In this document: one piece after another, positions 1-46,473 of the stretch
Layout: every line of letters starts with the position of its first letter
Numbering within the stretch: the first letter of the stretch is position 1
Assembly (NCBI GenBank): GCA_027486695.1
Contig: JAIXOS010000089.1
Coordinates: 1 to 46,473 of the forward strand
Direction of reading: 5' to 3'
DNA length: 46,473 nucleotides
Source of the DNA: Chitinophagaceae bacterium
Lineage (GTDB): Bacteria > Bacteroidota > Bacteroidia > Chitinophagales > Chitinophagaceae
The notes under the pieces: model-generated
The model's input: only the letters and a program-made list of their open reading frames with translations
Databases searched by the model: none
What the model was told of the DNA's origin: nothing
Program-made: the position numbers and the translations under genes

Positions 1-632
1 ACGGTTTGCGTAATTGGTTCTCTTTTACTGGTGAAGCACCTAATAATGCATTAGTTGTGGAAGTTACAGGTAAGCAATTTGGTTGGATATTCCGTTATCC
101 TGGTAAAGATGCAACGTTTGGAAAAAAATATTTCAAAGCTATCGATGCCGCATCGAACACTCTAGGCTTGGTATGGAAAGACGATGCAACACTTAATCTT
201 AAAGCAGATCCTGCAACATTAGATGATATTGTAACAGAACAGACTGTTTATATAGTTAAGGATAAGCCTGTTAAATTTATTATTGGTAGTAGAGATGTTA
301 TTCATGATGTTGGTCTAGTACACTTCCGTCTTAAAATGGATGCTGTTCCTGGCACACCAACTACTTTGTGGTTTACACCTAAATATACCACTAAGGAAAT
401 GAAAGAGATTACAAAAAATCCAAATTTTCAATACGAAATAAGTTGTGATCAAATGTGCGGTAACGGCCATTATTCAATGAAGGGTATTGTAGAGGTTGTT
501 ACACAGGATGAATATGACGCTTGGATAGCTAAGCAAAAACCATATTACTATTCTGCATTTCCAGATGCTGACCCTTCAAATAAGAAGCTACCTACAACTG
601 ATTCAACCAAAGCAGCAACTGTTAAATTGTAA
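1..632 (+). CDS. coxB: Cytochrome c oxidase subunit II (5' end outside window)
   Basis: Cupredoxin/CuA motifs DVIH and CDQMCGNGHYSM; GKQFGWIFRYP; directly upstream of subunit I. Confidence 0.95.
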   Translation, partial: GLRNWFSFTGEAPNNALVVEVTGKQFGWIFRYPGKDATFGKKYFKAIDAASNTLGLVWKDDATLNLKADPATLDDIVTEQTVYIVKDKPVKFIIGSRDVIHDVGLVHFRLKMDAVPGTPTTLWFTPKYTTKEMKEITKNPNFQYEISCDQMCGNGHYSMKGIVEVVTQDEYDAWIAKQKPYYYSAFPDADPSNKKLPTTDSTKAATVKL

Positions 633-682
633 TTCAATTTTATTCAAATCGATTGTTTCTTATATTTTTTAAAGAACAAAAT

Positions 683-2509
683 ATGGCCAACGAAGTATTA
701 TTAGACCCTCATTCAATCGCATCCGACGCACACTATGGTCATGATGCAGCTCATCATGATGAGCACCACCATACTGAGACCTTTATCAGTAAGTATGTAT
801 TTAGTATGGATCACAAAATGATTGCTAAACAGTTTTTGATTACTGGGATGGTATGGGCTGTTTTAGGTGGTTTGATGAGTGTTTTCTTTCGTTTACAATT
901 GGGATATCCGGATAGTACTTTCCCTTGGTTAGAGGATATTTTGGGTAAATGGGCTAAAGGAGGTCATATCACTCCCGAAGCATACTATGCATTGGTAACT
1001 ACTCACGGTACTGTACTTGTGTTTTTTGTGTTAACAGCGGGTTTAAGTGGTACGTTCGCTAATTTCCTTATTCCATTACAAATTGGTGCAAGGGATATGG
1101 CATCTCCTTTTATGAACATGCTTAGCTACTGGTTCTTTTTTATTGCAAGTATTGTGATGTTGTCTTCTTTATTCATTGAAACAGGTCCTTTCAGTGGAGG
1201 TTGGACTGCCTACCCGCCATTAAGCGCTTTAGGTTCAGCTTCTCCTGGATCTAAAACAGGTATGGACTTGTGGTTAGTTGCTATGGCTTTATTTGTGGTT
1301 TCATCATTGTTAGGTGGACTTAATTATATTGCCACTGTCTTGAATATGCGTACCAAAGGAATGAGTATGACCAGACTTCCTTTAACTATTTGGGCATTAT
1401 TTTTCACAGCTGTTTTAGGTGTATTATCTTTTCCTGTGTTGTTTTCTGGTTTCATTTTATTGATTTTTGATAGAAATTTTGGAACTAGTTTTTACCTATC
1501 TGATATTTTTGTTAATGGTGTTGGTGCTTTACCAAATGAAGGTGGTAGTGCTATTTTATACCAACACTTATTTTGGTTCTTAGGTCATCCTGAAGTATAT
1601 ATTATATTGCTACCTGCAATGGGTATGGCTAGTGAAATACTATCAACAAATTCTCGTAAGCCAATATTCGGCTACATGGCAATGGTTGGATCTATGTTTG
1701 CTATTGCTGTACTTGCATTCTTGGTTTGGGCACACCACATGTTTGTTACAGGTCTTAATCCGTTCTTAGGATCTATATTTGTATTGCTTACATTACTGAT
1801 TGCAGTACCTTCTGCTATCAAGGTTTTCAACTGGTTGACTACATTGTGGAAAGGTAACATTCGTTTTACTCCGGCAATGATGTTTGCTATTGGATTCGTA
1901 AGTTTGTTTATATCAGGAGGTTTAACTGGTATTTGGTTGGGTAATTCTGCACTTGACATTCACTTGCACGATACCTATTTTGTTATTGCACACTTTCACA
2001 TTGTTATGGGTGTAGCTAGTATGTTTGGTATGTTCGCAGGAGTTTACCACTGGTATCCTAAAATGTATGGTCGTAACCTTAATAACACGCTTGGTTATAT
2101 CCACTTTTGGGTAACTTTAGCAGGTGCCTATTTAATCTTTTGGCCTATGCATTACCAAGGGTTAGCTGGTATGCCGCGTCGTTACTACGATTTCAGTATT
2201 TGGGAAAGCTTCAAACAGTTTGGTGGCTTAAACCAGTTTATAAGTGTTGTTGTTATTTTTGTTTTTGCAGTTCAGTTATTATTCCTCTTTAATTTCTTTT
2301 ATTCTATTTGGAAAGGTAGAAAGGTAACACAGGCTAATCCTTGGGGTTCGAATACACTTGAGTGGACTACTCCTATTAAGCCTGGACATGGTAACTGGCC
2401 CGGTGAAATTCCCGAAGTATACCGTTGGGCTTACGATTATGGTAAGGATGGTAAAGAGTTCATACCTCAAACTGTTCCTGTTGGAGCCGATGAATCGACA
2501 AACCACTAA
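683..2509 (+). CDS. coxA: Cytochrome c oxidase subunit I, heme-copper oxidase type A1
   Basis: WFLGHPEVY, VWAHHMF and VIAHFH metal-ligand motifs; many TM helices; ATG at 683 preferred over the ORF-track start at 653. Confidence 0.97.
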   Translation: MANEVLLDPHSIASDAHYGHDAAHHDEHHHTETFISKYVFSMDHKMIAKQFLITGMVWAVLGGLMSVFFRLQLGYPDSTFPWLEDILGKWAKGGHITPEAYYALVTTHGTVLVFFVLTAGLSGTFANFLIPLQIGARDMASPFMNMLSYWFFFIASIVMLSSLFIETGPFSGGWTAYPPLSALGSASPGSKTGMDLWLVAMALFVVSSLLGGLNYIATVLNMRTKGMSMTRLPLTIWALFFTAVLGVLSFPVLFSGFILLIFDRNFGTSFYLSDIFVNGVGALPNEGGSAILYQHLFWFLGHPEVYIILLPAMGMASEILSTNSRKPIFGYMAMVGSMFAIAVLAFLVWAHHMFVTGLNPFLGSIFVLLTLLIAVPSAIKVFNWLTTLWKGNIRFTPAMMFAIGFVSLFISGGLTGIWLGNSALDIHLHDTYFVIAHFHIVMGVASMFGMFAGVYHWYPKMYGRNLNNTLGYIHFWVTLAGAYLIFWPMHYQGLAGMPRRYYDFSIWESFKQFGGLNQFISVVVIFVFAVQLLFLFNFFYSIWKGRKVTQANPWGSNTLEWTTPIKPGHGNWPGEIPEVYRWAYDYGKDGKEFIPQTVPVGADESTNH

Positions 2510-2525
2510 TTTTATACTTAAATTG

Positions 2526-2553
2526 AGCCCTGAAATATCTCAGGGCTTTTTTT
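2526..2553 (+). terminator. Intrinsic terminator after coxA
   Basis: AGCCCTGA-aatatc-TCAGGGCT hairpin followed by T run. Confidence 0.8.
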
Positions 2554-2582
2554 GATAAACTTTTCATTGCGGATATTACTGA

Positions 2583-3491
2583 ATGTCTAACTCCACTAAT
2601 CTTACTCAAACTTCAACCTCTTTTATCTTAGCCTCTAAGGTCAAGGATTATTTTTTATTGATTAAGTTTACACTGAGTTTTACAGTTGTTTTTTCTTGTG
2701 TGATTTGTTATTTATTGGCACCCAAAGTCGTCAATTATGATTGGGGAATGATTGTAATTTTGTTTTTTGCTGGTATGTTGGTTACCGGTAGTGCAAATGC
2801 AATTAACCAAGCTGTAGAAAAGGAAACCGACGCTATGATGCAGCGAACTTCCAAGCGTCCTGTCGCTAATGGAAGCATGTCTCAATTGGAAGCTTACATT
2901 TTTGCTTTTGTTAGTGGTATAGCAGGTGTTTTTATGATGTGGTATTTTTTCAATCTAAATGCTGCCTTACTTAGTGCTTTTAGTTTGTTTTTATATGCCT
3001 TTATCTATACACCATTGAAAAAGGTTAATTCTATTGCCGTGTTAGTAGGTGCTTTTCCTGGTGCTTTACCCTGTTTAATTGGTTGGGTTGCAGGAAATGA
3101 TGATTTTGCAGCCGGTGGTCTTATATTATTTGCTATTCAATTTCTTTGGCAATTTCCACATTTTTGGGCAATAGCATGGGTAGCACATGCCGATTATAGC
3201 AAAGCCGGATTTAAGTTGTTGCCTGCCGATAAAGGGCCTACTAAATTTACTGCTATACAAGGCATTATGTATAGTGTACTCATGATTCCCGTAGGCATTT
3301 TGCCTCATTTGGTACATTTGACAGGTTCTTTTAGCTTATGGGTTGTTCTTTTATGTAATGTTTTTATGGTTGTTCAATCTATTCGCTTGTATAAGGAAAT
3401 GGATGTTAAAGCTGCGCGACGGGTCATGTTTAGTAGTTATATTTATTTACCAATTGTTCTTTTATCGTTATTAGCAGATAAGCTACATTAA
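2583..3491 (+). CDS. cyoE: Protoheme IX farnesyltransferase (heme o synthase)
   Basis: UbiA-family motifs NAINQ..E...DAMMQRTSKRP, YTPLK, WQFPHF; cox cluster context. Confidence 0.95.
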   Translation: MSNSTNLTQTSTSFILASKVKDYFLLIKFTLSFTVVFSCVICYLLAPKVVNYDWGMIVILFFAGMLVTGSANAINQAVEKETDAMMQRTSKRPVANGSMSQLEAYIFAFVSGIAGVFMMWYFFNLNAALLSAFSLFLYAFIYTPLKKVNSIAVLVGAFPGALPCLIGWVAGNDDFAAGGLILFAIQFLWQFPHFWAIAWVAHADYSKAGFKLLPADKGPTKFTAIQGIMYSVLMIPVGILPHLVHLTGSFSLWVVLLCNVFMVVQSIRLYKEMDVKAARRVMFSSYIYLPIVLLSLLADKLH

Positions 3492-3509
3492 ATCTTAATT
3501 TAAAAAATT

Positions 3510-4079
3510 ATGGATACTGCGGTTACCAATAATAGAATACACCCTCACAAGTTTACTTTGTGGGTAGCTATGGGTAGCATTATTATGATGTTTGCCGGTT
3601 TAACTAGCGCTCTGATAGTTAAAAAAAATCAATCCAATTGGTTACAGTTTGATTTGCCTATTTATTTTTACTATAGTACTGCTGTAATACTTGCTAGCAG
3701 TCTGTGTATACATTTGAGTCAACAAGCCTTCATTGCACGCCGCATGCCACGATATAGACAGTTAATTACTGCTACTGCTTTTTTAGGCGTATTATTCCTT
3801 GTATTGCAAACATTTGGTTTCTTTAGTTTAGAAGCAAAAAATATTCACCTTATTGGTAACAATAGCAATCCGGCGTCCTCTTTTTTACTTGTTATAACAG
3901 GCTTGCATATGTTGCACGTTGTAGGTGGTGTAATTGCAATTTTGGTAATATTTTTTAGGGCCTATAGAAGTACGGTAAAGAGTTATAGTAAGTTGCCAAT
4001 TGAGTTGGTTAGTACTTATTGGCATTTTGTAGATGTACTTTGGCTTTATTTGTTGGTTTTTTTCATTTTGGTTCGCTAA
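3510..4079 (+). CDS. Cytochrome c oxidase subunit III family protein (first copy)
   Basis: TGLHMLHV and YWHFVDVLW subunit III motifs. Confidence 0.9.
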   Translation: MDTAVTNNRIHPHKFTLWVAMGSIIMMFAGLTSALIVKKNQSNWLQFDLPIYFYYSTAVILASSLCIHLSQQAFIARRMPRYRQLITATAFLGVLFLVLQTFGFFSLEAKNIHLIGNNSNPASSFLLVITGLHMLHVVGGVIAILVIFFRAYRSTVKSYSKLPIELVSTYWHFVDVLWLYLLVFFILVR

Positions 4080-4162
4080 AACAGAAAATATTTTTAGTTT
4101 ATTCACTTTTTTTAAACATCAGCTAATATTTTTGCAACAATAACCTTTTATTAGACTAAATC

Positions 4163-4837
4163 ATGGCAACAACAACAGTGGCAGTTAATCAAAAAATGTG
4201 GGGAGGTGGTAAAAGCCCTTTCAACATCGAGTATGGTAAAGTGATGATGTGGTACTTTTTAATGAGTGATGCTTTTACTTTTGGAGCGTTTCTTATTTCT
4301 TATGGTACTATTCGTTTTTCTAGCAATGGATGGCCCGATCCAAACGAAGTATTTCAATCCTTTCCAGGCCTTGGTAGTGGATTGCCATTGATGTTTGTTA
4401 GTTTGATGACCTTCATTTTGATTGTAAGTTCAGTTACAATGGTTTTAGCTGTACATGCGGGACACAATATGGATAAAAATGGGGTTGTTAAAAACCTCAT
4501 TCTTACAATTGTTTTTGGTGCAGCATTTTTAGGTTGTCAAGCATGGGAATGGACCCACTTACATCACGAAGGTGCTTGGTGGGGGGCTAATCCCTTTTTA
4601 AATGCAGATGGTACCGCTTCTTCTACCAATTTCACCAACTACTTCTTCACGATTACCGGTTTTCATGGTTTCCATGTGCTAAGTGGTGTAGTAATCAATA
4701 TTGTTATGTTGATTATGACATTAACAGATACCTTCGAGAAAAGAGGCCACTACTTAATGATTGAGAAGGCAGGTTTGTATTGGCACTTTGTTGACTTAGT
4801 TTGGGTTTTTGTTTTTACCTGTTTTTATTTGATTTAA
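4163..4837 (+). CDS. Cytochrome c oxidase subunit III family protein (second copy)
   Basis: FFTITGFHGFHV and LYWHFVDLVWVFVF motifs. Confidence 0.92.
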   Translation: MATTTVAVNQKMWGGGKSPFNIEYGKVMMWYFLMSDAFTFGAFLISYGTIRFSSNGWPDPNEVFQSFPGLGSGLPLMFVSLMTFILIVSSVTMVLAVHAGHNMDKNGVVKNLILTIVFGAAFLGCQAWEWTHLHHEGAWWGANPFLNADGTASSTNFTNYFFTITGFHGFHVLSGVVINIVMLIMTLTDTFEKRGHYLMIEKAGLYWHFVDLVWVFVFTCFYLI

Positions 4838-4866
4838 TTCCTTCAACAATTATTTAAAAAATTATC

Positions 4867-5292
4867 ATGAGCAACTTACATACAACGGAACATACTGAAC
4901 AACACGGTGGTAGCACAAAAGAAATTTGGAACGTAACCATCATATTATCTGTATTAACGATAGTAGAATTAGCATTGGGTTTTTGGATGATGAAAATAAC
5001 AAGCGATTCTACACGCTTCGGTTTTAAGGGTATCATTGTTATTTTAATGCTTGTTAAAGCTTTTTACATTGTTGCTTATTTCATGCACTTAAAGCATGAA
5101 ATAAAGAACATGATAATGACAATTGTAGTTCCACTCGCTTTGTTCATTTGGTTTATTATCGCATTTTTATACGACGGTAATTCTTACAAAAATTTGCGTA
5201 ACAACTACGATAGTTTCAAAAAATCCCAATCCGAAATCAAAGTTGAAAAAAAGGAAGCTGCACATGGCGAGTCGCACAAAACAGCGGAATAA
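4867..5292 (+). CDS. Cytochrome c oxidase subunit IV family protein
   Basis: Three TM segments with KAFYIVAYFMHL motif; position in cox cluster. Confidence 0.85.
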   Translation: MSNLHTTEHTEQHGGSTKEIWNVTIILSVLTIVELALGFWMMKITSDSTRFGFKGIIVILMLVKAFYIVAYFMHLKHEIKNMIMTIVVPLALFIWFIIAFLYDGNSYKNLRNNYDSFKKSQSEIKVEKKEAAHGESHKTAE

Positions 5293-5309
5293 AGCAGTTT
5301 ATATATTTT

Positions 5310-5348
5310 TAAACAAAACCATCGCTATCTTAGCGGTGGTTTTGTTTT
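5310..5348 (+). terminator. Intrinsic terminator after subunit IV
   Basis: AAACAAAACCATCGCTA-tct-TAGCGGTGGTTTTGTTT hairpin with T tail. Confidence 0.75.
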
Positions 5349-5391
5349 ATCAGACAATGACATCACCCTCTCTTCCTGTTCAATTTCGGTT

Positions 5392-6204
5392 ATGACAAAA
5401 AAAGCACTTTTATCTCTCTGTATAGCTATTATACTTCCTATAGTAAGTTATTTAATTTTAAAAAGTGCGGCAACAACAGCTGTTGTAATGCCAAGAAAAT
5501 ACTTACTCGATACCGTGGTTGAGCGGATAAACAATGGCAAATTACAAACCGACAGTGTATGGCATAAAACAAAGAATATTCAATTAGTAAACCAATTGGG
5601 CGATACCGTTTGCTTGTACGATAAGCCAGGTAAAATAATAGTGATTGATTTCTTTTTTACACATTGTAGAAGTATTTGCCCCATTTTAACCCGCAACATG
5701 AGCAAATTGCAACATAGCTTTATTGTTGGAGGCGATTTGCGGAAAAAGGTAGATACATCAGTTGTCCAATTCATTTCGTTTAGTATTGATACCGATAGGG
5801 ATTCAGTATCAGTTTTGAAAGAGTATGCGGATAGATTTGGCGTTAACCACGATAATTGGTGGATGCTTACAGGAAATAAGCACAAAATAGCCCAATTTGC
5901 CTTTGAGGAATTAAAGGTTGATCAATACAGCGATGCTCCCATTGATTCTGATTTTGTACACACCAATAGATATGTATTGTTAGATAAAGAATACGTGGTG
6001 CGTGGATATTATAACGGACTAGATAGTGCTTCTATTGGCAAATTGGCAAGGGATATAGGTTTATTAATGCTTGAAAAGGATAAGACTAAGAAAAGTAAAA
6101 TATTTTTACAGATTATCGACCTTTCATGGTTGTGGTTTGTTATTGTTTTGTTGGTGGCCTTTTTTGTCATGTATATGCAAGGCCGTAGAAAAATTAACGG
6201 ATAA
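5392..6204 (+). CDS. SCO family copper chaperone
   Basis: FFFTHCRSICP (CxxxC), conserved His in FVHT, N- and C-terminal TM anchors. Confidence 0.92.
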   Translation: MTKKALLSLCIAIILPIVSYLILKSAATTAVVMPRKYLLDTVVERINNGKLQTDSVWHKTKNIQLVNQLGDTVCLYDKPGKIIVIDFFFTHCRSICPILTRNMSKLQHSFIVGGDLRKKVDTSVVQFISFSIDTDRDSVSVLKEYADRFGVNHDNWWMLTGNKHKIAQFAFEELKVDQYSDAPIDSDFVHTNRYVLLDKEYVVRGYYNGLDSASIGKLARDIGLLMLEKDKTKKSKIFLQIIDLSWLWFVIVLLVAFFVMYMQGRRKING

Positions 6205-6215
6205 TTTTATAGTGT

Positions 6216-6800
6216 ATGAAGCCAATGTTTCAAAAAAACGACCGGATGGCCAATTGGTTAATTGGTATTTTTTCGGTTGTAGTGTTTTCAGTTGTGGTAA
6301 TGCTCGGTCGCTTTCAATTGGATATTCGTCCGGCATTTGATATACATATTTTTGCAAAAGCCAATGCATTTATTAATGCAGTTACGGCTGTACTGTTAAT
6401 TGTGGCTTTGGTGGCTGTAAAAAAAAGACAGTTTGAATTGCATAAAAAAATCATGTTCACAGCATTGATCTTATCTATCTTTTTTTTATTGTCTTACATT
6501 GCACATCACTTATTGGCAGGTGAGGCAAAATTTGGAGATATTGACCACGATAATTTTTTAACGGAGGACGAAAAAATCTTGGTGGGTTCTACCATCCGAT
6601 ACGTATACTACACCATTTTGGCAACCCATATTTTCTTAGCAGCAATCATTTTACCGTTCATTTTATTTACTGCATACAGAGCTTTAATTTCAGAATTTCC
6701 TGCACACAAAAAACTAGCTAAAATAACGTGGCCTTTGTGGTTATATGTAGCGGTAACAGGTCCTATTGTGTATTGGATGATTTCGCCTTATTACCATTAA
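6216..6800 (+). CDS. DUF420 family membrane protein (oxidase assembly associated)
   Basis: HKKIM, ILATHIFLA, HKKLAKITWPLWLYVAVTG pattern; usual neighbour of SCO in cox clusters. Confidence 0.85.
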   Translation: MKPMFQKNDRMANWLIGIFSVVVFSVVVMLGRFQLDIRPAFDIHIFAKANAFINAVTAVLLIVALVAVKKRQFELHKKIMFTALILSIFFLLSYIAHHLLAGEAKFGDIDHDNFLTEDEKILVGSTIRYVYYTILATHIFLAAIILPFILFTAYRALISEFPAHKKLAKITWPLWLYVAVTGPIVYWMISPYYH

Positions 6801-6833
6801 TGCAGCACATTACTTGTGCCACTGTGTGCAACA

Positions 6834-7529
6834 TCAGAATATATTTTCCAATTGCTGCAAGTGGGTTATGGTATAGGTGGCATGTATATGTGGGTCAACA
6901 CCAATATGGTTAACAAAAACGGTATCTAATCCGGCATTGATACCGCCTTGAATATCAGCTTCTAAATTATCGCCAATCATAATGCTGTGGTTTTTTTGAG
7001 CTTTTGCCTTGTTCAAAGCATAATCAAATATGGCCACATTGGGTTTTGTGCTATTGCTGCCTTCTGAAGTAACAACCTGCTGAAAATAAGGTGTTAAACC
7101 ACTATTGCGCAACTTGTGGTGCTGTACTTGTTCAAATCCATTAGTGATTAAATGAAGAACATAGTTTTTGTTGAGTAAATAATTGAGTATTTCCAAAGTA
7201 TGTGGAAATAGGTTGTTTTGTAGGGGTAACTGTTCCAAAAATTGCTGCGCTAATAACCTTGATAAAGTTTCGTCGGCAATTTTGAAATCGAGGAGGGTAA
7301 GCCACATGCGCTTCCATCGCAGTTCTTCTTGTTTAATAAAACCTTTCGAAAATCTATCCCACAACCGATGGTTGTGATAGCTATATTTTTCAAAAAACAA
7401 GTCAAAACTGCCAACTCCCTTTTCTAGCAGGTTATTTTGTATATATAATTGTTGAAGGGTGTATTTTGAGTTCGACTCAAAGTCCCAAAGTGTGTGGTCT
7501 AAATCAAAAAAAAGATGTTGGTATTTCAT
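6834..7529 (-). CDS. YjjG-family HAD nucleotidase
   Basis: DLDHTLWD motif I, ITNG motif II, KP and GDNLEADI motifs; start at MKYQH. Confidence 0.9.
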   Translation of the reverse strand: MKYQHLFFDLDHTLWDFESNSKYTLQQLYIQNNLLEKGVGSFDLFFEKYSYHNHRLWDRFSKGFIKQEELRWKRMWLTLLDFKIADETLSRLLAQQFLEQLPLQNNLFPHTLEILNYLLNKNYVLHLITNGFEQVQHHKLRNSGLTPYFQQVVTSEGSNSTKPNVAIFDYALNKAKAQKNHSIMIGDNLEADIQGGINAGLDTVFVNHIGVDPHIHATYTITHLQQLENIF

Positions 7530-7744
7530 AGCACAGCAAGTGATTGCTTCTATAACTACTATTAACATGCGCGGTAATAGCTATAAAAACAAATACCTTA
7601 GAATAGTGATTAAAATATCAAATATACGGTTATTGAACGTTGCTAAAGCACTCTTTGTAAACCGATATACCAATGTTCTTTGTTGTTTGATTTGCTGACA
7701 ATAAAGCCCATTGATATTTTGCTATTCATAAATCCAAACAGGCA

Positions 7745-9493
7745 TTATGCGTTTGATGCAACATATTGCTTGAGTGTAAAGCCAAACGTACTACCCGAGC
7801 CTAGTTCGCTTTTTACGTCAATGTTTCCTCCTTGTGCTTCTATAAATTCTTTGCTAATGCTTAAGCCCAATCCTGTACCTTCTTTTTTTGTGCCGGGTAT
7901 GCGAAAATAACGGTCAAAGATTTTGTCAACATATTGTGGTGATATGCCTTGTCCGGTATCCGTAACTGAGAATTGTATTGCATCATTTTCGGTGTTCACA
8001 TTAATGTATATAACTGAATTCTCGTAAGAATAACGAATAGCGTTTGAAAGTAAATTGGTAAGCACCCACGAGGTTTTTTCACTGTCGGCAAATACTTTTG
8101 GCAAATGATCAGGAGCATTTGTGTTTAACTTGATTTGCTTTTGTTCTGCGGCTGCTTTGTTTGCATTTACTGCGTATTCAACAATTTCATTTGCATCTGA
8201 TGCCATCATATTCATTTGAACGGTTCCACTTTCTACCTGTGTCATATTGAGCAATTCGCCAGTAATTTTCAACAATCTTCCTGCATCTTCTTTAATGCTT
8301 TCAATAAGGCTAAGTTGTTCTGTATTGAGTACCCCAACTTGTTTGTTTTCCAATAATTGCAAACTCATTTTAATGGAAGCAATGGGTGTTTTTAACTCAT
8401 GCGATACCGTTGCAATAAAATTTGTTTTTGCAAAGTCTAATTCTTTATATGGGGTAATATTTTGTAATATAATTACGGTGCCAATTTGCTTTTCCTCCTG
8501 TTCTCCGGTGGGGACTATTTTGATAGGTATGATTTCTTTTTCAAAGTAGCTTTCTTTATTGTCGGCATAAATTTTAATGGGTTGCTGTTTAGCGCTACTT
8601 TGCAAGTTATCGGAATTAAACAGTTCCTGAACCAAGGTGCGAATTAAATCGTTTTGTACTGCAATGTCCTGAACAGGTGTTGCAATAACTTGCTCCAATT
8701 TTAGACCAGCAATTTTAAGTGCAATATTATTCATGAATAACACCTGCTTCTTTTCATCTAAACCAATAACTGGTTCACTCATATTATTAATGAGTGTTTC
8801 AATTCTTTTCTTTTCCATCATCAGCTTTTCAAGATTGCTAGCCTTGTATTCTTCCAACTTCTCGGCCATTGTATTAAAGGCTGTTGACAGTTCCCCAAAC
8901 TCATTGTGCTTTTCAAAATGAACCCTTTGAGAATAATTTTGTGCTGCAATTTCTTTTATGCTTTTTGTTAGTTCTTTTACTGGATTAGCAATATTTCCGG
9001 GTAAATTAAACAGCACAGTTAATGCAATTAGAAAACAAATGGTGCCAGTTAGCGAAATCCATAAAATGGACGTATCGGAGGTTGTTTCTGCTACTTTACT
9101 TTTTCTTTGTATCGCCTGCATATTCAACAGCATAATATCGGTTACGTCCTCGTGTATAGCTTTTAAAATAAGGCTGTCTGTAGGTGCTTGTTTTAATTTA
9201 GCAAAGTCAATTGCCAGTTTATCTGTTAAATCTTTTTCGCCTACTTCGGTAATGTTGTTTTGCTGCTTTATGAGGTTTTCCTCAAACAATTTTGATTGAT
9301 CGGGCTTTGAAATGTCTGCATTCAATGCTATTAGCATTTTACGTGAATAATCCAGCGTATTGTAATTGGCTACCAATATATTCTTTGTATCGCCTGAGAG
9401 CTTATTAATAAAAATACTGCTTAGGGCTGTAAGCAGGGCAATCATGGCAAATAACAGCCCTATGCCCAATAATAGTTTTGCTTTAATTTTCAT
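7745..9493 (-). CDS. Sensor histidine kinase (2 TM, HAMP, PAS-like, HisKA, HATPase) in the kdp operon
   Basis: SHELKTP H-box, NLLSNAIRY N-box, DTGQGI and GTGLGL G-boxes; HAMP-like NEFGELSTAFNTM; overlaps kdpD stop. Confidence 0.93.
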   Translation of the reverse strand: MKIKAKLLLGIGLLFAMIALLTALSSIFINKLSGDTKNILVANYNTLDYSRKMLIALNADISKPDQSKLFEENLIKQQNNITEVGEKDLTDKLAIDFAKLKQAPTDSLILKAIHEDVTDIMLLNMQAIQRKSKVAETTSDTSILWISLTGTICFLIALTVLFNLPGNIANPVKELTKSIKEIAAQNYSQRVHFEKHNEFGELSTAFNTMAEKLEEYKASNLEKLMMEKKRIETLINNMSEPVIGLDEKKQVLFMNNIALKIAGLKLEQVIATPVQDIAVQNDLIRTLVQELFNSDNLQSSAKQQPIKIYADNKESYFEKEIIPIKIVPTGEQEEKQIGTVIILQNITPYKELDFAKTNFIATVSHELKTPIASIKMSLQLLENKQVGVLNTEQLSLIESIKEDAGRLLKITGELLNMTQVESGTVQMNMMASDANEIVEYAVNANKAAAEQKQIKLNTNAPDHLPKVFADSEKTSWVLTNLLSNAIRYSYENSVIYINVNTENDAIQFSVTDTGQGISPQYVDKIFDRYFRIPGTKKEGTGLGLSISKEFIEAQGGNIDVKSELGSGSTFGFTLKQYVASNA

Positions 9494-10617
9494 CAGCTTA
9501 AAATGATAAGGTCAATATCGTTTAATGATAGTTTTTTGAGTAATTCGTTAAACACATTGGTAGCCAAAATTACTTTTATTAAATTTAAATGGGGTTTGCC
9601 TATGCAGATGGTTGTTATCTTCCTTTCTTCGCATTGTTCAATAATTGCTTTGGAGATATTGGCACTTTCTACTTTAATAATTTCGGCACCAAGTTCTGTT
9701 GCCAATTTAAAGTGGTTAATCAAGTGCCTTTGTTTGTCAAGTGGAATGTTGCTGCTACTTTCGGCCGGCGTTTGTACATATAAAACATACCATTGGCTAT
9801 TGTAATAGTTGGCCAAACGGGCGGTTTTTCTAATCACTGTTTTGGCCGTGGTTTCGTTAGAACTTATACAAGCCAAAAAACGTTCGTGTTTGCGTGAGTT
9901 GACATTGGTAATTTCTGTTTCTACTTTGCGTACTACTTGTGCTGCTACTTCTTTTAAAGCCAATTCCCTGAGTTGTAAAATATGGTCGCTCTTAAAAAAA
10001 TTCTTTAGTGCGGTTTCAATTTTTTCGGCCTGATAAATTTTCCCTTCCTTTAATCTTGCTATTAATTCATCGGCGGTTAAATCAATATTTACCACTTCAT
10101 CGGCTTGGGCAAGTACACTGTCTGGAATCCTTTCTTTTACCTCAACACCGGTAATGCGCTTAACTTCTTCATTCAAGCTTTCAATATGCTGAATGTTTAC
10201 TGCACTAATAACATTAATGCCTGCGTCCAAAATTTCAAGCACATCCTGCCAGCGTTTTTCATTCTTACTGCCTTCAATATTGGTATGTGCAAGCTCGTCT
10301 ACAATAACCACTTCAGGCCGTAAACTAATGATGGCCTGTACGTCTAATTCATCTAGTTCTTTCCCTTTGTAAAACAATTGTCTCCTTGGCACAATAGGCA
10401 GTCCTTCTAGTAAGGCATGCGTTTCTTTTCGGTTATGTGTTTCTATATAACCAACTTTTACATCAATGCCATTTTTTAGTAAGGCATGGGCTTCCTGCAG
10501 CATACGGAAAGTTTTGCCTACACCGGCACTCATGCCAATGTAAACTTTAAACTTTCCGCGCCTTGATTTTTTAATCAGGTCAAGAAAGTGCTGTACGGTT
10601 TGATCTTTATCTGGCAT
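9493..10617 (-). CDS. kdpD: Stand-alone KdpD N-terminal sensor domain plus Usp domain
   Basis: GKFKVYIGMSAGVGKT Walker A, VDELAHTN, KRWQDV, NIQHIESLN, LRELAL; no TM or kinase domain. Confidence 0.92.
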   Translation of the reverse strand: MPDKDQTVQHFLDLIKKSRRGKFKVYIGMSAGVGKTFRMLQEAHALLKNGIDVKVGYIETHNRKETHALLEGLPIVPRRQLFYKGKELDELDVQAIISLRPEVVIVDELAHTNIEGSKNEKRWQDVLEILDAGINVISAVNIQHIESLNEEVKRITGVEVKERIPDSVLAQADEVVNIDLTADELIARLKEGKIYQAEKIETALKNFFKSDHILQLRELALKEVAAQVVRKVETEITNVNSRKHERFLACISSNETTAKTVIRKTARLANYYNSQWYVLYVQTPAESSSNIPLDKQRHLINHFKLATELGAEIIKVESANISKAIIEQCEERKITTICIGKPHLNLIKVILATNVFNELLKKLSLNDIDLIILS

Positions 10618-11177
10618 TACTTTAAATTATCTAAAGCTATATTCAATTTAAGCACATTAATTCTTTCTGTTCCCAATATACCCCCTAAAGGTTTTTCTGT
10701 GTTTGATATAATTAATTGCTGTAAGTTCTCTTCCGATATAGCTCTAATTTTTGCAATTCTTTTTATCTGAATGTTGGCTGCTTGTACAGAAATATGTGGG
10801 TCTAATCCACCACCACTTGCAGTTACGATATCAGATGGAATTGCTGATTTTTGTATACCCGGATTGTGTACTAAAAAAGTATCAATTCTTGCCTGAACTT
10901 CTTTGAGGTAATCGGGATTGGATGGCCCTTTATTGCTGCCGCCTGCACCTGCTGCATTATAGCCCACAGCAGATGGACGGGAATAGAAATACTTATCCTC
11001 TGTAAATTTTTGTCCAATATTGCTGTAATAGGTTTTACCATTGGTTGTAACAATTGCACCTTTCCCCTTATTAGGTGCTAATTGGGCAACACTCCAAACA
11101 ATGAGCGTATAAATGCCTGAAAAGAACAACAAACAAACTGCGGTGAGCCTGATGGCTGGAAAAATATTTGCTTTCAT
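10617..11177 (-). CDS. kdpC: K+-transporting ATPase subunit C
   Basis: N-terminal TM, YFYSRPSA, DIVTASGGGLDPHIS, INVLKLNIALD. Confidence 0.95.
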   Translation of the reverse strand: MKANIFPAIRLTAVCLLFFSGIYTLIVWSVAQLAPNKGKGAIVTTNGKTYYSNIGQKFTEDKYFYSRPSAVGYNAAGAGGSNKGPSNPDYLKEVQARIDTFLVHNPGIQKSAIPSDIVTASGGGLDPHISVQAANIQIKRIAKIRAISEENLQQLIISNTEKPLGGILGTERINVLKLNIALDNLK

Positions 11178-11189
11178 GTGTGTAATTTT

Positions 11190-13232
11190 TTAAATGAATG
11201 TTGTAACTAAAATATCAATAAGTTTTATTCCAATAAAGGGTACAATTACGCCACCTAAACCGTAAATCAGCAAGTTACGGCGCAGCAATGCACTTGCCCC
11301 GATAGGTTTGTAGGCAACACCCCTTAATGCTAGTGGAATTAAAAATGGAATGATGATGGCATTAAAAATTACTGCCGATAAAATGGCACTTTCAGGTGAA
11401 TGTAATTTCATAATATTTAAACCCTGCAAGGCTGGTATTGAAGCAATGAACAATGCGGGAACAATGGCAAAATATTTTGCTACATCATTTGCTATGCTGA
11501 AGGTGGTAAGTGTGCCCCTTGTCATTAAAAGTTGTTTCCCAATTTCAACTATCTCAATTAGTTTGGTAGGGTCATTATCCAAGTCAACCATATTGCCTGC
11601 TTCTTTTGCAGCCTGTGTGCCGCTATTCATAGCCACGCCAACATCTGCCTGTGCCAATGCAGGGGCATCGTTGGTGCCATCGCCCATCATGGCAACAAGC
11701 CTTCCTTCACTTTGCTCTTTTTTGATATAATTCATTTTATCTTCTGGCTTCGCCTCTGCAATAAAATCGTCTACGCCTGCTTTTTCTGCAATATATTTCG
11801 CCGTTAATGGATTGTCGCCAGTTACCATTACGGTTTTAATACCCATTTTACGAAGCCTTTCAAAACGTTCGCTAATACCCGTCTTAATGATGTCCTGCAA
11901 TTCGATAACGCCAATTACTCGTTCATTTTCTGCCACAACCAGCGGTGTACCCCCATTGCTTGAAATGATTGTTACTTGTTCGGCTGTTTCAATGGGAAAT
12001 ACATTACCCGCATTTTCGCACAGTTTTATAATGGCATCTGATGCTCCTTTTCTAATACGGGTGTTTTGAAATTCAACACCCGAGCTTCTAGTTTCGGCAG
12101 TAAATTTTATAAACCGAGGATTTTCCATTTGATAACTCAATGGATTGATCCCGGCTAGTTCAATAATAGACTTTCCTTCGGGGGTTTCATCGGCCATTGA
12201 ACTCAATACGGTTGCTTTGATAAATGCTTTTTCATCAACACCATTTGCCGGATAAAATTTTGTTGCTTTTCTATTTCCAATGGTGATGGTTCCCGTTTTA
12301 TCTAACAACAATACATCAATATCGCCTGCGGTTTCTACGGCTTTGCCACTTTTGGTAATTACATTTGCCCGTAATGCCCTGTCCATACCTGCAATACCAA
12401 TGGCAGATAACAAACCGCCGATTGTTGTAGGTATTAAACAAACAAACAAAGCAATAAATGCTGAAATGGTAATAGGTGTTTGAGCATAATCGCCAAATGG
12501 TTTTAACGTTATAGTTACAATAATAAAAACCAATGTAAAACCCGCCAGCAAAATAGTTAATGCAATTTCGTTGGGTGTTTTTTGTCTTGATGCACCTTCT
12601 ACTAGGGCAATCATTTTGTCCAGAAAGCTTTCGCCTACCTCTGTTGTTACTTTTACTTTTATTTGATCGGACAACACTTTCGTGCCACCTGTTACACTGC
12701 TTTTGTCTCCCCCCGCTTCACGAATTACAGGGGCACTCTCTCCGGTAATAGCACTTTCATCAATAGTGGCAAGGCCTTCTATAATTTCACCATCAGAAGG
12801 AATAATGTCGCCCGTTTCGCATAAAAAAATATCCCCTTTTTTTAATTGGGAAGATGGAACCATTTTAACTTCATTCATATAAATTTCTCCAACGGATTGT
12901 ATCCATTTGGCGGGGGTTTCTTCCCTTGTTTTACGAAGGCTGTTAGCCTGTGCCTTACCCCTTGCTTCAGCAAGGGCTTCTGCAAAATTGGCAAATAGTA
13001 ATGTGATAAATAGAACGGCTGTTACTACTATATTGTAAGCAAGGCTGCCCTGATGTGTTTCGCCGGTTGCTATCCATATACAAACGCCGGCCATTACCAA
13101 TGTGCCAACCCAAACGGTAAACATTACTGGGTTAAGGAACATTTTTATTGGACTAAGTTTTATGAATGACTGTTTCAATGCTTCATTTACAATTGTGGCT
13201 TGAAACAATTTTTTATTACTGCTACTTTTCAT
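11190..13232 (-). CDS. kdpB: K+-transporting P-type ATPase subunit B
   Basis: TGES, DKTGT phosphorylation site, [28 protein letters not shown]. Confidence 0.98.
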
Positions 13233-13242
13233 GATTCAATAA

Positions 13243-14943
13243 TTAATAAATGGAGAAATATTCTGCAATTGGGCCTAATGTCAATGCAGGGAAAAATGAC
13301 AATGCGGCTATTATAACGATTACGGCAAACACCATCAGTCCAAAAGTTGCCGTATCCGTTTTTAAAGTACCTGCACTTTCGGGAATGTATTTTTTATTGG
13401 CAAGAATACCGGCAATTGCCACCGGGCCAATAATGGGTAAGTATCTAGCCAAAAGCATCACCATTCCGCAGGCAATATTCCAAAATGGGGTATTGTCACC
13501 CAATCCTTCAAATCCGCTGCCATTGTTTGCGCTAGAAGAGGTAAACTCGTACAGCATTTCGCTAAAGCCGTGATGCCCCGGATTGGCAAGCCAGCCTGCA
13601 TATAATGTGGGATTTTGTGCATATAAATGGCTTGCAATGGCAGTGCTTACTAAAATTAAAAAAGGGTGTAGCAATGCAATAATCATGGCAATCTTCATTT
13701 CCCTTGCTTCAATTTTTTTACCCAAAAATTCCGGCGTTCTTCCCACCATCAGGCCACTAATGAATACCGCAAGAATAATGAAGATGTAAAAATTTAAAAA
13801 GCCAACTCCTACGCCACCGAAAAAAGCATTTATCATCATGCCCAGCATAGCAAACATACCAGACAAGGGTGTTAAGCTGTCGTGCATAGCATTTACGGAG
13901 CCATTACTTGTTACGGTTGTATTGATGGCCCAGTAGGCAGATGCTGCTGAACCAAAACGTACTTCTTTGCCTTCCATGCTGCCCATTGGTTGTGTAATAC
14001 CCATTTTTGAAATGGCTGGATTACCCTTCATTTCATTGATAATTGTTGGTATTAGTAACAACAGGAAACCAATTGTCATTACGCCAAAAATTGTCCAGGC
14101 AAGTTTCTTTCGTTTCAACACAAAACCCAAAGCAAAAATCATTGCCATTGGAATTAAAGTAATAGAAATTGTTTCTATTATGTTAGTGAAGTAGTTGGGG
14201 TTTTCAAAAGGATGTGCCGAATTGGGGCCAAAAAAACCACCACCGTTTGTACCCAATTGTTTGATGGCAACAAAAGCTGCTACCGGCCCTCGGCTTACTT
14301 GTACAGTATCTCCTTGTACATTGGTAATAGTGTCTTTGCCTTCAAAAGTCATGGGGGTACCATTAAATACCAACAAGAGTGCAATTACTAGTGCTATGGG
14401 GAATAAAATTCTTGTACAACTTCTTACAAATAAAAAATAGAAATTACCCAACTTGTCCGTAGCTTTTTCCTTCATGGCAAAGAAGACAACCGCTGCAATG
14501 GCAATGCCACAACCTGCAGATATGAATTGCCAGAGCATTAAAGTGAGTTGACCTAAATACGACAATCCAGTTTCGCCTGAGTAATGTTGAAGATTTGTAT
14601 TCGTAACAAAACTTACTGCCGTATTAAAAGCCAAGTCGCCACTCATAGAGGGGTTGGCATCTGGATTTAATGGTAGCCAATGCATGTTGGTAAGAACAAA
14701 CATTGCAATCAAAAACCAAATCAAATTAATGGTCAGCAAAGCTACAAGGTGTTGCTTCCAATTCATTTCTTTGGTTGGATTGATGCCACTTAGTTTGTAA
14801 AATATATTGTCTAATGGGTTGAAAATAATATCCGACCAGTTTTTTTCATTGCTGAATATTTTGCCCATGTATTTGCCCAATGGAATGGCCATAGCAACCA
14901 AAGCCGCATACATTAAAATGATACCTGTAATTTCTGTGTTCAT
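13243..14943 (-). CDS. kdpA: K+-transporting ATPase subunit A
   Basis: FVTNTNLQHYSGE, KQLGTNGGGFF, SAHPFENP, EGKEVRFG, SSANNGSGF. Confidence 0.98.
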   Translation of the reverse strand: MNTEITGIILMYAALVAMAIPLGKYMGKIFSNEKNWSDIIFNPLDNIFYKLSGINPTKEMNWKQHLVALLTINLIWFLIAMFVLTNMHWLPLNPDANPSMSGDLAFNTAVSFVTNTNLQHYSGETGLSYLGQLTLMLWQFISAGCGIAIAAVVFFAMKEKATDKLGNFYFLFVRSCTRILFPIALVIALLLVFNGTPMTFEGKDTITNVQGDTVQVSRGPVAAFVAIKQLGTNGGGFFGPNSAHPFENPNYFTNIIETISITLIPMAMIFALGFVLKRKKLAWTIFGVMTIGFLLLLIPTIINEMKGNPAISKMGITQPMGSMEGKEVRFGSAASAYWAINTTVTSNGSVNAMHDSLTPLSGMFAMLGMMINAFFGGVGVGFLNFYIFIILAVFISGLMVGRTPEFLGKKIEAREMKIAMIIALLHPFLILVSTAIASHLYAQNPTLYAGWLANPGHHGFSEMLYEFTSSSANNGSGFEGLGDNTPFWNIACGMVMLLARYLPIIGPVAIAGILANKKYIPESAGTLKTDTATFGLMVFAVIVIIAALSFFPALTLGPIAEYFSIY

Positions 14944-14946
14944 GGT

Positions 14947-15024
14947 TTAAAATTTTTCCGGTTTTACCAATACATAACACATATACGCAAAAACGCCAAT
15001 GGCTATGATGAATAGAGTGATCAT
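14947..15024 (-). CDS. kdpF: K+-transporting ATPase subunit F (25 aa, absent from ORF track)
   Basis: Manual translation MITLFIIAIGVFAYMCYVLVKPEKF; single TM with the KdpF Y..YVL.KPEKF tail; 3 nt before kdpA start. Confidence 0.92.
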   Translation of the reverse strand: MITLFIIAIGVFAYMCYVLVKPEKF

Positions 15025-15029
15025 AATTG

Positions 15030-15113
15030 TTAGATTTTTTCGAAGAAGTTAATTGCTGAATAAAAGAGTGCAAAAAGCAGTAGTCCTGTAGCTGTTAAGA
15101 TTGTAGTAATCAT
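15030..15113 (-). CDS. Small single-TM peptide upstream of kdpF (27 aa)
   Basis: Manual translation MITTILTATGLLLFALFYSAINFFEKI; A-rich leader before ATG; stop 5 nt before kdpF start. Confidence 0.7.
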   Translation of the reverse strand: MITTILTATGLLLFALFYSAINFFEKI

Positions 15114-15246
15114 TGTTTAGTTTTTTTGGTAATTGTAAAGCCTCCTTTACTTGTTATGTGCTACACAACTGCAGAAGTAAATTGTATCGTTCTCGCATTA
15201 GGGTTGCTAATATTTCAAAAACTGATTTGTTACGATGACAAATATT

Positions 15247-15363
15247 TTAGTTATCTACAATCCTATAAATAAACCCTGCAATGATAATGGTGCCATAAAG
15301 GCAAGCTAGAAGATGCCATGATTTTAAGTTCTTGGCAATCCACCTTTTTTTTGAGTATGTCAT
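15247..15363 (-). CDS. Possible small membrane peptide (38 aa), first ORF of the kdp transcript
   Basis: Manual translation MTYSKKRWIAKNLKSWHLLACLYGTIIIAGFIYRIVDN; basic N-terminus then hydrophobic stretch; lies just downstream of the candidate sigma-54 promoter. Confidence 0.4.
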   Translation of the reverse strand: MTYSKKRWIAKNLKSWHLLACLYGTIIIAGFIYRIVDN

Positions 15364-15387
15364 TTGAAATTCTTTTGTTAGTATATG

Positions 15388-15402
15388 CCAAAAAGCAGGC
15401 CT
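15388..15402 (-). promoter_or_regulatory. Candidate sigma-54 -24/-12 promoter for the kdp operon
   Basis: Minus strand AGGCCTGCTTTTTGG vs consensus TGGCACGNNNNTTGC (GG-N10-GG instead of GC); adjacent to a sigma-54 activator gene. Confidence 0.45.
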
Positions 15403-15476
15403 TTAATTTCAGAATAGGCATAAAGCATTGATAATAAAGAGTTTACTTAATTTCTGCAGAATTTTTCAAATAAAAA

Positions 15477-15518
15477 ACCCTTTCAAATTGAAAGGGTCTA
15501 TACTATCGTTTTGATAGT
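15477..15518. promoter_or_regulatory. Tandem palindromes, candidate upstream activator sites of the NtrC-type regulator
   Basis: ACCCTTTCAAATTGAAAGGGT (centre 15487) and ACTATCGTTTTGATAGT (centre 15510); shared core CTWTC-N5-GAWAG. Confidence 0.6.
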
Positions 15519-15622
15519 GTTTGTAGCCATCAAGAGTTTAAATGGTTATTAGCTTCATTCCTGAATGACTAATTTGCTATAAAAAATTATAAAGTTAAAT
15601 TGCATCAAGTGTATTTGGATTA

Positions 15623-16987
15623 TTACTTCTCCAATCCGTAATCAGCTAGTTTCCGGTACAACGTAGTTAAAGCAATGTTCAATAAACGGGCTGTTTCTGT
15701 TTTATTGCCATTGGTATAGTTGAGTACTTTTTGAATGTGTAGTTTTTCGGCACTTGCAAGGTCAAAGGCTGATAATAGTTTTTGGGTAGTGGAAGGTTGA
15801 GTATTATTGGTCGAAAGTTGTTGCAACTCTATTGGTAAACAATTAACCGTTAGTTCTTCGCTATCCATTAATATTACGCTGCGTTCAATTACATTTTTTA
15901 ATTCGCGGATATTCCCTTTCCAATTATGTTGTTTAAGTACTTCGAAATAGGCGTTTGAAATGGAGGTTATTTTTTTATTGGACTTATTTGCAAAAAGTTG
16001 TAGAAAGTAGGCAGCCAATTCGTCAATATCAACTACTCTTTCTCTTAGTGCCGGTAGCGCAATTTGAAAAACTGCAATGCGGTAAAATAAATCTTCTCTA
16101 AAATTGGCTGCTTCAATTTCCTTTTTCAAATCCCTATTGGTAGCGGCAATAATACGCACGTTGGTTTTGGTTGTTTTACTATCGCCTACTTTAATAAATT
16201 CGCCAGTTTCCAAAACCCTTAATAGTTTGGCTTGCAGGGCTAATGGCATTTCTCCAAGCTCGTCCAAAAAAACGGTGCCTTGGTTAGCTTCTTCAAAAAT
16301 GCCCTTGGTATCTTTTATAGCGCCGGTAAATGCACCTGCTTTATGTCCGAACAATTCATTTTCTAATAAATCTTTACTAAAGGCGGAACAATTGACTGCA
16401 ACGAAATTATGTTTGCTACGGTTGCTGTTATTGTGAATGGCTTGTGCAAATACTTCTTTGCCTGTTCCTGTTTCGCCGGTAAGCAAAACGGAGGCATCTG
16501 TTACGGCTACTTTTTTTGCGGCATCAATAGCTGCTTTGATAATTTTTGATTTGCCTATAATGTTATCAAAAGAATGTTTATTGCCTAATTGTTTTTCTAA
16601 GTGTACAACTCGTTTTGCCAAAAGTACTTTTTCAGTTGCCTTATATAGTAGAGGAATTATTCTGTTATTATCATCGCCTTTTGTAATGTAATCAAAAGCG
16701 CCGTTTTTAATTGCTTGCACACCATCAGGTATATTTCCATAAGCAGTAAGCAAAATAATTTCTATGAATGGATATTTTTCTTTTATGGTTTTTGATAATT
16801 CTACGCCGCTGCCATCAGGTAATTTAACATCACAAATAACTACGTCAATATCAGCTGTTTCCAGCTTTTGCAACCCTTTTTTGGCATCTCCCGCCTGCAA
16901 TACTTCAAAACCTTCTAAACTGATGATTTTAGCAAGCAATGTCCTAATTTTTTCTTCATCGTCTATAATTAACACTTTGTGCAGCAT
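15623..16987 (-). CDS. Sigma-54-dependent NtrC-family response regulator (REC-AAA+-Fis HTH)
   Basis: IIDDEE/DVKLPD receiver, GETGTGKE, GAFTGA, FLDELGE, FREDLFYR, WKGNIRELKN, C-terminal HTH; start at MLHKV. Confidence 0.95.
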   Translation of the reverse strand: MLHKVLIIDDEEKIRTLLAKIISLEGFEVLQAGDAKKGLQKLETADIDVVICDVKLPDGSGVELSKTIKEKYPFIEIILLTAYGNIPDGVQAIKNGAFDYITKGDDNNRIIPLLYKATEKVLLAKRVVHLEKQLGNKHSFDNIIGKSKIIKAAIDAAKKVAVTDASVLLTGETGTGKEVFAQAIHNNSNRSKHNFVAVNCSAFSKDLLENELFGHKAGAFTGAIKDTKGIFEEANQGTVFLDELGEMPLALQAKLLRVLETGEFIKVGDSKTTKTNVRIIAATNRDLKKEIEAANFREDLFYRIAVFQIALPALRERVVDIDELAAYFLQLFANKSNKKITSISNAYFEVLKQHNWKGNIRELKNVIERSVILMDSEELTVNCLPIELQQLSTNNTQPSTTQKLLSAFDLASAEKLHIQKVLNYTNGNKTETARLLNIALTTLYRKLADYGLEK

Positions 16988-17049
16988 AGAAAAAAGGTTG
17001 GTAAAAGGTACATTTGATATAGTGATATTTAGTGCAATGTACAATTACT

Positions 17050-17520
17050 TTAGCCATACGAAACCGCTACATTTCTGTTAAAGCTTTCTTCGAGCGAAAT
17101 AAGTGTTTCTGTGCGTTCAATACCTTTAATTTTTTGTAGTTCGTCGTGCAGCACGTAGCGCAATTGTTGAATGTCCTTGCATACAATTTCTACGAACATA
17201 CTATAATTGCCCGTTGTATAGTTTACCCGTACTACTTGCGGTATTTGTTGCAGTTCTTTTGCTACGGTATCGTACAAAGAACTTTTTTCTAGATAAATGC
17301 CAATAAAAGCAACCACATCGTAACCCAATGCTTTTAAATCAATAGCCAACCGTCTACCTTTTACCACACCGCTTTCTTCCAGTTTTTTGATGCGTACGTG
17401 TATGGTACCTCCACTCACAAACAATTTTTTACCTAAATCGGCGTAGGATATCTCGGCATTGTTCATCATTTCGTGAATAATTTGAAAATCGAGTTTGTCA
17501 AGATTTAATTTATTGTTCAT
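17050..17520 (-). CDS. Lrp/AsnC family transcriptional regulator (AsnC-like)
   Basis: LDKLDFQII...SYADLGKKLFVSGGTIHVRIKKL HTH; YTTGNYSMF and TETLISL RAM-domain motifs that resemble E. coli AsnC; start at MNNKL. Confidence 0.92.
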   Translation of the reverse strand: MNNKLNLDKLDFQIIHEMMNNAEISYADLGKKLFVSGGTIHVRIKKLEESGVVKGRRLAIDLKALGYDVVAFIGIYLEKSSLYDTVAKELQQIPQVVRVNYTTGNYSMFVEIVCKDIQQLRYVLHDELQKIKGIERTETLISLEESFNRNVAVSYG

Positions 17521-17744
17521 TTTGCGGTCTTTTTTTAATTTATTTCTAAATAAATTTAATTTATTTAAACAAAATCTAAATTTATGAAAAAAATGTTGAA
17601 ATATTTGCAACGTACCAATATCTGTTATAATATTGCATTGTCAATTTGATTATCGGTAATTACCGAAGATAAGTAATGATTTATCAAAAAATTGACTAGT
17701 TCTTTAGATATTTTCCATCTAATGAAAATATTTGTTATCCATAC

Positions 17745-17916
17745 TGTGGGGTGATGAAATTTTTGGCAGACATGCCCTCTTGTCTCGGGGGTGAGGAATC
17801 TGGGATAAACATGATGTAGAGCCGGATAGGTAGCAATACTTATTCGACCAGGGTCGACCACTGAACTTTGCGTCAAAGCTAACCACCTCGTGGAGGTTCG
17901 ACCCCTCCCCCTACAG
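17745..17916 (+). ncRNA. tRNA-Asp(GUC)-like RNA with ~100-nt multibranched variable region
   Basis: Acceptor TGTGGGG(17745-51)/CCCTACA(17909-15) with G discriminator; D arm ATG/CAT with GG loop; anticodon stem CCCTC/GGGGG with loop TTGTCTC; T arm GGAGG-TTCGACC-CCTCC; insert 17792-17891 closed by GAGG/CCTC; no encoded CCA. Confidence 0.8.
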
Positions 17917-17942
17917 CTCTCTTTCTCTATGCTTTAGTTTTT

Positions 17943-17981
17943 GAAAGTCTTTGCAGTGTATGCTTCAAAGGCTTTCTTTTT
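17943..17981 (+). terminator. Intrinsic terminator of the tRNA-like RNA
   Basis: GAAAGTCTTTG...CAAAGGCTTTC hairpin followed by TTTTT. Confidence 0.7.
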
Positions 17982-18036
17982 GCAGCAACAATTTTTCCAT
18001 TCTCTTTTTTATTGTGGTTGTTGTGGCACTTTGCTC

Positions 18037-18078
18037 AAAATAAAAAACCACCTATGAGATATATCACATAAGTGGTTC
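18037..18078 (-). terminator. Intrinsic terminator after tRNA-Ile2
   Basis: AACCAC..ATG/CAT..GTGGTT imperfect hairpin with minus-strand T run (forward AAAATAAAAAA). Confidence 0.55.
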
Positions 18079-18088
18079 ATTTTCAATG

Positions 18089-18162
18089 TGGGCCCACCAG
18101 GGCATGATCCTGGGACCCCCTGATTATGAGTCAGGTGCTCTAACCAACTGAGCTATAGGCCC
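18089..18162 (-). tRNA. tRNA with CAT anticodon, most likely tRNA-Ile2 (lysidine type)
   Basis: GGGCCTATAGCTCAGTTGGTTAGAGCACCTGACTCATAATCAGGGGGTCCCAGGATCATGCCCTGGTGGGCCCA folds into a full cloverleaf; G1-C72 rules out the initiator; body resembles Ile2 rather than elongator Met; no encoded CCA. Confidence 0.9.
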
Positions 18163-18187
18163 GACAGCCTTTCGGCTTAGAGGATGG

Positions 18188-18195
18188 CAAAAATA
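18188..18195 (-). promoter_or_regulatory. Bacteroidota primary sigma -7 element for the tRNA
   Basis: TATTTTTG matches TAnnTTTG, 25 nt upstream of the tRNA. Confidence 0.6.
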
Positions 18196-18349
18196 ATGCT
18201 TTAGGTACAATATGCCAACATTTTTCTTTAAAAATATGCGTTCCCTTTCTCCTAAACACCGCAACTCTTTTTTGGCTAAGTAATATTTTGCAAGTATGTT
18301 GCTGTTTTATTGTACTTACATTACCTAGCAACCGCAATTATTGGCTTGC

Positions 18350-20320
18350 ATGCAGCTATCCATTATTATAGTCAATTATAATGTTAAATACTTTCTTGAG
18401 CAGTGTATTTGCTCGGTAGCAAAAGCTATTGCCCATTTGCAAGCCGAAGTAATAGTGGTAGATAACCAATCTTCCGACGAAAGTGTAGCTTATTTGCTCC
18501 AACGTTTTCCATGGGTGCAAGTAATTGCCAATCCGCACAATGTTGGCTTTGGAAAGGCCAACAACCAAGCGGCCGCATTGGCAAAAGGTCGCTATATCGT
18601 TTACTTAAACCCCGATACCATTGTTCCCGAAGATTGCTTTGAACAATGTTTGCATTTTTTTGCTCACCATCCACAGTGTGGTGGCCTTGGCGTGCGCATG
18701 GTAGATGGTGCCGGACACTTTTTGCCCGAAAGCAAACGCGCTTTTCCAAGCCCGCTTACGTCGTTGTTTAAACTAATGGGCTTAGCGGCATTATTTCCCA
18801 AATCGGCTATTTTTAATCAATATGCTCTTGGCTACTTAAGCGAACACGATACGCATCCGGTAGATGTGCTTGCCGGTGCCTTTATGATGCTGCCTGCAAA
18901 CGTATGCCAAGCCACACAAGGGTTCGACGAAGCCTTTTTTATGTATGGGGAAGATATTGACTTAAGCTACCGTATACAACAGCTTGGCTATCAAAACTAT
19001 TATTTGGGTAGCAATACCATCATCCACTTCAAGGGCGAAAGCACCAAAAAAGGCAGCCTCAACTATGTTTGGATGTTTTACGAGGCCATGATTGTCTTTG
19101 TTCGCAAGCATTACACTGGTAAAAAGGCAAAAACATTCACCTTGCTTATTCAAGCGGCTATTGTAGCAAGGGCATTGATAACCATAGTTAAAAATTTGTT
19201 TGGCAAAGTGGGCTTGCCGTTTTTTGATGTTAGCATTGTGTACTTAGCCATTTGGGGAACCGAACAAGGTTGGATCCATTGGCAAAGGGGCGATATGCCT
19301 TTTTTTCAACCACAATTGCCGGCTATTTTGGTCGGCTTTTCCGCCCTTTATTTTGCTACTTTGGTGGTTACGGGTGTTTACGACGAAATTTACAAACCTA
19401 CCAAAACCATTGCCTCGTGCACGGCTGCCGTTGTGGTATTAATGGCGGCCTACTCGCTACTGCCCGAACCGCTTCGCTTTTCGCGCGGCGTGGTATTAAT
19501 TGGGGGCATTTTGGCAGCAGCCCTGATGTTGTTGTTAAGGCGTTTACTTCAACAATTACAATGGATTCCCAACCACCGCATCAACAATAAAAAAATTGTG
19601 GTCATTGGCAATCAGGACCAATACAATTATGCCTTGCAATTGCTACAAAATGCGCAGCTACACAATTTTGTTATTGGCCGAATAGCAGTAGGCACACAAC
19701 AAGAACCCAACAGTATTGGCAATATCCACAACCTATCCCAACTACTGCAAGTAGGACAAATAAGTGACCTTGTTTTTTGTGAAGGCCCCGCTTTTTCGTT
19801 TCAAAACATCATTCAACTGATTGATGCCAATACTGGTGCTGCACATTTTCGCATCATGTCGGCCAATAGCCACTGCATGGTTGGTAGCGATAGCAAAGCT
19901 ACTATTGGCGAAGCATTTACGCCGGAAGTATGGTTTAATATTAACCAACCTTTTCAAAAAAGGCGCAAACGCATTACCGATATTGTATTTGCCCTAATTG
20001 CAATGCTATTATTTCCGCTATTTGTATGGCGCAAACATTTTTCATTACGCTATTTTTACCACTTAGGTGCTATTGTTTGGGGAGCTAAATCGTGGATTGG
20101 CTATGCCCAACAACAAACCAACCTACCGGCGTTAAAACCGGCTATTTTTACACATTTTGGGCAACCTGTTTATACAAAGCCCTTCCACTACAACAACGAA
20201 GCCTTAGAAAAACTAGATTACTTATATGCCACTGAATATCATTGGCTTTTGGATGTAAAGCTGCTTATAAAACAGTTCCCCAATTGGCATAAGGCACTTT
20301 GCCGAAAGGGGATAAGGTAA
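18350..20320 (+). CDS. Family 2 glycosyltransferase fused to membrane and sugar-transferase-like C-terminal regions
   Basis: SIIIVNYN, VVDNQSSD, NVGFGKANN, LNPDT, GFDEAFFMYGEDIDL; central TM block; KRITDI motif near the C-terminus. Confidence 0.88.
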   Translation: MQLSIIIVNYNVKYFLEQCICSVAKAIAHLQAEVIVVDNQSSDESVAYLLQRFPWVQVIANPHNVGFGKANNQAAALAKGRYIVYLNPDTIVPEDCFEQCLHFFAHHPQCGGLGVRMVDGAGHFLPESKRAFPSPLTSLFKLMGLAALFPKSAIFNQYALGYLSEHDTHPVDVLAGAFMMLPANVCQATQGFDEAFFMYGEDIDLSYRIQQLGYQNYYLGSNTIIHFKGESTKKGSLNYVWMFYEAMIVFVRKHYTGKKAKTFTLLIQAAIVARALITIVKNLFGKVGLPFFDVSIVYLAIWGTEQGWIHWQRGDMPFFQPQLPAILVGFSALYFATLVVTGVYDEIYKPTKTIASCTAAVVVLMAAYSLLPEPLRFSRGVVLIGGILAAALMLLLRRLLQQLQWIPNHRINNKKIVVIGNQDQYNYALQLLQNAQLHNFVIGRIAVGTQQEPNSIGNIHNLSQLLQVGQISDLVFCEGPAFSFQNIIQLIDANTGAAHFRIMSANSHCMVGSDSKATIGEAFTPEVWFNINQPFQKRRKRITDIVFALIAMLLFPLFVWRKHFSLRYFYHLGAIVWGAKSWIGYAQQQTNLPALKPAIFTHFGQPVYTKPFHYNNEALEKLDYLYATEYHWLLDVKLLIKQFPNWHKALCRKGIR

Positions 20321-20407
20321 TAAAAGTTGCAAATAATTTTTGTTAAAACAGTAAGCTACAACGTATTAGTTGTGCTTATAGGCTATTTTTGACCACATTT
20401 GTTATTT

Positions 20408-21772
20408 ATGATGCACCGTTTTTTAGGTTTGATGATGTTAATTGCGGCTTTTGGTACTTCCGCTTGGAGTCAGGTAGTTACCAAAAAAGTTGTGGCCGAT
20501 AAAATAGTGGCGCAAGTTGGCGATAAAATAATTTTGCGCTCCGACATTTTAAATGCAATCGCCGATTTTAAGCGGCAAGGTGCTCCTAACGTACCCACAG
20601 AATGTGATATGGTAGAAGGACAATTGATACAAAAAGCTTTGGTATTGCAAGCCGAAAAAGATTCACTACCCTTATCGGAAGACGAAATAGATGCCGCCCT
20701 CGATAACCAAATTAGGGGTTTTATTAACGCTTACGGCTCCAAAGATGCTTTGGAAGAAATTGCAGGACGCACCGTTTACCAAATCAAGGAAGACTTTAGA
20801 CAAAGCCTGAAAGAACGAAAATTGGCCGATTTGATGCGTGGCAAAATATTGGAACCCATCAAAATTACGCCTTACGAGGTAAAAGCTTTTTACAACAAAA
20901 TACCAAAAGACAGTCTCATTTACTACGAAAGCGAAATTGAAGTAAGCCAAATTGTGGCACAACCAAAAGCTAGCAAGGAAATTGAAGAGTACGTAACCAA
21001 ACAATTGTACGAATATAGGCGACAAGCAGAATCGGGCTTTAAAAAATTTGAACAATTGGCCAAACTCAATTCCGACGACAAAGGCACAGAAAGCCAAGGC
21101 GGAACACTTGCTATGAACCGTACTTCCAAAGATTTTGACCCCACTTTTATGCAGGCAGCATTCCATTTAAAAGAAGGCCAAATATCACCCGTTATCAAAT
21201 CTAAATTTGGATTCCATATCATTTACATGGTTAGCCGAAATGGCGACGATGCCATAGTACGCCACATTCTTAAAATACCTCCGGTAACCGACGAAGAAAT
21301 TAAAATTGCTATTAATAAGTTAGATTCTGTACGTAACAAAATCACCAATCGCATCATGGATTTTGGCGAGGCCGTTAATAAATACAGCGACGACGAAAAC
21401 AGCAAGTTCAACGGCGGCTTTGTTCAAGCACGTGATGGCGGCACTTTTATTAACATAGACGCACTAGATAAAGACATGGTTGCATTGCTTCGCAATTTAA
21501 AAGTAGGCGCCGTATCGCAACCACAAGTTTACACAGACGAAAGAGGCAATAAAAAAGTACGTATCATCTATCTAAAATCCAGAACAGAACCGCATCGCGA
21601 AAATTTAAAGGAAGATTATAACCGCATTGCACAACGTTCTTTGGAAGAAAAAAAACAACGCGCCCTCGAAATTTGGTTTAAGGAACATTTACCCAACTAC
21701 TATATCACCATCGATAAAGAGTTTGCCGATTGTAAAAGCCTAGCCGATTGGTGGAAGTTTGCCTCTAAATAA
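20408..21772 (+). CDS. surA: SurA-like periplasmic peptidyl-prolyl isomerase/chaperone
   Basis: Signal peptide, DKIVAQVGDKIIL, two parvulin domains (SPVIKSKFGFHII, VRHIL, YSDD); TATTTTTG -7 element at 20384-20391. Confidence 0.85.
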   Translation: MMHRFLGLMMLIAAFGTSAWSQVVTKKVVADKIVAQVGDKIILRSDILNAIADFKRQGAPNVPTECDMVEGQLIQKALVLQAEKDSLPLSEDEIDAALDNQIRGFINAYGSKDALEEIAGRTVYQIKEDFRQSLKERKLADLMRGKILEPIKITPYEVKAFYNKIPKDSLIYYESEIEVSQIVAQPKASKEIEEYVTKQLYEYRRQAESGFKKFEQLAKLNSDDKGTESQGGTLAMNRTSKDFDPTFMQAAFHLKEGQISPVIKSKFGFHIIYMVSRNGDDAIVRHILKIPPVTDEEIKIAINKLDSVRNKITNRIMDFGEAVNKYSDDENSKFNGGFVQARDGGTFINIDALDKDMVALLRNLKVGAVSQPQVYTDERGNKKVRIIYLKSRTEPHRENLKEDYNRIAQRSLEEKKQRALEIWFKEHLPNYYITIDKEFADCKSLADWWKFASK

Positions 21773-21793
21773 TTTTTTTGATAAAACATTGCT

Positions 21794-21828
21794 AGCCTCG
21801 CTATTATTTCAATGGCGAGGCTTTTTTT
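21794..21828 (+). terminator. Intrinsic terminator after surA
   Basis: AGCCTCGCTATT-atttc-AATGGCGAGGCT plus T run. Confidence 0.8.
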
Positions 21829-21904
21829 ATTTAATACTAGCAAGAATAATGCCGCAACACAACTATCGCCCCAAACAGTTGTTTAGTTTATCTTTCAACC
21901 CATT

Positions 21905-22492
21905 ATGACGCTACATCAATCAATACTTAAAGCGCTTTACCCCATCATTATGTGGTTTGGCCAGTTATTCGGAGGTAAATCGGCCATCCTGCACAATGCA
22001 GTTGCCACAACCGCCCCCACTAATTTTTATGCACTGAGCGCTACTTTGATAGATGGCAGCCTTTTCAACTTTACAAAATTGGCGGGTAAAAAAGTAGTGA
22101 TTGTAAATACGGCTAGCAACTGCGGATTTACTGCACAATACGAGGCATTGCAACGCTTGCACAGCCAATACAAGGACAGTTTGTGTATTTTGGGTTTTCC
22201 ATCTAACAACTTTAAGCAGCAAGAAAAAGGATCAGACAGCGCTATTCAGGCTTTTTGCAAACGCAACTATGGGGTAGATTTTTATTTATTTAAAAAAACA
22301 AACGTTACCAAAAGCCCGCAACAACACCCTGTTTTTACTTGGTTGAGTCACGCCAACAAAAACGGATGGTGTAATACAGCCCCTTCTTGGAATTTTTGCA
22401 AGTATGTGGTTGACCAGTACGGGCAACTAACCCATTTTTTCCCATCTTCTATTGCGCCCGATAGCCCCCAATTTTTGAAAGCAATCCAATAA
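21905..22492 (+). CDS. Glutathione peroxidase family protein (Cys type)
   Basis: VNTASNCGFT, ILGFPSNNF, WNFCKY motifs. Confidence 0.92.
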   Translation: MTLHQSILKALYPIIMWFGQLFGGKSAILHNAVATTAPTNFYALSATLIDGSLFNFTKLAGKKVVIVNTASNCGFTAQYEALQRLHSQYKDSLCILGFPSNNFKQQEKGSDSAIQAFCKRNYGVDFYLFKKTNVTKSPQQHPVFTWLSHANKNGWCNTAPSWNFCKYVVDQYGQLTHFFPSSIAPDSPQFLKAIQ

Positions 22493-22641
22493 CAGATGTA
22501 TTTGTAACGCAATCGGTGGTCGGTTAGCATTTTTGAATGCCGTATCTTTAGTTTTTGTAGAGGTATACATGGTAGTCCCTATTATTTTATTGCTGCTACG
22601 TGTACGCTTTGCGGTCTATTTCCATTTCAATATGCAACAAA

Positions 22642-23163
22642 ATGTTAACCAAACAAGCCATTGAAACCTATTTTGTAGCCGAAAAACAAACCGCTTTGCT
22701 GCTATTACTCATTGGGGTACTTTCGTTGATTACGGGTATTGCAGGTTGGTTGTATTGCAAAAACCAATTTAGCAAAGGCATCGCTATTCCGTGTATCGTT
22801 GTTGCCTGCATACAAATATGTGGTGGTGCTGTAGTGGTATCCCGCAGTTACGAAAATCGTGTGCAAATAGTGTATTCTCTCGACATGAATCCTTCCTATT
22901 TGCAACAAAACGAACTACCGCGCATGCAAAAGGTATTGAATAATTTCACATTGTATAAGTACGTAGAATTGGCTGCCTGCATAGCCGGCATAGCATTTAT
23001 TGCCTATGGTTACTTTGTTCCCGCCCAAAAATGGTATTTGGGTATTGGGGTAGCACTTGCTGTTCAAGCCGTCATTTTGCTATCGGTCAATTCTTTTGCT
23101 CAAAAAAGAGCCGAAACATACACGCAACAGCTGCAACAGTTTGTTAATCAATTGCACCAATAA
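22642..23163 (+). CDS. Hypothetical four-TM membrane protein
   Basis: Open frame with four hydrophobic segments; ATG at MLTKQ preferred. Confidence 0.75.
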   Translation: MLTKQAIETYFVAEKQTALLLLLIGVLSLITGIAGWLYCKNQFSKGIAIPCIVVACIQICGGAVVVSRSYENRVQIVYSLDMNPSYLQQNELPRMQKVLNNFTLYKYVELAACIAGIAFIAYGYFVPAQKWYLGIGVALAVQAVILLSVNSFAQKRAETYTQQLQQFVNQLHQ

Positions 23164-23173
23164 TCACTTCTTT

Positions 23174-23259
23174 AACGGCTACACGGTAGCCTTTTCTTTG
23201 TATGAGCCAGAAGCCGCTACTACTATTGGGCGGCATAGGCGTTGGCACCGTTCAACAGT
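23174..23259 (+). repeat. Dispersed ~85-bp intergenic repeat, copy 1 (terminator hairpin plus conserved tail)
   Basis: GGCTACACGGTAGCC-T run-...GGCGGCATAGGCGTTGGCACCGTTCAACAG; similar copies at 38323 and 44047. Confidence 0.9.
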
Positions 23260-23410
23260 TGTAACTACTATCTTACCACCAACTGCTTTTTTGGTATTTT
23301 CAACTTCAAATTATCCGCTATTTGCACCAACATCGTTATCTTACAATAGTGGTTTGTATCCTCAAGATACCTAGTTTTACATTTTCATTATAGCATACCA
23401 ATTTAATTGC

Positions 23411-24109
23411 ATGAATATAGTTATTACGGGCGCCTCCAAAGGTATTGGCAAAGCCATAGCCGAAGCTTTTGCCCAAGCAGGTTATACGCTGTTGCTTGGA
23501 GCTCGGGGCGAGTTAGATTTGTACAACACGGTAGCGCATTTACAAACCTATTATCCCAATTGCCAAGTGCATGCGCAATCGGTTGACGTAAGTAACAAAC
23601 TACAAGTACAAGCTTTTGCCAATTGGTGTTTGTCGTATGGCACACCTGATATTGTAGTTAACAATGCAGGTAGTTTTGTTCCCGGTGCTATACACAAAGA
23701 AAACGACGATATTTTAGAAAGCCTTATGGCTACCAATGTTTACAGCGCCTATTTTTTAACCAAAGCCCTGCTGCCTGCTATGATGGCGCAACAATCCGGA
23801 AGCATTTTCAACATCTGCTCTATTGCGTCATTGAAAGCCTACAGCAACGGTGGTAGCTACAGCATCAGCAAGTTTGCCTTATTGGGCTTCAGCAAAAATC
23901 TGCGCGAAGAACTGATGCCCCATGGTATAAAAGTTTGTGCGGTAATACCCGGAGCGGTGTACACAGATAGTTGGAGCGGTAGCGGAGTTAGCGAAAGCCG
24001 TATCATGGAAGCAGCCGATATTGCCAAAATGATATTTGCAGCGGCACATTTATCGCCACAAGCTGTGGTAGAAGACATGGTACTACGTCCGCAATTGGGC
24101 GACTTGTAA
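23411..24109 (+). CDS. Short-chain dehydrogenase/reductase
   Basis: TGASKGIG, NNAG, YSISK catalytic motif. Confidence 0.93.
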   Translation: MNIVITGASKGIGKAIAEAFAQAGYTLLLGARGELDLYNTVAHLQTYYPNCQVHAQSVDVSNKLQVQAFANWCLSYGTPDIVVNNAGSFVPGAIHKENDDILESLMATNVYSAYFLTKALLPAMMAQQSGSIFNICSIASLKAYSNGGSYSISKFALLGFSKNLREELMPHGIKVCAVIPGAVYTDSWSGSGVSESRIMEAADIAKMIFAAAHLSPQAVVEDMVLRPQLGDL

Positions 24110-24142
24110 CACACATCACCTACTAAATTAAACACCTTCTTT

Positions 24143-26020
24143 ATGAAACATTCCATACCCGCTTTTTTACTTAGCCTATTGCTCTGCGTTGGTAGCATAC
24201 TACCCGTAATAGCCCAAGATCGCGATTCAATGTTGATTGAAAAAGGCGTACCCAAAAATTTGGAAGATTGCTTTTTGCCTGCACAAATGGTGGATAGGAT
24301 ATACAACTATACTCCTAAACAAATGCTCGAATTAAAAGAGTCGTTTCAACAAAATACCCGAATTGAGGGCGAAGAAATGGTGCTTTCTGTAGGCTTACGC
24401 TTTATGAACGACCACATTGTAGGTTTTTATCGCATGGTGCCTATGCGTACCATGAATGTTGAAAAAGCAGAACGTGTTTATTTTCAATTTCCGGTAGAAT
24501 GGTGTTGCCTTGATGACAGTGCCAAAGAAAAGTTTTGTACCGCAAGCATAGCCGAAACTTTTGACTACGACACCCTACATCCCAAACACACGCCGTGGCT
24601 GCAAAAACAAAGTCCAAGATACAAGGCAATTGAAGAAAAAATGATCAATGATTCAATTAAAAAAGAATACGACCTAACGCATCCCAAAAATTTGCGCAAC
24701 AAAAAAGGCGTGCCCGACTCGGTGCAACTAGCCAAAGATTTAGCAAAAAAATTAAAGAAAAAAGGACGCAATGCGCATTTGGCTTCCGATACTACCTTGC
24801 TATCCGATTCTGCTAAGTTGATTGCTGATTCTATCAAAGCGGCTCAAGCAACACATCCAAAAGATAAGAAAAACAAATTTTCGAAGAAAAAAACCACAAT
24901 AGTAGCCTTAGGCGACAGTACCCACACAGATTCGTCGGGCGCACTTTTACCTCCACCGCCTCCTGCAAAAAAAGATAAAAAGAAGAAAAACGATAAAAAA
25001 ACCGTCATTACCGAATTGCCCAACAATACCGATAGTAGCAATCAAAAAGCCGACAGTAATGTAGCTCCCATCAAGGAAATCCCTGCTGCACCGGCGCCCG
25101 TGATAGACAAAAAAGAGAAACGCAAAAAGAAAGAAACAGTGATCATACCTGCGGCACATATACCTACCGATAGCAGTGTTACAGCTGCCGATTCTGTACC
25201 TACGCCAACGGTTATTCCTAACAAAAAGGATAAAAAATCGAAAAAAGCGGATAAAAAAACTGTCATTACCGAATTGCCCAACAATACCGACAGTAGCAAT
25301 CAGAAAGCTGATAGTAGTGTAGCACCAATCAAGGAAGTTCCTACCACACCGGCACCAGTGATAGATAAAAAAGAGAAACGCAAAAAGAAAGAAACTGTGA
25401 TCGTGCCGGCGGCTCCAATACCTACCGATAGCAGTGCTACAACCGCCGATTCCGCACATACGCCAACGCCTATCCCTGCAATTGTGCCGGACAAAAAGGA
25501 TAAAAAATCGAAAAAAGCGGATAAAAAAACCGTCATTACCGAATTGCCCAACAACACCGATAGTAGCAATCAGAAAGCTGATAGTAGTGTAGCACCAATC
25601 AAAGAAGTGCCTACCACACCGGCACCCATGATAGACAAAAAAGAGAAAAAGTCGAAAAAGGCAGAAAAAAAATCTTCCGTTAGCAGTGCTGTCGAAATAC
25701 CACCTACCGAAACTACTAACACGGTAGATACGGCAGGTCAAAAAACGGACAACCCTAGCCCTGCCCTAAAGGAACCGGCTGCCCCTGCAAATTCAGCCAC
25801 TACGGACACGCTAACTCAACCTAATCAACCGGCTGAAAAAGCTAAAGAAAAAGAGAAAAAGACCGACTCAAAAGCTGCCGCAAAAAAAGAAGCGAAGGAA
25901 AAACGCAATAAGGTCGCCGTGGCTCCCAAATTAGAAACCTTGCCGGCGGCAACCACCGATTCCATACCTGCAACGCCTAAACCGACCGAAACAACCGAAC
26001 CCAAAAAGGAGGGTAATTAA
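24143..26020 (+). CDS. Secreted hypothetical protein: N-terminal globular domain plus long Lys/Pro/Thr/Asp-rich repetitive tail
   Basis: Signal peptide; ~170-aa non-repetitive domain; about 2.6 tandem repeats of 86-90 aa. Confidence 0.8.
   Translation: MKHSIPAFLLSLLLCVGSILPVIAQDRDSMLIEKGVPKNLEDCFLPAQMVDRIYNYTPKQMLELKESFQQNTRIEGEEMVLSVGLRFMNDHIVGFYRMVPMRTMNVEKAERVYFQFPVEWCCLDDSAKEKFCTASIAETFDYDTLHPKHTPWLQKQSPRYKAIEEKMINDSIKKEYDLTHPKNLRNKKGVPDSVQLAKDLAKKLKKKGRNAHLASDTTLLSDSAKLIADSIKAAQATHPKDKKNKFSKKKTTIVALGDSTHTDSSGALLPPPPPAKKDKKKKNDKKTVITELPNNTDSSNQKADSNVAPIKEIPAAPAPVIDKKEKRKKKETVIIPAAHIPTDSSVTAADSVPTPTVIPNKKDKKSKKADKKTVITELPNNTDSSNQKADSSVAPIKEVPTTPAPVIDKKEKRKKKETVIVPAAPIPTDSSATTADSAHTPTPIPAIVPDKKDKKSKKADKKTVITELPNNTDSSNQKADSSVAPIKEVPTTPAPMIDKKEKKSKKAEKKSSVSSAVEIPPTETTNTVDTAGQKTDNPSPALKEPAAPANSATTDTLTQPNQPAEKAKEKEKKTDSKAAAKKEAKEKRNKVAVAPKLETLPAATTDSIPATPKPTETTEPKKEGN
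24968..25648 (+). repeat. In-frame tandem repeat, units of 258 and 270 bp
   Basis: GATAAAAAAAC.GTCATTACCGAATTGCCCAACAA recurs at 24992, 25250 and 25520. Confidence 0.95.
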
Positions 26021-26208
26021 CTCCATTAACAATTGTTTCATTGGTTGCATAATGCCCACATAGGCGCTGCATTGGTACGCTCAAAAGTTACAAGAAGTAT
26101 TTTTTACTCACGAACTTACTTCGTACACGCTCTTTATATTACTCACAATAAAATACAATCGCAAATACTTCACAAAACAAACATTGGTAGGTATTTGCTA
26201 CCCAAATC

Positions 26209-27255
26209 ATGACAGGAATAGATAGTGTTCACTTGCAAGAAGTGATAGTACATAAAGTGGGTAATCCTACCCGCTCCGAGGCTTTAAAGCTGTCGGTTAA
26301 TCCGCTTACCCTCAACGATGCGGTGGTGAGAGGTATGCTCACAAAATATTTTTTAGCTCCCTTTAATGAAGAGGAACAATACCATTTTACCCACCTCAGC
26401 GATTTGGGTTTGAATGAAATTTACCACTACGTGGGCAAAATTTTTGAAAATAAAAAAAACTTCGTAGCACAATCAGCACAAATAGCCAATTTCTTGTACG
26501 CAAAAAGTACGCATGTAAAAGTAAAAGAAGGCGAATTGTATGTAGCATTATTTAGCGATGTACCCTTTGGCACCGAATACATTGACGCGGTGGGCATTTT
26601 TAAAAGTGAAAGCAAAGAAACTTTTTTGAAAGTTTTTCCGCACGGACAAAGCTGGGAAGTGGCTGCTGAAGACGGCATCAACATCAACAAGCTAGATAAA
26701 GGCTGTTTGATTTTTAAGAAAAACCGAGAGGAAGGATTTGTAGTTTGCGTAGTGGATGCCACCAACAAACAACAAGATGCACAATATTGGGTTAACGATT
26801 TTTTACAAGTAACACCCTATAGCAATAGCTACCACCACACCAATCAAGTATTGGGTATGTGTAAGTTGTTTATCCACAACGAAATACAAGAAAAATTTGA
26901 AGTAAACAAAAGCGACCAAATTGATATGCTCAATCGAAGTATGGAATACTTTAAAACCAAGGAACAGTTTGACTTTGATGAATTTGCCCAAGAAGTTATT
27001 CACCATCCGGAAGTGGTTGAAGCTTTTACACAATACAAACAAACCTACGAGCAAGCCAAACAAATTACCATTCAGGAAGATTTTAATATTCACCTGTCGG
27101 CTGTAAAAAAGCAAGAAAAGGGATTTAAAAGCATTCTTAAGCTAGATAAAAATTTCCATATCTACATTCATGGCCGCAAAGACTTAATAGAACGTGGTTT
27201 TGATGAAATGGTCAATAAAAACTATTACAAACTCTTTTTTGATGAAGAAGCTTAA
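26209..27255 (+). CDS. Nucleoid-associated protein (YejK/NdpA-like 37-kDa family)
   Basis: IVHKVGN, GIFKSE, GININKLDKGCLIF, YWVNDFL, SILKLDKNFHIYIHG as in Bacteroidota members. Confidence 0.85.
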   Translation: MTGIDSVHLQEVIVHKVGNPTRSEALKLSVNPLTLNDAVVRGMLTKYFLAPFNEEEQYHFTHLSDLGLNEIYHYVGKIFENKKNFVAQSAQIANFLYAKSTHVKVKEGELYVALFSDVPFGTEYIDAVGIFKSESKETFLKVFPHGQSWEVAAEDGININKLDKGCLIFKKNREEGFVVCVVDATNKQQDAQYWVNDFLQVTPYSNSYHHTNQVLGMCKLFIHNEIQEKFEVNKSDQIDMLNRSMEYFKTKEQFDFDEFAQEVIHHPEVVEAFTQYKQTYEQAKQITIQEDFNIHLSAVKKQEKGFKSILKLDKNFHIYIHGRKDLIERGFDEMVNKNYYKLFFDEEA

Positions 27256-27275
27256 TTCATTTATACCATAAACAC

Positions 27276-28046
27276 ATGCAAATTATATCCTACAACTTAA
27301 ACGGTATCCGAGCCGCTACTAAAAAAGGGTTTATTGATTGGCTGTCGCAAAACCCTGCCGACATTATTTGCGTCCAAGAAATTAAAGCCAACAAAGAGGA
27401 TGCCGATGTGGCAGCTATTGAAGCCTTAGGCTACCATACATTTTGGTTTTCGGCTCAAAAAAAGGGGTATAGCGGCGTGGCTGTATTTACCAAAATAGTA
27501 CCCGATAAAGTGATTTATGGTAACGGATTTGCTGAAAGCGATGCTGAAGGACGCGTTATTCAACTGCACTTTGGTGATATTACTTTAATCAATGCCTATT
27601 TTCCTTCCGGAACAAGCGGCTCCGAACGCCAAACGTATAAATACCAATGGCTGAATGAATTTGAGCATTTTTTGCAACAATTGCGCAAAGAAAGACCCCA
27701 TATCATCATTACGGGCGATTATAATATTGCCCACACACCCATTGATATTCACGACCCCAAAGGCAATAAAAACTCGTCAGGATTTTTACCCGAAGAACGT
27801 ACGTGGATGACCAACTTTTTGGAGAGTGGCTATGTAGATACCTTCCGACATCTTCATCCCGAAACACTTGGCGCTTACTCTTGGTGGAGCCAACGTTTTC
27901 CTTCGGTACGATTACAAAACAAGGGTTGGCGGATAGATTATATTTGTGTATCTGATACTTTAGCCACCCAAATTAAACACGCATTTATTTTACCCGATGT
28001 AAAACACAGCGATCACTGCCCAATTGGTGTTATGCTGGCTGAATAA
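27276..28046 (+). CDS. xth: Exodeoxyribonuclease III
   Basis: ISYNLNGIRA, QEIK, GYSGVA, GDYNIAH, GWRIDY, SDHCP. Confidence 0.96.
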   Translation: MQIISYNLNGIRAATKKGFIDWLSQNPADIICVQEIKANKEDADVAAIEALGYHTFWFSAQKKGYSGVAVFTKIVPDKVIYGNGFAESDAEGRVIQLHFGDITLINAYFPSGTSGSERQTYKYQWLNEFEHFLQQLRKERPHIIITGDYNIAHTPIDIHDPKGNKNSSGFLPEERTWMTNFLESGYVDTFRHLHPETLGAYSWWSQRFPSVRLQNKGWRIDYICVSDTLATQIKHAFILPDVKHSDHCPIGVMLAE

Positions 28047-28052
28047 AAATAT

Positions 28053-28361
28053 ATGTTTATATACAACGTAACAACAATGGTTCAGAAAGACGTCCACGAC
28101 CAATGGTTGCAGTGGATGCAGCAAACGCATATACCCGAGGTTATGCAAACAGGGTGTTTTACCCATTATCAATTCGTAAAATTATTGGATACCGACGAAA
28201 CCGAAGGCTTAACCTATGCTACCCAATACTTTGCAGAAAGCAAATCACTATACAATATGTATATAGAAAAATTCGCTACTCTCCTGCGCAACAAAGCAAC
28301 GCAAAAATGGGGTAACGCTACCATTGGTTTTAGAAGCTTCATGCAAATTATTGCCCAATAG
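28053..28361 (+). CDS. DUF4286 family protein
   Basis: IYNVT...WLQWM...HIPEVM.TGCF...TYATQY pattern. Confidence 0.8.
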   Translation: MFIYNVTTMVQKDVHDQWLQWMQQTHIPEVMQTGCFTHYQFVKLLDTDETEGLTYATQYFAESKSLYNMYIEKFATLLRNKATQKWGNATIGFRSFMQIIAQ

Positions 28362-28429
28362 TTCTTGGTTTTTTAGGCCGTTTTATCCAACTATTTTACA
28401 AAAAAGTACTACCTATTGTAAAAACAAAT

Positions 28430-28437
28430 TAAATTTG
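28430..28437 (+). promoter_or_regulatory. Bacteroidota -7 promoter element for HU
   Basis: TAAATTTG(C) matches TAnnTTTG. Confidence 0.6.
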
Positions 28438-28472
28438 CACCTCTCATATACATCACATTTAAATATACTACT

Positions 28473-28742
28473 ATGAACAAGGCGGAATTGATAGCCCAAA
28501 TTGCAGAAGACACCGGACTTACAAAAACACAAGCTAACGCAGCAATAGACTCATTTACCAATGCAGTAACCAATAGCTTGAAAAAAGGAGATAAAGTTAC
28601 ATTAGTGGGTTTTGGTACTTTTTCCGTTAGTAGTCGCAAAGATCGTGTTGGACGCAATCCGCAAACAGGTGCAGCTATTACCATTAGTGCTAAAAATGTT
28701 GCACGCTTTAAAGCAGGAAAAGAACTTAGCGAAACACTTTAA
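28473..28742 (+). CDS. hup: DNA-binding protein HU
   Basis: MNKAELI...GFGTFS...GRNPQTG...FKAGKEL. Confidence 0.96.
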   Translation: MNKAELIAQIAEDTGLTKTQANAAIDSFTNAVTNSLKKGDKVTLVGFGTFSVSSRKDRVGRNPQTGAAITISAKNVARFKAGKELSETL

Positions 28743-28833
28743 CTAAGTTTTTGCCCGATAACAAAATAAAATGTAAGGTTATCGGTAGTATTTTTTATTT
28801 TCACGGTTCAAATAACAACAAAAACAGTTTATC

Positions 28834-28944
28834 ATGGGTAGAGGCGACAAAAAAACAGCCAAAGGAAAACGTTTTAAAGGCTCTTTTGGTAAAAGCAGAC
28901 CGCACAAACTTGCAGTTAAAAAAGCGGCAGCTAAGGCAGAATAA
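28834..28944 (+). CDS. thx: 30S ribosomal protein bTHX (36 aa, absent from ORF track)
   Basis: Manual translation MGRGDKKTAKGKRFKGSFGKSRPHKLAVKKAAAKAE matches the MG(K/R)GD..T..GK...G..G..RP signature. Confidence 0.9.
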   Translation: MGRGDKKTAKGKRFKGSFGKSRPHKLAVKKAAAKAE

Positions 28945-28965
28945 TTATTTCGGCCAATCATATTG

Positions 28966-29002
28966 AAAACAGCTTGTATCTACTTGGTACAAGCTGTTTT
29001 TT
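28966..29002 (+). terminator. Intrinsic terminator after thx
   Basis: AAAACAGCTTGTA...TACAAGCTGTTTTTT. Confidence 0.8.
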
Positions 29003-29199
29003 ATTTCCCCCCTACACACCTTTACTGCCATTTTTTATTGATCGATAACCTATTCTCAGCACAAAATAGCAAGACCAAGATCCAACGCAAACTGTCTATT
29101 TCCAAATTGCGTAACTCCGTTTTCCCGATACGGCATTCTGTTAGCACTCAAAAGCTACAACTTTGCGGCAAGTTAAACTATATAAAAATAATAGCATAA

Positions 29200-31425
29200 A
29201 TGAAACGCATTGTATTATTCCTTTTTTGTTGCAAAGTGGTTAGTGCCAACGCTCAAAAAGTAGATTCTGTAAATACCAACTATTTGCCCGAAGTAACCGT
29301 TATTGGCTTACACAGCACTAAAGATTGGCACACAATGCCCGATGTAGTGGGTACTTCAATTTATGCAGGCAAAAAAAGTACTCTCATTGTGTTAGACAAC
29401 ATACAAGGTAACGTAGCTACCAATACCATGCGTCAAGTAATGGCCAAAGTACCTGGCATTCATGTTTGGGAAAGCGATGGTAGTGGTATACAAATTGGCG
29501 TTTCGGCAAGGGGTTTAAGCCCTAACCGCAGCTGGGAATTCAATGTACGACAAAATGGCTACGATATAGCCGCAGACCCCTTTGGCTATCCCGAAGCATA
29601 CTACAATCCACCTTTACAAGCTGTACAACGCATAGAAGTAGTGCGTGGCCAAGGTGCTTTGCAATATGGTGCACAATTTGGCGGCATGGTGAATTACTTA
29701 GTAAAAAATGGCAGTGATATTAATAAACCCTTTCAACTTGAGGTTAATCAAACCTTGGGCAGCAATCAGCTGGTAAATACTTACACCGCTATTGGTGGCG
29801 AAACCGACAAAGTGCATTATTACGCTTTTTATGATCACCGATCTGCAGATGGTTGGCGCCAAAACAGTGCCTATTTTACCAATGCAGCTTTCTCAACCGT
29901 TACCTACAAAGCAAGCAAACGCCTATCCATCAGTGCCGAAGCTTTGTTATCGCATATTAGAAGCCAACAACCCGGCGGCTTAACAGATGCCCAGTTTGCT
30001 GTAAATAGCCAATTGAGCAACCGTAGTCGCAATTGGATGGATATTACTTGGAAAACCTTTGCATTAATTGGCAACTACGAGTTTAGCAAAAATGCCAAAT
30101 TGAATGTAAAAACATTTGCCATCTTGGGCAAAAGAACAAGCATTGGGTTTTTAAAATCGTTAGACATAAAAGACTCTGTTAATGCCACAACCCTTACCTA
30201 TAACAATCGGGTTTTGGATATTGATGTATATGAAAACTACGGTACCGAAGCCCGCTTTCTGCAACAATATACTTTGGGCAAACAAATAAGTAGTTTTTCT
30301 GCAGGTGTTCGTTATTTCAGCGGCACTACCTTCCGATATAGAGATGGCGTGGGCACTAAAGGCTGGGATTACAACAGCACTCTAATCAATAATCATTGGC
30401 CGCGCGACATACAGTACCATTCAACTAATTACGCAGTTTTTGCCGAAAACCTATTCAAAATAGGCCAGCAATGGTCCATTATTCCTGGTATGCGGTACGA
30501 ATATGTTCATGCCCAAGTAAAAGGTAGAAACGGATACGATGCCAATAACCAGCCTATTTTATTGCAGAACCAACAACGTGGACGGGGATTTGCTTTATTG
30601 GGATTAGGCATTCAATACCAAACAAAAAATGGGGCCACCGTATATGCAAATATTACCCAAGCTTACCGACCTATTCAGTTTTCCGATTTAAGTGCCCCAC
30701 CATCTACTGATGAAATTGACCCCAACTTAACAGATGCCAAAGGCTACAATGTAGACTTAGGCATTAAAGGTAAATGGCACAGTGTACTTACCTACGATGT
30801 AAGTTTGTACTTTTTGCAGTACAACAACAGAATTGGTACCATTACCCAACAGCGGAGCAACGGTAGCTACTACAATTTGCGAACCAATGTGGGCAATAGC
30901 CAAAGTAAAGGAATTGAGGCATTGGTAGAATGGAACCTCTTAAAAACAGTGTTACCCAATGCAACCTCTCCTTTCTCAATTAGCATTTTTGCCTCTTATG
31001 CGCATAATCTAGCCAAATATGGCAACTTTACAGTAATAACCAAGGGCACTACCAAATTAGACACAACCAACCTGAAAAATAAGTCTGTAGAAAATGCACC
31101 TCAACACATTTTGCGAAGCGGTATTACCTTAGGATACAAAAAAGTATTGCTTACAACCCAAGTTAACTATGTGAGCGCATGTTTTGCCGATGCCAATAAC
31201 ACCATTACACCATCTGCCAACGGCCAAATTGGTCAAATTCCGGCTTATACTGTTGCCGATTTAACCCTCAGTTATCAGTATCAATCCAAATACCAACTAA
31301 AAGGAGGCATCAACAATCTTACCAACAAAGCTTATTTTACTCGCCGTGCCGGCGGATATCCCGGTCCGGGCTTGTTGCCATCAGATGGTAGAACTGTCTT
31401 TGTATCGATAGGAATAAAAATTTAA
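29200..31425 (+). CDS. TonB-dependent receptor, FecA-like
   Basis: Signal peptide, LPEVTV TonB box, plug RGLSPNRS and IEVVRG, NNLTNKAYF, C-terminal beta-strand. Confidence 0.9.
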   Translation: MKRIVLFLFCCKVVSANAQKVDSVNTNYLPEVTVIGLHSTKDWHTMPDVVGTSIYAGKKSTLIVLDNIQGNVATNTMRQVMAKVPGIHVWESDGSGIQIGVSARGLSPNRSWEFNVRQNGYDIAADPFGYPEAYYNPPLQAVQRIEVVRGQGALQYGAQFGGMVNYLVKNGSDINKPFQLEVNQTLGSNQLVNTYTAIGGETDKVHYYAFYDHRSADGWRQNSAYFTNAAFSTVTYKASKRLSISAEALLSHIRSQQPGGLTDAQFAVNSQLSNRSRNWMDITWKTFALIGNYEFSKNAKLNVKTFAILGKRTSIGFLKSLDIKDSVNATTLTYNNRVLDIDVYENYGTEARFLQQYTLGKQISSFSAGVRYFSGTTFRYRDGVGTKGWDYNSTLINNHWPRDIQYHSTNYAVFAENLFKIGQQWSIIPGMRYEYVHAQVKGRNGYDANNQPILLQNQQRGRGFALLGLGIQYQTKNGATVYANITQAYRPIQFSDLSAPPSTDEIDPNLTDAKGYNVDLGIKGKWHSVLTYDVSLYFLQYNNRIGTITQQRSNGSYYNLRTNVGNSQSKGIEALVEWNLLKTVLPNATSPFSISIFASYAHNLAKYGNFTVITKGTTKLDTTNLKNKSVENAPQHILRSGITLGYKKVLLTTQVNYVSACFADANNTITPSANGQIGQIPAYTVADLTLSYQYQSKYQLKGGINNLTNKAYFTRRAGGYPGPGLLPSDGRTVFVSIGIKI

Positions 31426-31778
31426 ATGCAATATATAAAATCCTGTTTATAAGCACTTTAGCCTTATTTAAAGGAGGTTAAAGCAGTTGATGTTTTACAA
31501 GAAGTTGGATTGTTAACATTTACGTAACATTGAAAAACGGGTTACTTATTGGCTCATTAGGGAATAAAGGGTGTACAACGGGCTCGTAGGTAGCATCTAG
31601 ACTACCGCAATATTGATCAACAACGCTTCGCTTGACCGTTATAAAATGACACGCAGTTTTTAAATTACTGCCCTACATTGCTTCCATCGTAAAAAGTTAA
31701 CAAACCATGGTTTTGAGTGTACCGACGTGTGCTTGCAATGAAAAACCATTTATTCACAAATTGTAAAACTAAACAGAG

Positions 31779-32240
31779 ATGAAAACACAAACTGTAAACC
31801 CCCAAAAAAGAAACGCTTTATCGATAACGCTTTTGGCAGCAACTTTAATGTTATCTTTTCAAAGCATCGCCGCTATCAATTATGTTACCGGCACAAAAGC
31901 AATCCTAACCAACGAAGTAAAAACCGGCGACAAGAAAAACGCTAAAAACATGCAAGTAATTTCCCTTGGCAATGTTTCGGAAGGAACCATGTTGGAAGTA
32001 AATTATGCAAACAGCGAAGCAGGAGAATTTTTATTTTTCATTACCAATGCAGAGGAAGAAGTGCTTTTTGAAAACAATTATAACGGCAAAAATTTTGCTA
32101 AAAAAGTACTCATTCCTAGCAACTTAGAAGGTCAGAAAATTTTCCTCAACATCAAAGATTTTAAAACCGGCACTACATTTAGTACCGAAGTGGAAGTAAT
32201 TACCAAATCGACTAATCAAGTCAATATCGTTATTAAATAA
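31779..32240 (+). CDS. Secreted hypothetical protein (beta-rich)
   Basis: Signal peptide-like N-terminus; A-rich leader; followed by a terminator. Confidence 0.8.
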   Translation: MKTQTVNPQKRNALSITLLAATLMLSFQSIAAINYVTGTKAILTNEVKTGDKKNAKNMQVISLGNVSEGTMLEVNYANSEAGEFLFFITNAEEEVLFENNYNGKNFAKKVLIPSNLEGQKIFLNIKDFKTGTTFSTEVEVITKSTNQVNIVIK

Positions 32241-32272
32241 AAGCAGCCATGCTGGTTGGTTAACTACTTTTA

Positions 32273-32308
32273 TCCCACAAACCAACATTGGTTTGTGGGA
32301 ATTTTTTT
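32273..32308. terminator. Terminator hairpin between convergent genes
   Basis: TCCCACAAACCAA-ca-TTGGTTTGTGGGA perfect stem followed by T run. Confidence 0.75.
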
Positions 32309-34184
32309 ATTGAAACAGCGTTGCGGCGCTTAAGTATCGCCAGTTAAAACTGTTGCCGGCGTGTGCGGCTTGTGGTACAATTTTTTGCGCTAGCACTTTC
32401 TTGTGTAAAACACCTTTTTGCACCAACAACTCTTTACTTGATTGAATCAACTCAATCATTGCCTTATGTTGCATCCATACTTGTTGTGGCGGTTCAAAGC
32501 CTATTTTATTGGGTCTCCAAACGATAGATGGCGGCAACAAATCATTACTTGCTTTTCGTAGCAACCACTTTGTAAACCCGTTGTTAAACTTATAGGCATC
32601 TGGCAGGGCAAACACAAACTCTACCAACGTATGGTTTAAAAAAGGCAACCTTACTTCGCAACCGTGTGCCATTGAATTTCGGTCGGCGTAGCGCAACAAT
32701 TCCATTAATCCAAAATGTACTGTATTATAATACAACAAATCGCTTGCTTTGTACACAACCGGCTTCATTAATGTATCAATATTAACGTGTTGCAGAAAAA
32801 AATCGGGATGAATGAAGCCTTGTTTTTGTTGCTGTGCTGCTGCATGCAATTGTAATTTTTGGGCTAGCTTATCCGGACGATACCATGCCGCAAGGTAATT
32901 TTTGATTCCCCATGTTTCTACAAACTCGTTTTTTTGAAACAAAGGCAATGCTTTTTTAAATGCGTTAAAATTGTGTTTCAACAAATACTGCAAATGCCAA
33001 TGGGTATATTTTTTATATCCACCCAATATTTCATCCGCGCCCTGACCATCTAATAAAACCTTAACCCCTTGTTGCCTAGCACATTGGTACACCAAATATT
33101 GCGTAACCACGCTACTGCTTTGTACTGGTTCTTCTTGATGATAACTTATTTTTTGCCAATGTTGTATCCAGTCGTTTACAGAGATGGGTACAATATGGTG
33201 CTTCAAATGAAACTGTTCAGCCACTGTTGTAGCAAAAGCGGTTTCATCTTTTTCAAAGCCTGGAAAAGAAGCTGTAAAGGCTGATTGGGAGCGAGGTGGT
33301 GCGCACTTGGCCATAAATGCTACAATAGCCGAACTATCGAGCCCCCCACTAAGACTAGCACCCACCGAAACATGGGAACGCAATCTTTTTTCAACCGATT
33401 GCGCTAATAAATTTTTAAACTGTGCTATAACAGATTGTTCGTTGTCAATATCATCTATCGTTAAAGCTGAACTTGCAGTAGCTAATGTATACCATTTTTT
33501 TAGCTGTATTTTTCCGGCTGCGGGTTGTATAAACAAACAATGACCGGGCGGTAAACTCAAAATGTCATTAAAAAAGGATTGTGTTTTCTTGAGCGGATTT
33601 TGGGTATAACCTAACGTAAGGTAATTGAGCACCATGGTTCCATTTAACCATTTAGGCACCTGTGCAGCCCACAACGCTTTCATTTCGCTGGCAAAAAGTA
33701 ACTGCTTAAATTTTCCTCGCTCTTGGTATTCAGCATGATAATAAAAAGGCTTTTCGCCAAAGCGATCTCTAGCTGCAAAAATTTGGTTGCTTTTTTGGTC
33801 GTAAATAACCATAGCAAACATGCCATCGAACTTATGTAAACAAGCACTTCCCCAACAATCAAAAGCTGCAAGTACCACTTCGGTATCGGATTGGGTGGTA
33901 AATTGGTAACCTAGCCCGTGCAATTCATTTTTGAGTTCGATATAATTGTAGATTTCGCCATTATACACAATTACATAATGTAAATAGTGCATGGGCTGAT
34001 TGGCCGAGCTGTTTAAGTCTACAATAGCCAATCTTTTATGACCTAAACAAACTGTATGGGCATCATTGCTCCAAACACCCTCTCCGTCGGGCCCTCGGTG
34101 CGCTAGTGCATGTATCATGCTACGCACTTTGGCAGGCTGCGCCAATGCTTCGTAAGGACTGATTATACCGGCTATACCACACAT
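32307..34184 (-). CDS. asnB: Asparagine synthase (glutamine-hydrolysing) family amidotransferase
   Basis: N-terminal MCGIAG, HRGPD, NGEIYN, RDRFGEKP, SLSGGLDSS, DGQGADE, EVRLPFL. Confidence 0.92.
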   Translation of the reverse strand: MCGIAGIISPYEALAQPAKVRSMIHALAHRGPDGEGVWSNDAHTVCLGHKRLAIVDLNSSANQPMHYLHYVIVYNGEIYNYIELKNELHGLGYQFTTQSDTEVVLAAFDCWGSACLHKFDGMFAMVIYDQKSNQIFAARDRFGEKPFYYHAEYQERGKFKQLLFASEMKALWAAQVPKWLNGTMVLNYLTLGYTQNPLKKTQSFFNDILSLPPGHCLFIQPAAGKIQLKKWYTLATASSALTIDDIDNEQSVIAQFKNLLAQSVEKRLRSHVSVGASLSGGLDSSAIVAFMAKCAPPRSQSAFTASFPGFEKDETAFATTVAEQFHLKHHIVPISVNDWIQHWQKISYHQEEPVQSSSVVTQYLVYQCARQQGVKVLLDGQGADEILGGYKKYTHWHLQYLLKHNFNAFKKALPLFQKNEFVETWGIKNYLAAWYRPDKLAQKLQLHAAAQQQKQGFIHPDFFLQHVNIDTLMKPVVYKASDLLYYNTVHFGLMELLRYADRNSMAHGCEVRLPFLNHTLVEFVFALPDAYKFNNGFTKWLLRKASNDLLPPSIVWRPNKIGFEPPQQVWMQHKAMIELIQSSKELLVQKGVLHKKVLAQKIVPQAAHAGNSFNWRYLSAATLFQ

Positions 34185-34240
34185 ATATATGTTTTTACAA
34201 CCTTACCGACTGACATTAAATTGAGTACAATGCAAGGAAG

Positions 34241-34831
34241 TTATTTCTTTTTAGCTACTGTTTCGGTAGTAAAAGCTATGGGCAAAGAAGCTTTTGCTTC
34301 GTCCCACATGATGACCAAATTGGTAAATTTTCCGGCTTCTTCAAAGTATATTGTGAATGCCTCAACAGAATCGGTATTTTTTTCTACCGGTATTTCAAAA
34401 CGTGCTACATCTTTCTTGCTATCATAAATAAAATTGCCCCAACAATAATTATCTGTATTTACAATAAGCGTCCAAGTAGTTTCGTCCGGAATACAATACA
34501 AAGTATATCTCCCTTTTTTTATCGTTTTTCCATTAATGTGCACGTTTTTGAAAAATTCTATTTCGGTAGCCTCATTAGCGCCTAAGCGCCATAAATCTTT
34601 GTATTTAATGATACCGCCAAAAATAGGTCGGTTATTTTTCTGCGGTCTGCTGTATACAATGCGTGCTGCAGGTTCTTCTTTTACTTTGCCGCTCATTTTC
34701 AAAATAGGATAATTGGCCGGCCAATAACTAATATCCATCGGACTTTTATCTAGCTCTGTGGGCTTTTGTTGGGCGTGTAAAGAAATAACAGCCATCAGAG
34801 AAGCCATTAACATCAAACAAAAAGATTTCAT
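34241..34831 (-). CDS. DUF2911 family secreted protein
   Basis: YSRP...IFG......WRLGANEAT...G.YTLY.IP motif; TATATTTG -7 element at 34856-34863. Confidence 0.85.
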   Translation of the reverse strand: MKSFCLMLMASLMAVISLHAQQKPTELDKSPMDISYWPANYPILKMSGKVKEEPAARIVYSRPQKNNRPIFGGIIKYKDLWRLGANEATEIEFFKNVHINGKTIKKGRYTLYCIPDETTWTLIVNTDNYCWGNFIYDSKKDVARFEIPVEKNTDSVEAFTIYFEEAGKFTNLVIMWDEAKASLPIAFTTETVAKKK

Positions 34832-34882
34832 GCAAGGTTATATTTGTGGTATGTGCAAATATACATGGCAAAAGGGGCTATT

Positions 34883-35464
34883 TTATTGCAAAAATTGTTG
34901 TGCAAATTGGCGTACATCGTCTACAAATACGTTGTAACATTGCTGCAATACTTGTTGGTGTTCTAAAAAGCTATCAAAAACAGCAAGATGGGTATCAAGA
35001 AATTGCGCTCGGCGCGCTAAGCCTGCAAAGCTTTTTTCAATGCCTTCGTGAAGCCGATAATTATACAGCCAATTTTGCGATTGCATATACCCAAATAAAT
35101 GAACAAAATTGCTTGGCAATGCGGATTCCTCTTGTGCAATAAGGGCATACGTATCGGTTGCAAACGTAGCCAAGTGATTGGAAGATGGAAAAACACGCAC
35201 ATCGTTAGCCAAAAAATAATCATAGGCGATATCTACAAAAGCACCTGCATAACGGCCCACGTGTGGTTTAAAAACAGCTATTGCGGCATGTGTTGCAGGA
35301 TGTGCATCTGTAAAGGTATCTATTGCTCTATGCAAGCGTATTCCTTTTTGAATTGCCTCGTGGTAAGTATATTGTTGCTTGCCTTTTACAAAATCGCTAA
35401 TCATTTGCCCTGCCAATAGGGGCGGATTATAAAACGACAAGTAAGCGTGTGCCAAGTAGTTCAT
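34883..35464 (-). CDS. acpH: Acyl carrier protein phosphodiesterase (AcpH/DUF479)
   Basis: MNYLAHAYLS, DFVKG, GIRLHRAIDTFTDAH, DIAYDYFLA. Confidence 0.9.
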   Translation of the reverse strand: MNYLAHAYLSFYNPPLLAGQMISDFVKGKQQYTYHEAIQKGIRLHRAIDTFTDAHPATHAAIAVFKPHVGRYAGAFVDIAYDYFLANDVRVFPSSNHLATFATDTYALIAQEESALPSNFVHLFGYMQSQNWLYNYRLHEGIEKSFAGLARRAQFLDTHLAVFDSFLEHQQVLQQCYNVFVDDVRQFAQQFLQ

Positions 35465-35682
35465 GATACCTTGAAGCTACTACTCCGTTGTTAATAACAC
35501 AACAATATCTTTCAAAACATCGTACAAGGTTTGCCAACAATCCCATTTAACCAAATAATAATTGGCTTTAGCATTTTTTTAAGAAAACCGCTACAACTCA
35601 ACACGCATAAGGGTTTCAGCCTATCGAATACCCCTTTTGTCACTTGTTTGTAGAATCTTTTGCAATATTTTTTTCCAACCAA

Positions 35683-35712
35683 TGTAACATATCAATATCT
35701 ATACCGTACTAA
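35683..35712 (+). promoter_or_regulatory. Candidate ECF sigma factor promoter
   Basis: TGTAAC-N16-CGTACT (AAC/CGT ECF pattern) ~90 nt upstream of a secreted protein gene. Confidence 0.45.
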
Positions 35713-35797
35713 GTATGTGCACCGGTACTTTTGACATGTCAACAATCATAAAAACAATTACAAAAAAAATTATCATCCCAAACAAAATCAAACAATT

Positions 35798-36244
35798 ATG
35801 AAAAAATTATTTTTTGCCGCTTTAGCTATTATTGTATTTACAGCCTCTTCTTTTGCTGCAACAAACGAGGTGAGTAACAAAGTGTTATTACAGTTTAAAC
35901 ATACCTACAGCAATGTAAGCGAGGTAAATTGGTACACCACTGCCAACTTTACCAGAGCCTCTTTTGTAAAGGAAGGCAAGCAAATGGAAGTGTTTTACAC
36001 CCCTGACGGAGATTTAATGGGCACAAGCGAAGCTATTGGTTTTAGCACTTTACCAACACGCGCCATCACCACTATTGCAAAACGTTTTCCAGCCAATGAG
36101 TATACAGTAAAAGCTTGCATTCAGTTTGCTAATGCCAACGATGAACAAACAAAGTATGTATCGGTAGAAAACAAGAAAAAGAAAATTGTTTTAGAAATTG
36201 ATCCATCAGGCAATGTGTCGGTATTTCAAGAAAGCCGCAAATAA
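35798..36244 (+). CDS. Secreted hypothetical protein, PepSY-like/BLIP-like periplasmic type
   Basis: Signal peptide MKKLFFAALA...SFA; V...F...Y.NV..V.W and VFY..DG and LP..A...I...F repeats. Confidence 0.75.
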   Translation: MKKLFFAALAIIVFTASSFAATNEVSNKVLLQFKHTYSNVSEVNWYTTANFTRASFVKEGKQMEVFYTPDGDLMGTSEAIGFSTLPTRAITTIAKRFPANEYTVKACIQFANANDEQTKYVSVENKKKKIVLEIDPSGNVSVFQESRK

Positions 36245-36289
36245 CCTAACACCTCTCTTCCTGCTCGCTTCTCTCTAGCAAAACACGAC

Positions 36290-36330
36290 ATTAAAAAGCC
36301 TTACCCAATGATGGAGTAAGGCTTTTTAAT
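36290..36330. terminator. Bidirectional intrinsic terminator
   Basis: ATTAAAAAGCCTTAC...GTAAGGCTTTTTAAT between convergent genes. Confidence 0.85.
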
Positions 36331-36349
36331 AAATGATAGCGCTAAAAAA

Positions 36350-37204
36350 TTAGCTCCATTCTTTCGCTTCTCTTTCTTTTTCTTCGCGCGTAACTTTTGC
36401 CGAAACAATCACGCTCAATTCGTACAATAGCCAAAGTGGTACAAACACAATCATTTGGCTCATCCAATCGGGGCTAGGTGTTATTACGGCAGCAATTACC
36501 AACAAAATAACAATAGCATATTTGCGACTAGCCTTTAGAAATCCCGGATTAATGAGTCCAATGCGCGTTAACAAATAAGCCAAAACGGGCAATTCAAAGG
36601 CCAAACCACAACCCAAAATAATATTAGTCAGGTTGTCTAAATAATCGGTTAGTGTAGGGCGCGTTACCAACATTCCTTTTTGACCTAATTGAAAACTTGC
36701 CAAAAAGTTAAATGTAAATGGCCCTAATAAGTAAAATCCGAAAGCGGCACCTAAAAAGAAGAAAAAAGACACCCAAAAAATAACAAATCGCGTATTCTTT
36801 ACTTCATTTTCGTGCAAAGCGGGTTTTATAAAACGCCAAAACTCCCAAAAAATATACGGAAAGCTTACAATTATGCCCCCAATAAAAGCCATTGTAATGC
36901 TACTTACAAACTGCCCCCCAAAAGTGGTACTCTGCATACTTATTTGTACCGGTGGCATACAGAGTGCATTGCCCAAGTGTAGCTGCCTACTTAAATTGCA
37001 CAAGGCCTTGTATGTAAAAAAATCAGGATTGATAGGCCCCGTAATGATGTTGTCAAACACCCAATCGCGATACACAAATATCACAATAGCCACTACTACT
37101 ACTGCCAACAAGCTGCGTACAACATGCATTCTCAATTCTTCCAAATGGTCTATAAAACTCATTTCGGCGTTTGTTCTTGTGCGGTTAAGATTAAATAGTG
37201 CCAT
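36350..37204 (-). CDS. tatC: Twin-arginine translocase subunit TatC
   Basis: MSFIDHLEELR, WRFIKPAL, FELP, AAVITPSPD, LLYELS; TAACTTTG -7 element at 37237-37244. Confidence 0.96.
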   Translation of the reverse strand: MALFNLNRTRTNAEMSFIDHLEELRMHVVRSLLAVVVVAIVIFVYRDWVFDNIITGPINPDFFTYKALCNLSRQLHLGNALCMPPVQISMQSTTFGGQFVSSITMAFIGGIIVSFPYIFWEFWRFIKPALHENEVKNTRFVIFWVSFFFFLGAAFGFYLLGPFTFNFLASFQLGQKGMLVTRPTLTDYLDNLTNIILGCGLAFELPVLAYLLTRIGLINPGFLKASRKYAIVILLVIAAVITPSPDWMSQMIVFVPLWLLYELSVIVSAKVTREEKEREAKEWS

Positions 37205-37369
37205 AATTGCTTGCTAACTCTGTACAAATAAAGCTGCAAAGTTAACTGAATGCATATTAACTCTAAATGCAAGCTTTCTTAAATATCCGGTGTATAAAGC
37301 CGCTATTTTTTTCCATGTACTTCATCTACAAACCGTACAATGAAATATCTTTAATCCACAAATTGCTAT

Positions 37370-38317
37370 ATGAAAAAATACATCCAATTTCTAAGCACTT
37401 ATTTATTATTCACTGCCCAATTTGCCATTGCTCAAAACCATACTGCTATGCCACAATTGGCAAGCGGCACGTTACGCCGATTTGCAAATTTTACTTCGAA
37501 ATATGTAGATGCCCGCAATATAGATGTTTGGCTGCCCGCTCAGTACAACGGCAAAAAAGCATTTTCGGTGCTTTACATGCACGACGGGCAAGGCTTATAT
37601 GATAGTGCCGTAACTTGGAACAAACAAGAATGGGGGGTAGACGAAACCGTGGGCAATCTATTGGAAAACAAACAAATACAACCCTGTATAGTTGTAGGCA
37701 TATGGAACAGTGGCCGCAATAGGCATGTAGACTATTTTCCACAAAAGCCCTTTGAAAGCCTAAATCAAGCCGTACAAGACACACTGCTACAGAGCCTACG
37801 CAGCAACGGCGCAATCGTTTTTTCCGGCAAACCGCAATCCGACGCGTATTTGAAATTTTTGGTGTACGAACTCAAACCCTTTATAGATAGTGTTTTTAAA
37901 ACACGCCCACAAGCCAAGCACACTTTTATTGCCGGCTCAAGTATGGGCGGATTAATTTCTATGTATGCCTTGTGCGAATATCCGAAGATATTTGGGGGTG
38001 CCGCTTGTTTATCTACCCATTGGCCGGGCATTTTTACCAACCATCAAAACCCTATACCCGAAGCCTTTTTTCAGTATTTGCAGCAATATTTACCCGCTCC
38101 GGCTACCCAACACAAACTGTATTTTGATTATGGCACAGAAACTCTCGATGCCCTATACCCCATACACCAACAAAAAGTAGATAGCATCATGCGCGCAGCA
38201 GGCTATTCCAACAAACAATGGATGACCAAACAATTTGTTGGCGCAAATCATTCCGAAAAAGCTTGGCAAAAACGATTGGCAATTCCAATACGCTTTTTAT
38301 TAGGTACCCACAAATAA
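37370..38317 (+). CDS. Secreted alpha/beta hydrolase (putative esterase)
   Basis: VLYMHDGQ, GSSMGG nucleophile elbow, HSE catalytic His; signal peptide. Confidence 0.9.
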   Translation: MKKYIQFLSTYLLFTAQFAIAQNHTAMPQLASGTLRRFANFTSKYVDARNIDVWLPAQYNGKKAFSVLYMHDGQGLYDSAVTWNKQEWGVDETVGNLLENKQIQPCIVVGIWNSGRNRHVDYFPQKPFESLNQAVQDTLLQSLRSNGAIVFSGKPQSDAYLKFLVYELKPFIDSVFKTRPQAKHTFIAGSSMGGLISMYALCEYPKIFGGAACLSTHWPGIFTNHQNPIPEAFFQYLQQYLPAPATQHKLYFDYGTETLDALYPIHQQKVDSIMRAAGYSNKQWMTKQFVGANHSEKAWQKRLAIPIRFLLGTHK

Positions 38318-38322
38318 ACATC

Positions 38323-38408
38323 AACGGCTACATGGTAGCCTCTTTTTTTTTTTTTTTTAGGGCCGGTACTGCTATTAGGCGGCATGGGCGTTGGCACCGT
38401 TCAACAGT
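38323..38408 (+). repeat. Dispersed intergenic repeat, copy 2
   Basis: GGCTACATGGTAGCC-T16-...GGCGGCATGGGCGTTGGCACCGTTCAACAG. Confidence 0.9.
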
Positions 38409-38605
38409 GGTGCATAACCAATACCCCTATTTTAATAAGCATTTGTACCAATTGGTCAAATAATTAATAGCCAGTACCTACCCAAGCAATACCCAACTTT
38501 TTACGCCTTTAATTGGTTAGTATAACAAGCAGCGTTGTATATTGCATCATTTTTTACCGTATGGCTACCCTATATAGGGGGAAATATACGGCAAAACCAA
38601 CACAC

Positions 38606-39559
38606 ATGAAAGTAATCGAACATATTGCACAAGCAACCGACACACTTATTTCTTTTGAGGTATTGCCCCCGCTAAAAGGCAAAACCATTACCTCCTTGTA
38701 TAACCATTTAGATCCACTCATGGAGTTTAAACCCTCTTGGATCAATGTTACCTACCACCGCAGCGAAAGCATGTTTAAAAAAAAGGCTGATGGCACTTTC
38801 GATAAAGTAGAAGTGCGCAAGCGCCCCGGTACCGTAGGCATTTCAGCGGCAATAATGAATCACTATAAGGTTGATGCTGTGCCGCATATCATTTGTGGCG
38901 GCTTTACCAAGCGCGAAACCGAAGACGCATTGATTGATTTAAATTTTTTAGGGATAGACAATGTATTGGCACTAAGGGGAGATGCGGCTAAAAATGAAGC
39001 CAATTTTGAAGCAGAGCCCGATGGACATGCCTATGCTATTGATTTGCAAAAGCAAATTGCTAATTTAAACAACGGTATTTATGTTGACGAAGACATTCAA
39101 AATGGCGGCAAAACCAATTTTTGTATAGGTACGGCCGGCTATCCTGAAAAACATTTTGAAGCCCCCAATTTAGAAATAGACCTACAACACTTAAAAAACA
39201 AAGTGGATGCCGGTGCCGACTACATCATGACCCAAATGTTTTTCGATAACCAAAAATTTTTCGACTTTGTAGATGCCTGCCGAAAAATGGGCATAACAGT
39301 ACCTATTATTCCGGGATTAAAACCCATTACTAATAAAAAACAATTGTCGGTACTGCCGCGCATTTTTCATGTGGATATTCCTACCGACTTAAGCAACGCA
39401 ATTACCAAGTGTAAAAGCGATGAAGATTGTGAAAAAGTAGGTACCGAATGGCTAATACAACAAAGTAAAGAATTAAAAGCCTTTGGCGTACCTGTACTGC
39501 ATTATTATACCTTAGGCAAACCCAAAGTTATTTTCAACGTGGTGAAAGCCGTAGTGTAA
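38606..39559 (+). CDS. metF: Methylenetetrahydrofolate reductase
   Basis: ISFEVLPP, NVTY, VPHIIC, LALRGD, AGYPEKH, TQMFFD, LHYYTL; start at MKVIEH. Confidence 0.95.
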   Translation: MKVIEHIAQATDTLISFEVLPPLKGKTITSLYNHLDPLMEFKPSWINVTYHRSESMFKKKADGTFDKVEVRKRPGTVGISAAIMNHYKVDAVPHIICGGFTKRETEDALIDLNFLGIDNVLALRGDAAKNEANFEAEPDGHAYAIDLQKQIANLNNGIYVDEDIQNGGKTNFCIGTAGYPEKHFEAPNLEIDLQHLKNKVDAGADYIMTQMFFDNQKFFDFVDACRKMGITVPIIPGLKPITNKKQLSVLPRIFHVDIPTDLSNAITKCKSDEDCEKVGTEWLIQQSKELKAFGVPVLHYYTLGKPKVIFNVVKAVV

Positions 39560-39585
39560 TTTTTCCCTATCAACTATATACCTAC

Positions 39586-39623
39586 AAAAAGAGCAGCCTC
39601 GTTTACTTGGGCTGCTCTTTTTT
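39586..39623. terminator. Bidirectional intrinsic terminator
   Basis: AAAAAGAGCAGCC...GGCTGCTCTTTTTT between convergent metF and RNase E/G genes. Confidence 0.85.
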
Positions 39624-39629
39624 ATTGTA

Positions 39630-41180
39630 CTAAAACTTTATTTCTTCTTCGTTGCTATCAAAAAATTTAAATTCTATTAAGTGATAGTTGTTATTCGACT
39701 GTACGTGCAATTTAATTTTATGTTTCCGTTTCCACTTACGTGCTATTGACGTAAAAATGCCTTTTGTTAGGTGCGAATGTACAATAGGGTGTACGGTTAA
39801 GGTTAAATTTTTGTGTGCGTGAGTAGCCAAATAGTGGAGTCGTTTTTCAATTTCATCTTCTAATAATAGAGTTGACGAAATTTTACCCGTACCATTACAC
39901 ACAGGGCATTGTTCGGAGGTATTGATGTTTACTTCCGGCTTCATGCGTTGTCGGGTAATTTGCATCAAGCCGAATTTAGAGATTGGCAATACAGAATGTT
40001 TAGCCCTATCGCTTTTCATAAATTCTTCCATCGCATCCTGCAACTTCCGTTTATTATCGGGTAACTTCATGTCTATAAAGTCCACCACAATAATGCCGCC
40101 AATATCACGCAACCGTAGCTGTCTTGCAATTTCTTCAGCAGCTTCTAAGTTGGTTTGCAATGCATTATCTTCTTGGTTGTTGCCAACACTTTTGTAGCCG
40201 CTATTGACATCTATTACATGTAAGGCTTCGGTGTGTTCAATAATTAGGTAAGCACCACTTTGCAAGTTAACGGTTTTTCCAAAGGCACTTTTTACCTGCT
40301 TCGTAATACCGTAGGTATCAAAAACGGGCAAATCGCCACTATAAAAACTCACTATTTCTTCTTTGTGGGGTGCTATTTGCTGAATGTAACTTTTGGTTTC
40401 ATTAAACAAATTTTTATCGTTTACCACCACTTTATTAAAGTCTTCGTTCAGCAAATCGCGCAAAATGCTCGTTGTTTTGTTTTGCTCACTCAGTATTTTA
40501 CTTGGTGCTACGGCGCCTTTAAGGTTGCGCTGCATCGTTTGCCAAGTTTCTACAAGTGTCAACAAATCTTGGTGCAATTCGGCAGTACTTTTGCCTTCGG
40601 CTGCTGTACGTACAATTACACCAAAGTTTTTAGGCTTAAATGCTTCTACTATTTTTTGCAAGCGTTTTCTTTCTTCACCGGAATGTATTTTTTTAGATAC
40701 GGCAACAATTTCGTTGAAGGGAGTAATTACAACAAACCTACCGGGCAAGCTAAGTTCGCAACTTAAGCGAGGGCCTTTTGCGGCAATCGGTTCTTTTAAA
40801 ATTTGGACTAAAATATTGGGTTTACCTACTAATACTTCGTTGATTTTGCCCGTTTTTACAATTTCGGGTTCTACAGAAAATTTAGAGAAGTCGAAACCAT
40901 TTTCTTCCTTATCGTGTATAGCGAGTTGAGTAAATTTTAGAATGGATTTGGCATAGGGTGACAAATCGGTATAATGCAGGAACGCATCTTTTTCAAAGCC
41001 TACATCTACAAATGCGGCATTGAGCCCAGGTATTAATTTTTTTACCTTCCCAAGGTACAAATCGCCCACCGAAAAACTGCTATCGGCCTTTTCGTTATGC
41101 AATTCTACCAGTTTTTTGTCTTCTAGTAAGGCAATTTCAACACCCGTAGGAGCTATATTAATGATTAATTCTTTGTTCAC
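39630..41180 (-). CDS. rng: Ribonuclease E/G family (catalytic domain only)
   Basis: S1 domain AAFVDVG, IDVNSG, RQLRLRDIGGIIVVDFIDM, CPVCNGTG zinc link; GTG start at 41180. Confidence 0.93.
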   Translation of the reverse strand: MNKELIINIAPTGVEIALLEDKKLVELHNEKADSSFSVGDLYLGKVKKLIPGLNAAFVDVGFEKDAFLHYTDLSPYAKSILKFTQLAIHDKEENGFDFSKFSVEPEIVKTGKINEVLVGKPNILVQILKEPIAAKGPRLSCELSLPGRFVVITPFNEIVAVSKKIHSGEERKRLQKIVEAFKPKNFGVIVRTAAEGKSTAELHQDLLTLVETWQTMQRNLKGAVAPSKILSEQNKTTSILRDLLNEDFNKVVVNDKNLFNETKSYIQQIAPHKEEIVSFYSGDLPVFDTYGITKQVKSAFGKTVNLQSGAYLIIEHTEALHVIDVNSGYKSVGNNQEDNALQTNLEAAEEIARQLRLRDIGGIIVVDFIDMKLPDNKRKLQDAMEEFMKSDRAKHSVLPISKFGLMQITRQRMKPEVNINTSEQCPVCNGTGKISSTLLLEDEIEKRLHYLATHAHKNLTLTVHPIVHSHLTKGIFTSIARKWKRKHKIKLHVQSNNNYHLIEFKFFDSNEEEIKF

Positions 41181-41333
41181 AAAGGTTGCAACTTTAAAAA
41201 TAATAAACAATTACTACCCAAATAATGGGCAGCACGACATAACATACGATTGAACATGCCGTCAAAAAAAGGGGAGGAAAGGTAAAGTTGCAGCGAGATA
41301 ATTATTGTAATGGCGGCAGGCCTTGTATGTGCA

Positions 41334-41370
41334 AAATAAAGCGGTACTAATGTACAGTACCGCTTTATTT
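41334..41370 (-). terminator. Intrinsic terminator after bS22
   Basis: AAATAAAGCGGTACT...AGTACCGCTTTATTT. Confidence 0.8.
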
Positions 41371-41391
41371 GATATAAATCTTGAAAAAGAA

Positions 41392-41484
41392 TTATTTTTT
41401 CTTTTTATGGCGATTCTTTCTTAGGCGTTTTTTACGTTTGTGCGTCGCAATTTTATGACGTTTTCTCTTCTTACCACAAGGCAT
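41392..41484 (-). CDS. Small basic ribosomal protein bS22 (AURKAIP1/COX24 family, 30 aa, absent from ORF track)
   Basis: Manual translation MPCGKKRKRHKIATHKRKKRLRKNRHKKKK. Confidence 0.88.
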   Translation of the reverse strand: MPCGKKRKRHKIATHKRKKRLRKNRHKKKK

Positions 41485-41552
41485 ACCAGAAATGTTTTAG
41501 TTAGTGAATAATAATTTTTATATCAATTTCAGGAGGTTTACCTCCACTCCAT

Positions 41553-42407
41553 TTACTGTTTTAACAAACGAATTCTTTGCTCCAACTCTTTTTGTGCATC
41601 CACATTTTTGATAGTGTTTTTCACTTCAGTATACCACTTTACGGCGTTGCTTTTATCCCCTTTTAAATCGTAACACTCTGCTAAATGCAACTTAGCTTCT
41701 AAATTATCGGGGGCAATAGTTACAATAGCACCAAAACGTTCAATTGCTTTATCGTATTGTGCGCTTTTTTTACCACCCAAACCTAGAATGAATTGGGCAT
41801 ATACATTTTTAGGATTTTTTTCTGCTATAGCCTTTACAGGCAAAATGCCTTGCATTGGATTGTTAGAAATGCCTCCCAATATGTAACATGCTCCCAATCC
41901 AATTTTACTACTATCGTTATTTGGATTTACTGAAATAGCCTGCTCAAAAAGAACTTTTGCGTTAGTGGCCAACCATTGTTGCATAGCAGGGTCACCTTCT
42001 ACCATCAAGTTGTCTAAAAATTGATGGGCGGCAAAGGTGAGACTTTTTTCTGAATTTTCCAACTTTGCTGCTTGAGCAAAATAATAGGCATAAGGTTCGT
42101 ATATGCGACCACTGTTTTTCCAAAAATCGGCTAATTGTTGGTACGCCTTTAAGCGCTGTTGTGGGGTACTAGCGTCGGCTGTTTGTTGCTGCAACAAATT
42201 GGCTTGTTGCAACAATTGACTATTTAAACGAAGTTTTGCTTTTGCCAAAAGCGTATCGAAAACAATAGGCTTAGGAGCATTACTTTCGGCGGTAGCAGCA
42301 GCATTACTCGCCGTGTTCTTTTTAGGGGGTATGGTATTTCCAAATACAAACAACACTACTACCAAAAGCAATGCTCCACCTAATAACAATAATTGATTGC
42401 GTTTCAC
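41553..42407 (-). CDS. Membrane-anchored tetratricopeptide repeat protein
   Basis: N-terminal TM and C-terminal TPR-like helices; TAACTTTG -7 element at 42423-42430. Confidence 0.85.
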   Translation of the reverse strand: MKRNQLLLLGGALLLVVVLFVFGNTIPPKKNTASNAAATAESNAPKPIVFDTLLAKAKLRLNSQLLQQANLLQQQTADASTPQQRLKAYQQLADFWKNSGRIYEPYAYYFAQAAKLENSEKSLTFAAHQFLDNLMVEGDPAMQQWLATNAKVLFEQAISVNPNNDSSKIGLGACYILGGISNNPMQGILPVKAIAEKNPKNVYAQFILGLGGKKSAQYDKAIERFGAIVTIAPDNLEAKLHLAECYDLKGDKSNAVKWYTEVKNTIKNVDAQKELEQRIRLLKQ

Positions 42408-42427
42408 TCAAAAAAATTTGTGCAAAG

Positions 42428-42742
42428 TTATTCCGTTTCCGTATCGGAACTTACGGGGCCTTTACATTTAGTTTTTACTTCTGAATGAAACTCTTTTGCA
42501 GGTTTAAAGCCGGGTATATAGTGCTCAGGTATGGCTACTGCTACATTTTTGGTAATGTTTCGGCCTATTTTAGCAGCGCGTTTTTTTGGAAAAAAAGTAC
42601 CGAATCCTCTAATATAAATACTTTCACCCTCTATAAGGTTGTGTTTTATTTCCTTAAACAGCGTTTCCAATGTAACTAAAACATCTACCTTAGGAATACC
42701 CGTTTTGTCGGAAATTTCGTTAATAATGTCTGATTTTCTCAT
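42428..42742 (-). CDS. HU/IHF family DNA-binding protein
   Basis: MRKSDII...IRGFGTF...GRNI...PGFKPAKEF. Confidence 0.93.
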   Translation of the reverse strand: MRKSDIINEISDKTGIPKVDVLVTLETLFKEIKHNLIEGESIYIRGFGTFFPKKRAAKIGRNITKNVAVAIPEHYIPGFKPAKEFHSEVKTKCKGPVSSDTETE

Positions 42743-42926
42743 GGTTTAGATATTTAATCAATATTGAATAAATCAATTAAACGGATATTGAAATGGGTTG
42801 TTTTGCACTTGCAAGTTAATTAACAATTATTAATTTACTTTGTTAAATAAAGCATATTGCAAAAAAATGACGCAACAATATTAAGCTAAAAACAATTGTA
42901 AAAGAATATATCTAAATATACACCTA

Positions 42927-44009
42927 ATGCTTGATACAGAAAAACAATTTGCGCAACTATTATTGCAGTGGCATAAAAACGATAATAAGAGGTTGATGCC
43001 TTGGAAGGGGGAAAAGGATCCTTACAAGATATGGTTAAGCGAAATAATTTTGCAACAAACAAGGGTGGAACAAGGGCTTTCGTATTACGAAAAATTTATT
43101 CAACAATTTCCAACCATTAACCACTTGGCCAATGCACAAGACGAAGTGGTGTTTAAACTTTGGGAAGGCTTGGGCTACTACAACCGTTGCAAAAACTTAT
43201 TGCATACCGCTAGGCTCATTTGCAAAGAATACCAAGGAACCTTTCCTACGGAATACGACGCTATTTTAGCCCTGAAGGGTATTGGACCTTATACCGCTGC
43301 GGCTATTGCCTCGTTTGCATTTAACCAACCCTACGCAGTGGTAGATGGTAATGTATTTAGGGTATTGGCTCGGGTATTTGGTATATCTACCGCTATTGAT
43401 AGCCTTGACGGAAAAGTACGCTTTACCCATTTGGCCAATAAGGTGCTTACGCCAAACAGTGCCGCAATGCACAATCAGGCAATTATGGACTTTGGGGCTA
43501 CGGTTTGTAAGCCTTTTAATCCGCTATGCTTTACTTGTGTGTTTAATACTTTTTGTGTAGCCAAACAAGAAGCTTTGGTAAACCAACTTCCGGTAAAAGA
43601 GAAGGTATTATTGAAAAAGAAGCGTTTTTTCAGCTATTTTATTTTTGAATACCAAGGCAACTTATTGATAAAAAAACGTACCAATAGCGACATATGGCAA
43701 AACTTGCATGAGTTTTATTTAGTAGAAAGTGCGGAAGCTGTTTTTTGGAACCAACAGTTGGTAGCGGAAAGCCTATTGCAACAACTTGGCATTGAAAAAG
43801 CCGACATTGTACATATTTCGCCCATGTATGTACAACAACTTACCCATCAAAAAATTCAAGGGCAGTTTGTAAAAATTGTGTTGCCTGAAGTGCCAAAACC
43901 TTTGCAACAATACCAATTAGTCCCTTTAAAAGAAGTAAGTGCTTGGGCTTTTCCAAAATTCATTAACCAATATTTGGAAGCCAATAGTACACAGAGCAGT
44001 TTGTTTTAA
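42927..44009 (+). CDS. mutY: A/G-specific adenine glycosylase
   Basis: WLSEIILQQT, WEGLGYY, LKGIGPYTA HhH, VDGNVFRV, CxxxxxxCxxCxxxxxC Fe-S motif. Confidence 0.96.
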   Translation: MLDTEKQFAQLLLQWHKNDNKRLMPWKGEKDPYKIWLSEIILQQTRVEQGLSYYEKFIQQFPTINHLANAQDEVVFKLWEGLGYYNRCKNLLHTARLICKEYQGTFPTEYDAILALKGIGPYTAAAIASFAFNQPYAVVDGNVFRVLARVFGISTAIDSLDGKVRFTHLANKVLTPNSAAMHNQAIMDFGATVCKPFNPLCFTCVFNTFCVAKQEALVNQLPVKEKVLLKKKRFFSYFIFEYQGNLLIKKRTNSDIWQNLHEFYLVESAEAVFWNQQLVAESLLQQLGIEKADIVHISPMYVQQLTHQKIQGQFVKIVLPEVPKPLQQYQLVPLKEVSAWAFPKFINQYLEANSTQSSLF

Positions 44010-44046
44010 GTTGACAAGTTGTAAATCTGTTCAATAGAAATAAATC

Positions 44047-44127
44047 GTTGAACGGTGCCAACGCCCATGCAGCCTAATGGTAGTACCGGCCTATGGCTCA
44101 TACAAAAAAAGGGCTACCGCGTAGCCC
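44047..44127 (-). repeat. Dispersed intergenic repeat, copy 3 (inverted)
   Basis: Minus strand GGGCTACGCGGTAGCCC-T run-GTATGAGCCATAGGCCGGTACTACCATTAGGCTGCATGGGCGTTGGCACCGTTCAAC. Confidence 0.9.
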
Positions 44128-44154
44128 AATCTTTTTATTCAGGTAAATGCACCA

Positions 44155-45201
44155 TTATTGTTTGGCAAATGCATTCCATCCTTGTGCTGTAATATCGAAG
44201 GTGTTACCACCTTTTGTTAGCAACTTGCAACCTTCTTCCATTTCGGTCATATAGCCAATAACCGAAATTTCTTCGTTGAAAGTAATTTTGTCGTAATCTT
44301 CTTGTTTTAGGGTAAAAATAAGTTCGTAATCTTCGCCGCCATTGAGGGCACATACGGTGGGGTCGAGACCAAATTTAAATGCGGCATTACGGCTGCTTTC
44401 GTGAATAGGCAATTTGCCTTCGTAAATACGGCATCCAAGTCCACTTTGCTTACATAAATGCAGTACTTCGCTGCTAATGCCATCGCTAACATCCATCATT
44501 GCTGTTGGAACAATGTTGTTTTCGGCTAAAAAGTCGATGATATCTTTTCTTGCTTCGGGCTTTAGGAGTCGTTTTACAATATAATCTTCCCCTTCCAAAT
44601 CGGGTTGAATTTGGGGATTTTCGAGGAAAATTCTTTTTTCTCGCTCCATTAAAGTAAGGCCAAGAAAGGCTCCACCAAAATCGCCGGTAGCGCAAATCAA
44701 ATCGCCTTTTTGGGCTGTACTACGTTTTACAAATGCATCGGGAGCTACTTCGCCTATAGCAGTAACAGAAATGATGAAGCCTTTTTGCGAGGAGGAGGTA
44801 TCGCCGCCTACCAAATCAACGCCATGCTTTTCGCAGGCAATGTATACGCCTTCGTAAAACTCATCAAGTGCTTCCACGCCAAATCGGTTGCTGATACCAA
44901 TACTCATGGTTATTTGGGTAGGGGTTGCATTCATGGCATACACATCGCTCAAATTAACCATCACGCTTTTGTAGCCAAGGTGTTTTAATGGTGTATACAT
45001 TAGATCGAAGTGTACACCTTCTATGAGTAAGTCGGTAGTTACTACGGTTTGTTTGCCAAAATGGTCTATCACGGCAGCATCGTCGCCTACGGCCAAAATA
45101 GTAGAGGCATTGTGGAGTTCAAAATTTTTGGTTAGGTGCTCAATAAGCCCAAATTCGCCTAAACTTGCAATTTCGGTACGAGAAGGTTGTTGCTGTTCCA
45201 T
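44155..45201 (-). CDS. thiL: Thiamine-monophosphate kinase
   Basis: GEFGLI, GDDAAV, EGVHF, NLSDVYAM, GGDT, DVSDG, GGEDYEL. Confidence 0.96.
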   Translation of the reverse strand: MEQQQPSRTEIASLGEFGLIEHLTKNFELHNASTILAVGDDAAVIDHFGKQTVVTTDLLIEGVHFDLMYTPLKHLGYKSVMVNLSDVYAMNATPTQITMSIGISNRFGVEALDEFYEGVYIACEKHGVDLVGGDTSSSQKGFIISVTAIGEVAPDAFVKRSTAQKGDLICATGDFGGAFLGLTLMEREKRIFLENPQIQPDLEGEDYIVKRLLKPEARKDIIDFLAENNIVPTAMMDVSDGISSEVLHLCKQSGLGCRIYEGKLPIHESSRNAAFKFGLDPTVCALNGGEDYELIFTLKQEDYDKITFNEEISVIGYMTEMEEGCKLLTKGGNTFDITAQGWNAFAKQ

Positions 45202-45219
45202 TGGTGGTGTTGCGTGAAT

Positions 45220-45996
45220 TTAAAAGTTGCCTCCGTTAATAATGTGTAACAATTGTTCGTGAATAAGGCCGTTAGTAGCTAAAATATTCGGTTGATAAGG
45301 GCTATACACTTGCCCTTTGTAATCGGTTACTTTGCCTCCGGCTTCTTCTACCATAAGCCAACCGGCTGCACTGTCCCACGCTTGCAATTTGTGTTCGTAA
45401 AATCCGTCGAAACGCCCTGCGGCTACCCAACAAAGGTCGATAGCTGCGCTGCCACATCGGCGTACCGGAATGGCTTTGCGTATGAGCTTTTCGAACACTT
45501 CGAGCGGGCTATTCAAGGTATCTAAATAACTGTACGGAAAACCGGTAGCCAAACAGCTTGTTTGCAAATTGCTTTTGGTACTTACCTGTATTTTTTTATC
45601 GTTCAAAAAAGCACCTTTTCCTTTTTCGGCAAAAAAGAATTCGTCGATAAACGGATTGTACACCGCTCCTAATATCATTTCGCCATTTTTTTCTACGGCT
45701 ATGCTTACACAGCAAATAGGAATGCTGTTGGCAAAATTGATGGTACCATCTATAGGGTCAATAATCCATTTGTATTCGCTTTCTTGTACTATTGCGCCGG
45801 CTTCTTCGCTTAAAATAAAATGATCGGGAAAATTTTTCTTTACGATTTCAAAAATGACCGTCTCGCTTTTGTGGTCTACTTCGGTTACCAAATTGTTTAC
45901 CCCTTCTTTGTTGCTGATGGTAAATTGTTTATCGAAATATTCTTTCATAATTGCCGCACCGGCACGTGTGGCTTCAATAAGTGTTTGTTGTAGCAT
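45220..45996 (-). CDS. suhB: Inositol monophosphatase family protein
   Basis: NLVTEVD, WIIDPIDGTINF, GSAAIDL, WDSAAG; start at MLQQT. Confidence 0.92.
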   Translation of the reverse strand: MLQQTLIEATRAGAAIMKEYFDKQFTISNKEGVNNLVTEVDHKSETVIFEIVKKNFPDHFILSEEAGAIVQESEYKWIIDPIDGTINFANSIPICCVSIAVEKNGEMILGAVYNPFIDEFFFAEKGKGAFLNDKKIQVSTKSNLQTSCLATGFPYSYLDTLNSPLEVFEKLIRKAIPVRRCGSAAIDLCWVAAGRFDGFYEHKLQAWDSAAGWLMVEEAGGKVTDYKGQVYSPYQPNILATNGLIHEQLLHIINGGNF

Positions 45997-46000
45997 GGTG

Positions 46001-46008
46001 CAAATATA
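46001..46008 (-). promoter_or_regulatory. Bacteroidota -7 promoter element 4 nt before the suhB start
   Basis: TATATTTG-CACC-ATG. Confidence 0.65.
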
Positions 46009-46254
46009 GTACAGGCCTTTTATATAGCTAAAACAATACGCAATTAAAGCAGTTGCAAATAGCATGGATGCGCTTACAAATAGCCATTCATTTACAAATG
46101 CACACCCAAAGTTGCTGCATATGAGCCAATAAAGCATAGAAAGCATAAACACAATTTCGTTCTATACTACGTCTACTGCATTTTTCTGCTTTCTACAATC
46201 CCCAACTGCTTCGATAAGGGTTGCAGACCGTTTCGGATGATGCGTACAGTAACC

Positions 46255-46322
46255 TCACATCAATACCACATTTTATCACATAAAGTGTGGTGAACTGTGG
46301 TGTTAATGTGGTTTTACTGTGG
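46255..46322. promoter_or_regulatory. Phased TGTGG / inverted YCACA repeats, probable MraZ boxes
   Basis: YCACA at 46255, 46266, 46276 and TGTGG at 46286, 46296, 46307, 46318 (10-11 bp period). Confidence 0.6.
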
Positions 46323-46473
46323 TGTTGCTACGAATTTGTACTGAATGTAACTTGGCACAGCTACCGTGCAGAAGCACAAAAAACGCCGACATTTAGCAAG
46401 GGAAATTGTTGGGGGAAATGCGTAGGCTGATACTTTACTGCATTTATTGGCCTTGCGGTAAGCGGATGAATAA

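What the first reader, a model, noticed from the sequence alone, without database searches (positions are those of the whole stretch)
17050..17981. AsnC regulator divergent from the tRNA mimic: possible RNA-scaffolded Asp-to-Asn system
Seen: an AsnC-like Lrp gene and the RNA are divergent across a very AT-rich 224-bp spacer (17521-17744). The RNA carries G34-U35-C36, C38 and G73 together with a U1-A72 first pair. Established: in E. coli, asnC is divergent from and regulates asnA (asparagine synthetase) in response to Asn; GUC, C38 and G73 are AspRS identity elements; U1-A72 is the main determinant by which bacterial GatCAB recognises tRNA-Asn/Gln, and real tRNA-Asp has G1-C72. Inference: the RNA sits where asnA sits in E. 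coli and combines AspRS and GatCAB determinants, while U37 and the oversized variable arm may keep it off the ribosome. It could be a dedicated carrier that is aspartylated, amidated to Asn-RNA and deacylated to supply free Asn under AsnC control. An AspRS decoy or Asp/Asn sensor is an alternative.
Basis: inference. Interest (0 to 1): 0.85.

Follow-up and report, generated by a model that had tools for sequence, protein, structure and literature searches.

The report
tRNA look-alike for making asparagine
This is a real, conserved tRNA-shaped RNA gene with a 100-base extra arm, missed by standard tRNA and RNA-family finders and found only in genomes that also keep the amidating enzyme GatCAB; it likely serves as a dedicated, non-translating carrier on which these bacteria turn aspartate into asparagine.

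Summary
Confirmed. 17745-17917 is an uncatalogued 173-nt RNA: a tRNA-Leu-type cloverleaf with a 100-nt folded variable domain, divergent from an AsnC orthologue. Its structure covaries. It occurs across Bacteroidota and in over 100 viral contigs. The scan had noted this family before on other DNA (7 notes). New here is the gene profile. All 51 RNA-bearing genomes of an 80-genome panel have gatB, against 2 of 29 without the RNA. Among genomes with GlnRS the figures are 48/48 and 1/27. RNA-bearing genomes keep AsnRS and mostly lack AsnA (2/51) and E. coli-type AsnB (0/51). Of ten gatB genomes that looked RNA-free, nine lack GlnRS and the tenth carries the RNA. U1-A72, G73, U35-C36, C38, G49-C65 and A51-U63 are nearly invariant, but position 34 takes all four bases, so it is not a decoding tRNA. 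Best reading (0.55): AspRS charges it, GatCAB amidates it, asparagine is released. Main rival: a transamidosome scaffold RNA (0.2).

The parts
17050..17520 (-). asnC orthologue (Lrp/AsnC regulator, 156 aa), divergent from the RNA
   Evidence: synteny
17604..17635 (+). predicted promoter of the RNA: TTTG (17604-17607), 20 nt, TAATATTG (17628-17635); fits the Bacteroidota -33/-7 consensus (consensus recalled, not from a call)
   Evidence: the same two boxes recur in the spacers printed; marks an overlapping sigma-70-like site (3 found, 2.7 expected by chance)
17745..17917 (+). tRNA-like RNA, U1 to C74 (CA of CCA not encoded, as for most tRNA genes here)
   Evidence: RNA-run contigs lie on 17745-17917 and stop at 17916/17917 (weak, contigs only)
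17745..17751 (+). acceptor 5' strand; U1-A72, G2-C71, U3-A70
   Evidence: 134, 135 and 135 of 135 distinct homologues
17754..17773 (+). tRNA-Leu-type D arm (3-bp stem, A15, G18 G19, A20a)
   Evidence: next-best model hits are tRNA-Leu; D arm nearly identical to tRNA-Leu(GAG) printed
17775..17791 (+). anticodon arm, loop UU-GUC-UC (GUC at 17782-17784, U37, C38)
17792..17891 (+). 100-nt variable domain: basal helix, conserved A-rich internal loop (17803-17810 with 17878-17883), long helix, variable hairpin (17825-17844), conserved small hairpin (17851-17861)
   Evidence: covariation in helices 4-8; arm shrinks to about 36 nt in the shortest homologues but keeps the internal loop
17892..17908 (+). 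T arm with G49-C65 and A51-U63, the pairs that keep Asp-tRNA(Asn) off EF-Tu
   Evidence: 134 of 135 each; PMC1904265 passages
17909..17917 (+). acceptor 3' strand, discriminator G73 (17916) and C74 (17917)
   Evidence: G73 in 135/135, 96/96, 70/70
17943..17981 (+). predicted intrinsic terminator (hairpin plus U run)
   Evidence: -15.6 kcal/mol hairpin; not called by the simple scan

Best explanation
The RNA is a tRNA-Leu-derived, non-decoding RNA that likely acts as a dedicated carrier for asparagine synthesis: it would be charged with aspartate by the ordinary AspRS, amidated by GatCAB, and would then give up asparagine for AsnRS, probably under AsnC control. Shown here: the gene, its fold, its conserved identity bases, its synteny with asnC, its one-way dependence on gatB, and the near absence of AsnA/E. 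coli-type AsnB where it occurs. Inferred from published identity rules: (1) U35, C36, C38, G73 and G2-C71 let AspRS charge it, while C36 bars AsnRS and G73 bars LeuRS; (2) U1-A72 lets GatCAB amidate the bound Asp; (3) G49-C65 plus A51-U63, the free position 34, Y37 and the large arm keep it out of translation; (4) AsnC switches it on when asparagine is low, as it does asnA in E. coli. Weakest step: release. Spontaneous hydrolysis looks too slow, so a catalysed deacylation or transfer is needed; the conserved part of the extra arm is the candidate docking site. This lets a cell keep an AspRS that need not mischarge tRNA-Asn and still use GatCAB as its asparagine synthetase.
For: gatB in 51/51 RNA-positive against 2/29 RNA-negative genomes (RNA status). 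Among genomes with GlnRS, where GatCAB is not needed for Gln-tRNA: 48/48 against 1/27. AsnRS in 78 of 80, gatA and gatC in 5 of 5 tested. asnA 2/51 against 8/29; E. coli-type asnB over cut-off 0/51 against 8/29 and 0 of 5 further RNA-positive genomes. Prediction tested: of 10 gatB genomes with no pattern hit, 9 lack GlnRS and the tenth has two RNA copies; 5 of 5 further gatB genomes of that family also have two, while its gatB-less, asnB-bearing member G074 has none. On an AspRS tree the RNA needs at least 12 changes; independent pairs go with gatB 3.6 of 4 times and never against. Identity bases; rules from passages of PMC9976931, PMC1635274, PMC1904265. G49-C65 with A51-U63 was in 4 of 4 tRNA-Asn and 0 of 14 tRNA-Leu controls. 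No AspRS column separates RNA-positive from gatB-less genomes.
Against: No biochemical step tested. A20a and an enlarged D-loop: an extra base at 20A cut amidation about 10-fold on tRNA-Asn and left tRNA-Asp(U1-A72) 100-fold below wild type (PMC1635274 passages). G10 and G1-C72 of the aspartate set are absent, and G34 is replaced by A, U or C in 90 distinct metagenomic copies and in 5 of 48 genomic places. With a 7-min half-life (PMC1904265) my rough budget needs 0.6-2.3 million RNA copies per cell (cell parameters assumed), and no release gene was seen beside the RNA, gat genes or phage copies. The window itself holds an AsnB-like gene over the broad TIGR01536 cut-off (32307-34184); such paralogues were not profiled and are under-counted. 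13 of 29 RNA-negative genomes have neither gatB, asnA nor asnB, so the markers do not cover every asparagine source. The tree-corrected test has only 4 well-supported pairs and cannot reach p 0.05. G012 has gatCAB, GlnRS and AsnRS but no RNA or asnC found. Table S1 of PMC4206432 lists Cyclobacterium marinum with asnA and asnB, and other Cyclobacterium records carry the RNA. A51-U63 holds in only 46 of 70 viral copies.
Confidence: 0.55

Rival explanations
1. Scaffold or switch RNA of the transamidosome: the RNA binds one subunit of AspRS and tethers GatCAB, and the amidated substrate is ordinary tRNA-Asn, so the product is Asn-tRNA(Asn) and no release step is needed. AsnC would turn on mischarging only when asparagine is short.
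For: Explains the same gene profile, both sets of identity bases, the protein-binding-like extra arm and the missing release factor. Non-substrate scaffold tRNA is described for the Thermus complex (PMC3367201 passage). The genome's tRNA-Asn keeps U1-A72.
Against: A pure scaffold need not keep G73, a 7-bp acceptor and the anti-EF-Tu T-stem pairs so strictly. AspRS shows no feature tied to the RNA. No such regulated mischarging is known to me (recall).
Confidence: 0.2
2. Asparagine is made by the known route (non-discriminating AspRS, tRNA-Asn, GatCAB) or by an AsnB-like paralogue, and the RNA is only a regulator: a decoy or sensor that titrates AspRS or GatCAB according to asparagine supply.
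For: PMC4206432 (passages, Table S1 rows) proposes that route for genera with AsnRS, GlnRS and GatCAB but no Asn synthetase, Pedobacter among them. The AspRS type cannot be read safely from sequence. AsnB-like gene in the window. G012 lacks the RNA but keeps gatCAB.
Against: A dispensable regulator would not be expected in 48 of 49 genomes that keep gatB beside GlnRS and in 6 of 6 of a second family. AspRS anticodon-domain residues are the same in gatB-less relatives, which should discriminate.
Confidence: 0.13
3. The RNA is charged by another synthetase (SerRS through G73, G2-C71, R4-Y69 and the long arm; or GluRS for the UUC/CUC forms) and carries that residue for a non-ribosomal use.
For: Part of the bacterial serine set is met (PMC9976931 table; R4-Y69 in 132 of 135). 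UUC and CUC forms exist (35 distinct).
Against: C72, C11-G24 and G30-C40 of the serine set are absent; SerRS ignores the anticodon, so invariant U35, C36, C38 and the gatB link would be unexplained. Glutamine has no need of such a route, and the partner regulator is AsnC-like.
Confidence: 0.06
4. An unusual but decoding tRNA-Asp, or a decayed tRNA-Leu pseudogene or mobile repeat.
For: Complete cloverleaf with GUC; sits inside phage tRNA clusters in 4 of 33 viral loci; tandem copies occur.
Against: A normal tRNA-Asp(GUC) is present. Position 34 takes all four bases with no other change, position 37 is a pyrimidine, the arm reaches 140 nt. Strong covariation and a fixed locus exclude decay.
Confidence: 0.03

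Closest known systems
tRNA-dependent asparagine synthesis (non-discriminating AspRS, tRNA-Asn, GatCAB; Asn-transamidosome)
   Same: Same enzymes implied; U1-A72, G73, G49-C65 and A51-U63 as on tRNA-Asn; occurs where AsnA and E. coli-type AsnB are mostly missing.
   Different: The RNA is not tRNA-Asn: C36, Leu-type core, A20a, 100-nt arm, free position 34; it coexists with tRNA-Asn, tRNA-Asp and AsnRS, and its product could not go straight to the ribosome.
Bacterial tRNA-Leu (class II tRNA)
   Same: D arm, A15:U48, one unpaired base before U48, long variable arm; the model's next-best hits (44-58 bits) are tRNA-Leu. Likely ancestor.
   Different: G73 instead of A73, U1-A72, NUC anticodon, Y37, arm of about 36-140 nt with its own conserved motifs.
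Non-elongator tRNAs (staphylococcal tRNA-Gly for cell-wall synthesis, PMC1904265 passage)
   Same: tRNA-shaped amino-acid carrier kept from EF-Tu by T-stem pairs.
   Different: Those are normal-sized and donate an unchanged residue; here the residue would be chemically converted on the RNA and returned to the amino-acid pool.
tRNA-Sec, selC* tRNA-Cys and allo-tRNAs (PMC7609411 passages)
   Same: Long variable arm, G73, amino-acid conversion on a special tRNA (Sec).
   Different: Canonical 7/5 frame, not 8/5, 8/4 or 9/3; no SelB-type decoding; much larger arm.
E. coli asnC-asnA locus
   Same: AsnC-like regulator facing away from a putative asparagine-synthesis gene across an A+T-rich spacer.
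   Different: The partner is an RNA; AsnC binding and asparagine response are untested, and asnA/asnB were not found beside asnC in RNA-less relatives.

Membership tests
Decoding tRNA-Asp | Detected as tRNA by ARAGORN or Rfam RF00005 | tested here: not met
Decoding tRNA-Asp | G1-C72, short variable loop, purine 37, fixed G34 | tested here: not met
   U1-A72, 100-nt arm, U37; position 34 is G, A, U or C
AspRS substrate (works like) | G73, U35, C36, C38, G2-C71 | tested here: met
   G73 and G2-C71 135/135; U35-C36 48/48 with the loop left free; U35, C36, C38 96/96 and 70/70; set from PMC9976931
AspRS substrate (works like) | G34, G10, G1-C72 | tested here: inconclusive
   G34 in this window and 43 of 48 places, but replaced in some lineages; A10 and U1-A72 here
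AspRS substrate (works like) | Aspartylation measured | not testable with these tools
   needs enzyme assay
Bacterial GatCAB substrate (works like) | U1-A72 first pair | tested here: met
   134/135, 95/96, 70/70
Bacterial GatCAB substrate (works like) | Short D-loop without base 20A | tested here: not met
   A20a present in all aligned copies; antideterminant in PMC1635274
Bacterial GatCAB substrate (works like) | gatA, gatB, gatC in the same genome | tested here: met
Bacterial GatCAB substrate (works like) | Amidation measured | not testable with these tools
   needs enzyme assay
tRNA-Asn | GUU anticodon (U36) | tested here: not met
   C36 in every copy with the loop left free; a separate tRNA-Asn exists
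tRNA-Leu | Leu-type D arm and A15:U48 core | tested here: met
tRNA-Leu | A73 and a Leu anticodon | tested here: not met
   G73, NUC
tRNA-Sec / selC* / allo-tRNA | Lengthened acceptor stem (8 or 9 bp) | tested here: not met
   7-bp acceptor; -1 base is A or G in 22 of 135; C74 rule
tmRNA | G3.U70, tag reading frame, no anticodon arm | tested here: not met
   U3-A70 and a full anticodon arm; the genome's tmRNA lies elsewhere
AsnC (PRK11179 equivalog) | Score above the curated cut-off | tested here: not met
   162.7 bits against 227, but far ahead of the next family (68.6); E. coli AsnC is the best solved match
AsnC (PRK11179 equivalog) | Asparagine-responsive activation of the divergent gene | not testable with these tools
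   E. coli behaviour from PMC8707732 passage

The most novel reading that the evidence does not exclude
A widespread, previously uncatalogued class of metabolic carrier RNA: a tRNA-Leu-derived molecule that is the asparagine synthetase scaffold of many Bacteroidota, loaded by a normal AspRS, amidated by GatCAB and unloaded through its own extra domain, replacing AsnA/AsnB and borrowed by phages to raise asparagine supply.
Probability: 0.5. Interest if true: 0.95.

Novelty: categorically new. Interest (0 to 1): 0.86.

Why it matters
If right, an RNA serves as a reusable carrier for making a free amino acid, much as carrier proteins do, and is kept apart from decoding. It would explain why many Bacteroidota retain GatCAB although they have both AsnRS and GlnRS, a puzzle that PMC4206432 ascribes to a non-discriminating AspRS, and it would correct asparagine-auxotrophy predictions. 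It gives a natural orthogonal tRNA scaffold that tolerates large inserts. The tests are simple: two enzyme assays and one deletion in a harmless soil or freshwater species. The enzymes are known; what lies outside known kinds is the dedicated non-decoding RNA. If the scaffold rival holds, it would still be a new RNA component of the transamidosome.

Tried and rejected
Rfam at gathering and E-value thresholds, ARAGORN: no hit on the RNA. Single-sequence folding gave z -1.27 and an alternative D/anticodon fold; rejected in favour of the comparative structure (constrained cloverleaf -55.5 kcal/mol). The 8-bp acceptor parse (5' end 17744) was rejected. Model hits of 58 bits or less were counted as negatives: 14 of 14 checked are tRNA-Leu and one 185-nt hit is tandem ordinary tRNAs. 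The exact pattern misses divergent copies (6 genomes recovered by the model), so its 224 negatives are an upper bound. Typing AspRS by the His/Gly signature: no His at that place in any of 66 sequences shown, but the signature is recalled, the two papers were not held (search empty) and I recall non-discriminating enzymes without it, so it is not used as proof. Testing tRNA-Asn U1-A72 in relatives failed: no tRNA lay beside asnS in 40 of 40 stretches. GatB of 20 RNA-positive and 30 pattern-negative genomes: intact tail, no diagnostic residue. No recurring partner gene beside 33 viral copies, 80 genomic copies or gat genes, other than asnC and ordinary synteny. asnA/asnB loci carry no asnC (8 of 8). 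No match in annotated phages (2 queries) or plasmids. RNA runs are contigs of relatives, 8 lays of 7 runs out of 24 listed: they cannot give level, strand, 5' end or CCA; one joint after C74 reads 'CA' but fits a jump to 17771 equally. No structure or complex prediction was run; none handles RNA here.

Full report
OBSERVATION. The window has an Lrp/AsnC gene at 17050-17520 (-) and, across a 224-bp spacer of 79% A+T, a 173-nt G+C-richer element at 17745-17917 (+). The protein's best family is AsnC (162.7 bits, under the cut-off of 227; next family 68.6) and its best solved match is E. coli AsnC. ARAGORN and Rfam do not see the element. It folds as a 7/5 cloverleaf with anticodon GUC, U37, C38, U1-A72, G73 and a 100-nt variable domain, between a predicted Bacteroidota-type promoter (consensus recalled) and a terminator-like hairpin. 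The genome has separate tRNA-Asp, tRNA-Asn and tmRNA genes.

STRUCTURE. On 26 homologues from the window's family, 99.0% of cells pair, 17 of 42 pairs change on both sides, 0 of 500 shuffles reach this, and slid controls pair 46-55%. Covariation is strongest in the extra domain. All 26 tRNA genes of the genome encode C74 after the discriminator and base -1 is A or G in 22 of 135 homologues, so the mature frame is U1 to G73. A covariance model scores family members at 87 bits or more; its next hits (58 bits or less) are tRNA-Leu in 14 of 14 checked, whose D arm is nearly the same. The RNA likely arose from tRNA-Leu. Contigs of RNA runs from relatives lie on 17745-17917 and stop at 17916/17917 in four studies, with adapter directly behind in two; this is a weak hint of a discrete transcript and says nothing on level.

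DISTRIBUTION. DNA hits in 40 of 60 family genomes; the 20 negatives and 2 more stayed negative with the model. A pattern scan of GTDB stopped at 122 loci; the 80 listed titles are all Bacteroidota (Chitinophagaceae, Saprospiraceae, Cyclobacteriaceae and other Cytophagales, Flavobacteriales MAGs), often in tandem, up to five copies. Viral contigs: 33 with a strict and 120 or more with a looser pattern. asnC lies divergent within 1.5 kb in 26 of 29 relatives, in 56 of 80 full-flank loci and within 600 nt in 62 of 80 metagenomic loci. It is not obligatory: 29 of 135 copies have none in range, and asnC persists without the RNA in 3 of 5 genomes tested, once with the RNA cleanly gone from between asnC and trmB.

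CONSERVED BASES. In 135 distinct genomic copies: U1-A72 134, G2-C71 135, U3-A70 135, G73 135, G49-C65 134, A51-U63 134, while pairs 4-7 and 50-64 vary (the pattern fixed the D arm and loop, not these pairs). With the loop left free, 48 of 48 places have U35-C36; position 34 is G 43, A 3, U 2; position 37 is U except G in 4 genomes. A metagenome scan that forced a non-G at 34 gave 96 distinct copies (AUC 55, UUC 23, CUC 12, plus 6 GUC neighbours), all with U35, C36, C38 and G73 and 95 with U1-A72; 70 viral copies are all GUC with U1-A72, but only 46 have A51-U63. A free wobble base with fixed 35, 36 and 38 fits a synthetase-recognition loop, not decoding (inference). Published rules, read as passages: bacterial Asp identity is G73, G10, G34, U35, C36, C38, minor G2-C71 (PMC9976931); GatCAB needs U1-A72 and is hindered by base 20A (PMC1635274); G49-C65 and A51-U63 keep Asp-tRNA(Asn) off EF-Tu (PMC1904265). 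The RNA meets most of these, lacks G10 and G1-C72, and has A20a.

GENE PROFILE. In an 80-genome panel (51 with the RNA, 29 without), gatB is in 51/51 and 2/29, asnA in 2/51 and 8/29 (two with internal stops, two under the cut-off). In the same panel with two genomes swapped: E. coli-type asnB 0/51 and 8/29, GlnRS 75/80, AsnRS 78/80, one bacterial AspRS each. Among the 75 with GlnRS, gatB is in 48/48 RNA-positive and 1/27 RNA-negative genomes. The own genome has gatA, gatB, gatC, glnS, asnS and no asnA. On an AspRS tree the RNA state needs 12 changes (4 forced by starred branches); independent pairs follow gatB 3.6 of 4 times, never oppositely, which cannot reach p 0.05 (G152 was counted as lacking asnA there without a search). 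The link is one-way at wider range. In a class-wide draw of 261 genomes, 37 of 37 pattern-positive and 165 of 224 pattern-negative genomes have gatB (one genome, G274, is unpublished and counts only in these tallies). In the other classes of the phylum draw, 108 of 111 have gatB over the cut-off and 1 has the RNA. I tested 10 of the 165: nine lack GlnRS, so GatCAB has its usual Gln-tRNA job; the tenth has GlnRS and proved to carry two RNA copies, as did 5 of 5 more from its family. Four of the nine were also searched with the model and had none. Two of five further RNA-positive genomes lack GlnRS, so the RNA can coexist with the usual job.

AGAINST. AspRS cannot be typed safely: its anticodon domain is alike in RNA-positive and gatB-less genomes, which suggests it discriminates, but the signature is recalled. 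The window carries an AsnB-like gene (32307-34184) above the broad TIGR01536 cut-off and below the E. coli-type one; 6 other RNA-positive genomes show such paralogues, which under-counts them. Thirteen RNA-negative genomes have none of gatB, asnA, asnB. G012 keeps gatCAB with GlnRS and AsnRS, without RNA or asnC found (80 contigs). Table S1 of PMC4206432 (six rows seen) gives Pedobacter heparinus the expected profile but Cyclobacterium marinum asnA and asnB. Release is unsolved: at the 7-min half-life of Asn-tRNA a rough budget needs 0.6-2.3 million copies per cell, and no partner gene recurs beside the RNA. GatB shows no special adaptation.

MECHANISM. Best reading (0.55): AspRS charges the RNA, GatCAB amidates it, a catalysed step frees asparagine for AsnRS, and AsnC, which in E. 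coli activates asnA and is damped by asparagine (PMC8707732 passage), controls supply. Rivals: scaffold or switch for amidating ordinary tRNA-Asn (0.2; scaffold tRNA in PMC3367201 passage); regulator of the known route (0.13); other amino acid (0.06); decoding tRNA or relic (0.03). That the RNA acts with GatCAB in asparagine supply in some way I put near 0.85.

NOVELTY. Ten literature searches were made; those aimed at a description of this RNA listed none, judged from listings and abstract starts, and passages of a review of non-canonical tRNAs do not mention Bacteroidetes (PMC7609411). Most subscription papers are outside the library, and bioRxiv supplements were not open, so an earlier description is not excluded. 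Seven earlier notes of this scan describe the same family on other DNA, several with the carrier idea; a word search for the gatB/GlnRS profile found none. They are not counted as support. Verdict: real, uncatalogued RNA class, tied to GatCAB and asparagine by comparative evidence, mechanism untested; interest 0.86.

Noticed in passing
window 32307-34184 (-): Stand-alone AsnB-like amidotransferase, 625 aa, over the TIGR01536 cut-off but under the E. coli-type AsnB cut-off; could be a second asparagine source or act on another substrate.
   Followed up: partly
window 18088-18162 (-): tRNA with CAU anticodon, convergent with the RNA; its T loop reads GGAUCAUG instead of GGUUCGA. Looks like tRNA-Ile2 rather than Met (recall).
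   Followed up: no
L002, L005, L009, L011, L012, L028 just behind C74; window 17918-17931: A pyrimidine run ending in CUCAUG follows the RNA in several relatives; possible processing or binding signal.
   Followed up: no
leaders of L004, L007, L008, L010, L019, L022 and others: A boxA-like AGUUCUUU motif lies between promoter and RNA in many relatives, and A/T-rich repeats upstream of the promoter may be AsnC sites.
   Followed up: no
L009, L023, L384, L389-L391, L163: Tandem pairs of one short-arm and one long-arm copy are common; Persicobacter diffluens has five copies in a row. Copy number may raise flux.
   Followed up: partly
window 17803-17810 with 17878-17883, and 17851-17861: An A-rich internal loop kept even in the shortest copies, and a small GG-UUGA-CC-A-C hairpin kept in long copies from bacteria and phages; neither matches an Rfam family. 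Unexplained.
   Followed up: partly
L045 (G112:C10): Two degenerate copies with a broken D arm, while an intact copy lies on another contig of the same genome.
   Followed up: no
L047 (G177:C26): The only RNA-positive genome among 111 from other classes, with asnC beside it; possible horizontal transfer.
   Followed up: no
L095:2202-2332 and L074:1793-1913: Phage tRNA-Leu-like genes with a large insert after the D arm, distinct from this family.
   Followed up: no
G044:C13:46081-50045: asnA lies directly beside gatB in one RNA-positive genome.
   Followed up: no
window 7745-17044 (-): Ordinary kdp potassium-uptake cluster with split KdpD and a sigma-54-type response regulator downstream of asnC; this neighbour is not conserved in relatives.
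   Followed up: no

What the first reader, a model, noticed from the sequence alone, without database searches (positions are those of the whole stretch)
17745..17916. Giant tRNA-Asp-like RNA: intact cloverleaf arms around a ~100-nt structured variable region
Seen in sequence: 7-bp acceptor TGTGGGG/CCCTACA (extendable by C17744-G17916), U8-G9, a 3-bp D stem ATG/CAT with a long GG-containing loop as in class II Leu/Ser tRNAs, a 5-bp anticodon stem with loop UU-GUC-UC, and a canonical T arm GGAGG-UUCGACC-CCUCC. The variable region (17792-17891, 100 nt) is closed by GAGG/CCTC. Inside it are TCTGG/CCAGG, a 10-bp hairpin capped by a GCAA GNRA tetraloop (17823-17846) and a CTTTG/CAAAG hairpin. A terminator follows at 17943-17981, so it looks like an independent transcript. 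Established: normal tRNA-Asp is class I with a 4-5 nt variable loop and a purine at 37; here position 37 is U. Inference: this is not a decoding tRNA but a tRNA-mimic ncRNA, and the intact stems argue against a decayed pseudogene. I cannot place it in any RNA family I know.
Basis: partly seen in the sequence, partly recalled or inferred. Interest (0 to 1): 0.92.

Follow-up and report, generated by a model that had tools for sequence, protein, structure and literature searches.

The report
Giant tRNA look-alike for making asparagine
This is a real, conserved 172-base RNA shaped like a transfer RNA with a 100-base extra arm, missed by standard tRNA and RNA-family finders; it occurs only in bacteria that keep the amidating enzyme GatCAB and an asparagine-type regulator, so it likely works off the ribosome as a reusable carrier on which aspartate is turned into asparagine.

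Summary
The RNA at 17745-17916 is real: a full tRNA frame around a 100-nt arm, unique in the genome, absent from shuffles, no Rfam or ARAGORN hit. I parsed 246 distinct homologues from Bacteroidota and their phages; all tRNA stems and the base of the arm covary. On a leucine-type body it carries published marks for aspartyl-tRNA synthetase (GUC, C38, G73), for GatCAB (U1-A72) and for exclusion from EF-Tu (G49-C65, A51-U63), while positions 33 and 37 drift. All 27 carriers among 150 sampled genomes have GatB; none of 39 GatB-less genomes has the RNA. Among 34 genomes with GlnRS, RNA and GatB agree in 33. An AsnC orthologue is in 32 of 32 carriers and usually divergent from it; E. coli-type AsnB in 0 of 32. 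Best reading (0.6): a regulated, non-decoding carrier for asparagine synthesis. Untested: charging, amidation, release. Against: extra D-loop base, AsnB-like genes in many carriers. The scan found this family before on other DNA; I found no paper on it.

The parts
17745..17916 (+). tRNA-like RNA, U1 to G73 (C74 at 17917; the rest of CCA is not encoded)
   Evidence: covered by RNA contigs
17745..17751 (+). Acceptor stem 5' strand; pairs with 17909-17915; U1-A72 and G2-C71
   Evidence: U1-A72 in 243 of 246 and 41 of 41; U1-A72 is the GatCAB determinant (PMC1635274)
17754..17773 (+). Leu-type D arm: 3-bp stem, A14 A15, G18 G19, extra A20a
   Evidence: same layout as the genome's tRNA-Leu; the model's next-best hits are tRNA-Leu
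17775..17791 (+). Anticodon arm, GUC at 17782-84, U37 at 17785, C38 at 17786
   Evidence: U35, C36, C38 in 41 of 41, G34 in 38 of 41, position 37 U/G/C, position 33 U/G/C
17793..17889 (+). Conserved base of the giant arm: 4-bp stem 17793-96/17886-89, 4-nt bulge, 3-bp stem 17801-03/17883-85, internal loop GAUAAA 17804-09 / CUAA 17879-82, long stem 17812-21/17866-75
   Evidence: helices 4, 5 and 6 (100%, 92% and 76% of cells paired, nearly all pairs with two-sided changes)
17823..17846 (+). GCAA-capped hairpin, lineage-specific part of the arm
   Evidence: gap in 63-77 of 85 aligned homologues
17849..17863 (+). Small hairpin with the conserved GG-UNGA-CCAC motif
   Evidence: motif in 201 of 246 members; helix 8
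17892..17908 (+). T arm with G49-C65 and A51-U63
   Evidence: 40 of 41 each; both pairs together in 2 of 26 ordinary tRNAs of the genome and 1 of 83 tRNA-Leu; PMC1904265 section 13
17943..17981 (+). Likely intrinsic terminator
   Evidence: hairpin plus T run downstream in 25 of 29 relatives' loci
17628..17636 (+). Likely promoter -7 box (TAATATTGC)
   Evidence: this or a like box upstream in 55 of 104 loci; Bacteroidota promoter consensus recalled
17575..17609 (+). Conserved A/T-rich element between asnC and the promoter; candidate AsnC operator plus -33 region
   Evidence: within 2 mismatches in 34 of 104 loci, 0 of 2152 other upstream regions of the genome; motif was drawn from these loci, so partly circular
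17050..17520 (-). AsnC-type regulator gene (156 aa), divergent from the RNA
   Evidence: NCBIfam AsnC best match, below its cut-off; best solved relative is E. coli AsnC, 119.7 bits against 81.4 for the next; divergent in 28 of 29 relatives and 48 of 75 genome loci

Best explanation
The RNA is a tRNA-shaped molecule with a giant extra arm that likely serves as a dedicated, non-translating carrier for making asparagine. Shown: the fold, the conserved marks, the pairing with asnC and the co-occurrence with GatCAB. Inferred steps: (1) AsnC switches the gene on when asparagine is short; (2) the precursor is trimmed and given CCA; (3) the cell's single AspRS reads GUC, C38 and G73 and loads aspartate; (4) G49-C65 with A51-U63 keeps the aspartylated RNA off EF-Tu, and the lost 33/37 rules and the arm keep it off the ribosome, where Asn on a GUC anticodon would misread Asp codons; (5) GatCAB recognises U1-A72 and amidates Asp to Asn; (6) Asn is released by hydrolysis and loaded on ordinary tRNA-Asn by AsnRS. 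Step 6 has no identified catalyst; the conserved arm may dock one or set the geometry of the AspRS-GatCAB complex. Phage copies would top up the same supply during infection.
For: Marks: G73 in 246 of 246 and U1-A72 in 243 of 246 (neither was in the search pattern); U35, C36, C38 in 41 of 41 and G34 in 38 of 41 model-found members, while 33 and 37 drift; G49-C65 and A51-U63 in 40 of 41 each against 2 of 26 and 1 of 83 control tRNAs. These match Asp identity (PMC9976931 table passage), the amidation determinant, which is independent of the anticodon (PMC1635274), and the EF-Tu block on Asp-tRNA-Asn (PMC1904265). Genomes: 27 of 27 carriers have GatB, 0 of 39 GatB-less genomes have the RNA (150 genomes); in a second sample 15 of 15 same-class carriers have GatB and 22 of 23 non-carriers lack it. 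In my 80-genome panel, 79 have AsnRS; of 34 with GlnRS, 19 have RNA and GatB, 14 have neither, 1 has GatB only; 5-6 of 6 independent pairs agree, median p 0.031. So where GatCAB is needed for neither tRNA-Gln nor tRNA-Asn it is kept almost only with the RNA. AsnC orthologue in 32 of 32 carriers, 5 of 48 others (12 of 15 independent pairs agree, none disagree). E. coli-type AsnB in 0 of 32 carriers, 5 of 14 GatB-less genomes; AsnA in 4 of 150, all non-carriers. The window's genome has GatA, GatB, GatC, AspRS, AsnRS, GlnRS and no AsnA.
Against: No biochemistry. The D loop has an extra base at 20a (and more U's here); an extra U20a cut amidation 7-fold in tRNA-Asn and much more in a tRNA-Asp body. 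Position 10 is mostly A, not the G10 Asp determinant (29 of 41). Whether AspRS and GatCAB tolerate a 100-nt arm is unknown. Long AsnB-like amidotransferases of unknown substrate are in many carriers, including this window at 32307-34184 (none in carrier G189), so the RNA need not be the only route. 84 of 111 GatB-positive genomes lack the RNA; 29 of 30 such panel genomes lack GlnRS, which explains their GatCAB, but 28 of the 30 also lack E. coli-type AsnB, so they get Asn some other way, perhaps by a relaxed AspRS acting on tRNA-Asn, as shown for Bdellovibrio (PMC4206432). AspRS anticodon-domain residues do not differ between carriers and non-carriers and GatB shows no clear carrier-specific residue. 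Three of 41 members have lost G34. The panel was chosen by me on RNA and GatB status.
Confidence: 0.6

Rival explanations
1. The RNA binds AspRS and GatCAB but is a regulator or sink, not a turning-over carrier: under AsnC control it tethers or titrates these enzymes, while asparagine is made on ordinary tRNA-Asn.
For: Same marks and the same co-occurrence as the best reading. The genome's tRNA-Asn has U1-A72 and A51-U63 and could itself be the substrate. The large conserved arm suits a scaffold. No release enzyme is linked.
Against: G73, C74 and the EF-Tu-excluding pairs are conserved, which matters mainly if the RNA is charged; GatB is lost with the RNA in GlnRS-bearing lineages, as expected of a substrate rather than a modulator.
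Confidence: 0.15
2. The RNA is charged with Asp (or converted to Asn) and donates it to a tRNA-dependent transferase for cell-envelope, lipid or protein modification, like the non-proteinogenic tRNA-Gly of Staphylococcus.
For: Exclusion from EF-Tu through pairs 49-65 and 51-63 is the known mark of such donors (PMC9976931 passage).
Against: No transferase gene recurs beside the RNA: AsnC is in 87 of 133 loci, the next family in 12; phage neighbours are packaging and nucleotide genes. It does not explain mutual exclusion with AsnA/AsnB.
Confidence: 0.1
3. The RNA is a decoy in phage-host conflict, soaking up anticodon nucleases or modification enzymes that target GUC-type loops.
For: Many viral copies (120 matches, scan stopped at its limit); 48 of 80 lie within 3.5 kb of tRNA or tmRNA genes.
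Against: In cells it sits at a stable chromosomal site with an amino-acid regulator and tracks GatCAB, which a decoy would not; the loop departs from a normal tRNA-Asp loop at 33 and 37.
Confidence: 0.06
4. The RNA does decode: Asn-charged RNA with a GUC anticodon puts Asn at Asp codons under stress, or SerRS/LeuRS charge it through the long arm as for allo-tRNAs.
For: Intact cloverleaf; allo-tRNAs with GUC anticodons and long arms exist (PMC5389517 passages); G73 plus a long arm suits SerRS.
Against: Position 37 is never A and U33 is lost in 8 of 41; arm up to 135 nt and D loop up to 33 nt; two unpaired bases before the T stem as in tRNA-Leu, not one as in the genome's tRNA-Ser; G73 is not the Leu discriminator (A73 in 79 of 83 tRNA-Leu).
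Confidence: 0.07
5. It is an intron-containing or decayed tRNA gene whose insert is removed or is junk.
For: One 77-nt member nearly without the arm exists (L346); at low stringency some contigs skip 51-84 nt of the arm.
Against: The arm's base covaries; near-identical RNA contigs run through it; the skips have unknown letters between and fit homologues with other arms; removal would still leave U37 and a Leu-type body; no intron family matches.
Confidence: 0.02

Closest known systems
tRNA-Asn as cofactor of tRNA-dependent asparagine synthesis (non-discriminating AspRS plus GatCAB; Bdellovibrio, Staphylococcus aureus, Thermus, Deinococcus; PMC4206432, PMC6523644)
   Same: U1-A72, G73, EF-Tu-excluding T stem; hosts with AsnRS, GatCAB and often GlnRS but no AsnA or E. 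coli-type AsnB.
   Different: There the carrier is the decoding tRNA-Asn and the enzyme is relaxed; here the RNA has the Asp anticodon, so any AspRS could load it, looks unable to decode, has a giant arm and has its own regulator.
Class II tRNA-Leu
   Same: 3-bp D stem, A15/U48, A20a, two unpaired bases before the T stem; best ordinary hits of the model; likely ancestor of the body.
   Different: G73 instead of A73, U1-A72, GUC loop, no purine rule at 37, arm 39-135 nt.
tRNA-Asp
   Same: G34 U35 C36, C38, G73, G2-C71.
   Different: Class II body, U1-A72 instead of G1-C72, weak instead of strong EF-Tu pairs (the genome's tRNA-Asp has G49-U65 and G51-C63), U37.
Non-proteinogenic tRNA-Gly of Staphylococcus
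   Same: tRNA kept off EF-Tu by T-stem pairs for a job outside translation.
   Different: Normal size; donates its amino acid to wall-building transferases; no linked amidotransferase.
allo-tRNAs and SelC* (PMC5389517)
   Same: Unusual cloverleaves with long arms, G73, some with GUC.
   Different: They have 8/4 or 9/3 acceptor branches and a tRNA-Sec-like D arm, occur in other phyla; this RNA is 7/5 with a Leu-type D arm.
tmRNA and bacterial Y RNAs (tRNA mimics)
   Same: tRNA-like domain with an added module; also carried by phages.
   Different: Has a real D stem and anticodon arm; the genome has a separate tmRNA; no Rfam match; no Ro60 gene among recurring neighbours.
E. coli asnC-asnA divergent pair (arrangement recalled)
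   Same: AsnC-type regulator back to back with its likely target.
   Different: The target slot holds an RNA gene, not an enzyme gene; in 11 Bacteroidota asnA/asnB loci no asnC lay within 1.5 kb.

Membership tests
Elongator tRNA (Rfam RF00005) | Scores as tRNA with Rfam or ARAGORN | tested here: not met
   (only the 77-nt member is called by ARAGORN)
Elongator tRNA (Rfam RF00005) | 7-bp acceptor, D, anticodon and T arms that covary | tested here: met
Elongator tRNA (Rfam RF00005) | U33 and purine 37 conserved; variable arm under about 25 nt | tested here: not met
tRNA-Asp identity set | G34, U35, C36, C38, G73 | tested here: met
   (G34 38 of 41, G73 40 of 41, others 41 of 41)
tRNA-Asp identity set | G10 | tested here: not met
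   A10 in 29 of 41
tRNA-Asp identity set | Aspartylated by AspRS | not testable with these tools
   needs a charging assay
Bacterial GatCAB substrate | U1-A72 | tested here: met
Bacterial GatCAB substrate | No extra base at D-loop position 20a | tested here: not met
   Leu-type loop with A20a; effect in this body unknown
Bacterial GatCAB substrate | Host encodes GatCAB | tested here: met
Bacterial GatCAB substrate | Bound Asp is amidated | not testable with these tools
   needs a transamidation assay
tRNA-Leu | A73 and a Leu anticodon | tested here: not met
   G73 in 246 of 246
allo-tRNA | 8/4 or 9/3 acceptor branch, Sec-like D arm | tested here: not met
   7/5 branch
tmRNA | Ala acceptor (G3-U70), no D stem, tag frame, Rfam match | tested here: not met
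   U3-A70 in 238 of 246; separate tmRNA on contig C434
Bacterial Y RNA | Rfam match and linkage to Ro60 | tested here: not met
   (1.5-kb flanks only)
Host AspRS of discriminating type | Lacks the His/Gly signature of non-discriminating AspRS (signature recalled) | tested here: inconclusive
   His in 1 of 80, the one genome without AsnRS; same in carriers and non-carriers; source paper not held, and the signature may not be reliable

The most novel reading that the evidence does not exclude
A tRNA-derived RNA has become a stand-alone metabolic cofactor: under an AsnC regulator it replaces asparagine synthetase by carrying aspartate from AspRS to GatCAB and releasing free asparagine, never touching the ribosome; its giant arm organises the complex or helps release, and phages carry it as an RNA-only auxiliary metabolic gene.
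Probability: 0.5. Interest if true: 0.94.

Novelty: categorically new. Interest (0 to 1): 0.86.

Why it matters
It would be an RNA that stands in for a metabolic enzyme: known tRNA-dependent amino-acid synthesis uses the decoding tRNA, and known non-translating tRNAs donate to transferases. It offers a direct answer to an open point in print, namely why some Bacteroidetes keep GatCAB although they have AsnRS and GlnRS and no asparagine synthetase (PMC4206432), and the answer can be tested with three purified parts. Whatever the mechanism, a widespread expressed RNA gene of soil and water Bacteroidota and their phages is invisible to current annotation, and metabolic models of these hosts may misjudge asparagine prototrophy.

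Tried and rejected
Rfam at gathering and E-value thresholds: nothing on the RNA. ARAGORN with introns at low threshold: noise only. Folding z-score: uninformative. GenBank phage collection by blastn: no match. AspRS signature as proof that the RNA is needed: same in carriers and non-carriers. Carrier-specific GatB residues: none clear among 28 carriers and 16 non-carriers; GatB branches are longer in carriers with GlnRS (median 0.77 against 0.54 and 0.52), which fits release from tRNA-Gln duty but is not phylogenetically corrected. RNA against GlnRS among GatB-positive genomes: not significant on independent pairs (median p 0.375). asnC next to asnA/asnB in non-carriers: 0 of 11 loci. Other members of an AsnC regulon in the genome: none at 2 mismatches. 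A partner enzyme among neighbours: none in 133 cellular or 80 viral loci. Hidden divergent members in 15 non-carriers, rescored more deeply: only tRNA-Leu, -Ser, -Tyr. One search used a wrong reading frame and was replaced. I first filed G266 as a non-carrier; its 77-nt hit proved to be a minimal member and counts were corrected. Likeness of the GAUAAA/CUAA loop to the UAA/GAN motif is recalled; a paper search did not confirm it. Literature searches for a description of this RNA found none; subscription journals and supplements were not seen.

Full report
1. Observation. The sequence at 17745-17916 forms the frame described: 7-bp acceptor, U8 G9, 3-bp D stem, 5-bp anticodon stem with loop UUGUCUC, 100-nt variable region, canonical T arm, G73 and C74; the rest of CCA is not encoded. 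ARAGORN and Rfam see only the ordinary tRNA at 18088-18162. A strict frame scan finds the element once in the window, once in the 3.87-Mb genome and never in 100 shuffled windows. The genome has its own tRNA-Asp, tRNA-Asn and tmRNA. Folding energy alone is unremarkable (z -1.30).

2. Family. DNA search found matches in 28 of 41 related genomes, 84-90% identical over the whole element within the genus, with unrelated flanks. Of 292 pattern matches, 282 parsed into a full frame, 246 distinct; the 10 dropped were cut by contig ends or were chance. Arm length is 39-135 nt. On 85 diverse members my structure gives 91.7% paired cells and two-sided changes in 45 of 52 pairs, above all 500 shuffles and all slid controls; RNAalifold finds the same core unaided. 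The arm has a fixed base (4-bp stem, 4-nt bulge, 3-bp stem, GAUAAA/CUAA loop, long stem) and a free tip, with a GG-UNGA-CCAC hairpin in 201 of 246.

3. Expression. Thirteen runs on record as RNA hold part of the stretch. In the four laid, contigs cover 17745-17917 and the neighbouring tRNA, with little or nothing on the flanks; near-identical contigs span the arm (17777-17909 with 0 differences, 17777-17916 with 2, 17764-17883 with 1). These are contigs from runs found with this stretch, so they show presence of the unspliced form in RNA libraries, not level, strand or ends, and DNA carry-over is not excluded. A promoter-like box lies at 17628-36 and a terminator-like hairpin at 17943-81.

4. 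Marks. Because the pattern fixed GTCTC, I counted the loop on 41 distinct members found by a covariance model: U35, C36, C38 in 41; G34 in 38; position 37 U 34, G 5, C 2, never A; position 33 U 33, G 5, C 3; U1-A72 and G2-C71 in 41; G73 in 40. The model was trained on pattern-found members, so some bias remains. The conserved positions are the bacterial Asp identity set except G10 (PMC9976931, passages and section 48); the free ones are those a ribosome needs (established knowledge). U1-A72 is the single determinant for amidation by bacterial GatCAB, the anticodon does not matter, and an extra base at 20a hinders it (PMC1635274, passages). G49-C65 and A51-U63 are the two pairs that keep Asp-tRNA-Asn off EF-Tu (PMC1904265, abstract and section 13); the RNA has each in 40 of 41, against both together in 2 of 26 tRNAs of the genome and 1 of 83 tRNA-Leu. 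The body is Leu-like but the discriminator is not.

5. Neighbours. The gene is divergent from an AsnC-type regulator, whose best solved relative is E. coli AsnC, in 28 of 29 relatives' loci and 48 of 75 genome loci, 0 of 79 viral loci with 600-nt flanks. No other family recurs widely. A conserved A/T-rich element sits upstream of the promoter box. The orthologue is in 32 of 32 carriers and 5 of 48 non-carriers of my panel, also where it is unlinked.

6. Co-occurrence. Phylum sample of 150: RNA in 15 of 38 same-class genomes and 1 of 112 others; within the class 15 have RNA and GatB, 22 neither, 1 GatB only. Class sample of 150 (partly overlapping; it includes one unpublished genome, G261, counted only as a GatB-positive non-carrier): 27 carriers, all among the 111 with GatB. 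I then chose 80 genomes by RNA and GatB status (32 carriers, 30 same-class non-carriers with GatB, 14 without GatB, 4 of other classes). AspRS 80 of 80, AsnRS 79, GlnRS 34: 19 with RNA and GatB, 14 with neither, 1 with GatB only; 29 of the 30 non-carriers with GatB lack GlnRS and so need GatCAB for tRNA-Gln. On an AspRS tree, RNA and GatB go together in 5-6 of 6 independent pairs among GlnRS-positive genomes (median p 0.031), RNA and AsnC in about 12 of 15 with none opposed. E. coli-type AsnB: 0 of 32 carriers, 2 of 30, 5 of 14; AsnA 4 of 150, all non-carriers. Fifteen non-carriers rescored more deeply gave only ordinary tRNAs; for the rest only 20 candidates per genome were scored, so misses are possible.

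7. Mechanism. The marks say: load Asp, avoid EF-Tu, present to GatCAB, do not decode. The genomes say: the RNA never occurs without GatCAB, keeps GatCAB alive where translation does not need it, avoids genomes with standard asparagine synthetases, and travels with an asparagine-type regulator. The simplest joint reading is a dedicated carrier for asparagine synthesis (0.6). Charging, amidation, release and AsnC control are all inferred. The idea was suggested by earlier notes of this scan, which found the family on other DNA; the genome-wide tests with GatB, GlnRS, AsnB and AsnC and the EF-Tu marks are my own checks.

8. Against. Extra D-loop base; A10; unknown fit of the arm; AsnB-like genes of unknown substrate in many carriers, one in this window; many GatB-positive non-carriers without E. 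coli-type AsnB must make or take up Asn otherwise, and a lone AspRS can be non-discriminating (PMC4206432, passages and discussion; PMC6523644, passages); no carrier-specific change in AspRS or GatB; no release enzyme; three members without G34. Rivals are a regulatory sink (0.15), a donor for a transferase (0.10), mistranslation or Ser/Leu charging (0.07), a phage-conflict decoy (0.06) and an intron or pseudogene (0.02).

9. Known relatives and novelty. It works like tRNA-Asn in the indirect pathway but is not a member of any tRNA class, of allo-tRNAs (PMC5389517, passages), tmRNA or Y RNAs (PMC4201824, search listing only). Paper searches found no description; subscription journals and supplementary tables of RNA-motif surveys were not seen and could hold one. 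PMC8007984 (passages) had nothing on it. The His/Gly AspRS signature, the E. coli asnC-asnA arrangement, the Bacteroidota promoter consensus and the UAA/GAN motif are recalled, not from calls.

10. Verdict. Real, conserved, uncatalogued RNA with a specific and testable metabolic role; interest 0.86.

Noticed in passing
window 32307-34184 (-): Stand-alone 625-aa AsnB-like amidotransferase (TIGR01536 over cut-off, E. coli-type model under cut-off); substrate unknown; bears on whether the RNA is the only asparagine route.
   Followed up: partly
L346:1501-1577 (-), genome G266: Minimal 77-nt member with almost no arm and an AUC anticodon; keeps U1-A72, U37, C38, G73. Shows the arm can be lost.
   Followed up: partly
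L292:1501-1611 and 1723-1832 (+), genome G171: Two tandem members with a UUC (Glu-type) anticodon beside asnC in a genome with GlnRS and GatB; either drift or a switch to glutamate.
   Followed up: no
L458:4102-4867, genome G160: asnC plus the RNA in a genome of another class whose genus-mate G140 has neither; likely a transfer of the two-gene unit.
   Followed up: partly
L027, L198, L221, L338, L328: Two or three tandem copies with different arms in several genomes.
   Followed up: no
L036, L037, L048, L085 and other viral loci: Phage members with a hairpin inserted in the D loop (loop up to 33 nt); many lie near terminase or portal genes, tRNA clusters and tmRNA (13 of 80 loci).
   Followed up: partly
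window 17917 to 17771, run X8: One RNA contig joins the 3' end back into the D arm; the letters after C74 read CA, which could be an added CCA end with a template switch, or an artefact.
   Followed up: no
G218, G252, G281, G308: GatB matches lie in open frames of about 1110-1120 aa in one family: a possible fusion protein.
   Followed up: no
genome G072: Same family as the window's genome but no RNA, GatCAB, AsnA or AsnB-like gene found: a predicted asparagine auxotroph.
   Followed up: partly
window 18088-18162 (-): Ordinary tRNA with CAT anticodon, convergent with the RNA; probably the lysidine tRNA-Ile (recalled).
   Followed up: no
window 11190-17044 (-): kdpA and kdpB potassium-pump genes and a sigma-54 response regulator lie downstream of asnC; not conserved beside the RNA in most loci.
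   Followed up: no
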